A stretch of 46,127 bases of DNA. Source: Asterionella formosa (Eukaryota). A program made the translations under genes and the position numbers. The DNA is taken from positions 1 through 46,127 of the forward strand of contig NKIB01014205.1 in NCBI GenBank assembly GCA_002256025.1, written 5' to 3'. The notes beneath the pieces are model-generated. The model made no database searches and was not told the DNA's origin. It worked only from the letters and a program-made list of their open reading frames with translations. This document shows positions 1 through 46,127 of the stretch, one piece after another. The stretch's first letter is position 1. Every line of letters begins with the position of its first letter.

Positions 1-134
1 GTTGGATCAGCAGTAGACAACTCAACAATATCTTCGACGTCCTCATCAGCTACAACGCATTGCTTCTCTTCCGAATCAATGCGAATAGAGGCAGCATCAG
101 AAGTTTCAGCCGTACCCACTACTTTGCTGCTCAT
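1..134 (-). CDS. Possible 5' end of a gene running off the left edge (MSSKVVGTAETSDAASIRIDSEEKQCVVADEDVEDIVELSTADP...)
   Basis: ATG at 134 opens a stop-free, acidic, coding-like frame to the window edge; no recognisable domain. Confidence 0.4.
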   Translation of the reverse strand, partial: MSSKVVGTAETSDAASIRIDSEEKQCVVADEDVEDIVELSTADP

Positions 135-329
135 TGCGCCAATTAATCGAGATATAGTCGATGTTGGAAGATTGGTATAGAGATGAGCGGACTACTGATT
201 CTTGTATGACTCACGAAGCTGAAAGGTAATGTATACAGAGTACCGTAGTATATATATAACAAAAAATAGTTGGCGCAATATTTAATAGTGTTGTGCTTGC
301 GTATTTACAGTTATTTTATCAGTGGCAAC

Positions 330-546
330 GGACGTGATACACAGTGATCAATGGCTTGATCAGTGATACAGCATTGGTCAGGGGTCCAAAAACTGTATCA
401 GTGATACACCCATGATACACCGGTGATCAGACCAAAAAAACCGTTGGTGATACACAAAAAGAAACCAAACCGCCATTTTTGTATCATATTTCGGCGATGA
501 TACACCAATGACAACAAATAACAGAATGATAAGAACGGCCCTTTAA
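330..546. repeat. Degenerate array of (G/A)TGATAC(A/C) motifs; probable subterminal repeats of a DNA transposon end
   Basis: About six forward TGATAC and two reverse GTATCA copies in ~180 bp; ends at AACGGCCCTTTAA (minus strand TTAAAGGGCCGTT, resembling a Harbinger terminus). Confidence 0.45.
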
Positions 547-2126
547 TGATAAATCGAATTTATATGATCATATGATCGCCATTATAAGATGCATCACACG
601 AATTAGATGATTTCTATTTGCAGATGTATCATACAATACATGGCACAGAATTTTTTTGCCACATACTACTTATTTCGTTTTCTGAATGATAGATGTATAG
701 TATAAGTATATGATCATGTCAAGTATACTTATAAGAAACAACACACCATAAATGCAGGTCCATAATTGACTTGCAATGTTCATCATATGGCAAGTAAAAC
801 ACATGCATTGCAAGAACATGATGTCTATCATGGAAAAGTTGCATTTACCAGAGTATCTTCTAGTGCAATAAATCTTAGTGATCATTTCAGTAAGGCTCTC
901 CTATATGCAGCGATACAAACCCACTCCAAAATAATGATTGGCTATGGATTCATTGACAGTATTCATCGACAAGCCATGTACATTTTGGAGAAACAATCTC
1001 AAGCTCTTCATCCTGACAATTAACATGATTCTACTTCTCTCATCAACATATGACAAGATGGGGTGGATGTTATGAATTGTTAACGACGAGTATGACTACT
1101 GTTGTACTAATTGTGTCTGATTGTCTTACTTTCTACATGATTCTTTGGCTGCTTCAAGTAGCTAGACTACATATTATGCACTCTCTAAAATGTATAACTC
1201 ACTTCTTTTGAAATATACGCTTCTAAACTCCTATTGAGCTTATCAGGTTTGTTAAATCTCCAATTCCTTTGTCTTGTTCTTCTTGTCTTCACCCTCGTTC
1301 ATAACACCCAAAAGCCTCTTCCCAACCCTTAACCCCTCCCAACTATAGAGCCTTTTCCAGCCCCATTCTCTTTTGTCCTGGCCCAAATAAGTGGCAGTAC
1401 TATTCACTTGGAGCAATACTGGTCTCCTAGTAAACAGCCATTTACCACCATTCACCAGGCAAGGAGAGGGTTGCGTAAGAATGACTAGTACTCCTACTAA
1501 TCAAGACGGCATGGGTGGCCATAGACTGGGAAGAAAAAGACGCATCAACTCACCTGCAATAACAATCACAAATGACTAGCTCAAAAAACAATATTTATGT
1601 TGTTCAAAAGAAGCAATCAACCAGCATTTTTTTTGTGACACAGCTTCGTTGTTTGCTTGGCTCCCAACTAGCTACTTTCAAGATCACTGAGACTGCTGCT
1701 GGCCCTGAAGCACACTCATGTGGAAATGTAGCCAGCAGTTGAATCAATCCCTGCTTGTGCAAGTACCTTGTTAGACTAACAACAGAAAAAATGCACCCAC
1801 CCTTGGTCTGAAGTTGTGAGGTTAAATTCCTGCAATTTTTTGAGAAGGAAATGTTGTGTTCACCTCCCACACTCCTTACCATCCCACACAGTCTTGCCTG
1901 ATGTGCAAGAAATAGTTGGTCATCCCCTAGAAGCAGCTTGTCCTGCCTTCCTAGGCTGTCAGAGTTTCCCTTTTTGCTGCAGCTAAGACAATCCCTTTCA
2001 TGAAAGTAGTTGAGGATTGACATATGCTAACCAATATAGGGAAGCACAGATAGCATAATGAAAAATTTCCTAGAAATAGGGGAGTATGAATGTGCTACAA
2101 GACATCTTATAATTTTTTGGTAGTGT

Positions 2127-2843
2127 CTAGTCTTGCAACTTGGCACACCCTCGCTTTTCGAATTCGTCCCGCAATTGTTTGGTATTGCACAGAGCAGGGA
2201 AAAAATGCACTTGTCCAGGACGTGCACCATTAGCAATGGCGTTGTCTGCGTTGGCTAACTTTCCAGGCCCTTGACTCCACTTGTCACTTGGCGTCTGTGT
2301 CTCTTTGAAGTACACCAAAATGGGACCCTGAGGTTGATCGACCCATCCTTTCGGAAAGAACTCGTAGTTAACAAATGAATCATAAGTCCATCGGTTAGCT
2401 CCACCAACAACCACGTTTTCTCCACTAGAAGCGAGGCTATCGCCTCCTGACTTGAGTTCAAATGCATCTTGGTCAAAGACGAATCGGACACGGGAGGTCT
2501 GAACCAAGAAAAGGATCCCTAACAAGGTAATGAATGGTCCTGGCAAGAGTTGAATGTAGGGGATGAAATCTAGAATCATCCCAGCGACAAGAAAAATAAC
2601 AGCTAGCTTGTAGTCAGGCGCAATGACAACGTCAGGAAGAACAGGCTTCACTTCAATGACCACTGCTGCTGGTTGTGGTGGCTTCAAGCCAGCAAATATT
2701 TTCGTGAAGGCATCGAATGGGGAGCTCATGTGTAATGCTGATGCAGTGGCATGGTTGCTGCTGATCTTTGCACTAGGCAGAGCAAAGCCAGATGCAGAGG
2801 CAACTAACGTGGCCAAGCAGAGAATAGCAATCACTTTCCTCAT
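2127..2843 (-). CDS. DUF3119-family plastid membrane protein (~238 aa)
   Basis: Signal peptide plus ASG-FAL bipartite motif from MRKVIAIL (ATG 2843; alternative 2855); two hydrophobic helices; motifs RFVFDQDAFE, WTYDSFVNYEFF, PILVYFKETQ, GQVHFFP. Confidence 0.8.
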   Translation of the reverse strand: MRKVIAILCLATLVASASGFALPSAKISSNHATASALHMSSPFDAFTKIFAGLKPPQPAAVVIEVKPVLPDVVIAPDYKLAVIFLVAGMILDFIPYIQLLPGPFITLLGILFLVQTSRVRFVFDQDAFELKSGGDSLASSGENVVVGGANRWTYDSFVNYEFFPKGWVDQPQGPILVYFKETQTPSDKWSQGPGKLANADNAIANGARPGQVHFFPALCNTKQLRDEFEKRGCAKLQD

Positions 2844-3150
2844 CACGATGGTCATGTGAAAGTGGAGTGAACCAAGATTCCAGTCAAAGATATGTGCGTA
2901 TTGTTCACTGATGAAAAAATGAAATTTATTATGTTCGAATATATATATGATGTCTTCATAATAACATAACACTACCAGTAAGACCGGAGTTTTGTTATTC
3001 ATACGCATGAGTGCAAGCACCGCCGATATCTGGTACTCCTACCAGCCAGATATGTACCAGAGCAAGTTGTGGTAATTTTACTGAAATAAACGTTTAGCTA
3101 TCATTATCCCATATTAGATTGTTTGTTGAGCAAAATGAACGCAACTTGCG

Positions 3151-3345
3151 GGTACCAATACCTGGTGCCTTCTATACTCTAAGCTCAAGCAATCATTTAT
3201 GGCCTTGCATATAAGTACAGGTAGATAGGACAGTTTACCTTGTACCAGGGTACCAGGTACAATTACACCACTTAGTGCCAGGTATTGGTACCAGGTAGCA
3301 GGTGGTCACCAGGTGCCAGTACCTGGTACCTGGTACCAGTACTGT
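3151..3345. repeat. GGTACC/CCWGG palindromic low-complexity array in divergent promoter region
   Basis: e.g. GTACCAGGGTACCAGGTAC and CAGTACCTGGTACCTGGTACCAGTAC. Confidence 0.75.
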
Positions 3346-3857
3346 TCTGAACATATACAGGGTTTATTGTACCGGGATATGTGCAATGTGGTATGTATGT
3401 AAGAGTAGACCAAATATCAGGCACCATCGGCCACCACTATCATTGTTGAAATTTATGGCGCTTCTTCCTAGAACAAGCTCGCTCCAGTACTGCCCTGGAA
3501 TGACCGGTCTAGATCTTGCTCGTGCCGCTCGTTTGCTTATCATTCAATTCTGCTACCGGTACAGTACCGGTATTTGGTTTATAAATACCGTATGTACTGG
3601 TCGTGTCTATTTCCATTTACCGGTAGACATTTCAGACTACATCTAGTCTTCGGACACCTGTCGACATTAACAGCCTAACAGACATGTCCTGACAAACCAT
3701 CAGCCATCAGTTTCCTGGTTCGTCGCTCGTCCCCATCTAGAATCATAATAACAATACGCCTTCCAGCAAGATTAACGTCCACACCAACTCACCATCATGT
3801 GAATGACGTTGTGGCTCCCCTCACGACACCAAGAAGCAACGATCCGCAGACCAGAGC

Positions 3858-5672
3858 ATGAGCGTCTTCCAACTGCTGCTCTCGGCAGTGGGACTCCTTA
3901 TTCTGTTGCCGCCGCCGGCGTCAGCGTTCTTGCAACGTCCGAGTATTCGATCTGCCTTCAGCAGATCGGATCACTGCCCGAGTGAATGGTCCGCCTTGAA
4001 AGTATTGAGCGAGGGCGACGCCGAGCCCAAAAATAATTCGTATCTAGCGACGTGCATACCTGGCCTCTCCAATGTGCTCGCTGGCGAACTCCAAGCGCTG
4101 GGAGCAGTCAACGTGGAAACGTCGGGCAACGCTGCCGTTACCTTTCAAGGCTCGTCCAAGACTGGACTGCACGCCCTGCTCTGGCTTCGTACTGTCCACC
4201 GCTTAATGGAGCTCGTTGCGTCGGAAAGGAATCTGGAAACGAGACAGCACTTGCACGATTTTGTCTCTGACAATGTCAATGTCCAACAACTACTAGGCAA
4301 CGGAAGTGGCGGACTGCTCACTTTGTCAGTTCACTCCATTCTCAACCAACCCTCGTTATTGCCCAAGGACCTCACGCACTCACATTTTACTTCACTCACC
4401 ATCAAAAACGCGCTTTGTGATATTGTACGGGACCTCCGGGGAGATCGACCGGACGTGGAGTTGGAAAATCCCGACGTACCACTTGTTTGTGTTCTTAGGG
4501 GTATGCCAGGGAACACTGCTGAAGCATCGCTCTATCGACAGTTGCATTCCCCTGGATCGTTACACAAGAGAGGCTATCGGGGAGATTCGGCCATCCACAA
4601 AGCTGCGATGAAGGAGTCCTTGGCGGCAGGTTTATTGTTGGGTGCTGGGTGGGGCGACAAGGTCAACGAATTGAAAGCAGTCCCAACGCCAACGACTGTC
4701 TTGGACCCCATGGCGGGGTCTGGATCATTCATTTTAGAAGCGGCCATGATAGCAGCTGATATTGCGCCTGGTTTGATGCGTATCAAGTGTACCGGTCCGC
4801 TACAGCCACCTGTCTTGCGGTGGAAGTCAAGTCAAGGGTTGGAAGACACGTGGAAGGAACTACTGATAGAATCGACCCAACGAGCCAAGAATGGATTACA
4901 GTGGTGTAAGAATGGACCTTTGAAATTCATTGCAAATGATATTCATTCGGGGGCACTCGATATTTGTGAAACTTCCCTACAACAAGCAGGGTTGTTGCAA
5001 CTCGTGGAACTCCGACAAGGTGATTGTGTGGATTTGAAGGTTCCACAGGACGCGGCCACACTTGTTTTTACTAACCCACCGTGGGGTGTAAGGTTAGATA
5101 ATGACATGAATGCTAGTTGGGAGTCATTGCGACACTTGCTGCGAGATTCTTGTCCGCCAAACACGGAGGCGTGGGTCTTGTCAGGAAATAAGGTAGCAAC
5201 CAAACATCTTGGATTGAAGCGTAGTAATAGTTTGCAAGTCAAGACAGCCGAACAAGACTTGAGGTGGATTCAGTACTTAATTTTGGACGAGGAAGGGGTA
5301 GCACGGCTCAAGGAGGCAAGTGGAAACTACAGGGAATATGAAGACGAGGACGGGTACGTGAAGCCACAACAAACACCCCCTCGTGCCGAGAGACCGGATA
5401 ATAACTGGATAGCTGATCGAGCTCCATCGCGTCTGGACAAGGGGAAAACCAGTAGCTACGATCAACGTCAATCTTCAGGTGGTAGGGGGTACGAACGGCG
5501 GCATTCATCTGGTGGTCGAGAAAGAACTGATAAAAACGTTGTTGGTGGATGGGAAAGTCGAGGAAGGGGGCATTATGAAAAACAACAAACGGAACGACGT
5601 AGAGCCAGTGATGTGACACCACTGACCGACAAGGAACGTGAAGCCAACAAGTCATCATGGTATATCGAGTAA
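3858..5672 (+). CDS. rlmL: THUMP-domain rRNA guanine-N2 methyltransferase, RlmL-like, plastid-targeted
   Basis: Signal peptide + ASAF; THUMP region; SLHKRGYR...AAMKESLAAGLL; SAM motif LDPMAGSGSF; catalytic-type NPPW; no RlmK half; low-complexity C-tail. Confidence 0.85.
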   Translation: MSVFQLLLSAVGLLILLPPPASAFLQRPSIRSAFSRSDHCPSEWSALKVLSEGDAEPKNNSYLATCIPGLSNVLAGELQALGAVNVETSGNAAVTFQGSSKTGLHALLWLRTVHRLMELVASERNLETRQHLHDFVSDNVNVQQLLGNGSGGLLTLSVHSILNQPSLLPKDLTHSHFTSLTIKNALCDIVRDLRGDRPDVELENPDVPLVCVLRGMPGNTAEASLYRQLHSPGSLHKRGYRGDSAIHKAAMKESLAAGLLLGAGWGDKVNELKAVPTPTTVLDPMAGSGSFILEAAMIAADIAPGLMRIKCTGPLQPPVLRWKSSQGLEDTWKELLIESTQRAKNGLQWCKNGPLKFIANDIHSGALDICETSLQQAGLLQLVELRQGDCVDLKVPQDAATLVFTNPPWGVRLDNDMNASWESLRHLLRDSCPPNTEAWVLSGNKVATKHLGLKRSNSLQVKTAEQDLRWIQYLILDEEGVARLKEASGNYREYEDEDGYVKPQQTPPRAERPDNNWIADRAPSRLDKGKTSSYDQRQSSGGRGYERRHSSGGRERTDKNVVGGWESRGRGHYEKQQTERRRASDVTPLTDKEREANKSSWYIE

Positions 5673-6263
5673 TTGAGCAGGGTGTGTGCGCCATAGCTTT
5701 GGTTATTCTATTGAATACTGAGCGTTTTCGTTCCTCACTTGGGTCTTGGATCACTCAATGTATTCATGTTAGCTGAAGATTTCAATTGCTATAGTTACAA
5801 AGATCTTGAGTGGGTGCCCGAGAACAATTCCAACTATAGGCAAATGGGCTTACTATAATGGCAATCCTAGATTTGACGTTGCTGATACAACGAGGTAGTC
5901 AACGACGCACTAATTGTTCGCCTTTACTTACATGATCTGGAAATTCAATCTTCCACCACAAGCTAGACCCTTGTATAGTTCCAGCCTGACCTCAGTGCAC
6001 TAGTGATGTCGTAAAGAGTTAACGAAGCAAGCTACAAACTGGACATATTTGTCCCCTATCGGTAGACTACCTCTCAACACTTCTGGTACCACCGTACTTC
6101 CAGCAGCACTATCGTCTGTCATCATGAGGATTGTCAATTGATGGGTCCCCTACTAAATTATTAGTACCAGGTACGGTAGTTCTATTTCCTCCACAGTTGT
6201 AACACCGGTATTGAGGTTCGGAGAGCGATCATGAAGAGAAGTCCCGGTGCTGCTCCAGGGGGT

Positions 6264-6410
6264 GGTACCTGGTAGTACGGAGGACCTGGTACCTGGTACT
6301 ACCGGTACTCAGGAAGAATGGCAGGTAATAGGGAGTACCGGTTGCACCTGTTACCAGGTCCCAGCTACCTGGTACCTGGTACCAGGGACTTATGTACCGG
6401 TACCGGTACG
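6264..6410. repeat. GGTACC/CCWGG palindromic array upstream of the PAS-repeat gene
   Basis: GGACCTGGTACCTGGTACTACCGGTAC; CTACCTGGTACCTGGTACCAGG; GTACCGGTACCGGTAC. Confidence 0.75.
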
Positions 6411-6936
6411 CCGATTAGCCATCCCAAAAAGCGGAGCGATACCTGTACGTACTTGTTTTGAGATGATGTTCTTCAGCAGCACCAGAGTTTGCAGCGAGCT
6501 TGCAAGGATTCTTCTTTGCGAACCCTGGAGAACCCGCGTCATGGGCTTGTGCTTGACGCCATGTTTCCACTCAAAAAGTGGGAATAGTAAGGATCGGGAT
6601 AAGGAATTGCCCCCTAGTTGATCTGTCTATTGCCCTAAAGCTGCTACCTCAGTTTTATCGTATTTCGATTGGTGGAGTTATGAGAACTCCTGACAGAAAT
6701 GAAGTCACTTTTTTCGCCCATCAGCATGAGAACTCCGATTGATGTGAACGATTGACAATGCAAAATCTCCACCAGTAAATGGAAAAAACTGCTCCAGTAA
6801 AGAACAGGCAGAGCCTCACAATTTCACTGCAATCCTTCGGTGCAGGCATTGGCAGGCACCTTTCGTCCTTCACATAAAAGGAGCATTTCACTCCCGGTAG
6901 TTCTCTCACAATTTCAGTATAGCACTCCAGTTCATC

Positions 6937-8235
6937 ATGATGTTTTCTCGCATTGCCACGTCTACCGCCAAGCGCACGTCTAAGTCAAGACGTGGCTTGG
7001 CGTCTGCGTGGTCGGGCGATCTCTCCTTTTCATCTCCTGAATCTGACTTTTTGTGGCATGCTGTCCCGCGATCGGGCCACAGTGGTGCTCATGCCCACCA
7101 TGAGTGGACTCGATCGCTTTCCTTTGCCTCACCGGAATCCGATTTCAAGTCATCCTTCGAAGTCCATCATTTGACTGCACCTCCTGCAGAATGGTCAGCA
7201 CAAATTTCATTTGCGTCCCCAGAAGCAGACTACACTTGTAATCCCACTGCTCCTGATGCCGAATGGTCCAATCACTACTCTTTTACATCGCCAGAATCAG
7301 ATTTCAAGGCTCACATATTAACACTCTCTCAACAGCAAGCGCAAGTTTATGACGACCTTGTCCATCGCAATGAACAACCTCGTGAATCCGACGCTTCTCC
7401 AGTTCCTGTTTGGTCCGGTGATCTCTCCTTTTCATCGCCTGAATCTGATTTTCTTGCAGAAACCAACCCCCGATTCGATCACGTCGGAGAACACCATGAT
7501 TGGACCCAATCTCTTACCTTTGCCTCTCCAGAATCCGATTTTCAGTCGTCATTCGACGAACACCACATGTCCGCACCTGTTTCGGAATGGTCGGAAGGGC
7601 TCTCGTTTGCTTCTCCAGAAGCAGATTTCACTTGCAACCCAACGGCCCCCGACATTGAATGGTCCAATCATTACTCCTTCTCCTCGCCAGAATCTGATTT
7701 CGCCATTTTGGCGCTACCAGAACAGCAGGGGCAAGAATATCTTAATGACTTTCTTTCTCGACACCCACTCTACCACCAATCCATCTTACATCCAGAATCT
7801 GCCCTTGGTGAGATTCCGGTACATCATTTGATGTCATCACTCCCCGTCGAACCCCTTCCACGCTCGCTGGCCGATGCCATGAGCGACACTCGCGCCGTGG
7901 TCATTACGTCTGCTGAAAAGCCTTTTGAAATTGTCGATGTGAACGACGCATGGGTGGGACTCTGTGGGTTCGAGCGAGCCGAGGCTTTGCAGGGTTCACT
8001 CAAGATGCTTCAGGGACAGGCTACCAATATAAGTGCACTGGATAGTCTCATGGCCAGCCTCCAGCAAGGGCAAGAGGCTCAAACATTGGTGACGAATTAC
8101 AAAAAGTCTGGGGCTGCATTTTTGAATCATGTGCAAGCGGGTGTGATTCGTGATGCGCAGACGCAGGAAGTGACACACTTTGTGGGTGTCTTGCAAGAGA
8201 TTCTTCTTCAAGATCAACGTATGTCCGCGTACTAA
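6937..8235 (+). CDS. Protein with 8 WSxxLSFxSPESDF repeats and a C-terminal LOV-like PAS domain; mitochondrial-type presequence
   Basis: 432-aa intronless ORF; N-terminus R/S/K/T-rich without acidic residues; repeats at 7009-7701; PAS motifs VVIT..PFEIVDVNDAWVGLCGF..EA..SLKMLQG..TNYKKSG..FLNH..HFVGVL. Confidence 0.85.
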   Translation: MMFSRIATSTAKRTSKSRRGLASAWSGDLSFSSPESDFLWHAVPRSGHSGAHAHHEWTRSLSFASPESDFKSSFEVHHLTAPPAEWSAQISFASPEADYTCNPTAPDAEWSNHYSFTSPESDFKAHILTLSQQQAQVYDDLVHRNEQPRESDASPVPVWSGDLSFSSPESDFLAETNPRFDHVGEHHDWTQSLTFASPESDFQSSFDEHHMSAPVSEWSEGLSFASPEADFTCNPTAPDIEWSNHYSFSSPESDFAILALPEQQGQEYLNDFLSRHPLYHQSILHPESALGEIPVHHLMSSLPVEPLPRSLADAMSDTRAVVITSAEKPFEIVDVNDAWVGLCGFERAEALQGSLKMLQGQATNISALDSLMASLQQGQEAQTLVTNYKKSGAAFLNHVQAGVIRDAQTQEVTHFVGVLQEILLQDQRMSAY

Positions 8236-8885
8236 CAAGCTTACACTGCAACACTTTGCACGTAACGTAGTCCATGTTATGGTCGCTGTGACACTACTAT
8301 CTGCCATTAGTTTAAAGAGAATTATATTAGTATAAACTATTAATTTTTTCAAGACCTGCAAGACTTTGTCTCATGCCATTGATGAGCAAAACCACCACCG
8401 TGTCGGCAATAACCTTTCGAAAAATGCTTTATTTACCAAATCCTGTTCACGTGGTATGTATTAGAAAGTTTGTCTTGGGTATAAATGTAGAGCAACAAGT
8501 TTTTCATCATGCGTATATATGTATAGCTAGACCCGGTTCTCTATTGATGAAATATCAATGTGCTGTGGAACTCCTCCCAGCCATGCACAGTTTTGTCTAA
8601 CGAACAAATCATCATAATAGCGGTACAACTACGGTATCCTAGGTGCTATGTGAAGCGTGCGACATGCTGGCAACGCCAGGAACCAAACCCTTCTAGCAAA
8701 TGAGTAGTCATAAAGCGCTTAATATAAGTGAGGTTAAATTTTAAAGTGTCAGGGTATAGGAATGGCAAGAAAGTCTTGACTATTTCCTTGATTACTTGTT
8801 TACTGAAAAGAGACTGGCTGATAGGTCAACTGACAAATGCCTTACAGTGTTTTGAACAAGTCAATGCAGCGAAACTTAATGTGCT

Positions 8886-9010
8886 ACAGTCTTCAGCAGG
8901 ACCCAGACACTAAAAAGAGATTTCTGATGTTTTAGATTTCTATAGAAAGCAGTCTTCAGCGGCACTCAGATTTTTTAGATCTCTATAAAAATCGTCTTGA
9001 GACTGCTCAG
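8886..9010. repeat. Degenerate tandem repeats (CAGTCTTCAGC...TTTAGAT(T/C)TCTATA), probable transposon subterminal region
   Basis: CAGTCTTCAGC twice plus CGTCTTGAGAC; TTTAGATTTCTATAGAAA vs TTTAGATCTCTATAAAAA. Confidence 0.45.
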
Positions 9011-9224
9011 AAGGAACTGGAAGAGTTGAAACATAATGGCTATAACTCCGAAAATTCTGATGTAGTTCAGACTTGGCTAGAAATTAAGAAATGCAAGAGA
9101 AAGAGGGATAACTATTTTCATCTGCTTTCAGAAGATGAAACATCAGACTAAATCCAAGTAATGAATAAATTAATTATTAATCAACATAATAAATTTATTT
9201 CATGCAATTCTTTTCTCCTTCTTT

Positions 9225-9570
9225 TTATAATGACAGGGTTGCAAGCCCAAGGTTCTCAATCTGGTAAGAATAACGTCTCTCATAACAGAGCTGCCAGGGA
9301 AAATACACAATGGTTCCACAGTTGGTAAATATCCCTAACCAAAAGGGTGATGAGGCGACTGGGATTATTTCAGAAAGTATTTGATTGTCATCCAAAACCT
9401 TGTTATCGATTTTCTTCTCATCAATAACATAATTGTGAAGTCGAGCAAATGATTCAAGAACTTGTGCAGATGTTTCCAAGCTTGTTGATTTTTTAAAAGT
9501 TTGTTCAAAAGCTACTTGGTCACTGCATCTTCCTGGTGCAATCACACCAAAATAGATGAATCGTGATGAC
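9225..9570 (-). mobile_element. PIF/Harbinger (DDE_Tnp_4-like) transposase remnant, internally deleted
   Basis: RFIYFGVIAPGRCSDQVAF matches the RF..APG..D..F segment, joined directly to the C-terminal ARLHNYVID motif; AT-rich, CpG-poor surroundings. Confidence 0.65.
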
Positions 9571-10059
9571 AGAGGAAGAGGAAATCCAGAATAATGGTGT
9601 CATCATCTGTTTCAAGATCAAAATCATCACTGTCATCAAGTAACTCCAGAGGCTATGACATAATTGATGCTATTTCTCATTATGGGTTTTTGTTGTAATA
9701 TTATTTATTCATAATATATACTGCTGCATGACCATCAAAATTGTCTGGAGGGATATACAAATGATTGTCGCTGGCCTGTTGCCATTGAAAATCTGAGTTA
9801 CACCATGATACACTGTGATACAAATTAGTGATAAAATTTTATGTGGAGAATGGAGGAAATTCAGTTCACCAGGTACTCTTACTCCTATTGGTTGATCAAT
9901 TCATGCTGGCTGCTGTCCCGTGTACCGAGTAAGCAGTGAATGCAGGGACGGAGGACACCAGGACGACAAAGAAAAGCATTCGAAGTGACGTCATATCTGG
10001 GGATGCGAACCCCATTGGAAACTACAACTACAAAAAGAGTCGAAGTGCCGTTCTTACAA

Positions 10060-10405
10060 TTGGTACCAGGTAATGTCTGGTACGTTCACTACAGCAGTAG
10101 TGCCTGGTAGAGTACCAGGTACCTGGTACTGCCAATGCATCATACATGGAGTAACGGCACAGCCCTTACAAATAAAAAATTCAGGTGGCAGCAGGCAGAA
10201 AAAAGAGGATCCGGTCTGCAGGTGGTGGCGGCGGCTGTGAAAAATGTTGGATCCATGATCAGAGGCAGTCGTCCTTGTGACCAATAATATATATGGTATA
10301 TATATACCGGTATGTTGATTAATTATATATGTACCAGTACTCCGAATTTTGCAAGGCAAATACATACCCGTTGATAGACTACCGGTACCGGTGTACTGGT
10401 ACCGT
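10060..10405. repeat. GGTACC/CCWGG/TACCGGTA arrays upstream of citrate synthase
   Basis: GTACCAGGTACCTGGTAC near 10112; TACCGGTACCGGTGTACTGGTACCG near 10380. Confidence 0.7.
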
Positions 10406-10572
10406 AATACCTATTATTCTTAGGATCTGCTGGCAGGCAGATTGTCGGTTTGTAGCTTCGCTGATGCTGTGTCTTTGGCCTAATTCTTTCGGTGTCCATT
10501 CATCCTTAGTCGTCGACGCAATTGATCACAACAGCAACTACCAGGTACCGAAAGTGATTGAAACATATTACC

Positions 10573-12217
10573 ATGATGCTCTCCAACGCCAGCAAGGTCC
10601 TATTGAGGAAGGTGCGCACATGTATGAACTTCGTTGTCAGGATGGAAGCGCTCAGCCATCCGTCGGGGGATTGTTAACAGTTGCGAAAGTACCGGAACTT
10701 CCATCGCCATGCCTCATTGCATTCCATTCACTCGCTGCCTCTTCATCCCCTCCACAGACAGCCACCAGTGCTTCGATTCGCAGCATCACGTCCCTGAAAG
10801 ACACTCTCTACGCGCAGATCGCAGAGAAGCAAAAGACTCTGAACTCGCTCAAGAAGGAGCATGGCGACCAAGTGTACGTTTCGCGGTGGACTCGACGAGC
10901 CTTCCACCGCCTGGCTTGCAGGGACAGGGACACGGACACATCCTTCGCTAACACCGCATCTCATCTCATCTACATTCTAGGATCGGCACAGTCACAATTG
11001 ATCAACTCATTGGCGGAGCTCGTTCCGTCAAGTGCATGCTCTGGGAAACGTCCAACCTTGACCCTGCCGAAGGGATCCGCTTCCGAGGCCTCACTATTCC
11101 TGAATGCCAAGCTGTGCTCCCCACATACTCAGGGAAAACAGGGGATGGCGAGCCTCTCATGGAATCCATCCTCTGGTTGCTCCTTACATCGGAAGTTCCG
11201 ACCAAGGAACAAGTAGACTCGCTCACTGCCGATCTTCATTCGCGGGCACAGCTACCTGATCACGTCGTTCCCCTCCTCAACAGTCTTCCCAAGGACATGC
11301 ACCCCATGACTCAGTTTACCATCGGGGTCAATGCTTGTCAGACAGAATCAAAATTCGCAAAGGCATACGCAGAAGGTGCACCGAAGACGGCGTACCATGA
11401 GTATGCCCTCGACGACATCCTTGATGTGATCGCGAAATTACCTGAGATCGCTGCTACCATTTACCGCAACGTTTACTTCGATGGAGTCGTCAAAAAGGAC
11501 ACTTCCTTGGATTACAGTGGAAATTTTTGTCGCATGTTGGGATATGAGGATCCATCCTTTGATGAATTGATGCGCCTCTATTTGACTATCCATACCGACC
11601 ACGAAGGTGGTAATGCTTCGGCGCACACAACCCATCTGGTTGGATCTACCCTGGCGGATCCGTACCTCTCATATGCCGCTGGTCTCAATGCGCTGGCTGG
11701 TCCTCTCCATGGACTCGCCAACCAAGAAGTCCTCAAGTGGATTCAAGAATTGTCGGACAAATTTAACGCGGAAGGCAAAGAAATCAACGCCGAGACTATT
11801 ACGGAATTCGCCTGGGACACGCTTAATGCCAAAAAGGTCATTCCAGGATATGGACACGCCGTTTTGCGCAAGACAGACCCACGTTACACTTGCCAACGTG
11901 AGTTCGCCCTCAAGCACATGCCAGACGATGCACTATTTAAGGTTGTCGACACCATTTACTCCGTCATGCCTGGAATTTTGAAGGAACACGGAAAGGTGGC
12001 CAATCCATACCCAAACGTTGATTCACATTCTGGTGTCTTGTTGTGGCACTATGGATTTACTCAGTATCAGTATTACACTGTCTTGTTTGGGGTCTCCCGT
12101 GCGGTGGGAGCGTTGAGTCAATTGTACTGGGACCGCGCACTTGGGTTGGCCTTGGAACGCCCCAAGAGTGTTACACCCGAGTGGTTGCTGGCTCAAGTGG
12201 CGGCGGCCAAAAAATAA
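10573..12217 (+). CDS. CS: Mitochondrial citrate synthase, 3 exons (10573-10611, 10758-10873, 10981-12217)
   Basis: GT-AG introns 10612-10757 and 10874-10980 restore the frame ([19 protein letters not shown]...[19 protein letters not shown]); motifs [45 protein letters not shown]. Confidence 0.95.
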
Positions 12218-12397
12218 ATTTTGAAAGGATCGATGTTACACTGTAAACACTTATAATTGTCCTTAGCGGTGAATACATATACATTCTATTGCATCGAACC
12301 ACAACCAACTAGTACCAACACCCAGTCTCGTGCCATTGAAATCTATTAGTACCAATAGCCAATCTCTAACATATTGTCTTACATATAAGTGTTTTCC

Positions 12398-13241
12398 TTA
12401 TTTACTGCTATTCTTGTACAACAGTACCGACTGATACATGGAGACAACAGACTCGAGCCACATTAGACCATTCACTACACTGGTATCCAACCATGGATGG
12501 GTATCCCATCTCGGAAGTGACCATTCAAGACAAGGGAGAGTAAAGAGTGCAGATCGAACGAGCTGTAATTCTGTATTCGTCATAGATCTAGTCAATTGGG
12601 CAACTTGGTCCGACTAATTTGTGAAACAAATGGGAAGAATGTGAGAAAACTGCACATGCAACGCAAAGGCGATCAGACACAACAAGTTATTCAAAAAAAA
12701 ATTGCTCCCATTCATATAAAATTACCTTGTCATCGTCATCTTGTCTTAATGTTTCCCGATTTTTTTCCATTTCTCTCAAATGCAGCACTGATTGAATCAT
12801 TTCGCAAACCAAGTAGACAAGCCAGAATCGACAAGACATTGCTGACCATTGGTTGGCCCGGATACTTTTGGGTACAACATGTGGTGACGTCCATTTGAGA
12901 TATGCCACATGCTCCAAGGGATAGTATACCAACATGGACCATGCCATTGCTTTACCTAGTAGTTTGCTCCATTTCGACGATCCACCCCAAGATCCAGATC
13001 GAATGGCTTCGATACATGCTGGTAGGCCATAAAACCTTAGTAGATAGCGTGCAAACGAAATATCAGTTGAGACCTTGGCGACGCCTTCTCTCTTATTCTT
13101 GGAATGGAATAATTTGGAAGCGAGTAATAATGTCCATTGAAACAATTTGAGCCCCTTGTCTTGATTGGCAGCACTGCTCGTGAACTTGACAGTGTGCTGG
13201 AGAAAGCTATCAATGGAACTACTCTTGGTCTGATGCGCCAT
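12398..13241 (-). CDS. PEX11: Peroxisomal biogenesis factor 11 (PEX11) family, 2 exons (13241-12726, 12613-12398)
   Basis: QDKGLKLFQW, ISFARYLLRFYG, YYPLEHVAYL, WSAMSCRFW; phase-0 GT-AG intron 12614-12725 joins the two ORFs into 243 aa. Confidence 0.8.
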
Positions 13242-13675
13242 TTGGATTCGTCCCTATTTATTTACTTGTCAATGGATTCGGTGGTCGAGATTTTGCTTCA
13301 GAGAAAGAATGGACTTGGAGAGATTTGAATACTAGTACCTGGTACCAGCATCAATCACACATATGAATGATGCGAGAATATGATATGATACTCGACGATT
13401 GTGTTTCCTTTGGATGTCGTCAAGAAATTTCATTCTACATACTTTTTGGTGACGAGCAAATCATTGTGTCAACGCAAGCCATCATAATTATCGGATCTCG
13501 TACTACATAACAACAAACGTGACAGGAGCATCAATAACGCGTCGTATGGTCTACCGAGAAAATCTTAAATACTCCTATTATTGGTACTAGTAGGGTACAT
13601 CTTAGAGAGTAAACTACATGGAACTTTTCCCAAAAAGGGGTGAAATAGGGAAAATTTCAAAAGTCAAATTCCAAC

Positions 13676-14140
13676 TTAAAGATTGATGTCCACATTGTTG
13701 TCCCTCAATTTGCTTTCCTGCTCTTGCTCTTGCCTCCCAATCAACCATTTCAAACATTTCTGAAGTCTCCCATCCATTCTTTTTGATAATATATGTATCA
13801 AAATCACGGCAATATACTGAATCTCATATTTCTGATGGCACACTATAACTGGTGACCCCACATTTTTCCTAGCTATCTGGAGAGATGCCCTATGTCCTGG
13901 AGGTAGTATGTATTTGCTCTGTTTTTCGTTGCAAGTTGGACACAATTTTGTCCCCATTGCTAGCTGATCACAGTCTAAATTTAACTTTGCCTCCCCTGAT
14001 GCTAGCTGGCTGGTCAGCATAAGCAGCAACTTCATCATTCCGATGACTTCATCATTCCGATGAGATTTGACGTAAAAAAATTTAATCCTGAGTCTTTTTT
14101 TGTGAAATCGACATAGCTCCTTGAACCAAGTCATGACCCA
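13676..14140 (-). mobile_element. Degenerate RNase H-like domain of a non-LTR retrotransposon
   Basis: FFYVKSHRND...EAKLNLDCDQLA resembles the (H/W)VKxHxD...NxxxDxLA end of RNase H; frameshifted, CpG-poor. Confidence 0.55.
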
Positions 14141-14339
14141 GATCCAATGTCCTAGAAGGACCCATATGTTTCCATTTTTGTACTATACATGCCTTTAATT
14201 CCAATTCATTTGTTGTTGGGTTGACATGATAGTCATTCCCAACTTTCCATAAAACTCAGACATGTTTATATCAGCGCCTCATTTTTGTTGTCCTGCCACT
14301 GACACTACTCGATAGAGCAGGCTTCCAGAGCTAGCAATC

Positions 14340-15700
14340 GTTTTTTGGGGGACAACGCCTTGCAACATCACTGGCTGTTCATCACCTCATTCATTTGTGT
14401 ATCAAATGCTGGATGATTTGATGCTTTGAAATTCTCATCTTCCATCCTTTTGCCAACATTTTCAACTAGCAAAAAACTCGAACATTTCCTTGCTTGTTGT
14501 CATCAATGCTCCGATATTTCAATGTCCAAACACTTTTGTTGGCTTTCACAGAGCACCATTAGGGATTACAGTACTCATGAATGTTAAACAAGTGGTGGAT
14601 TGGCACCAAAGATGCCGAACAAAAGTCTTCAAATGTCTTGTTTCGATGTTTCTTCATGAAGCATTGATAAATTTTCAGTTGCATGAAGTCTGCTTTTGAT
14701 AATCTCTCGTTGCATTTTGGGCCTCTAGACTTCAAGAAACAGCAGCATAGTAGGACGCAAACTTGGTTGGAGGGGTCCGATAAAAATCGGTTTTATGGAA
14801 GGCATCCACGGTTTGCCCTTTTTGTGTGGTTTTTTTGCCATTCAAACAATGGAATATGTAGTAGAAAATCCTCATAAGACCATTTACAATTGGCTCTAAT
14901 AGTTGAATCATCATCACAAACCCTTGTAGTGTAGAAGACTTTATACTTATTCACTGCTTTGATCAGCCACCATTTCAACCCCAGCATCAGATTCCATTGA
15001 CTTGTGGAACCACCCAATAGGTGATTCTTAGAGCAAGCAAACATGAGGCTCGGCTGACTCAAACCGTCGGGCACCATTGTCACAAGTGTTGCATGCCCTA
15101 GATTTGATGCAGTTCTCAAGAATCTTTTTCGAATAAACTCAATGCAAAAAGCATGCCCGCTATTCGAATCATATTTGTTTCCACTGGAGCACTGCTGCCA
15201 GCTCATCTCGAAACAAAAGGTAAGTCTTGGTATGTTTCCGGATCACGGGTGCTTCTTCACTAAGATTTTTCCACCAAGAATACCGGGTAGTCTTTTCCAA
15301 TATCAGACCAAATATCAAGCTCATGTATGGCCATAGTAACACATACCTCCTCATTCATTGCCACTCTCATTGAATGTTCTGTTGCAGCTATTTCAGCTTT
15401 GCCTATTCGTAGCTCCAAATTATTGAACCTTTTTTCCTGCTCCAGTAACCACTTTGCAAAGGTAAGGAAAGGGATGAGCATTTTATATCAGCATCTACCA
15501 GGCGGACTGATTCCTGCTTCGAGACAACCAAGAACAAACTTGTTGTTAATTGCAGAGTGTCGCACTCAATTGCCTTTCTCATAACTAGCTTCTTTGTTTT
15601 TGAAAATTATAGGTTCAATATACTTTCTTTCATCACAATGTGCATAGTTAATTGAAATTCGGCTTGCAATGATGCCAAGAAATGGACTGACATCGTTGTC
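14340..15700 (-). mobile_element. Decayed Mutator-like (MULE) transposase
   Basis: Ordered fragments across frames: AINNKFVLG; MSWQQCSSGNKYDSNSGHAF; VCDDDSTIRANCKWS; FLSDPS; HLFNIHEYCNP*WC; HPAFDTQMNEVMN; multiple stops and frameshifts. Confidence 0.7.
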
Positions 15701-15769
15701 AACAATCAGCCTTGGAATCTGTGAAGGAGATTCTGACTAAACACAGAATGTCTTGACAAGAAACCTGGA

Positions 15770-16339
15770 GGCATTCCCTTTGAAAATTACTCTGAATTTT
15801 CTAATCTTGAGTTCCTGGCCTTGAATAACAACCCTCTCGGAGGTAGTCTCAGTGGATTGCTTGGCAACTTAGGAGCTCTTCGTGACTTGGAACTGAATAA
15901 CTGCAGCTTGACAGGCGTCCTTCCCGATGACCTCAGGGGATTGACTAGCCTTGAATTCCTGTCCTTGAATACTAACAACAGAAGCCATTCATCGTTTAAC
16001 TTGCTCCCTGCCCTAAGAATACTCGAATTCGGAAACAACGAGTTCTCTGGACCGCTATCATCAGAGCTTGGGTCTCTCCACCTGTTGAGTGTGTTAGATG
16101 TCACCAACAACATACTTACTGGTATCCTATCTTATAGTCTTGGCTAACACTCATTGCTTGAGGAATTCAACGTTTCTGGAAAAAATCTCGTTGGAGGGAG
16201 TCGGTGTGGACCTAGTGATCACCCCACCCCAGCCATGGCTGGCTGCGATTTAAATTGCGGTTGCTGTTCCAACGACTCCACGAACGTAAGTTGTTCTGTA
16301 AACACCAACTTCGGCCTCCGGAAATTTCTGCGTTCATAA
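15770..16339 (+). pseudogene. Plant-type LRR (LxxLxLxxNxLxGxLP) protein 3' fragment with Cys-rich cap
   Basis: About five LRR units, in-frame TAA at 16145-16147, continuing LEEFNVSGKNLVG...CDLNCGCC; 5' part missing and replaced by transposon DNA. Confidence 0.7.
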
Positions 16340-16643
16340 TGCTATAATATCAATAATTGAATTTTTTTATGAGATTTAGTATTATGTAATTGTAGCAAGT
16401 GGGAGCGAGCAAGCGTTGCTTTCTATTCTACCATACTTTACTCCAATACAGCGGTATTGTCTTTATGAGAATGCCCTTATTTTTTCTTGGCCAAGCAGCG
16501 TAATTTGTTGAAGCTCCATCGTGGAAGGCGAATAATAATCGAGGCCAAGTTATTCCAATAAATAGCTTTACTCTTGTAAATAAAAGGAACGTCGAATTTT
16601 TTTTGGCGTCGCAGCAGTATGAAATGAGAGCGTTCCATCTCGG

Positions 16644-19600
16644 TCACTTTCGTGACCGAGTTGACCAGTTGCTTCCACCCTTTGATGCTCGCATATCGTT
16701 GCTCACTCGTGCATTTCGAGTCCAACTTGAAGGCATACTAGAAGCGGATCCATCACCATTATAGTTTACCAAGGCAAAGTATTCTTCGTCTGTAACTGTT
16801 TGACGCAATTTTCGCAAGACATAATCATTGACATATCCTGCATCCCGACAGCTCTCAAAGAAAGCCCTTGCATGCGCGTATCGATTGTTTCGGTCGTCCT
16901 TGGGAAGCAAGTTAGCTAGCACAGATAATAGAATGGTATATGTGTAGGCATCTGCGCACATATCGGTTTGCGTCCGAATCCAATCAAAGACACGAAATGC
17001 AATCTGGATTGCTTCAACACGATCTGATTCTACTTTTGTGAAGGCACATGCGTTACAAACAGCATTGGCAGTGTGAACATTTGGTTTGATGTCTGGGTCA
17101 CCAGTCAATTTGTAGTTGTTATGCATGGCGTTGAAAATCTGCTCAGCTCGCTTGGCGGAGCCTCGCTCCCCGGATTTCGCCCACGCATCTATAACGGATG
17201 TGTGCGTTCGAGTGTTCGGCTTGAAGTCACAATCTCCGTCGCGATATCTCGCCTCCATGATGGACAAGACATGTTCGGCTCTGGCTGCAGAGCCCTTTTC
17301 ACTTGACTTTGCCCATGCGTTTATCTAGGAGAGCATCATTGAGGTGAGTAAGAAATGCAAACAGAAGCAAACGACAAGGGCATGTCAACGTACTATGGTG
17401 TTGTAAGTGTATGTATCGGGCTTCACCCCTTTGTTTCCTGCTTTGAACAATGTATCCATGTGCTCCAAGATTTGCTCCGCACGATGCGGAGCGATTTTAT
17501 CTCCGGAACGTGCCCAGGCGTCGAGGACGGCGTTGAATGTAATCGTATCGGGTTTGGCGTCTTTGTTCCCATTCTTGTCTAGACGATCCATCCATTCTAA
17601 TATCTCTTCAGCATGTTCAGCAGCAGGACGCCCTCCTCCACTCTTGGCCCAGGCGTCAAGAACTGTATTGAAATTAATGGTGGTTGGCTTACAATCATCG
17701 TTGCTTCCACTGCGATGTCTTTTTACCATGTTCTGAAGGACTCGTTCGGCTCTTGCAGCAGCACCAGGTTCTCCGCTCTTGGCCAAAGCATTGATGACAG
17801 CGTTGTATGTGAAAGTATTCGGTTGCCAATCTATGTCACCCGCCAAGTATTTGGCTTCCATCTCATCTAATAACTGATCCGCTCGTGTTGCAGCACCACG
17901 GTACCCGCTTTTGGCCCAGCTATCAATGACAGCGGTGTACGTGAAAGCGTCTGGCTTTAGATTGGGAATTCCAGATGCATGAAGTCGATTCATTGCCACC
18001 AACATCTCTTCAGCTTTTGAGGCAGCATCGTGTTCTTTGCTCTTCGCCCAACAGTTAATAACTGTATTGAATATGAATGTGTTCGGTCTTAAATTCGCGT
18101 TTCGTAGTGGGTCAGACTGGTGTATTTGGATCATATTCGCCAAAAGAGTATCAGCTCTGGAAGCAGCGCCCTTCTCACCACTTTTGGCGTGTGCATCGAT
18201 AACAGCTCCGTACGTTACAACATTCGGCTGAACATCATGGTTTCCATTTCTGTAAAAAAAGTGCATTTTGTCTAGCAGCTTTTCTGCTTCTTTTGCTGAT
18301 CCTTTACCTCCACTCTTGGCCCAGGCATTTATGACCACATTGTACTGAATTAAAAGAAGAAAAAGAACGTGATCAGGATGCTAAAGGAATGAAAGTAGAT
18401 GACATGATCAATCGACACAACCTACCGTTATCGTATCAGGCTTAGCCTCTTCATTTCCTGCATCGTGTAAGGTATGCATTTTGAAAAGTAACCCTTCCGC
18501 CTTTTCGGCTGCCAATGGTCCACCCAACTTGGCCCATGCGTGGATGACGGTATTGAATGTATACTTGTCAGGTTGAATGTTCAGACTTCCAGATTGATGC
18601 AGAGTTGTCATCCACTCCAGGATTTGCTCTGCTCGATGAGGTGCAATTTCTACGCCGCTACGGGCCCAAGCGTTAATGACCGCATTGAATATGCCTGTTG
18701 TTGGTCGAAGGCGTTCGTTCTTGCCCGACTGGTACAGAGTGTACATATGCTGTAGGATGTCTTCTGCTCTCGTCGCTGCAGTAACTCCTTCGCCACTTTT
18801 AGCCCAAGCATCGACTGCGGGGATCGAGCAAATGTAATTGGGTCAACAAGAGAATTAAAAAGATGCATGAACATAATTTCATGCATGAACGTACCTGCCA
18901 TTGTATACATCTTTGTGGTTGGCACAATGTTGGTATTCCCGGCAAGAAACTCTTTTTGGGCACGATTGAGCCACATCTCCACCATGGATGCTCCCTGAGA
19001 AGAATTGGTCTTGGCCCATGTATTCATAATAGCAGAAATCGGAACTGTCGAGGTATCTAGCTGCCCAACGGGTATTTCAATTAAACGCCGATTCATCCGC
19101 AATAACCATTCTTTCTTTTTGTCTTGTGGAACTAGATCATTGTTCTCGTCTTCCTCTTGCAACAAGGTTAAATGGGTGCGTTCCGTAGCGATGCTACCAG
19201 ACATGATTGGAGTCGAAGTTGAAGATGTTACAGATGGGTTATGCCACAATAGCTCGTCTTTTGTTGCTGGTGTCATCGTTAATGAGAGAGCTGCTACTGC
19301 TGCATTTCCCTCCTCATCTTGAGAGAATTTATTATTGTAGTCGTTATCATCACGCCTACCTCTACCTCCACTTCCACGACCGCTTTGGCGTCGACTCCCT
19401 CTGGGTTGCCTTTGTCGCATACCTTGATAATTTCCAGGGTTGTTGTATTCGTCATATCGTTTGGTTTGATGCCTGGCCATTGACTTGCTTGTTTCAATAG
19501 GAGAGAGAAAGCCAGGAGGTGGTCCAGCGGAAGCTGCAATCGAGAGTGAGGACTTTTGCAGCGCTTGATATTTAACGGTTGGATTATTGTTCGTCAGACT

Positions 19601-20107
19601 CTGTGTTCCTGTAGTTGACCCCGAAAAGGTAGGAGCAATCCCAGGTAGACTGCCAGCACCAGACGCTAAACTTTCGGACGAGGATAGTCCCAAGCCATGT
19701 TGATTATATGAATGAGTTTGTTTCTGGGACGATGATGCCCCATATCTATAAGAATGACCGTCTCGTCGCGCGGCTGTTTGTAGACTACTTGATAGGGGAA
19801 GCTGCCGGTTAACGTCTAGACGGGAAAACGAAGTCGACAAGCCGTCGTCTCCTCGCAGTGACGACCCCCCTGTGGATTGGAATGACGAATAATTGGTGGA
19901 GCATGCGCTCGACGATTCCTGATCCACTCTTTGCGAAGACGTCTGATTGCTCCAAATGGATGCATCGTTGCCGTTGTCCCATCCACCCTCCACATCACCC
20001 CAGTGTTGACTAGTTGCGGCATCGAGCAGGCCCTGCTCATCGCGTTGTTCTGATTCTCTCTGAACGGAATTCGACCACGTATTGCTGGAGGAAGAAGAGG
20101 GCTTCAT
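16644..20107 (-). CDS. Pentatricopeptide repeat (PPR) protein with long disordered N-terminus, 4 exons (20107-18895, 18814-18426, 18344-17394, 17324-16644), ~1077 aa
   Basis: Repeated P(N/D)xxT(Y/F)NxVIxAWAKSG...AA.RAE.LL..M units; GT-AG introns 18815-18894, 18345-18425 and 17325-17393 all keep frame; alternative ATG at 20140. Confidence 0.88.
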
Positions 20108-21658
20108 CGCATGAATAGGCTTTGTTTCTATTGGCACCATATTGAAATAAATAAACGGAAAAGCAAGCACTCGCAGTAAGTAGCTCGTGCTGAATCAGTG
20201 ATAAGAATGGATGTCTTGTGCCGAATAAGAGATGACAAAAGACACCTTGACATTTACTTTTGCCTTCCAACGAAGCCGTTAACTCTTTTCTCTCACAGTT
20301 TTATGAACTCGGATATAACAGAGATTTGCTGAGAGCTCCAGATCTCAATCTCGCACCTCGGTGGACGGAAGGGAGGTGGGAATGATGGAAGGATGGTGTT
20401 TGCTTGATTGAGAAATTGAGAAAAAACACCCTCGAAAACCTTGAAAAGTCACGTTTCCTTTTGTCGTTTCCCGTCCATTTCGCTTGGTTCCAAACAGCAG
20501 GATCTTAACAAAACGATGCTACGTATAATCTGGTATTGAGGTTCATCTGAGTGAAATCTGGTAGTTTGAAACAATGCCATGTCATGCTGCCTCGCTGCTA
20601 TCTCCATTACTGGTACTGTAGTCGAACCCGAGCGCTTCTTTCATATACAAACGTACTTCTGGGTACCTTCTGATCGTGTACGACGAGGCGCATACGGAGT
20701 ATCACGGACACTTGCGCGTCGTGGGGAAAGTTCCATGCCTGACATCCTCGTTGCCATCTCACATTTTAGTTCATGGGCATGGATGGTGATTTTTCTGCAA
20801 TTCTTGCGGTGCATCATAGCTGACTATTCATGTACAGATACAGATGATACTGTTTCGTTATTCTAGTGCTGGCACCGTATGACTTCTACGGCATGTGTCG
20901 CCTACCGTATCGTCTATGTATTCTGCTGTGTGGAGCATAAAATTGCATACACGAGCGCGCGTCAAACACTGCAGCAGGGACGGAGGGAATTGCTTACCAA
21001 AAATAGTGTAGTATAGCTGTACACCGCCAGGTAGTACCGGTACCGTACCCAGGTCGTACTCCGAGTCCTCCTCGGAAGAATGACACTGCACGAAAAATGG
21101 CACCAAGTGGGCACTACATATCATTTCTTTTATTTTTTGGGCTTTTCTATGGCACATATTAAAAAATTCCTGGTTCGAAACTGTCTAATAGTGTGTGCCC
21201 AACATGCCCAAACACATAAAACCAAATTTTATTTCACAAGCCTGCTGCAATGTATCACAAAATGAACAGAGGCACAACCATTGATTTCCTTGGATGATAT
21301 TTTGTGCTATGAAGTACGAAAAGCCAAAATAAAATGATTACATTTTGTGAATACACCCTAACCCTAACTCTATACTGGTACTAGGATTAGATTGACTCGA
21401 GGGGTGACCATCACGAGGAAAGAATTACCAGAAAGTTTCTAGTTGCACAGCCTTATACTGTAATTTCAATTGATATCGCACGATGCATTCTTTTCTTCTA
21501 AAGCCCAGCACTGAACCTTTTTTCAGCCTGCATCTTAGAAAACATTTCAGCTTTCTACATGTCTATTGTTCTCATACCAGTAGCTGTTTTGGGGTAAGAA
21601 GTAGGGCACAGTTATTTTCATTCACGTATGGCACTCAAAAGTAGTCATGACATGTTGT

Positions 21659-22651
21659 CTAGTGCATTGAAAATGACATTACGAAGATGAGACCAGAAAT
21701 GATTGTTTTGGAAATCAAGCCAAGTGTCAAGCACAGAATGACTCCACCCAGCCTTGTTGCCAGTTGATGCTGGCTAAACAAATCAGGAAACTCACGAGAA
21801 TCACTCTTCACTTGCTCCAACAATGGCCCGTAGCTAGCAGCACCATTTTCTATATTCATCACAGTCAGCGTTGATCTCTTACATTGCTCATAGTTCAGAG
21901 ATTGAATACAAAGACTGGCAATCTGTGAATAGGAAACTGCCGACGTTTTCATCTCACCTCCATTGTCCTTGAGGGCCAACACATTAGGACCACCATCCAC
22001 GTTGTCCTTCATAATACCAGGACGAACGATTGTATAGTCAACGCTCGAGTCTCTCAGCAACCCTTCGGCCTGATTATTCCAGGCCTTTGCCATGCCTCCG
22101 AGTAGATTAATTAAAATGGAAAAGAAAGAAAAGGGTTCTTCGCCCTTCCCAGTAATCCGTACCAGTCGTTTGCACGTATCTGATGCTTCAATGGCGGCAA
22201 TTAAATTCTGAACTCCGATATAGTTGACTTGTTTGGGGTGTGTAGGTTTAGATTCAGGGTAAGCAAAGGGGATCAAGGCCTTGAACCAGGGCTTGGGTGC
22301 GGTAGCGCCGAACAGTGCGAGACAGGCCGTGCAATCCTTGAGTAATTCCTTCAATGATTCGACATTGCCAACGTCACCTTGTATCATTTCGACTCCTGGT
22401 AGTGTCGACAGAAAGGCGGCGATTTGTTTCGAATCTTTGGCATCCTCCAACGAAGCAGGAGGCGTGACGCCAGTCAATGGATAGCGAAGAAGGCACTTGA
22501 CGGGAATGCCTTCAGAAACGAGTTTCTGAACAGCTTCGCGGCCGAGCTTTCCTGTCGTTCCAATTAGGGCTACTTTCTGAGGCTTTTGGCTCAAGGCTAG
22601 TGTGGCGGTACCGCTTAGCAAAAGGAGAAGGAAGAGTCGTATCATTGCCAT
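21659..22651 (-). CDS. NAD(P)H-binding atypical SDR (NAD_binding_10/NmrA-like) protein with signal peptide and C-terminal TM helix
   Basis: VALIGTTGKLG Rossmann motif; VNYIGVQNLI; DYTIVRPG; hydrophobic N- and C-termini. Confidence 0.8.
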   Translation of the reverse strand: MAMIRLFLLLLLSGTATLALSQKPQKVALIGTTGKLGREAVQKLVSEGIPVKCLLRYPLTGVTPPASLEDAKDSKQIAAFLSTLPGVEMIQGDVGNVESLKELLKDCTACLALFGATAPKPWFKALIPFAYPESKPTHPKQVNYIGVQNLIAAIEASDTCKRLVRITGKGEEPFSFFSILINLLGGMAKAWNNQAEGLLRDSSVDYTIVRPGIMKDNVDGGPNVLALKDNGGEMKTSAVSYSQIASLCIQSLNYEQCKRSTLTVMNIENGAASYGPLLEQVKSDSREFPDLFSQHQLATRLGGVILCLTLGLISKTIISGLIFVMSFSMH

Positions 22652-23629
22652 TACTTCACTGACATGGGAACACTGAAAAAATGTGGGTTCCTGTGAAACA
22701 CTGAGATTGTGATCATCATGTATGTACCACCTGTAAAACGAAAAATATGATAATATAAACTAAAGAAATGCAGAGCGAAGATATGTTTTTGGATCTGCCT
22801 TTTCTGTCGTGGTTTAGAATACCAAAATAAATTTGATATACTGTACATCATATACAGTGGATATGGATAGCCATCTAAGGTGTTACCGTACAGATCCTAA
22901 AGTTTGAGAAAACGAAATGGTTACAACCACCCAAGCCGCAGTATTTTCAAATACTGAACAGCTGCAATGCTGTTAGAAAAGAGTAAAATGCTCTCCAGTG
23001 CAAATGTCAAGCTTGGTGTCCTGTTACATATTTAATAAAGAAACAACAATAAACAGGCAGCCATCAGAAAAGAATAATGGGGAACTGACAATTCTGGACA
23101 CTACATACAATTCCAGATTACAATAGACTAGTACTACTGGTACATTTCATTCACTTCTCAAACAAAACAGCAACTCCAAAATTGTGTTGCAGTCCCAACC
23201 CTGAAGAAAACTGCTGGTAGAGTATCAGCGCTATGATTCACATGACTAACTAGACTGAAATGTGGCAATTATACACTGATGGGAAAGCTAAGCAAGACAA
23301 TAGGTACTATGACATTTCAACCACAAAATAATGAAACCAGCAGTCTTAACATTGTTGACAAGGGGGTACAATCCTGATATATCCAGCTACAGTGGTGAAC
23401 CATCATTGCAGTCATAACATGGAGATGCCAGCTGGACTAGTGGTAACATGGATGTTACCAGGAAAAACGCACAGAGGAATCCACATTGCCTGGTAAAAAA
23501 CATGGAAAGTCAAAGGCCCAACTGATATAATAGAACCCAATGCGAGCTAATGCAATCAGATGAAGCAGAAACTAAAATAAGTGAATTCCATTTGCACCAT
23601 ATAAATTGTTCATTCCTCTTATTGCCTAT

Positions 23630-24871
23630 TTAGTTGGTCGCAGGCTCGTCTTCCTTCTTATTCTTGGCTGCCTTGCGCTCCAGACGAGCCTTGGCGCGTC
23701 CCTTTCTGGCATCTGCTTGGTCCACAAGGGCCTTTTCCTTGACCTTGACTGCCTTCATTTCATGAATGGTCTCAAGGAGGACACGCTTGTTCTTGAATTG
23801 ATTACCCTTGGCCAGCATATAAAGCGAGTGATGAATGTGCTTGTCAATCTTTTTGGCATCTCGCATCTTTGTCAATAGACGACGAAGGACTCGGATACGG
23901 CGCATCCAAATCACCTTGAATGGGAGACGGGCGTTGGAAGTACCTCGGCGCTTTCCGGTACCTGTGTATGTGTGTGAGTGACATGTGATCCTAAGTGTGT
24001 GATAATAGTGCATACTTGTTGTGAAATGTAGCAACAAATATGCGTGGAACGCGGACCGCCAGTTGTCTGGGCTGGCGAATGGTGCAAGCCCCTCGTACTC
24101 TTTGCAGAATGCGAAACGAACTCGACCATTCATATAGTCTTGCCCCGGTTGTAGAAGAAGAAGCGACTACAAACGCTTGTTCCCGATAGAGATGCTGCAT
24201 GCAGCATCACCCAAGGCATGTACGATTTCTACGACTTCTTCTCGCCAAGCAACTCACCAGTGTGTCGTCCCTTGCGCTTGGCTTCATTTCTCAACTGAAC
24301 GCGAGCCCGGGAATGAACGATAGCAGGCTTCTTGATAATCAGGCCATCACGATGCAAGCGAGTAATGTTGCGTCTCGAGTTCGCCAAGGAAATTTCATTG
24401 ATTTCATTGGGGTCCAACCAAATCTTGCGTTCTCCGCATTTGAGGACGGAAGCGGCGAGGCGCTTTTGAAGCTTAAGAGAGACTGTACGAACAAGAAAGA
24501 GCAGGAGTGAGAACAACATAAGGAGCGGCCAAATTACGGTAGCTAGTAATGCTATCTGACGGAAGGAACCAATACCAACTCCGGCGATGAAGCCTCACTC
24601 ATCGACATGATAGAGGCAGCAGCGTCCAGAACAAATATGAGAGCGGATCCGATGACAAGCAGCCCGCAATGAGCCCCAGAACCTATTTATTGACTCTGTC
24701 GACTCAACACACCATGGCGGCGTTCAATCCGTTCCTCGATTGCTGGGGCTTTATTCTGGTTTCTTTCCTAGCAATGCCTTTCATGCTCGTCTAGCGGTGC
24801 TCATAATTGCATTCAGCATGATCAATCCATTCAAATTCAATCGATTCAACAACAAAGAACGACATACCCAT
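23630..24871 (-). CDS. RPL19: 60S ribosomal protein L19 (eL19), 3 exons (24871-24868, 24482-24258, 23961-23630), 186 aa
   Basis: [66 protein letters not shown]; introns of 385 and 296 nt, GT-AG. Confidence 0.95.
24010..24218 (-). ncRNA. Candidate structured intronic RNA (H/ACA snoRNA-like or splicing-regulatory element) in RPL19 intron 2
   Basis: Contiguous stems incl. an 18-nt palindrome, a GCAA-capped long hairpin, a 12-bp stem, and an ANANNA (AGACUA) box directly after the first domain. Confidence 0.5.
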
Positions 24872-25079
24872 GGTCAAGAAAACAACGAAAGTGCCTTTTG
24901 ACGGCTGCGCACAAAATTCACTGTCAGAAGTGGGCCTCGTATCTTTTTCGTGTAGACTTTACGACGATGAGACGAAGTAAGGCCGGTAAGTTGGTCCTCT
25001 TGTCTGCCTGTAGCTTTTAGTTGCTACCTGTGGTGAATGTGCGTAGGACTTGTCTGTGTGATGACACACGATAACCCTA

Positions 25080-25340
25080 TCCCTACCGGTAATCATGATT
25101 GTCAAAGCTCTCTACTACCGGTATGTACATAGGTGCCAGCAGTAGACTACCGGTACGTTACAGCCGATATGCTCGTCAAGATGGAATAATCTACCGGTAG
25201 GTATGCCATGTGGTGCATTTTTGTCTGTATGTGTAGTAAGTGAAACTACGGTACCTGGTAGACTACAAGCTACCTACCATACCGGTAGTCTATCATGACA
25301 ATTATATGAAATACCGATACAATACATTACCCTGGTACAT
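25080..25340. repeat. TACCGGTA/GGTACCTGGTA motifs in the divergent RPL19-Bud32 promoter
   Basis: TACCGGTA recurs about five times, several as CTACCGGTA, plus GGTACCTGGTAG. Confidence 0.65.
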
Positions 25341-25385
25341 ATTTTCGAGACCACCCCAACACAAAATTGACATCCTGTTATCAGC

Positions 25386-26123
25386 ATGACGACGAAACCC
25401 ACCACCAACAAAGAACCAACAAATCCTCCTCCACCATTTCAGCCCAAACCATCATGGACTCTTATTTCTCAAGGTGCCGAAGCTCGGATATGGAAAATTC
25501 CTAATTACTTTCCAAACAATCGCTTTGCCATTTGCAAGGAACGGTTTGTCAAGGCCTATCGACATGCAACATTGGATGCTAAACTTAACAAGCAACGTTG
25601 CAAATCAGAGGGGAAATGCATGCTCAAGGGAAGGAAAGGTGGTGTTGCAACTCCAACGCTCTATGGAGTGCAACCACCTTGCATTTATATGGAGTATGTC
25701 AATGGTGTGACGGTACGACAGTGGTTGGAAGAACAAGCGCAGGGTAGCACGGCTACCGGTAGAACTACCATTACATACAAGACATTGGCAGAAAGCATTG
25801 GAAGAATCGTAGCTACATTACATAATACAGGTACCATTCATGGAGATTTAACCACTTCCAACATGATGTTGGAGGATACGCATCATACGTTGCAGTTGAT
25901 TGATTTTGGACTTGCAAGGGTTTCGTCCAACCCAGAGGAATTGGCGGTTGATTTGTATGTTCTGGAACGTGCTATTATATCGACTCATCCAGAAGTGGAG
26001 AACATTGGATTTACAGATGATATATTGAAGGAATACAAGGCTGTGAGTAAAAAGTCGGATGCTGTACTGCAGAGATTAAGTCAAGTGAGGTTGCGAGGGA
26101 GAAAGCGAGAGTGTTTTGGGTAG
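25386..26123 (+). CDS. BUD32: KEOPS complex kinase Bud32/TP53RK (PRPK)
   Basis: LISQGAEA, KERFVKAYRH..LD, IHGDLTTSNMML, IDFGLA, AVDLYVLERA, C-terminal VRLRGRKR. Confidence 0.93.
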   Translation: MTTKPTTNKEPTNPPPPFQPKPSWTLISQGAEARIWKIPNYFPNNRFAICKERFVKAYRHATLDAKLNKQRCKSEGKCMLKGRKGGVATPTLYGVQPPCIYMEYVNGVTVRQWLEEQAQGSTATGRTTITYKTLAESIGRIVATLHNTGTIHGDLTTSNMMLEDTHHTLQLIDFGLARVSSNPEELAVDLYVLERAIISTHPEVENIGFTDDILKEYKAVSKKSDAVLQRLSQVRLRGRKRECFG

Positions 26124-26387
26124 GTTGTCAATTCTATGTAGTTCTTATAGAAATATGCAATGCTCCATCATAGTTTGTGGCGGTGGAGAGTATATACTTG
26201 AAGTAAATGGTGGTGGCTTTGCGAGTAGAGTCTACTTTACTGTTCTCGCATCGTAAGTATTGATTTCACCACTCAAAATGCCATCTTGCCACAAACCCTG
26301 ATCTACCCCCTGAATTATATCAGTAACGTCCTCTCCAACGTCCATAAAATCCAAAGAAATGTCATTGGACGACTGAATCGTTGGTGG

Positions 26388-27500
26388 TTAAGAAAATTGC
26401 ATGTCCAACCACTCTTGAATCGCTGGAATTTGGTACGCTGGTTCGAACAACAAAGAATTGGACTCAATACTAATCAACGGCTTGTGAGAAGTGACTTCTT
26501 CAAATGCGTACAAGACCACTGCCAACATGGCCATTCGACTATTCCATAATTCTCGCTCCACCATATTGCGTTTCATTCGATCATCGCCGCCCTCCAAGAT
26601 GCACAGAGGGTCCCAAAAGCAATCTCCTGGCAAAAATGCTTCGCCTATATTATTTTGTTCCTTCATTTGTGAGCTGTAAATATCCAAATATCCCAAAAGC
26701 AGCATGACGGCAGTCATGAAAAGCGGAATATAGGGGAGAGTGATTCCCGAGTAAATGAGTGATCCAAATTGGTCTTCGTCTAACAACAGTCGGTCCAGCA
26801 TTTCTTGGAGGGGCCACAAGACAGCTGCCAACATGGCAAGTCTGCCGTGACGAATTTCTGCTTCGCGGTAATCTCGGAGTATAAGTGCGTTAGGTCTGCT
26901 TATTGGTGGCGTGTATGTCTTGGTTCCAAAGTTCCAAAAATAAGTTTGGGCCCGACCAATATAATCCTTCGTCGATAATCCCAATGGATCAAAGCCCAAA
27001 TCACCAGGCAAACAGCCAGAGCCCACGTCTGCAGCTACGGGTACAACTCCTTTCATTAAAGCTTGCTCCAATGAATTGGCTGATTTAATGTTGACCGGTA
27101 CCTGTTGTTGTTGTTGTTGTTGTCGTTGCTCAAATTCAGACTGCATGAACTCATCATCAAACAAATCCATAAAGTCATCATCATCGTTATATTCATAATC
27201 ATCCACATTATAATCCTCGTCTAATACTCCCTCATTTTTGAATTCTTGAATAATTTGATCCATAGATTCAATCCTAGCAAGTTCTGTCATTAAAAAATCA
27301 TCATCGTCGTCATAATACTCGTCGCTATTGGTGGTAGTAGTGTACAAAAGGACACTTGGCGGATGGACAGTACGGCAAATCATCTGTGGTTCTATTATTG
27401 CCCTAGAGTGGCGTCGTTCATCATGACGATGATGATCACGATCATGTGTGGCACTATTACTACAGAATGCTGCGGCAAACGCAATCGTTGGGTTCCTCAT
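26388..27500 (-). CDS. Light-harvesting complex (chlorophyll-binding) family protein with acidic/polyQ N-terminal extension
   Basis: LPGDLGFDPLGL; REAEIRHGRLAMLAA; PGDCFWDPL; ERELWNSRMAMLAV. Confidence 0.85.
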   Translation of the reverse strand: MRNPTIAFAAAFCSNSATHDRDHHRHDERRHSRAIIEPQMICRTVHPPSVLLYTTTTNSDEYYDDDDDFLMTELARIESMDQIIQEFKNEGVLDEDYNVDDYEYNDDDDFMDLFDDEFMQSEFEQRQQQQQQQVPVNIKSANSLEQALMKGVVPVAADVGSGCLPGDLGFDPLGLSTKDYIGRAQTYFWNFGTKTYTPPISRPNALILRDYREAEIRHGRLAMLAAVLWPLQEMLDRLLLDEDQFGSLIYSGITLPYIPLFMTAVMLLLGYLDIYSSQMKEQNNIGEAFLPGDCFWDPLCILEGGDDRMKRNMVERELWNSRMAMLAVVLYAFEEVTSHKPLISIESNSLLFEPAYQIPAIQEWLDMQFS

Positions 27501-27705
27501 GGTTGATATCTCTCTGCTCCCAGGGCAAGATCACGAATATTATTTTTTTATACAAAAAAAATTATCATCAAGAGAATGTACCGATTTGATGAAGATTATA
27601 AGGAGTCCGGTTCCGTATATCCCACATCTAAATGTACGGTATGTACAGGTACACAGTGTATGTGGATATTGATAGGGCGCATCCCTCTGTCGCAAAACCA
27701 TCATA

Positions 27706-27990
27706 GGTACCTGGTACCTGGTACCAGTAACTGTACCAGGTACCAGGTGCTGCTACGAAGAGTGTACATACCAGGGTACCATTTACGAGGGTCCCTGGTA
27801 CCAGGTACCAGTACCGTATGTATGGACACTCTCCTATCGATAATAAATATAATACCGGTATATAAATTTAGTCTAAAAGTTGATATCTGCCTTTACCGGT
27901 ATGGATGATGCCTATGATATTTACCGCCCAGTGGCAATACATTAAAAAAACGCTGTATCTTTGTATACGCATACCGGTACCGGTATTACT
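27706..27990. repeat. GGTACC/CCWGG array in divergent LHC-AFG1 promoter region
   Basis: AGGTACCTGGTACCTGGTACCAG, GTACCAGGTACCAGGT, CCTGGTACCAGGTACCAGTACC, TACCGGTACCGGTA. Confidence 0.75.
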
Positions 27991-28651
27991 GGTAGTTGCT
28001 TGTGAGTTGTCGAATGTCGGGAACGGAAAGGAATGATATTGTCTACCAGTACATTCATTGCTGTGTAATACACATGCCCGTTGTCTCTGTACCGAATGTG
28101 ACTATTTTCGAGCTATTTTCATACATAGCCTGCTGGGACGGTTGGTAAAAGACGGGATTACTATGAAGAAAACGATTCTAAAGTTCTCAACAAAGGTCGT
28201 TCAGTCAACAAGGCCAGGAGACTAAGTACTGGCAGTTCCTTCTTGTTCTTAGCCACCCCATGTAAGTACCCCTTGTACTGGAAATAGAGAAGCAATTCTT
28301 TTATGGACCGGTATGACTAAGAAATATTTATGAGCAGTACTGTTTTGGCTGTTGCTGATGTGGTAATGACGATGATGAGCGAGGTTTTTCGCTTTGATGA
28401 AGGAAAGAAGCAGCAAAGTGGATACTGGTACATTGGCAATTTATAATGCTAGCTACGTGCCGGTATACCGGTGTTCTATTGGAAAAATAATCAATATGTT
28501 ACCATTTTAATTAAAATACCCATACTGTACGTAATAGGGAGTCAAATTGTAAGTAGATTTTCCCATTAATGGCCCAAATAGTAAACCACAAAGCCCAAAT
28601 CTCGTCCATGGCATATGTTGTTACTTCTTCATTTCATTAGTCTACCACACC

Positions 28652-29947
28652 ATGCTCGCCCAAAGCGTATTGGCGCTATCTCTGAGGAGCAGCAACAGCA
28701 GCAAAAAACTGTTGCATCCCACTCTAAGAAGACGCCGATCAACAACGACAAATGACCATCTCCAAAGCCTGTACCACTCCATGATTGCCAAACAAAATGG
28801 GATTCATCTCGATGTATATCAGCTTCGGGCCATCCAAGCATTGGATCGACTGTACAATGATTTGAAAGTGGATAAAGAAGATGCACCAACGAGCTTCTTC
28901 TGGAGTTCCGCAAAGCCACAACCACCCCCGAAAGGTGTTTACTTACACGGAGGTGTGGGATGCGGGAAAACATTTTGTATGAATCTATTCTTCCAAGAAG
29001 CTCCCACAAAATCGAAACAAGCGGTGCACTTTCACAAATTCATGTTGTCGGTTCATCAACAGATGCACAATGCTAAAAAGACACACAACTTGCAAGGATC
29101 GGCCATTTTGGAACATGTCGTTAACAACATCCTGGAACAGGGGAAGCTCATTTGCTTTGATGAATTTCAAGTTACAGATGTAGGAGATGCTATGGTATTG
29201 CAACGCTTATTTACTTCGTTACTACAACAAGGATGTGTCATTGTCGCAACCTCAAATCGGCCTCCCTCGGATTTGTACTTGGGTGGTCTACAACGAGATC
29301 GATTTATTCCGTTCATTCGATTATTGGAACAAAAGTGCCAAGTCATTGACATGTGGGAAAGTGAAACAGACTACCGACTGGTGCAAGGAAACCAGGCGAA
29401 GGATGTTTACTTTGTGGGACACAAACAAGGCTTTGAAGAAATATTTCAGACCCTTACCAAGGATACTCCAGTCATGTACACCAACTTGTCAACGCAAGGA
29501 CGACTAGTGCCAGTCCCCCGGGCGGTTCCCACCAAGGGAGTTTGCCGGTTCACCTTTCAAGAACTTTGTCAAAAAGCCTTGGGGGCGGCGGACTACTTAG
29601 TGATTGGTCAACACTTTCATACAGTATTTTTGGAAGACGTTCCGAAGCTTAGTATCCATGAGATTAACTGGGTCCGCCGCTTTATTGTGTTTATCGATAG
29701 TATGTACGAATGTCATGTCAAACTTATTATTTCTGCCATGGGTCAACCAGATGAAATATTCCAAGTTGATTTGGAAAATAAAAGTCATGATGAAGTCTTC
29801 GCCTTTGATAGGACAAGATCGAGATTGGAAGAAATGAGGTCGTCAACTTATTTGACCAAGCGATGGGTGGGACATGAATCGACTGAAGAGGATCCATTGA
29901 AATTACTTAGTGTCGGCGAAAGCAATCATGCCACAATCAAAGGATAA
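28652..29947 (+). CDS. AFG1: AFG1/LACE1 (ZapE-like) mitochondrial AAA+ ATPase
   Basis: PKGVYLHGGVGCGKT (Walker A), HFHKFM, LICFDEFQVTD (Walker B), ATSNRPP..LY..GLQR, LGAADY, RRFIVFID.MYE, FAFDRTRSRL.EM; basic presequence. Confidence 0.93.
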   Translation: MLAQSVLALSLRSSNSSKKLLHPTLRRRRSTTTNDHLQSLYHSMIAKQNGIHLDVYQLRAIQALDRLYNDLKVDKEDAPTSFFWSSAKPQPPPKGVYLHGGVGCGKTFCMNLFFQEAPTKSKQAVHFHKFMLSVHQQMHNAKKTHNLQGSAILEHVVNNILEQGKLICFDEFQVTDVGDAMVLQRLFTSLLQQGCVIVATSNRPPSDLYLGGLQRDRFIPFIRLLEQKCQVIDMWESETDYRLVQGNQAKDVYFVGHKQGFEEIFQTLTKDTPVMYTNLSTQGRLVPVPRAVPTKGVCRFTFQELCQKALGAADYLVIGQHFHTVFLEDVPKLSIHEINWVRRFIVFIDSMYECHVKLIISAMGQPDEIFQVDLENKSHDEVFAFDRTRSRLEEMRSSTYLTKRWVGHESTEEDPLKLLSVGESNHATIKG

Positions 29948-30230
29948 AATCTGCAAACATCTGGCGTTTGTTTGTTAGTGGAAATCAATTCTTGAATTCA
30001 ATCCATCCTTTGCTGCACAAGTTGGATTTGATGCCATCCACAAAGTAGCAAACTTATTAACTTAACCCACCATGGTCCAGCACATGGAATTTTGAATGAT
30101 AGAACGAGCATCTATCGGACTCAAATGAATTGCTTTCACCAAAAGATTTCCCTCAGATTTACCAAACCCGTCGTGGTCCAGCATACGAAATTTTGAACAA
30201 TAGGGAACACAAATGAACGGCAACGCTTCT

Positions 30231-33200
30231 TTAGAAATCCTGGAAGGCACGGAACTTTGCTCCGAGACTCTGTAATTTCTGAGTTGCAATAATCTAGAAA
30301 TGCGAGCAAAAGAATGAGCTACAGCGATAAACTAGAAACCCAAATCGGAAGCATGTAAATACTCACCAGATGAACAACTTGGCGAAACTTAGCCTTTGGA
30401 TGGAAATCTTTCAACTGCTCCTTGTTGGACGCTAAATTGTTTTTGCCCAGTGTGTCCACGTCGGCATTGATCCATGCACTCTTTAACGCTTCAGCAGCAG
30501 ATAAGCGTGTGTCAGGGTCAACTGTTAACAAGCCTCGCACCAAATCTTTCGCATCGTTGGAGACATGACTCCAATATTTAGAGTGAAATTTATAGTTTCC
30601 ATATCGAGTATTCTTCATAACTTCGTCAGATTCTCCTTGAAATGGACGATAACCTCCCAAGACAATGTAGATGATTACCCCAAGACTCCACATGTCGCAT
30701 TTCACATCATACGCAGGTCTATGCTCAAGAATTTCGGGTGCAACGTAGCCTTCAGTGCCGCATTGTGTCCGAAGTGAATTGGGAAAGAGTACTTTCTTAG
30801 CGTAACCAAAATCAGAGATCTTAACATCGGTATCACTCGTTTTGGACACCAATAACAAGTTCTCAGGCTTGAGATTTCGGTTAGCAATCTTACGAGAGTG
30901 ACAAAATTCCACACCAAATAGCAGTTGCCTGCAGACTTCCCTAGCATCGCCTTCACTATAGTGAGCCCTTTCAAGAATGCGGTCGATTAAGTCACCTCCG
31001 TCCATCCGTTCAAGAACGATATAGATGTTATCTGTTTCCTCAAAGACATCTCGAATTTTGACAATGTAAGGACAGTCAGCGAGAACCTTCAGAGCTGTAA
31101 TCTCATCCTGTAAGGCTACTGCATCACTTGGATGAAGATCGTTTCGTCGGACACACTTGATTGCATATGGATTGTTGGACTTAGAATGATTTGCCTCATA
31201 AACAGTGGAGAACTCGCCGGATCCAAGCTGCTTTCCGAGGTTGTAAAGGTCACTGAAGCGAGCGCCACCGGATGAACCCTCTTCTAACAGCTCGTTCGAA
31301 GTCACGACAGATTCTTCAAGCACCTGCCCATCGTTATCTCGCTTGATTGCTCCGCGAGTGTCAAGGGCATAATTGAACGAGTCTCCGAGGGTGGTCATCT
31401 TCCTAGCCGCAACCAGTGCTGTCATAGTTTCTTGTTGATTCTCCTCATGAAGCGAAGTCCTTATTCTCTCTCGAGCACCCGACAAATCCTTGATCGTCAG
31501 TCTTTCCTCGTCCGCATTCATCCACTCGTTTTGTAGCGCTTCCTCTGCTGTAAAACGAATTTCAGGATTTATTTGCAGCAAGGCAGAAACCAAATCCTTT
31601 GCTCCACCTGAAATTGACGACCAGTGCTCGTCCTGAAACTCGTATTCTCCCTTTAAGATTGTCATTGCTAGGTCCTCGATGGGCCCCGTAAATGGAGCAT
31701 ACCCTCCAAGTAAAATGAATGTAACAACGCCGCAACTCCACATGTCTACCCTTTCATCGTATCCCTTCGAATTTAAGGCAATGACTTCGGGAGCGACATA
31801 CGCCGGAGTACCGCAAAGAGTTCTAAGGCAATTTTTCTTGCCCACCTTCTTTGCAAATCCAAAATTTGTTATCTTGATACTCGTGTCGTTTCCAGGTTCC
31901 TGATGGCATAAGCGGTATTAGGTACAGTAGGTGTGTATATATTGAAGGTTACCAAGAACGTACCACAAGCAACAAATTCTCTGGCTTGATGTCGCGATGA
32001 GCAATATTCTTCTTGTGGCAATAGTCGAGTGCATCGAGTAAAACCTTTATTGTTTGCCGAACCTCCCTTTCGGTGTACATTTCTTGATCAACGAGGTGCC
32101 GTAACAATTCGCCGCCACCCATCTCTTCCATAATCATGTATGTCACGTCAACTTCTTCGAAAACATCGTGAAGGCGAACTATGTGAGGCCCGCCACGGAG
32201 GAGCTTCAATGCTTGGATTTCATCCTTGAGAGCATCCAGGGCACCAGCCGGTAACTTTGAGAGAGGGACTTTCTTACAGGCGAACTTTTCGAATGGTGGC
32301 TTCTTGTGAGTTGCTTGGTACACTGAAGCGAAGCCGCCTTCTCCGAGCTATGAGGGCATGAAAAATTAGAATGAGAAACTCAAATAAAGTAGTGAAATCT
32401 CCCCCAAAAGACAAAAAACTCACCAATTCACCAAGGGAATAGAATGTGTCAAAAGGTTGACCCTCTTCAGATTCTAACAGTTGAGATTTCGCGTTTGGGT
32501 TCATAGATGGTCTTGTTTTAAAGGATGACTCGTCTCCTCGCTTGTGCTCGAGATATTTCTTGAATCCCTCGTTCAGATCTTCCAAGCGACGGGGCTCAAC
32601 TACGTGGGCAACAGCAGCCTTTATCTTCTTCGTGGCACCAGTAAGAGACGCTTTCAACTTTTCCATATTCGCACTTGACCGTCGTCGACAGGGCTGCTCG
32701 TCCATCTCCACCATGTATCCTTGCTGGAGAGCCTCAGTGGCTGACAATCGTTTGTTGGGTTTTATCGTTAGCAATTTGGTGACAAGTTCCTTTGCATTTC
32801 CGGAAATATCTCGCCAATAGGCGGGATCAAAGCCGTACTGGCCATTTCGTGTTCTATCAAAGACCATGTCGTCTTCATCATCTTCAAACGGTAAATATCC
32901 ACCAAGAAGAAGGAAAAGAATTACACCAACAGACCAAAGGTCACACTTGGTGTCGTAGGCTGGCCAACGCTCGAGAATCTCAGGTGCTAGGTAACCGGGT
33001 GTACCACAAAGCGTGCGACACCCGTTTCGTTCCGAAATTTCCTTGGCAAAGCCAAAATCAGCAAGTTTTATATCTGTGTCTTTTCCTTTGGTCTGCAAAA
33101 CACCGTACAAAGGGACGACGTTCATGTCAGCCACCGAAGAGAACAAAGGTCGATGTTGATACTGGCTTCCTTACACGTACTATTGCCTAGTAATTCGCAC

Positions 33201-33803
33201 TCACCGGAAGCAACAAATTCTCTGGTTTCAAATCTCGATGTACTACTCTTTTTGCATGCATGTACTCCAATGCTTCCAACATGCACCTAGTGACTTCCCT
33301 GGCTTCCAACTCAGAAAAGATTCTTTTTCGATTGATGCGATCAAACAGGTCACCACCATTCATCAGCTCCATGACAAGATAGCAGTAGCGCAGCTCGTAA
33401 TACTCATCACAGAGCTGAACAATGTGCGGACCGTCTCGAACTGCCTTCAACGTAGTGACTTCATCCTTCACTGCGTCACTTTTGGATCTATCAATAATCT
33501 TAATGGCATAGTTCTTTTTTGATTTGTTGTTTGTCCCAATATAGACAGTCGCGAATATGCCCGATCCAATCTAACCAAATATTTATAATAGTGAGTTTTG
33601 CAAAATGGAGTGAGCACACAAAGAACGCAACATGTATGTACCTCAGCTGACGGCGTTGGCCCACGTCGGGCCTCTACCTTTATACTCACCTGCTTGCCTA
33701 CTGCATAATCATTTGAAAAGTTGCCCTTGGCCGTCGGATGTTGGTCTCTTGGCTTGGGAAGGAAGCAACTCCCAATCGAGACACAGCAATGGCGAAGAGT
33801 CAT
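30231..33803 (-). CDS. Triple-kinase-domain CaMK-like protein, copy A; 6 exons (33803-33690, 33570-33205, 33092-32424, 32347-31964, 31899-30367, 30293-30231), ~1042 aa
   Basis: Three full kinase folds (HRDLKPEN/DFG; HRDIKPEN/NFG; NRNLKPEN/DFG); five phase-0 GT-AG introns; start codon is the least certain part. Confidence 0.85.
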
Positions 33804-34199
33804 ACTTTCCGCACTTGAGCTTGTTGTTGTACGTGTAGTACATAAATGTATAAATGAAAATGTAAATGCAGCCGTGCAACGCTTCGCCAACAATTTTAAT
33901 AATTGTCAGTAACACCAAAACGGACAAAGAAGTACCCAATTCAAACAAAACACTCGCTTGCTGTAGTCTAGCTCACGGACGAAGGTTCGATCCCAAGTAT
34001 CAGATGCTGCCTGCAGAATGAAAGCAAGAAACAAGCAAAACACACAACTGTGCCGGGGTATTTGAAAATAATGGTTTGGCGTTGATCAAGACGAAGGAAC
34101 GAAGAACATGGGGCGCTAGTGTTATAATACTTATGTACCGTCTTTTATGTTCATGGTACGTAAATCGTCATAATACATGCACGTGGATGCTAGAGCCAA

Positions 34200-34285
34200 C
34201 CTGGGTACCGGTAATCTTGTGACAATTGTGAACACTCTTTTGACCATACCTGGTACCTGGTACCAGGTACCGGTACTGGTACCTT
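34200..34285. repeat. GGTACC/CCWGG array upstream of kinase copy A
   Basis: TACCTGGTACCTGGTACCAGGTACCGGTACTGGTACC. Confidence 0.75.
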
Positions 34286-35359
34286 GGTCAACAACTCTTG
34301 AATGAAGGGGAGTAGACTACTACTGGTAGTAAGTATAGCAGAAGAATATTGCAATGGACCTACCGGTATGGTAAGTTGAAACACATAAAGTCAAATGAAT
34401 CTTGTTTGCATCTCCTAAAACAGCCCAGTCATGATCTTATGAGTCTAGTCATGAACATGATGAACATGAATCAATCTTTATTCATACATGCTGAATCAAT
34501 CTTTCAGTCTTGTCATGAACATGAGTTGATTTACACATATATGACTTAATTTTTGTTTGGTTGGTTTGCTTGAAGTTAATTCTATGCACTCACTTAATTT
34601 GGAAATACCAATAGAGTCGAATCTATCTACCAACATTCTCCTAAATTCACAGTGATCCTTCAATTCACTGCCTAGCACCTACATTGCTGAGTATATATAT
34701 CAAGATATATATACTTTTTTCAATGAGTCAAACTCCTTTCAGGTTAATCTATGACTTCTCTTTCAAGTTGGTAAAGTCATTCAATGGTGAACAGGCATAG
34801 TTTGGTGGAGACACATACAACCAATAGTATGTATGTATGTACTCGAGCTTGAATCTATAGACTTATGACAGACAGCCACCAACTGCTACTACTGACAGTA
34901 TATCATACAATGTATTAAATAAATTTATATAGCACAAGTACGTAGAAGAAAGCATTATATTTTGAATCATTGCATCCCTCAAACTATTGAAGTACTGAAA
35001 ATGCTAGTCAAACAAGAAGATCACCTTTTGTGTAGCTAGGTGTGCTGAAAAGGGCGAACAAAAACTTTGAACATGGCAAGTAAGATGGTAGAATGCAGAA
35101 GAAGAATAATAAGAAAATTTCTTATTCTTAAACAATGCTAGTAAAAAGGAAAATTGCCATAGGGTGTGGCAACATGATTTCTATATTTATTTTGTGTTAA
35201 TCACCCATATGCTTGCACCAGCTACAATTGGGTGAAAAGAAATCCTGATGACTTTAATGAAAACACATTGGTTTTCCGGGAAAATTAGTCTTTCAGACAC
35301 TACTAACATTTATTGACCTGCATTAAACACTCATCCACCAAATTGAGGTCACTTCATTT

Positions 35360-38300
35360 CTAGAAATCTTGGAAAGCCCTATACTGTGATCCGAGACTTT
35401 GTAACTTGTTTGTTGCAATAATCTGAAAAAATTGGAAAAAAGATTAGTTACAGCACAAAAAGGGAACAATCCAATTAAAGCATACCCATGAAAGTACTTA
35501 CCAAATTCACTACTTTGCGCATTGCAGCCTTTGGCTTGAAATCCTTCAGTTGCTCTTGGTTCGTCGCCAAATCGGTTTTACCAAGTGCATCCACATCGGC
35601 ATTGATCCATGTACTCTTTAAGGCATCGGAAGCTGATAAGCGCCTGTCGGGATCTACAGTCAACAATCCTCGAATCAAATTTTTTGCATCATCTGACACA
35701 TGACTCCAATATTTGGGATGGAATTCGAAAATTCCATACCGAATTTGTTTCATAACTTCGTCAGATTCTCCTCTGAAGGGTCGGTAGCCCCCCAAAACAA
35801 TGTAGATGATTACCCCAAGACTCCACATGTCGCATTTCACATCATACGCAGGTCTATGCTCAAGAATCTCGGGTGCAACGTAGCCTTCCGTGCCGCATTG
35901 TGTCCGAAGTGAATTGGGAAAGAGTACTTTCTTAGCATAACCAAAATCAGAGATCTTAACATCGGTATCACTCGTCTTGGACACCAACATCAAGTTCTCA
36001 GGCTTGAGGTTACGGTTAGCAATTTTACGAGAGTGACAAAATTCCACACCAAATAGCAGTTTTCTGCAGACTTCCCTAGCATCGCCTTCACTGTAGTGAG
36101 CCCTTTCGATAATGCGATCGATTAAGTCACCTCCGTCCATCCGTTCAAGAACGATATAGATGTTATCTGTTTCCTCAAAGACATCTTGAATTTTGACAAT
36201 GTAAGGACAGTCAGCGAGAACCTTCAGAGCTGTAATCTCATCCTGCAAGGCAACTGCATCACTTGGTTGAAGGTCGTTTCGTCGGACACACTTGATTGCA
36301 TATGGATTGTTGGACTGAGAATGATTCGCCTCGTACACAGTTGAGAATGCGCCGGACCCAAGCTGCTTGCCGAGAATGTATAGCTCACTAAATGGAGCGC
36401 CACTGGCGGAATCATCTTCTACGTCGGGATCAAAGTCATCTCCGATATTCACGACAGATTCTTCAAGCACCTGCCCATCTTTATCTCGCTTGATCGCTCC
36501 GCTAGTATCAAGGACATCTTTGAACGAGTCTCCAAGAGAGGTCAACTTATTAGCCATAACGACGGCCTTAACCGCCCCTCGGAGTTTCTCAACTGGAAGT
36601 GACCTTTCCATCTTCTTTTGAGCAGTTGACAGATCCTTGATTGTGAGTGTTTCCCCATCGGCAGTCATCCACTCGTTTTGAAGTGCTTCCTCCGCTGTAA
36701 TCCGGATTTCAGGATTCACCTGCAGCAGTGAAGAAACCAAATCCTTTGCTCCACGTGAAATAGACGACCAGAACTCGTCGTGAAACTCGTAGTCTCCCTT
36801 CAAGATTGTCAATGCTAGTTCCTCAGTCGGGCCCTCGAATGGAGCGTATCCTCCAAGTAAAATGAATGTCACAACGCCGCAACTCCACATGTCCGCTCTT
36901 TCATCATATCCTTTTGACTTCAAGTCCAAGATTTCGGGAGCAACATATGCCGCAGTGCCACAAAGAGTTCTTAGAGAATTCTTCTTGACCACCCTTTTTG
37001 CAAATCCAAAATCGGCAATCTTGATGCTCGTGTCGTCGCCCTTTTCCTATTTTATGACATGACAGTCATCAGAAACAGTAATTGAATAAATTGGAAAGGC
37101 GATGAGCGACTAACGTACCTCAAGTAACAAATTCTCTGGCTTGATATCACGATGAGCGATCTTCTTCTTGTGACAATAGTCGAGAGCGTCAAACAATATC
37201 TTCACTGTTTGCCGAGCCTCTCGTTCAGTGTATACTTCTTTCTCAACGATGCGCTGTAACAATTCGCCTCCCCTCATCTCCTCCATAATTATGTATGTCA
37301 CTTCAACTTCTTCGAAGACATCATGGAGACGCACTATATGTGGGCCGCCACGGAGGAGCTTCAGTGCTTGGATTTCATCCTTGAGAGCACCCGAAGCACC
37401 AGCCGGTAACTTTGAGAGAAGGACTTTCTTACAGGCGAACTTTTCGAATGGTGGCTTCTTGTGAGTTGCTTGGTATACTGAAGCGAAGCCGCCTTCTCCG
37501 AGCTATGAATGCATGAAAACTTAGATATGAGAAACGCAAATAACGACGAAACCAAGGAGAAGGGCAAGAGAAACTCACCAATTCACCAAGGGAATAGAAT
37601 GTGTCAAAAGGTTTGCCCTCTTCGGAATCCAATTTTGGAACTTTCGCGTTTGGGTTCATAGATTGTCTAACTTTAAAGGTTGGCTCATCTCCTCGCTTAT
37701 GCTCAAGATATTTGTTAAATCCCTCGTTCAGATCTTGCAATCGATTGGCCACAACCACTGTGTTGATGGCGATCTTGACCTTGTCTTGTGCAGACGCAAG
37801 AGATTCCTTCAACTTTTTCATATCTACTCCCGTCTGTTGAAGGGCTCGGTCATTTGAAGCTATCATGTAATCGTGCTCGAGAGCTCTTTGAGCAGAAAAT
37901 CGCTTGCTGGGGTTAATCGTGAGTAATTTCGTTACAAGCTCCTTGGCACTTCCCGAGACATGTCCCCAATAGTCTGGATGAAATTCGTAAAGGCCATTTC
38001 GTGTTCTATCGAAAACCTTGTCCTCGTTAGCATCGTCAAAGGGTAAATATCCACCAAGAAGAAGGAAAAGAATTACACCAACAGACCAAAGATCACACTT
38101 GGTGTCGTAGGCTGGCCAACGCTCAAGAATCTCAGGTGCTAGGTAACCGGGTGTACCACAGAGTGTGCGACATCCATTTGGATTGATAATCTTCTTGGCA
38201 AATCCGAAGTCCGCAAGTTTGATGTTTGTATCGTTTGTTTTGGTCTGCATCATGAATATGCAAAGCATGGACAGCAATATGTGTCAGCGGATGACATGGA

Positions 38301-39161
38301 AGCAGCTGAATCGAAACGGGGCTTTCAAGCCAAGACGACTTTCGATATCCTGCAATATTTGCACTTACCGGAAGCAATAAATTTTCTGGTTTCAAATCTC
38401 GATGGACCACTCGATTTGTATGCATGTAATCCAAGGCCTCCAACATGCACTTAGCAACCGCCCTCGCTTCCAACTCTGAAAACGTGCGCTTCTCAATAAT
38501 GCGATCAAAAAGCTCTCCACCAACCATCAACTCCATGACGAGATAACAATCATCCTTGTTATAAAACTCGTCATAGAGTTTAACGATATTTGGTCCTTCA
38601 CGAAGAGCACGTAAATTATTGATTTCGTCTTTTAATGCGTCGCGGCCTCCCCACATCATTTTGGATCGATCGATTTTCTTGATGGCATATGTCTTATTAA
38701 ATTCCTTGTTGGTTCCAATGAAGACAACCGCGAAGGCACCATAACCAATCTGTTCGAACAGTATGAGAGAATCAGAAAAGGTGATACCAATCAACAGAAC
38801 TGGATGCTATCAAAGTTTGAAAACTCGGACTCACCTGCTTGCCTTCCGTGTAATGGTCCTCGAACTTCCTTCTGCCCATATCTTCTGCGGTCATATTTGT
38901 AACATCTCGCTCAGAGGGGGACCTCATTAAATTTTGTTCCTGTAAGGAAGGTCGAATGTCAGTTCAATTCGTCGATTTTTCAAATTTGAAATGTTTGATT
39001 CGGTGGAATGATAGGAACACGAACAAACTTACTACCGGTAGAGGCGCTTCTGTCGCCAGCTTTGGTTGTTCGCGCGCATTACCATTAGCACTAGCACTAG
39101 CACTAGCTGTAGGTCTAGCATCATACGGATCGTATATGTCTTTATTTTGGCAAGCACCCAT
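35360..39161 (-). CDS. Triple-kinase-domain CaMK-like protein, copy B; 7 exons (39161-39033, 38939-38835, 38749-38369, 38244-37579, 37502-37119, 37046-35502, 35422-35360), ~1090 aa
   Basis: MGAC acylation-type N-terminus; HRDLKPEN/DFG, HRDIKPEN/DFG, NRNLKPEN/DFG; six phase-0 introns, five at the same positions as in copy A. Confidence 0.88.
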
Positions 39162-39477
39162 GGTGTGTTGATGATATGCAGATTATTCGCAATCAACGTT
39201 TTTCAATCAAAGCAACAAATGATACACTAATGGGAATGTTAAAATCGATCAGTTTTCAGTCCAGCTGAATGATGCACGAAGTGGTGATCCCGTGTTGAGC
39301 TCAAGGAGTCGGGGTAATTACATAAACCTTAGTAGAGAAAGGACCTTACGACCGCCCGGCATTGTCAACTACCCTAAATACCTGTACGGTCACCCGTACG
39401 ACAAGACGAAGAAAAATCCGATCCTTGTACGTTACCAACATGATATTTTGCATCAAGAATGCTGTTCTACCCGACAA

Positions 39478-39515
39478 AGTACCAGGTACCATGGTACAAG
39501 GTACCTGGAACCAGG
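39478..39515. repeat. GGTACC/CCWGG array upstream of kinase copy B
   Basis: GTACCAGGTACCATGGTACAAGGTACCTGGAACCAGG. Confidence 0.7.
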
Positions 39516-40654
39516 ATTCCATGTATCTGGTATACTTCCACCGGAAAAGAATCGTCCGGTTTTTAAAAAAATGATGAAACCACTGTTCGTTGCACATCAA
39601 AACGAAAACAGTGAAGCTAGTGATCTCCGGGTGAAGTTACAGTGAAGATCAACTTCACGGCGTGGGTTCTCACGGACGATTGTCCAGTAGCTGAGCTGCC
39701 TGGTACTAGATCGTTGTAGTATCCTACCAAAGGCTAAATTAATTTATGGAATCCTTTGTTGCGTACATGGACACGTCGAAAAGAATTATGGTACATGCAT
39801 CATGATCAACTCACCCACACATCATAGTCATGTTTCATCATTTCATTGCTGCATGACTCGATGGCTGTTCACATCAATCAGCCTCTTGGCGAATGCTTAT
39901 TGCACTTGGTAGACCTTGCAGGAAGTCATTGAGTAGTTGATAAAGGTTCTCAGTTCTAAAAAACAAGTTATTAAATCTTAGCTGGCCCAAATCCATTTTT
40001 GATTTTGATCTAAATTGCAATTTGTTGTCATGATGCGAGATATCCAACACCTCGAAATATCATGAAGTTGGTACTGCTACCGGTCACAGGGATTGCGTTC
40101 TATGTATACCCGGTCAACCGTACATACAAATTTATGTGCGATTTCATACATGCATTATATGTTATGTATTGTGCTGACCAATTTCGATATCAAGTATGGC
40201 ATAAAACGGATTCTGGATTCTATCCTGTGGTACAATCCTGTGTAGAATTCATTGTAATAATAGAATGTTTCCTGTCCATATCTTACCTACATAAATGTCA
40301 AAGTGTCCGGTAAAACTGAAATGCAAATCATCCTGTTCCACTCACTGCCGGCGGGCGTGCGGATGGTGATTGGCTCCCACACATCGTCGGCAGAACCATG
40401 CTTGCCTTATATATATATGTCTAACGGCTTTGTTAAGACGACAAGAAACCAACGTTGTTTGAAACTTGGTTTAGCTACCGGTATGCGCTGTTGTGGCCAT
40501 GATGATAATTGAAAACGGTATATGTACTTACCGGTATTCGTATCGTAGAGCCACATCATATATAGTATTTAGTGACATGTCCTGATTCGTCTGGCCGTCC
40601 TGCGGTTTCCTTCATCACCAGCCATCATATTGTGAACATGGCTGATGTATCATA

Positions 40655-40935
40655 CAGGTACCAGGTACCAGGTGCCATGTACCCTGGTACCAAGTACTGA
40701 ATCATGCACCAGATTGGTTGTGAGTAGTATTGATTCCTCCAAGTAGTGGTGTCCCTATTACCCGTAGCTGGTACCTGTTGGAATACCTGGTATACCGGTA
40801 TACTGCCTCCGTGCCAGGCAGTGGTGATGATGGCGGAACAGTGGTGCATACCATGCTGATGGAAAAGCACAAAATCCGGAGTAATGGTAACAGGGGTACC
40901 AGTGTACCACACAAAAATGATTATGTTACCGGTAT
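40655..40935. repeat. GGTACC/CCWGG array upstream of RbgA gene
   Basis: AGGTACCAGGTACCAGGT, CCTGGTACC, TACCTGGTATACCGGTATAC, GGTACCAGTGTACC. Confidence 0.7.
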
Positions 40936-41135
40936 TTTTTGTTAGACTGCATGGTTAGCCGATATTGTTCTTTGTTCTGCTCGTTCTTCCCCTTCATGCA
41001 TACGACGGTAGTTGTGTGACCCATTCTCTCACTGCGTGAACGCAAATCGCTTCCTTGAATCACTCACACTGACACAAAGGCAAGAGATATCGAGCAGACA
41101 TTCGCACAGAAGGACCGCTGAAATACTGAAACTTC

Positions 41136-42602
41136 ATGAGCCGCCAGAACCCTTGCTGCTTGCTGCTCCTGTTTAGCTGCACCATGTGGCGCACAATGGG
41201 GTCTCGGTATCTCCCAGCCTTTCTTCAGAACCCAGCTGCACGGACTAGCCTCCTATTCCGCTCCGCTTCATCTCATCTCACGAACTCTCAGCTGCGAGCC
41301 AGTCAACGTCTTGAGACTGACGAAGACATTCTCTCGGGATACTCCAGGCCCACGGTCCAATGGTACCCCGGTCACATTGCCAAGGCCGAGCGACTACTCT
41401 CCGAGACACTCAAAGCTGTGGATGTGGTGGTAGAAGTTCGGGACGCTAGGATCTGTAAGGCAACGTGTCATGAAAAGGTGGGAGAATGGTGTGCCGGCCG
41501 TCCCCGGATCGTTGTTTTGACACACGTGGACATGGTCCCCTCCTCGTCAGTGAGCAGCTGGAAGCGAGCGTACGAACAATTTGGAGCAGGCAAGTGGGAT
41601 GGCCTAGTCAATTCGCAAATCATGAATCAGGCCAAGCAGGCGTACCATGAACGGAGTAAATACATTTTGTCTGTGGATCAGCGGGAAATGAATGCAGCTG
41701 CCAGTCCAGTGCAGGATGTCTTGTTCGTTGATGCCAAAAAAGGAGAAGGCATTCATGCCTTGCAAAGAGCTATTTTTAAGGCAGGTGCACACGTGCAGGA
41801 ACGACGGGAGCGCCGTGGGCTAAAGGAGCGGGCATTGCGAGTGGGGATTATAGGATACCCCAATGTGGGCAAGTCGGCATTGATCAACCGCATTTTGGGG
41901 AAACGACGTGCCAAGACTGAGAATACTCCTGGCGTGACTCGATCACTCCAATGGATTCGGGTCAGAAGTGAAGACATCAACGCATCAAAAAAGAAGGAAT
42001 TCGAACTCTTGGACAGTCCTGGAATTATTCCAGCCAGGTTGGTAGACCAGTCGGATGCTGTCCTGCTGGCAGCATGCAACTGCATTGGCGATGCTGCATA
42101 TGACAACCAAGCGGTTGCGGCTTATCTATGTGAATGGCTCAAGTCATTACATAAAATGAACAAGGGATCAATTACATCCCCATTGTGGAGGAAAAAGTGC
42201 TTGGAACGCTATGGCTTTGATCCCATTGTTGGAGACATGTCGGGCGATGACATGGTGTACAGGGTAGCCGATGTCAAGTGTGGAGGATCACCAGAAGATG
42301 CTTCTAGGAAAATTCTGCAAGACTTTCGTACTGGCCGGATGGGTCCCATTTCATTACAGTTGGCACCTCAGCTCGCGTCAGATGAAGGACAACAACAGGT
42401 GTTGTTGAGTACAACAAAAGTGAAAGCTGGTGTCAAGACTGACTTCAATTGGGACCAAGAACGTCTAAGTCGTGCACAGGCTGCCATGGAAATGGCAAAG
42501 GAGAAAGGAGTGGAATTGCCACCAGTGGTGGAGAGTATGGGTGACGCAGCAGAGGTCAAGGTTGATGACAAAGTTGGAAAGGGCCTTTTTGATGGTTGGT
42601 AA
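41136..42602 (+). CDS. rbgA: Circularly permuted ribosome-biogenesis GTPase RbgA/YlqF family, organellar (probably plastid)
   Basis: VQWYPGHIAKAER, VVVEVRDAR, G1 GYPNVGKS, G2 PGVTR, G3 LLDSPG, DFRTGRMG; N-terminal targeting-like extension. Confidence 0.9.
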   Translation: MSRQNPCCLLLLFSCTMWRTMGSRYLPAFLQNPAARTSLLFRSASSHLTNSQLRASQRLETDEDILSGYSRPTVQWYPGHIAKAERLLSETLKAVDVVVEVRDARICKATCHEKVGEWCAGRPRIVVLTHVDMVPSSSVSSWKRAYEQFGAGKWDGLVNSQIMNQAKQAYHERSKYILSVDQREMNAAASPVQDVLFVDAKKGEGIHALQRAIFKAGAHVQERRERRGLKERALRVGIIGYPNVGKSALINRILGKRRAKTENTPGVTRSLQWIRVRSEDINASKKKEFELLDSPGIIPARLVDQSDAVLLAACNCIGDAAYDNQAVAAYLCEWLKSLHKMNKGSITSPLWRKKCLERYGFDPIVGDMSGDDMVYRVADVKCGGSPEDASRKILQDFRTGRMGPISLQLAPQLASDEGQQQVLLSTTKVKAGVKTDFNWDQERLSRAQAAMEMAKEKGVELPPVVESMGDAAEVKVDDKVGKGLFDGW

Positions 42603-42820
42603 AATCTATCCTATCGAGCTGGTAAATTGTCGTCACTGCCATAAGCTTTGTCCATTTATTTTTCCTTTTAATTCGTGCATTCACAAAGTACGTATGATTG
42701 TGGTGTTAATAAGCTGCACCTCTATAAAAGGATCCATTGCATTTCATATCTTCAATGCATCTGCATAGTATACTTGATTTCGAAATCTGTCTTTTTCCAG
42801 TACGACCTGGTCATCCCTGT

Positions 42821-43546
42821 TCACTCTTGGCCAAGAAATTTTGTGGCAACCAAGTACTGTTCCGCACTTTCCGATCGCGATGCTGGTGGCTTGACTACTT
42901 GAACTTTCTCAAAGTACTGTTTCGCGTATAGCTTCAACTCGTGTTCTTCTGGTCCCGAAAAGAATTTCGAGACGAAGGATCCTCGTTTCCCCAAGGATGA
43001 AATGGCATACTCTAGTGCTTGTTCACACAGTCCCATGCAGCGAATCGCATCCGTTCGCTTATCGCCCATAAAGTTGGGTGCCATGTCCGAAAGTATCAGA
43101 GTCGGCGCCTGTTCTGTCAGTAGGTGACGAAGGTCAGTGACGTCCCCTTGTATTGCTTGGAACCCATCAGGGCCCAATTCACGAATGCCCTCCGCCACTA
43201 CACCCGGATCCAATGGGAGCAAGTCCACCGCAACGATTTGGAAGACGCTCTGTCGGATACAGTACGATGTCCATCCACCAGGAGCGGCTCCAATGTCAAT
43301 GACAGTATTTGGTTTATACCGGTGCAGTAACTTGCATTTTTGGTCCATCCATTCAAGCTTGTAGTAGCTTCGACTGACTACATGGTCAGCTTTGGATTGT
43401 TGCACAAAATTGTCCTTTACATGCCGCTGCATCCAGTTTTTGGAAGAGGATTGGTTTCTTCTGCCAATTGATACTTGTTGCTGTGGGATTCTCCCAGGAG
43501 CAGATGATATCGGTGTCCTCCGAAGTCCTTTGAACGTCCCTGCCAT
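42821..43546 (-). CDS. rlmE: FtsJ/RlmE (MRM2-like) rRNA 2'-O-methyltransferase, probably mitochondrial
   Basis: SKNWMQRHVKD.FV, SRSYYKL, IDIGAAPGGW, VAVDL, ILSDMAPN, FVSKFF, KPPASRSESAEQY (K-D-K-E tetrad); likely start MAGTFKGLRR at 43546. Confidence 0.88.
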   Translation of the reverse strand: MAGTFKGLRRTPISSAPGRIPQQQVSIGRRNQSSSKNWMQRHVKDNFVQQSKADHVVSRSYYKLEWMDQKCKLLHRYKPNTVIDIGAAPGGWTSYCIRQSVFQIVAVDLLPLDPGVVAEGIRELGPDGFQAIQGDVTDLRHLLTEQAPTLILSDMAPNFMGDKRTDAIRCMGLCEQALEYAISSLGKRGSFVSKFFSGPEEHELKLYAKQYFEKVQVVKPPASRSESAEQYLVATKFLGQE

Positions 43547-44429
43547 GGTGGTGTTTACCTGTACCGATAGTTCAAAATCTATAATATAATAAAACAGATG
43601 TACCAGTGTCTGTTCCGGGTCAATATGTACTGTTAACTTTCCGTCCTCGTCAGTGACCACACATGATGATGTTTTGATCCCACGATATTCACAAAAGTGT
43701 ATACCGTACCAGTATATGACTACCCGGTACCAGTAGACATTGCGCTGCTATTTATTTTGGAAAATTACATTTCTTTCCCCTATCCCTATCCCTAACCCAT
43801 AACCCTTATCCTCAGATGCTACTTTGCCTTGGAAGAGTCTAGGGGTTAGGATAGGGGGACAAAATATCGAAATCATAGGGGTAGGAATTATCTTTTTCCT
43901 TAAAAAATTTTTACCATAAACCATGATCAGAAAAATCTTATTCCACTGCTGTAGGTTGTTCTTAGTAAGGAAATAACAAAGAATGCATAGAATTAATTAG
44001 TTCAAACAGATAATGATGTGCCAATATATGTACCAGTATTTGTAGGTCACTGTATTGTTAATGTGGTTTCCTCTGTCATACATAAATATATTTCCCATGA
44101 TAAGTACACCAGGTGTAGAGGATGGTTGGCTTTTGGCTTGCTTGCTTCTAGCAATTTCTTCCTTCCTTGTCCCTTGTTATTTCATCTGCTAGCTCATAAG
44201 TGCTTCTTGAGTTCTGGTAGTCTACCTGGTACCATGTAGCTATACATAGTTGTAACATGCCCAGCAGTTAACTTGGCTTGATACACATCATGTGAAAATC
44301 CCACTGAAGAAGCAATAGGATGCATTTTCGCCAGTGTAGGGCACATCGGTTGGATTAGTAGTAGTGTATTTAGTCAAGAGGTCCATACATACCGGTACCG
44401 GCAGGTAATTTTCAAATAGCATCAGTATA

Positions 44430-45093
44430 TAACTTCTGGAGAGAAACTGCAGAAAGGAACTTCGGTTTTTTAACTATGCCAAATGAACAGATTTCCACCG
44501 AATTTTCTAGTCTTTTTAGCATATAGTAAAAAACTGAAGATCCTTACTGCAGTTTCTGACCAGATCCTATATACTAACGATATATAGAGTGGACCTACAC
44601 CCCTACTTTGTACGAAGACTCTATTTAAGCATATGGAAAGGGTGTCTATTGTTGAAAGCTCCGTTGAACGTTATACATATGTGATTTATATGTGAAAAGT
44701 ATGTGTTTGATTAGTCTGACTGAATATTATGTTTTAAACCCTACCTCGAGCTAGGGGTTCAAGTTGCGGCCCCGCAGTTACAAATTGCGAGGTCCGTTTT
44801 TTCCCAAAATATTTTTATGATGTACATCAATCCACACATCACGTACAAGTAAATATAATAGTTAAAGGTAAAATTAGCTTTCACCATTACGACCACTTTG
44901 CATATGCTTAGATACTGTGATGGCTCGACTTAGGGGTATGATCTATATACAGATATGGTAGGGATCCCATTTCTGGAGAGAAGTGGCAGTTATGTATCAG
45001 AGATTCGTAACTACCGCAAAAGTAGTCAAAAAAAGGGGCTACGAAGCTTAAATAAATCTACGATACATAACTGCCACTTCTCTCCAGAAGTTA
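44430..45093. mobile_element. Candidate MITE/non-autonomous DNA transposon with nested inverted repeats
   Basis: Perfect 28-bp inverted repeat 44971-44998/45062-45089; TAACTTCTGGAGAGAA (44430-44445) is the reverse complement of 45078-45093. Confidence 0.5.
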
Positions 45094-45469
45094 ACTCCTG
45101 ACGTTATAGGGTAGACGGCTATCTATTTTAATCGTCATGAAACCCCGTAGATGTAGAGCAATCCTCTTCCAAAAAGTCGACCCGATCGGCTTTTTCAACA
45201 GTCGCCAAAATATTGGAATCGGAATTAGTATGTGCAAAACGTTCTCGTAGACTTAGAGTCTTGCGTAGGTATGTTTTGCTGAATAATTCTCGGTCCGAAA
45301 AGACTCCAGGGTGAGTTTCCCGCGTCACTACACATATTCTGATTGGTTGAATTGAATTTACTCACCTGCTCCAGATCGGCTGCAGTACCGGTATCTCGGT
45401 CTTGTAAAATTACAATTACGCCAGCCATACTTGAACCACATGTATTAGATGTACTGTGCCGTAATTGGT

Positions 45470-45722
45470 AAAATTAAACCCAAGTTGTATTTTCCCGTAG
45501 GCCTCTGTTATGTGTCTACTGGGTCATTTTAATACTGTCACGGTATTGATCTGAAAATACTAGTGGAAGCACCGTGTTACGACAGTATTTGCCAGTAGAA
45601 AAATTAAACCCGGTTTAACTGGGGGTTTAATTTTTTGGTTTAATTAAACCTTGTAGGAATGTACTACATTTAGTACTAGCTAATAATACTCCAGTACTTC
45701 TACGCTGCTAAAAATTAAACCC
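45470..45722. repeat. AAAATTAAACCC motif cluster with an inverted pair, upstream of the Crypton-like ORF
   Basis: Copies near 45470, 45600, 45642 and 45711; AAAAAATTAAACCC...GGGTTTAATTTTTT inverted pair at about 45599-45637. Confidence 0.5.
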
Positions 45723-45773
45723 ATCACCATGATGATTGATGGTGGGAGTGAATACTAAAATAACGAGATTAGG

Positions 45774-46127
45774 ATGAACACCACAATGAAAAGAGTCAAT
45801 GAGCCACAGCAAGTTAGTGCCTACAGGAGTATCCTAGTGTCTATGATGTCCTACAAAGATGGCACAACATATGAAAATGGCTATGAGTTTAGTGATGAGC
45901 AGCTAGGTGAGATTATGCCCGAGGATGTATACAAATGGATGGCAAACAAGGTGTATGGCCGTCCTGACCCTGGACATGATGACAATCCAACACTTGGACG
46001 TTCGAGTTCCCTGGAATATTACAAGAAGGCCTTGTCATATTTCATTCCTTACAGACTTGCCTCCTGGAATCCCATGACAAATTCTGGCAACCCAACAAGG
46101 TCTCAACCCATCATAGACCTGATCAAA
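45774..46127 (+). mobile_element. Crypton-type (CryptonS-like) tyrosine-recombinase transposon ORF, N-terminal part, truncated by window edge
   Basis: 118 open codons absent from the ORF track: IMPEDVYKWMANKVYGRPDP..DDNPT.GRSSSLEYYKKALSYFIP...W......GNPTRS..IIDLIK, resembling the N-terminal region I recall for stramenopile Cryptons. Confidence 0.7.

Follow-up and report, generated by a model that had tools for sequence, protein, structure and literature searches.

A diatom gene encoding a Cys-less LOV-type PAS domain, a duplicated array of short motifs and a presequence-like N-terminus

Aureochromes are stramenopile proteins in which a C-terminal LOV sensor is combined with an N-terminal output region; they carry a bZIP domain, the photoactive Cys within GxNCRFLQG and a C-terminal Jα helix. 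A different arrangement is found in fungal VVD, where the only flank of a single LOV core is an N-terminal cap packed on this core, and output proceeds via the cap. The protein described here is likened to VVD in this layout, although VVD photocycles with FAD/FMN, has the Cys and lacks a repeat array. For arrays of short motifs, the multi-site phosphodegron array of Sic1, in which near-identical short Ser-Pro motifs are placed on a disordered chain, serves as an analogy for which no sequence kinship is claimed; multi-copy linear-motif arrays suit avidity or threshold behaviour. LOV domains with a Cys-to-Leu replacement form a clade in stramenopiles and haptophytes that includes EF-hand-LOV proteins (Coesel et al. 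2021, PMC8017926; the clade is named in PMC13737086 as well), and the available text of the former also mentions the LOV-like PAS of KCNH proteins, which is without the light-sensitive motif. In that text the clade is given as domain combinations, with neither a WSxxLSFxSPESDF array nor a presequence. Moreover, PAS/PAC gene models of Thalassiosira are named in the available part of PMC6738920, but could not be mapped onto the family described here. A Cys-less PAS domain is therefore not new as such, considering the clade in PMC8017926; the motif array, which was not found in the literature searched by motif strings, appears to be new. The literature search on diatom PAS/LOV proteins and mitochondria likewise yielded no localisation and no account of the array.

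The gene analysed here is located in a window of 46,127 nucleotides, positions 1 to 46,127 of contig NKIB01014205.1 of the diatom Asterionella formosa, and all features of the gene described below lie on the forward (+) strand. The coding sequence (6937..8235) specifies a protein of 432 aa (P0001) and starts with the first ATG of the transcript at 6937. Contigs assembled from polyA RNA of all four studies span the gene, from 6831/6856 to 8324-8408, with no joints over the gene in any of the four, so that an intron-free transcribed region of 6831..8408 is obtained; one RNA contig stops at 8354, inside an A run. The gene is also expressed in lake metatranscriptomes of several studies, an identical protein is present in a public collection and the corresponding 90% cluster has 9 members. 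This is a real, expressed and intronless gene, taken in the explanation set out below to be a nuclear gene of a freshwater diatom.

The C-terminal part of the protein was delimited as a LOV-type PAS core at aa 318-424 (7888..8208) by Pfam, PDB sequence matches and fold comparison. Pfam PAS_9 (PF13426) matches aa 329-422 with an E-value of 7.5e-10 and 39.4 bits against a gathering cut-off of 27, LOV domains lead the sequence matches in the PDB (9vf8, E 2.9e-13; YtvA 2pr5, E 1.3e-9), and the top Foldseek matches are all LOV domains with E-values of about 1e-11 to 1e-9. Structural comparison with LOV domains gave VIA Z scores of 16.7-18.1; the best fold neighbour is the LOV domain of Phaeodactylum tricornutum aureochrome 1a (6t74, 5dkk, 5a8b; Z 18.1, rmsd 2.4 Å, 118 aligned positions, model residues 309-427). 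Unlike aureochrome, the diatom protein has no bZIP domain, carries Leu at both the Cys and the Gln position and ends 8 residues past the PAS core, which leaves no room for a Jα helix. No Pfam families other than PAS were detected in the protein at E up to 1, and thus neither bZIP nor any other DNA-binding domain.

The initial annotation had described this domain as LOV-like but deprived of its photoactive Cys and its signalling Gln, and both statements hold. In the PDB sequence alignments, the position of the adduct Cys is occupied by Leu355 (codon 7999..8001, within GSLKMLQG) and that of the Iβ Gln, which we take to be Q123 of YtvA, by Leu419 (codon 8191..8193). Among 129 sequences column 355 contains Leu in 112, Ile in 12 and Val in 5, and column 419 contains Leu in 125. 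Where the protein carries the motif, a Cys in the adduct column was found in 0 of 206 PAS domains, versus 24 of 67 from motif-less matches. The Iβ Gln is needed to relay flavin protonation. The two Arg residues that presumably bind the FMN phosphate (R63 and R79 of YtvA) map to K356 and M372, the family column being variable at 356 and V/M/I/L at 372. In contrast, the Gln and two Asn that we take to hold the flavin ring (Q66, N94 and N104 of YtvA) are kept as Q359 (120/129), N387 (128/129) and N397 (125/129). Taken together, the sequence supports a Cys-less derivative of LOV, and with the adduct Cys and the Iβ Gln replaced by Leu and both phosphate Arg lost, the PAS core is predicted to be unable to run the LOV photocycle. 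Due to the loss of the presumed phosphate clamp, ordinary FMN binding is doubtful as well. With Z scores of 17.3 and 16.8, the PAS domains of KCNH eag/ELK (4llo, 4hp4), which are cofactor-free ion-channel parts without a linked motif array, come close to true LOV domains in their match to the fold, and the retained Asn/Asn/Gln triad is consequently no proof of a ligand.

Upstream of the PAS core the protein contains eight copies of a 14-aa motif, WSxxLSFxSPESDF, starting at aa 25, 57, 86, 110, 159, 189, 218 and 242 and reading exactly as had been listed from the sequence before; not one of 2000 shuffled versions of the protein contained even a single full motif. The copies are arranged in two blocks of four units, block A at aa 25-140 (7009..7356; motifs 1-4 at 7009-7050, 7105-7146, 7192-7233 and 7264-7305) and block B at aa 159-275 (7411..7761; motifs 5-8 at 7411-7452, 7501-7542, 7588-7629 and 7660-7701). 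The blocks align with 80 of 112 residues identical and share the spacer TCNPTAPD, which bears out the proposal that a 4-unit block was duplicated, and the view that the motif was kept while the spacers diverged agrees with an identity of 49/56 at motif positions as compared with 31/56 at spacer positions. At the nucleotide level 238 of 336 positions are identical, and different codons encode 36 of the 80 residues that the blocks share, so that the duplication is old and under purifying selection. The repeat is visible at the protein level only: Tandem Repeats Finder returned 0 rows for the DNA, which fits the nucleotide divergence between the blocks. In a Pfam search of the protein no family matched the repeat, in line with the earlier remark that it was not recognised as a named family, and in the protein atlas aa 1-275 gave no usable match, while the whole protein led to generic PAS clusters only. 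Resemblances to known short motifs were considered as well. An LC3-interacting motif was rejected, since the Trp-Leu distance in the array motif is four and the LC3 type needs three, and resemblances to a phospho-FFAT motif (xFxSPxE) and a Cdc4-type degron (SPxxD/E), both of which expect a cytosolic protein, were not adopted.

The gene is one member of a large undescribed family in which a motif array is combined with a Cys-less LOV-type PAS domain. The family comprises hundreds of proteins with 1-9 motif copies each, the homologues bearing a taxon name are diatoms and bolidophytes, and the database annotation of members is "PAS domain-containing protein" and nothing more. A library of representatives at 50% identity yielded 57 matches at E up to 1e-30, a few of which are motif-less multi-PAS proteins. 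All 120 homologues listed, plus the query, have at least one core motif, and in the homologues the 1-9 copies lie ahead of a PAS domain of this type. In a separate search with the repeat region alone as query, 120 proteins were listed, of which 113 have a precomputed PAS_9 match and the other 7 contain a truncated or divergent PAS when the sequence is read. The expectations that the repeat would co-occur with PAS and would be conserved in orthologues with varying copy number were thus borne out. In longer proteins (757-2160 aa) the repeat region was not found at E up to 0.001, a search that counts as weak evidence, and when viral contigs were scanned by means of the family alignment, no relative could be confirmed. 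Across 798 motif instances in 260 proteins the profile reads S 93, F 88, A 65, S 91, P 93, E 91 and F 93 percent, with W at 73 percent, these frequencies being conditional on the regular expression by which the instances were picked; the start-to-start spacing in the same set has a median of 32 aa and quartiles of 29 and 39. According to the family consensus, the spacer sequences are not conserved. Two relatives (P0055 and P0086) combine the same PAS and the same motifs with Pfam EF-hand matches, and in P0055 SPESDF leads straight into the first EF-hand region. They thereby add to the likeness to the clade described, in its available text, by Coesel et al. (PMC8017926), which also has Leu for the adduct Cys; the 432-aa protein itself has no Pfam EF-hand match. 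A FastTree phylogeny of 273 PAS domains contained no single well-supported split between motif-bearing and Cys-bearing domains, so that no monophyly is claimed, only the tabulated association of motif and Cys.

Between the array and the PAS core a related motif is located at aa 283-300 (7783..7836; ILHPESALGEIPVHHLMS), with the family consensus SPExAxG. In its strict form, SPE[ST]AxG, it lies a median of 60 aa upstream of VNxAW (75 proteins), and in P0157, P0170, P0174 and P0207 the motif of this cap type is itself repeated. It is followed by an A'α-like N-terminal cap helix, PLPxxLxxAM, at aa 306-315 (7852..7881), assigned from conservation and the model: P308 is present in 128 of 129 sequences, the modelled helix spans 311-316 with a pLDDT of 89-97, and alignments to the aureochrome 1a LOV structure begin at residue 309. 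An AlphaFold2 model based on the 129-sequence alignment has a pLDDT of about 44-59 for aa 1-270; the value rises to 70-78 for aa 283-300, where short strands and a helix (295-300) are modelled, and to 89-98 for aa 301-420. The repeat region is thus modelled as disordered, as would fit the array of short motifs proposed earlier, and the PAS core with its N-terminal cap as folded.

The N-terminal 24 residues (6937..7008; MMFSRIATSTAKRTSKSRRGLASA) resemble a mitochondrial presequence, import being predicted from composition. They comprise 6 K/R and 8 S/T, acidic residues being absent, and the best 9-residue Kyte-Doolittle window of 0.68 indicates no hydrophobic core. The first 30 residues contain 6 K/R, their sole acidic residue falls in the first motif, and their best amphipathic moment (0.62) is the highest among 10 ORFs of the window. 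The earlier impression of a presequence agrees with this composition, which is basic, acid-free, hydroxylated and amphipathic. In the same window the ORF of an AFG1-like ATPase has a similar N-terminus, and that of an RlmL-like protein a contrasting one of the signal-peptide-plus-ASAF type. Among 147 family members, the first 30 residues have a median of 5 K/R, no acidic residue in 91 members and at most one in 130; a signal-peptide-like hydrophobic core is present in none of the 147. The R-3 type of processing-peptidase site reads R-x-[FYL]|[AS], and R19-G-L|A-S in the protein matches this pattern. When R-x-[FYL]-[ASTG] was looked for upstream of the first motif in 171 members, it was found in 79, as compared with 25.7 +/- 4.4 (maximum 38) in 200 shuffles, and is missing from 92, so that the site is enriched but not universal in the family. 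Composition and this enrichment together suggest that the N-terminus most likely directs mitochondrial import, although the basic residues could instead act as a nuclear signal.

The explanation that we favour, at about an even chance, is that of a mitochondrial PAS sensor which works without photochemistry and signals through a multivalent array of linear motifs. The protein would be built from four parts, namely a basic, acid-free presequence of about 24 aa for predicted mitochondrial import; a putatively disordered region of about 250 aa with eight (E)WSxxLSFxSPESDF copies about 32 aa apart, arisen by duplication of a 4-unit block; one related motif, HPESALGxIxxHHL, which together with the PLPxxLxxA helix would cap the PAS core at its N-terminal side; and a C-terminal LOV-derived PAS core without a C-terminal helix. 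The core may act as a dark sensor, possibly of redox state, a flavin or a metabolite, or as a dimerisation module. With the flavin-ring triad kept and Cys, Gln and Arg lost, it would probably either lack a cofactor or bind a flavin-like heterocycle without a phosphate. As in aureochromes, the PAS core is flanked on its N-terminal side only, so that a change in the core would have to pass via the cap to the array. The array would most likely work by avidity, either recruiting several copies of one partner or acting as a substrate that is modified at many sites, namely at the near-invariant Ser-Pro, Ser-x-Glu and Ser-Asp.

A rather unlikely alternative is a PAS co-regulator of the cytosol or nucleus, with a nuclear signal at its N-terminus and motifs acting like tandem activation or docking motifs, whose PAS domain would pair with the Cys-to-Leu PAS of homeobox- or bZIP-LOV factors. 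PAS-PAS pairing is used by transcription factors, and the motif is acidic with bulky hydrophobic residues (W, L and F with E, D and S). According to the available text of Coesel et al. (2021, PMC8017926), stramenopiles and haptophytes have Cys-to-Leu LOV domains in proteins of the homeobox, bZIP and EF-hand types. However, the presequence-like character of the 147 N-termini, which are acid-free, Ser/Thr-rich and enriched in R-x-[FYL]-[ASTG], argues against a co-regulator, as do the lack of a Pfam DNA-binding domain in the protein and a per-position motif conservation of 88-93 percent, far stricter than that usually seen in activation domains. Some LOV proteins that lack the Cys, engineered ones and a few natural ones, have been shown to signal by photoreduction without a Cys adduct, and a light sensor that still binds flavin would account for the LOV fold and for the retention of Q359, N387 and N397. 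The option is raised for the Cys-to-Leu variants in the same available text (PMC8017926), citing Yee et al. 2015. Considering the Leu at the Iβ Gln position in 125 of 129 sequences, the loss of both presumed FMN-phosphate Arg positions and the mitochondrial site, an uncommon place for a photoreceptor should it prove correct, little probability is given to this reading.

Two further explanations concern the array itself. The repeats could be a folded structural repeat, or fold upon oligomerisation, each unit of about 32 aa giving a strand (LSF) and the start of a helix (SPESDF). The fairly tight spacing of 29-39 aa could point to this, and the hydrophobic/polar alternation in L-S-F, the one-turn helices modelled at PESDF (H168-172) and the continuity of SPESDF with the first EF-hand region of P0055 agree with it; poor alignment of a repeat with variable copy number, and not true disorder, could in that case be the reason why pLDDT is low there. 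It seems improbable nevertheless, as pLDDT stayed at about 44-59 despite the 129-sequence alignment, spacers are unconserved family-wide, copy number ranges from 1 to 9 and 62 percent of the residues are disorder-promoting. To a similarly small extent we consider that the array motifs are copies of the cap motif which would bind the protein's own PAS in trans and compete with the cap, resulting in switchable self-association. A core of [LF]xSPE[ST] is common to array and cap motifs, the cap motif is modelled against the PAS core and in some members it is the cap type that is repeated instead, whereas the residues past SPES differ (DF versus AxG followed by a helix), and a binding of the motifs to PAS would have to be presumed from sequence and model. 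Even slighter is the chance of a lineage-specific mitochondrial scaffold of diatoms and bolidophytes, with a novel mode of output for a LOV/PAS sensor, in which a ligand or redox change would free the cap, so that the PAS could capture the cap-copy motifs of neighbouring molecules. Having eight motifs on each chain would amplify a small conformational change into a switchable multivalent network or condensate within the organelle.

The strictly conserved and copy-number-variable array would provide a direct handle for finding a partner, and the family illustrates one fate of LOV domains, in which photochemistry was presumably lost and the flavin-ring contacts were kept. Diatoms account for a large share of aquatic photosynthesis, yet hardly anything is known of how their organelles signal. 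With a functional presequence, a mitochondrial PAS protein of this kind would place a LOV-descended sensor within the mitochondria of these organisms.

The open reading frame at 6937..8235 (+) of the window is uninterrupted when read in the standard code and encodes P0001, a protein of 432 aa. The stretch or part of it was contained in 20 public runs, 19 of which are recorded as RNA, and eight runs, mostly lake or freshwater metatranscriptomes and several of them polyA-selected, contained 50% or more of the sampled words. Contigs from four runs, each belonging to a different study, extended without joints from 6831 or 6856 to 8324-8408, and one contig ended at 8354 within a run of A. The first ATG after the positions at which the contigs begin is that of the ORF. 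The gene is expressed; the RNA evidence consists of assembled contigs, from which strand and expression level are not readable. That the gene and its family are real is hardly in doubt. ORFs of 75-160 aa overlapping the gene in other frames (7349..7831, +; 7996..8307, −; 8048..8275, −) are a side effect of the long open frame, and no evidence of their being genes was seen.

Neighbouring ORFs matched an RlmL-like methyltransferase, citrate synthase, a chlorophyll a/b-binding protein, an AFG1-like ATPase and protein kinases, consistent with a photosynthetic eukaryote whose nuclear genome is compact. Two similar protein-kinase ORFs (30319..31743 and 35475..36890; 474 and 471 aa) lie about 5 kb apart on the reverse strand and have identically placed kinase domains; they probably arose by tandem duplication. 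The citrate synthase region (10329..12217, +) comprises two overlapping ORFs: 11036..12217, in which the citrate synthase domain begins at residue 2, and the upstream 10329..11216, which had no Pfam match. It is likely that the true citrate synthase gene contains an intron or starts elsewhere.

Pfam analysis of P0001 returned PAS families only, with PAS_9 at aa 329-422 (E 7.5e-10; 39.4 bits, cut-off 27), and the best sequence matches in the PDB were LOV domains, the blue-light receptor type of PAS domain, including Meiothermus MrLOV (9vf8, E 2.9e-13), YtvA (2pr5, E 1.3e-9), aureochrome 1a and others. Aureochromes bear a bZIP domain; P0001 has none according to Pfam and is therefore not an aureochrome. 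An AlphaFold2 model built from the alignment of 129 family sequences reached pLDDT 89-98 over aa 301-420. The top Foldseek matches of this model were all LOV domains, and the best VIA-align match was the LOV domain of P. tricornutum aureochrome 1a (Z 18.1, rmsd 2.4 Å, 118 aligned residues, model positions 309-427), closely followed by cofactor-free KCNH PAS domains (Z 17.3 and 16.8) and the FAD-binding NifL PAS domain (Z 16.8).

The YtvA residues N61, C62 (adduct Cys), R63, Q66, R79, N94, N104 and Q123 (signalling Gln), which we take to be its flavin contacts, were mapped onto P0001 via the YtvA sequence alignment and correspond to S354, L355, K356, Q359, M372, N387, N397 and L419, respectively. 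Among the 129 family sequences, column 355 held Leu in 112, Ile in 12 and Val in 5, column 419 held Leu in 125, column 356 was variable and column 372 was V, M, I or L. Q359 was kept in 120, N387 in 128 and N397 in 125 sequences, and N336, W339, C343, P308 and R319 were also invariant or nearly so. Judged by these column counts, the adduct Cys and the signalling Gln have been lost from the family, as have the two Arg that clamp the phosphate, and the three residues holding the flavin ring have been retained. The initial annotation had proposed a LOV-like PAS domain with the adduct Cys and signalling Gln replaced, and this was borne out, with column 355 being L, I or V in all sequences. A Cys-adduct photocycle is highly improbable. 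Of the features examined for LOV membership, the fold and the flavin-ring triad were present in P0001 and three others were absent.

N-terminal to this domain, the eight 14-aa motifs of the WSxxLSFxSPESDF type reported earlier were all exactly recovered by a regular expression, at aa 25, 57, 86, 110, 159, 189, 218 and 242. No full motif occurred in 2000 shuffles of P0001, and S[PA]E[SA]D[FY], its six-residue core, occurred at most once. Alignment of aa 25-140 with aa 159-275 gave 80 identical residues out of 112, with 49/56 motif positions and 31/56 spacer positions alike and the spacer TCNPTAPD common to both blocks, which confirms that a four-unit block was itself duplicated. At the DNA level 238 of 336 nt were identical, and different codons were used at 36 of the 80 identical residues, which indicates that the duplication is old and that the motif has been kept by selection. 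Owing to this divergence, Tandem Repeats Finder detected no repeat at the array in the DNA. Eight units each were also found in the closest relatives, P0003 (68% identity) and P0004 (65% identity), indicating that the 2x4 form is older than the split of these three proteins.

In the AlphaFold2 model, pLDDT was about 44-59 over aa 1-270, and 62% of the residues of the repeat region are disorder-promoting. The spacers contain 14 His among their 139 residues, and their sequence is not conserved in the family alignment consensus. His pairs lie in the spacers at aa 39-56, 71-85, 173-188 and 203-217 (HHEW/HHDW preceding and VHHL/EHHM following motifs 2 and 6). They are also present in P0003 and P0004 and absent from the wider family, and may represent a metal- or pH-sensitive feature specific to the lineage.

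A word-indexed search yielded 272 proteins at E ≤0.001, and all 120 matches listed of these carry one to nine core motif copies preceding the same PAS type. Exhaustively searching the 50%-identity representatives produced 561 matches at E ≤1e-10 and 57 at E ≤1e-30, including some multi-PAS proteins without motifs. The pooled fetched proteins comprised 260 distinct sequences with the N-x-x-W PAS signature, of which 207 had at least one motif. The resulting 798 instances gave the profile (E)W73 S73 x x L68 S93 F88 A65 S91 P93 E91 S72/A23 D F93 in percent, conditional on the regular expression that selected them, and a median start-to-start spacing of 32 aa (quartiles 29 and 39). When only the repeat region (aa 20-270) was searched, 113 of the 120 matches listed had a precomputed PAS_9 match, and the remaining seven were seen on inspection to end in a truncated or divergent PAS domain; a search for a longer fused form carrying the repeat region scored none, which is weak evidence. 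Named sources were the diatoms Fragilaria, Synedra, Pseudo-nitzschia, Nitzschia, Chaetoceros, Attheya and Entomoneis and the bolidophytes Triparma and a 'Bolido...' strain. The bolidophyte motifs retain the core LSFxSPESDF and have no leading Trp. One member came from the transcriptome of the ciliate Tiarina and might be prey carry-over.

Cys at the adduct column was found in 0/206 PAS domains of motif-bearing proteins versus 24/67 of motif-less matches, an association that did not show as one clean split in the domain tree. The motif-less relatives P0154, P0175, P0188, P0216, P0222 and P0229, with one or two PAS domains, have the family W...LCG[YF] signature and retain the adduct Cys (G[RK]TC[RSK]ILQG). 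Despite this Cys, P0154 has Leu at the Ibeta Gln position, suggesting that the Gln-to-Leu change may be older than the Cys loss.

Immediately N-terminal to the PAS core, the family consensus is SPExAxG...L...L, followed by PLPxTLxEA. In P0001 this cap-type motif is located at aa 283-300 (ILHPESALGEIPVHHLMS, then PLPRSLADAM) and was modelled as short strands and a helix with pLDDT 70-78. It is repeated two to five times in P0157, P0170, P0174 and P0207, which have few or no WSxxLSF units. Since [LF]xSPE[ST] is common to both motif types, we take both to derive from a single unit, with the PAS-proximal copy packing against the core. P0055 and P0086 have EF-hand pairs as insertions between motifs.

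The first 24 residues of P0001 include six K/R and eight S/T and lack both acidic residues and a hydrophobic core, and the best amphipathic moment over its first 30 residues (0.62) was the top value of ten window ORFs. Among 147 full-length members, the first 30 residues contained a median of five K/R, no acidic residue in 91 and at most one in 130, and a signal-peptide-like hydrophobic window was found in none. R-x-[FYL]-[ASTG] preceded the first motif in 79 of 171 members versus 25.7 ± 4.4 in shuffles (maximum 38 in 200), the site in P0001 being R19-G-L|A-S. Within the window, the AFG1-like ATPase ORF (28652..29947, +) provided a presequence comparison, its N-terminus likewise being basic, acid-free and Ser-rich. 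The RlmL-like ORF (3858..5672, +), with RlmL-like, THUMP and UPF0020 methyltransferase domains, has at its N-terminus a hydrophobic signal peptide and then ASAF, an arrangement of the diatom bipartite plastid-targeting type, and may encode a plastid-targeted rRNA methyltransferase. These compositional features speak for import into mitochondria rather than a plastid or secretory route, and a mitochondrial location is the somewhat favoured prediction. Literature searches found no localisation data.

Cys-less LOV-type PAS domains are already known. Coesel et al. 2021 (PMC8017926) described a clade of LOV sequences from stramenopiles and haptophytes in which the homeobox-, bZIP- and EF-hand-containing variants have Leu in place of Cys, and left their light sensitivity open; EF-hand-LOV is listed again in a 2026 survey (PMC13737086). 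The passages on LOV variants in these two papers do not mention the motif array or presequence of the P0001 family, and no relevant occurrence of the motif strings was found in the papers searched. The N-terminal WSxxLSFxSPESDF array, its cap-type relative and the presequence-like N-terminus appear to be undescribed.

Several readings of this protein were weighed. For the array, short linear motifs within a disordered chain, serving for docking or modification, are slightly favoured. A folded repeat would agree with the regular motif spacing, and the low pLDDT may be due to alignment failure; with the disorder-promoting composition also considered, it is improbable. Self-association through binding of the motifs to the PAS domain has a small chance of being correct. 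A Cys-less photoreceptor, using the retained flavin-ring residues with Leu, Ile or Val at the adduct position, is likewise given little credence, and a nuclear or cytosolic co-regulator is unlikely beside the basic, acid-free N-termini.

The observations of the initial annotation were thus confirmed, and its interpretation as an organellar sensor with a multivalent output was partly supported. The family has a conserved three-part architecture, with a LOV-derived PAS domain without photochemical residues and a motif array that is under selection and variable in copy number. After import, the PAS core would act as a dark sensor or pairing module, which might be ligand-free or bind an unphosphorylated flavin-like ring. 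As there is no C-terminal helix, its state would be relayed via the N-terminal cap to the motif array. The array would then recruit several copies of a putative partner by avidity or, alternatively, be a multi-site substrate at the near-invariant Ser positions. Taken as a whole, this proposal of an imported dark PAS module with cap relay and an avidity or substrate array has an even chance of describing how the family works.

Follow-up and report, generated by a model that had tools for sequence, protein, structure and literature searches.

A conserved and expressed RNA, probably an H/ACA-type snoRNA, in an eL19 intron of the diatom Asterionella formosa, with a probable pseudouridylation target in helix 35 of 18S rRNA

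Why does an intron of a ribosomal-protein gene in Asterionella formosa contain about 210 contiguous nucleotides that fold as one RNA? The window, i.e. the whole stretch of DNA that was analysed (46,127 nt; GCA_002256025.1, NKIB01014205.1:1-46127), encodes on its minus strand the ribosomal protein eL19 (RPL19), with exon translations typical of eL19. An earlier note, made from the sequence alone, had singled out positions 24010 to 24218 within the second intron of this gene and proposed either an atypical H/ACA RNA or an eL19 feedback splicing element. Exon translation and splice sites confirm the length of 296 nt first stated for this intron, and give the following gene, from 5' to 3':

24871-24868, minus strand: eL19 exon 1, ATGG
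24867-24483, minus strand: eL19 intron 1, 385 nt
24482-24258, minus strand: eL19 exon 2
24257-23962, minus strand: eL19 intron 2, 296 nt, phase 1, G|GT...AG|GT, host of the RNA
23961-23630, minus strand: eL19 exon 3

Intron 1 is thus the longer of the two introns (385 vs 296 nt). A repeat search of the gene region returned only short chance repeats and no repeat family.

On the minus strand, 24010-24218 folds with an energy of -76.5 kcal/mol (z -4.12), which none of 200 dinucleotide shuffles equalled (average -58.95 ± 4.26 kcal/mol); the antisense, plus strand gives a z of -2.00, and 3 of its 200 shuffles did as well. Folding is therefore stronger than chance, and the frequent G-U pairs, which the earlier note took as a sign of structure at the RNA level, place this structure on the sense strand. 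All the helices it listed are present in the sequence at their positions, and all but one belong to the minimum-free-energy fold: the closing stem (24218-24211 with 24148-24141), the 18-nt palindrome (24208-24191), the long hairpin with its GCAA loop (24131-24077) and the 12-bp stem (24043-24010). AGACUA likewise lies at 24140-24135, directly after the 5' hairpin. The exception is the UUGUAG/CUACAA hairpin, which can be found in the sequence but which the best fold replaces by an 11-bp stem, GGGAACAAGCG / CGCUUCUUCUU, that is retained as well in L001, the related locus most similar to the window. Two other points needed revision. The small hairpin at 24076-24058 (GCCAG/CUGGC) does fold, but the "ACA" seen in it is part of a conserved loop, CCAGACAA, and not an ACA box; and the conserved element extends 29 nt past the 3' limit first given, to 23981, an extension that contains a pocket 3' strand, a basal stem of 4-5 bp and an ACA at 23986-23984. 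The complete element reads as follows, from 5' to 3':

24218-24141, minus strand: 5' hairpin domain, 78 nt, with an 8-bp closing stem (24218-24211 with 24148-24141), from the fold
24209-23996, minus strand: minimum extent of the stable RNA, from RNA-library contigs
24208-24191, minus strand: palindromic hairpin in the 5' domain, from the fold
24190-24185 and 24154-24149, minus strand: pocket-like strands of the 5' domain, UCUAUC and CUACAA
24184-24155, minus strand: upper stem of the 5' domain, from the fold
24140-24135, minus strand: hinge box (H box, ANANNA form), AGACUA
24131-24077, minus strand: extra hairpin M, GCAA loop in the window
24076-24058, minus strand: extra hairpin a, stem GCCAG/CUGGC, loop CCAGACAA at 24070-24063
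24057-24053, minus strand: 5' strand of the basal stem, GGUCC
24049-24044, minus strand: guide element UUCCAC of the pocket 5' strand, nearly invariant
24043-24010, minus strand: hairpin b, the upper stem of the 3' hairpin, 12 bp in the window, many G-U pairs (A-C on the other strand)
24009-23992 (or to 23991), minus strand: pocket 3' strand, with guide element ACUA at 24009-24006 and AUCAC at 24003-23999
24000-23998, minus strand: second ACA, specific to the window
23991-23987, minus strand: 3' strand of the basal stem, GGAUC
23986-23984, minus strand: ACA box, followed by a tail, UGU, to 23981; outside the cover of the RNA contigs

Scanning metagenomes with exon 3 yielded 22 related eL19 loci (L-numbered), 13 of which have an intron of 267-375 nt at exactly the same codon. 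The other nine consist of six in which exons 2 and 3 are joined, one contig starting inside the intron and two with other gene structures. The 13 introns represent nine distinct sequences which, with the window, make ten from about eight lineages. Their 5' halves are poorly alignable; the 3' halves contain invariant blocks (the loop CCAGACAA(C), GGUCC, UUCCACGC, UGUACU and GAYYACAU) with variable, compensating stems between them. An alignment of intron 1 from the same genes (324-385 nt, at a fixed position) showed no conserved block. We also considered GAYYACAU as a branch point but rejected this, since it lies anywhere from 22 to 102 nt from the 3' splice site.

Covariation, which the earlier note had suggested looking for in orthologous introns, is present in the hairpins of the 3' half. 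It was counted on a plain MAFFT alignment for a structure of three helices and 18 pairs: 91.4% of cells pair, vs 78.3% in shuffles, two-sided changes occur in nine of the 18 pairs, and none of 500 shuffles reaches the observed value for any of five measures. When partners are slid by 1-3 columns, pairing falls to 28-47%. Hairpin a has two-sided changes in 4/5 stem pairs and hairpin b in five to six of its nine pairs, with 94-96% of cells paired; the basal stem GGUC/GAYY (4 bp) varies only between G-C and G-U, with no two-sided covariation. RNAalifold recovered two hairpins, with compensatory changes in 9 of 14 pairs.

A covariance model built from the intron 2 alignment was used to search 23 sources and matched 16 of them. 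Besides the window and the 13 loci that have the intron, these comprise two sequences that had taken no part in building the model; the other seven sources gave no match. The first of these two, L008 (65.6 bits), is the contig that starts inside intron 2. The second, L010 (32.6 bits, E 2e-6), belongs to an organism of high GC content; its eL19 shows 63% identity, and the coding sequence is intronless at both sites. There, the element precedes the start codon, on the same strand, and is flanked by a GT donor and a polypyrimidine-CAG acceptor; it is therefore probably in a 5' UTR intron. It retains the GCAA-capped hairpin, the CCAGACAA loop, UUCCAC, ACU, AUCAC and GAUC; a global fold of the region (z -0.14) is uninformative. 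Adding L008 and L010 to the alignment (11 distinct rows) left the covariation statistics unchanged. Across the lineages sharing the element, eL19 proteins are 63-94% identical.

The arrangement looks like the hairpin-hinge-hairpin-ACA plan of a box H/ACA snoRNA, with two hairpins inserted after the hinge. All 11 distinct sequences have the 3' hairpin, with its basal stem, pocket and upper stem, and an invariant ACU directly following hairpin b; GAYY-ACA-U is kept in ten of the 11 (L010 has AAA in place of ACA). The 5' hairpins of the orthologues measure 72-82 nt and are closed by GCC.../...GGC with covarying extensions; a hairpin closed in this way is present in the window, L001, L002, L003 and L015-17. 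Directly after the closing GGC stands AGANNA in the window, L001, L002, L003, L014 and L015-17, i.e. in six of eight diatom lineages; AGANNG stands there in L004 and in L010, and L009 offers only AUAUAA nearby. The inserted hairpins, M and a, are conserved too: all orthologues have a hairpin at the M position, with loops that are mostly GCAA, GCAG or GAGA (GCAA in the distant L010), and the loop CCAGACAA of hairpin a is invariant in 10/11 distinct sequences.

The spacing of this 3' hairpin is unusual. H/ACA guides usually place the pocket 15±1 nt from the ACA, itself 3 nt from the 3' end, and the basic rules are called 'neither sufficient nor absolutely essential' in PMC8522698. Here, only L014 and L010, with 16 nt between upper stem and ACA, fall within this range; eight sequences have 18-20 nt and the window has 23 nt, so that nine of the 11 distinct sequences (18-23 nt) lie outside it. 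The basal stem is short (4-5 bp). In the window, 14 nt separate the upper stem of the 5' hairpin from the hinge box, and the second ACA arose in a CA-rich stretch absent from L001.

The RNA itself is present in sequencing libraries. Intron 2 was found whole or in part in 20 of the 24 listed runs (11 studies), 17 of those 20 being recorded as RNA; 13 runs contain a fraction of 0.64-0.68 of the sampled words of the intron, which corresponds to a part only. Contigs assembled from four RNA runs of four studies (X7, X9, X10 and X11) were aligned on 23600-24900. Those from X7, X10 and X11 are 100% identical to the window and made up of the intron core only: 24003-24209 (207 nt), 24000-24209 (210 nt) and 23999-24209 (211 nt). 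X9, the deepest run, gave 24037-24209 (173 nt) and, in a contig of 92 nt, 23996-24066, both 100% identical, with an Illumina adapter tail adjoining 23996. These contigs, composed solely of the intron core in four studies, point to a separately accumulating RNA, the discrete species that the earlier note had proposed to look for. Exons, intron 1 and the flanks of intron 2 have no cover in X7, X10 and X11 and low cover in X9, which we do not count as evidence.

Since assembled contigs cannot fix RNA ends, 24209-23996 is a minimum extent and the stops are only a hint. The contigs show no loose end at 24209, and their shared stop there, in a comparison of RNA runs only, is at most a weak hint of an RNA end. 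On the 5' side the contigs stop 9 nt into the closing stem; on the 3' side they stop just past the second ACA, with 12-19 nt still to go to the conserved one. Either the ends were lost in library preparation or assembly, or the mature RNA lacks both basal stems here. A box C/D snoRNA was considered for the UGAUGC at the 5' end of the contigs, but there is no D box.

What could such an RNA pair with? Because the window has no rRNA, we used 18S sequences from eukaryote contaminants of prokaryote assemblies, fetched by a universal 18S primer and unrelated to the diatom, and looked for the bipartite pocket pattern at each uridine of one full-length 18S (1805 nt), the diatom's own 18S not being among the sequences used. 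All ten intron sequences have the same top site, UUAGU-[UG]-GUGGAG, with 5-8 bp and 3-5 bp around an unpaired U-G: UUCCAC pairs with 18S 1292-1297 (5-8 bp) and ACU(A) with 1287-1289 (3-5 bp). The predicted target uridine is yeast U1290, as numbered on a yeast-like 18S copy, a numbering that is right for 7/7 modified positions of the table in PMC5699541. Pseudouridine 1290, in helix 35, is assigned to snR83 and human U1347 to ACA4 in PMC9715914, PMC5699541 and PMC2653536. When the guide strands were shuffled and the pocket alone was scored, 3 in 1000 shuffles reached the score of the window, and 87 in 1000 that of the weakest guide, L002; the pocket arms are indeed short (5-8 + 3-5 bp). The pocket target is present in 25/31 contaminant 18S sequences, and the 18S words concerned in the complementarity are UAGUUGGUGGAGUGAUUUGUCUGG. 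No conserved second target was found. As a separate observation, which we do not count as evidence, the window's 5' pocket finds its best match at the neighbouring 18S uridine (7+3 bp); this site ranks only second or third in L001, and the other lineages have no clear 5' pocket.

Complementarity to 18S continues outside the pocket. In hairpin a, the loop CCAGACAA is exactly complementary to 18S UUGUCUGG (8 bp, 1302-1309 in yeast numbering), a word that has a single occurrence in the 1805-nt 18S and lies 12 nt downstream of the target uridine; pocket and loop were matched jointly by only 3 of 3000 shuffles. Between these two duplexes, 18S GUGAU (1297-1301) is complemented by RUCAC, in the lower pocket 3' strand, in 10/11 sequences, a match that was noticed after the fact; L009 has AUCGU in place of RUCAC. 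The strand direction of RUCAC demands that the rRNA turn back inside the pocket. Taken together, 22 of 24 consecutive 18S nucleotides (1286-1309) are matched in ten of the 11 distinct sequences, and the two exceptions are exactly U1290 and G1291; the sequence that departs from this is L014, with a shifted 6-bp loop match and no RUCAC. Among contaminant 18S sequences, GUGAU is found in 16/31 (plants have GCGAU) and UUGUCUGG in 20/31. K-mer cover of the whole RNA against 18S is uninformative, with shuffled RNAs equalling the observed value in 103-493 of 500 trials.

The element is a real, conserved and expressed intronic RNA, in all likelihood a snoRNA of H/ACA type, and we think it likely that this box H/ACA-type RNA guides pseudouridylation of the 18S uridine equivalent to U1290/U1347, probably with accessory docking helices. 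The proposed mechanism is as follows. Intron 2 of eL19 would encode a box H/ACA-type snoRNA of ~215-240 nt, presumably freed from the spliced intron. Its 3' hairpin would form the pseudouridylation pocket, in which UUCCAC, 5' of the upper stem, and ACU(A), 3' of it, are predicted to pair around the unpaired U-G of 18S and so to offer the equivalent of yeast U1290 / human U1347, in helix 35 of the 3' major domain, to the pseudouridine synthase Cbf5/dyskerin, which, with Nop10, Nhp2 and Gar1, would bind an RNA of this class and form the pseudouridine. On the next 13 nt, 18S 1297-1309, the loop CCAGACAA, whose hairpin immediately precedes the basal stem, and RUCAC would probably serve as accessory docking helices. 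The class proposed by the earlier note thus gains support from the covariation, the RNA contigs, the AGANNA and ACA boxes and a pocket on a known 18S pseudouridine site. Its anatomy was incomplete: its coordinates leave out the functional ACA as well as the basal stem, and its "ACA" loop is a probable accessory rRNA-pairing loop.

More tentatively, the RNA may recognise its target by four elements, the two pocket arms together with the loop CCAGACAA and RUCAC acting as a 13-bp split helix on 1297-1309. If true, this possibility would add an undescribed accessory docking module to an H/ACA guide, holding 22 of 24 nt of helix 35 and its 3' flank, and would explain the over-long pocket strand. 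While the small subunit begins to assemble, the RNA could then keep its 3' major domain open, the suspected role of yeast snR83. Judging from sequence, both the four-element module and its link to eL19 extend from diatoms to a GC-rich alga that is only distantly related. Should the accessory pairings be functional, target recognition by H/ACA RNAs would reach beyond the pocket, and the spacing rule of snoRNA predictors would have to be relaxed. A literature search on accessory pairing of H/ACA guides returned nothing on point.

The same complementarity could also belong to an H/ACA-like RNA that does not modify its target but acts as a chaperone of folding or assembly of the 18S 3' major domain, comparable to snR30/U17 or the processing domain of snR10, with four short pairings that clamp 1286-1309. 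We consider this unlikely. In its favour, four conserved unpaired motifs jointly complement those 22 of 24 consecutive nucleotides in 10/11 sequences, the accessory loop is better conserved than the pocket arms, the pocket-to-ACA spacing is outside the modification rule, and yeast snR83 is placed in an early 90S intermediate at the same subdomain by PMC9715914. However, the dinucleotide left unpaired is exactly U-G, its U being a pseudouridine conserved from yeast to human (PMC9715914), and the paired segments lie on either side of a hairpin, as in a canonical pocket. The roles of chaperone and guide are in any case compatible and not exclusive.

Does the RNA belong to a known family? At the gathering threshold, Rfam recognised no family in the whole window, so the scan that the earlier note had in mind gave no known match. 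With E values up to 10, the gene region showed no H/ACA family and only a chance C/D match, to SNORD27 (E 3.5), in exon 3; nor did intron 2 of eight orthologous loci show an H/ACA family up to E 5. A match to SNORA61 (E 2.4) lies elsewhere in L014 and is not relevant. We rejected snR30/U17 itself, as what we take to be the m1 and m2 motifs of U17 are absent from the diatom RNA. The lack of a family match, contig ends that leave out both basal stems and the unusual five-hairpin layout would suit a stable non-coding RNA of another, undescribed class hosted in the intron, with ACA and AGANNA there by coincidence. This is improbable: chance would have to account for the box positions, the pocket topology and the match to a known pseudouridine site alike, against the joint shuffle control given above.

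As a guide of the H/ACA type, the diatom RNA has the same predicted 18S uridine (helix 35, yeast U1290 = human U1347) as yeast snR83 (RUF3) and vertebrate ACA4/SNORA4, and would therefore be their functional counterpart. In layout it resembles the box H/ACA plan of both. The vertebrate ACA4 gene is intronic too, in chicken within intron 9 of EIF4A2 and with a 3' hairpin offering 7+5 nt, according to PMC2653536, and snR83 is also unusually long, at 306 nt (PMC9715914). Unlike these RNAs, the diatom RNA is hosted by eL19, carries two extra hairpins between the hinge and the 3' hairpin, has accessory complementarity to 18S 1297-1309 and a pocket-to-ACA distance of 16-23 nt, and matches no Rfam covariance model, that of SNORA4 included, with no detectable sequence homology. 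Furthermore, snR83 also guides U1415, whereas the search for a conserved second target of the diatom RNA found none. The resemblance to snR30/U17 and snR10 is of another kind: these are H/ACA-type RNAs with base pairing beyond the simple modification pocket, as described in PMC2664660 and PMC2879522, but with different motifs and 18S/25S target regions, whereas the pocket of the diatom RNA looks canonical and falls on a known pseudouridine site. Diatom H/ACA snoRNAs seem to be barely described, and none of the titles and abstract openings returned by our literature search describes one; a search on snoRNAs hosted in RPL19 returned nothing on point. The analysis contributes a tested H/ACA case whose predicted target is clear, namely an 18S pseudouridine that yeast and human have in common, together with a conserved host-gene link to eL19 and a covariance model that found further members.

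The host gene raises the possibility of a structure acting in cis on the pre-mRNA, by which eL19 or another factor would control splicing of its own transcript. Intron structures of this kind are known from yeast RPL30 and RPL22B, where they act in cis and bind their own protein by rRNA mimicry. The diatom element resembles such autoregulatory introns in that it is a conserved RNA structure and lies within a ribosomal-protein intron; moreover, its link to eL19 is kept even in L010, where it lies upstream of the coding sequence. The loci L013 and L007, from which intron 2 is absent while intron 1 is retained, are a further hint of unusual intron handling, and L013 equals L012 minus exactly intron 2. 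Nonetheless, the conserved single-stranded motifs are antisense to 18S, as in a guide acting in trans, and do not mimic rRNA; the RNA libraries contain the intron core alone, as a piece separate from the exons, and not pre-mRNA; and the relation to splice sites is not kept, with 22-102 nt between the ACA and the 3' splice site and, in L010, an element in 5' UTR position. The feedback splicing element proposed by the earlier note is for these reasons not supported, and control of splicing in cis, by eL19 or another factor, appears very improbable.

Finally, the idea of a functionless though structured piece of intron, or of a decayed repeat, could appeal only to the palindrome at 24208-24191 and is scarcely credible given a gene region without any repeat family, the covariation and the conservation of the element across such divergent eL19 proteins.

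The gene for ribosomal protein eL19 in L010, a distant GC-rich relative, has an intronless coding sequence, and a probable intron was located in its 5' UTR, 20 nt upstream of the start codon:

L010:671-1094, probable 5' UTR intron of the eL19 gene, 424 nt, with boundaries AGAAG/GTGAGC ... CCCCGCAG/UAC

This putative intron is the probable host of a homologue of the H/ACA-like RNA, in which case the link between the RNA and eL19 would outlive the loss or absence of introns in the coding region. Near its start (L010:688-696) recurs the 9-mer GUGAUGCUG, which lies at the 5' end of the RNA contigs in the window. The GCAUGC core of the window's palindromic hairpin (24191-24210) is likewise found, within a different stem, in the putative 5' hairpin of L010 (about 780-800), and L001, a related metagenomic locus, carries the same core on another stem as well.

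Two other eL19 loci lack intron 2. L013:1-1289 is 99.5-100% identical to L012:116-1686, and intron 2 is precisely absent from it; its intron 1 (373 nt) is retained, as are 2 kb of sequence downstream. The same pattern (intron 2 absent, intron 1 kept) was observed for L007 against L016, at 92-96% identity. A covariance-model search of the L013 and L007 contigs found no copy of the RNA at any other place. These loci could be partly spliced transcripts within mixed assemblies, or alleles or strains that have lost the snoRNA-bearing intron.

The intron kept in both loci occupies the following place in the window:

24483-24867, minus strand, eL19 intron 1, 385 nt, splitting the gene directly after ATGG

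Its position is fixed and its length is 324-374 nt in L007, L009/L012/L013, L014/L022 and L016; despite this length and fixed position, comparison across lineages revealed no conserved sequence block.

The 5' domain of the window RNA also contains strands resembling a guide pocket:

24149-24190, minus strand, pocket-like strands UCUAUC and CUACAA, separated by 14 nt from the hinge box

Their top match in 18S rRNA is yeast position 1289, the uridine adjoining the main target (7+3 bp, including two G-U pairs); in L001, the 1289 site places just second or third among 18S matches of the 5' pocket. The match may be a chance one, may be left over from a duplicated hairpin, or may reflect a second guide that serves the UU pair.

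Among other matches, a weak Rfam hit to SNORA61 (L014:3540-3651, minus strand; 22.5 bits, E 2.4, far under the gathering threshold) lies ~1.1 kb downstream of that contig's eL19 gene and is probably due to chance. In X9, the deepest of the four RNA runs, one contig covers the end of exon 2 (window 24256-24303), and its continuation translates as the exon 3 start of a related organism (Y-G-R-R-K-G-T...); this is the eL19 of a relative, spliced or intronless, with the junction at the same codon.
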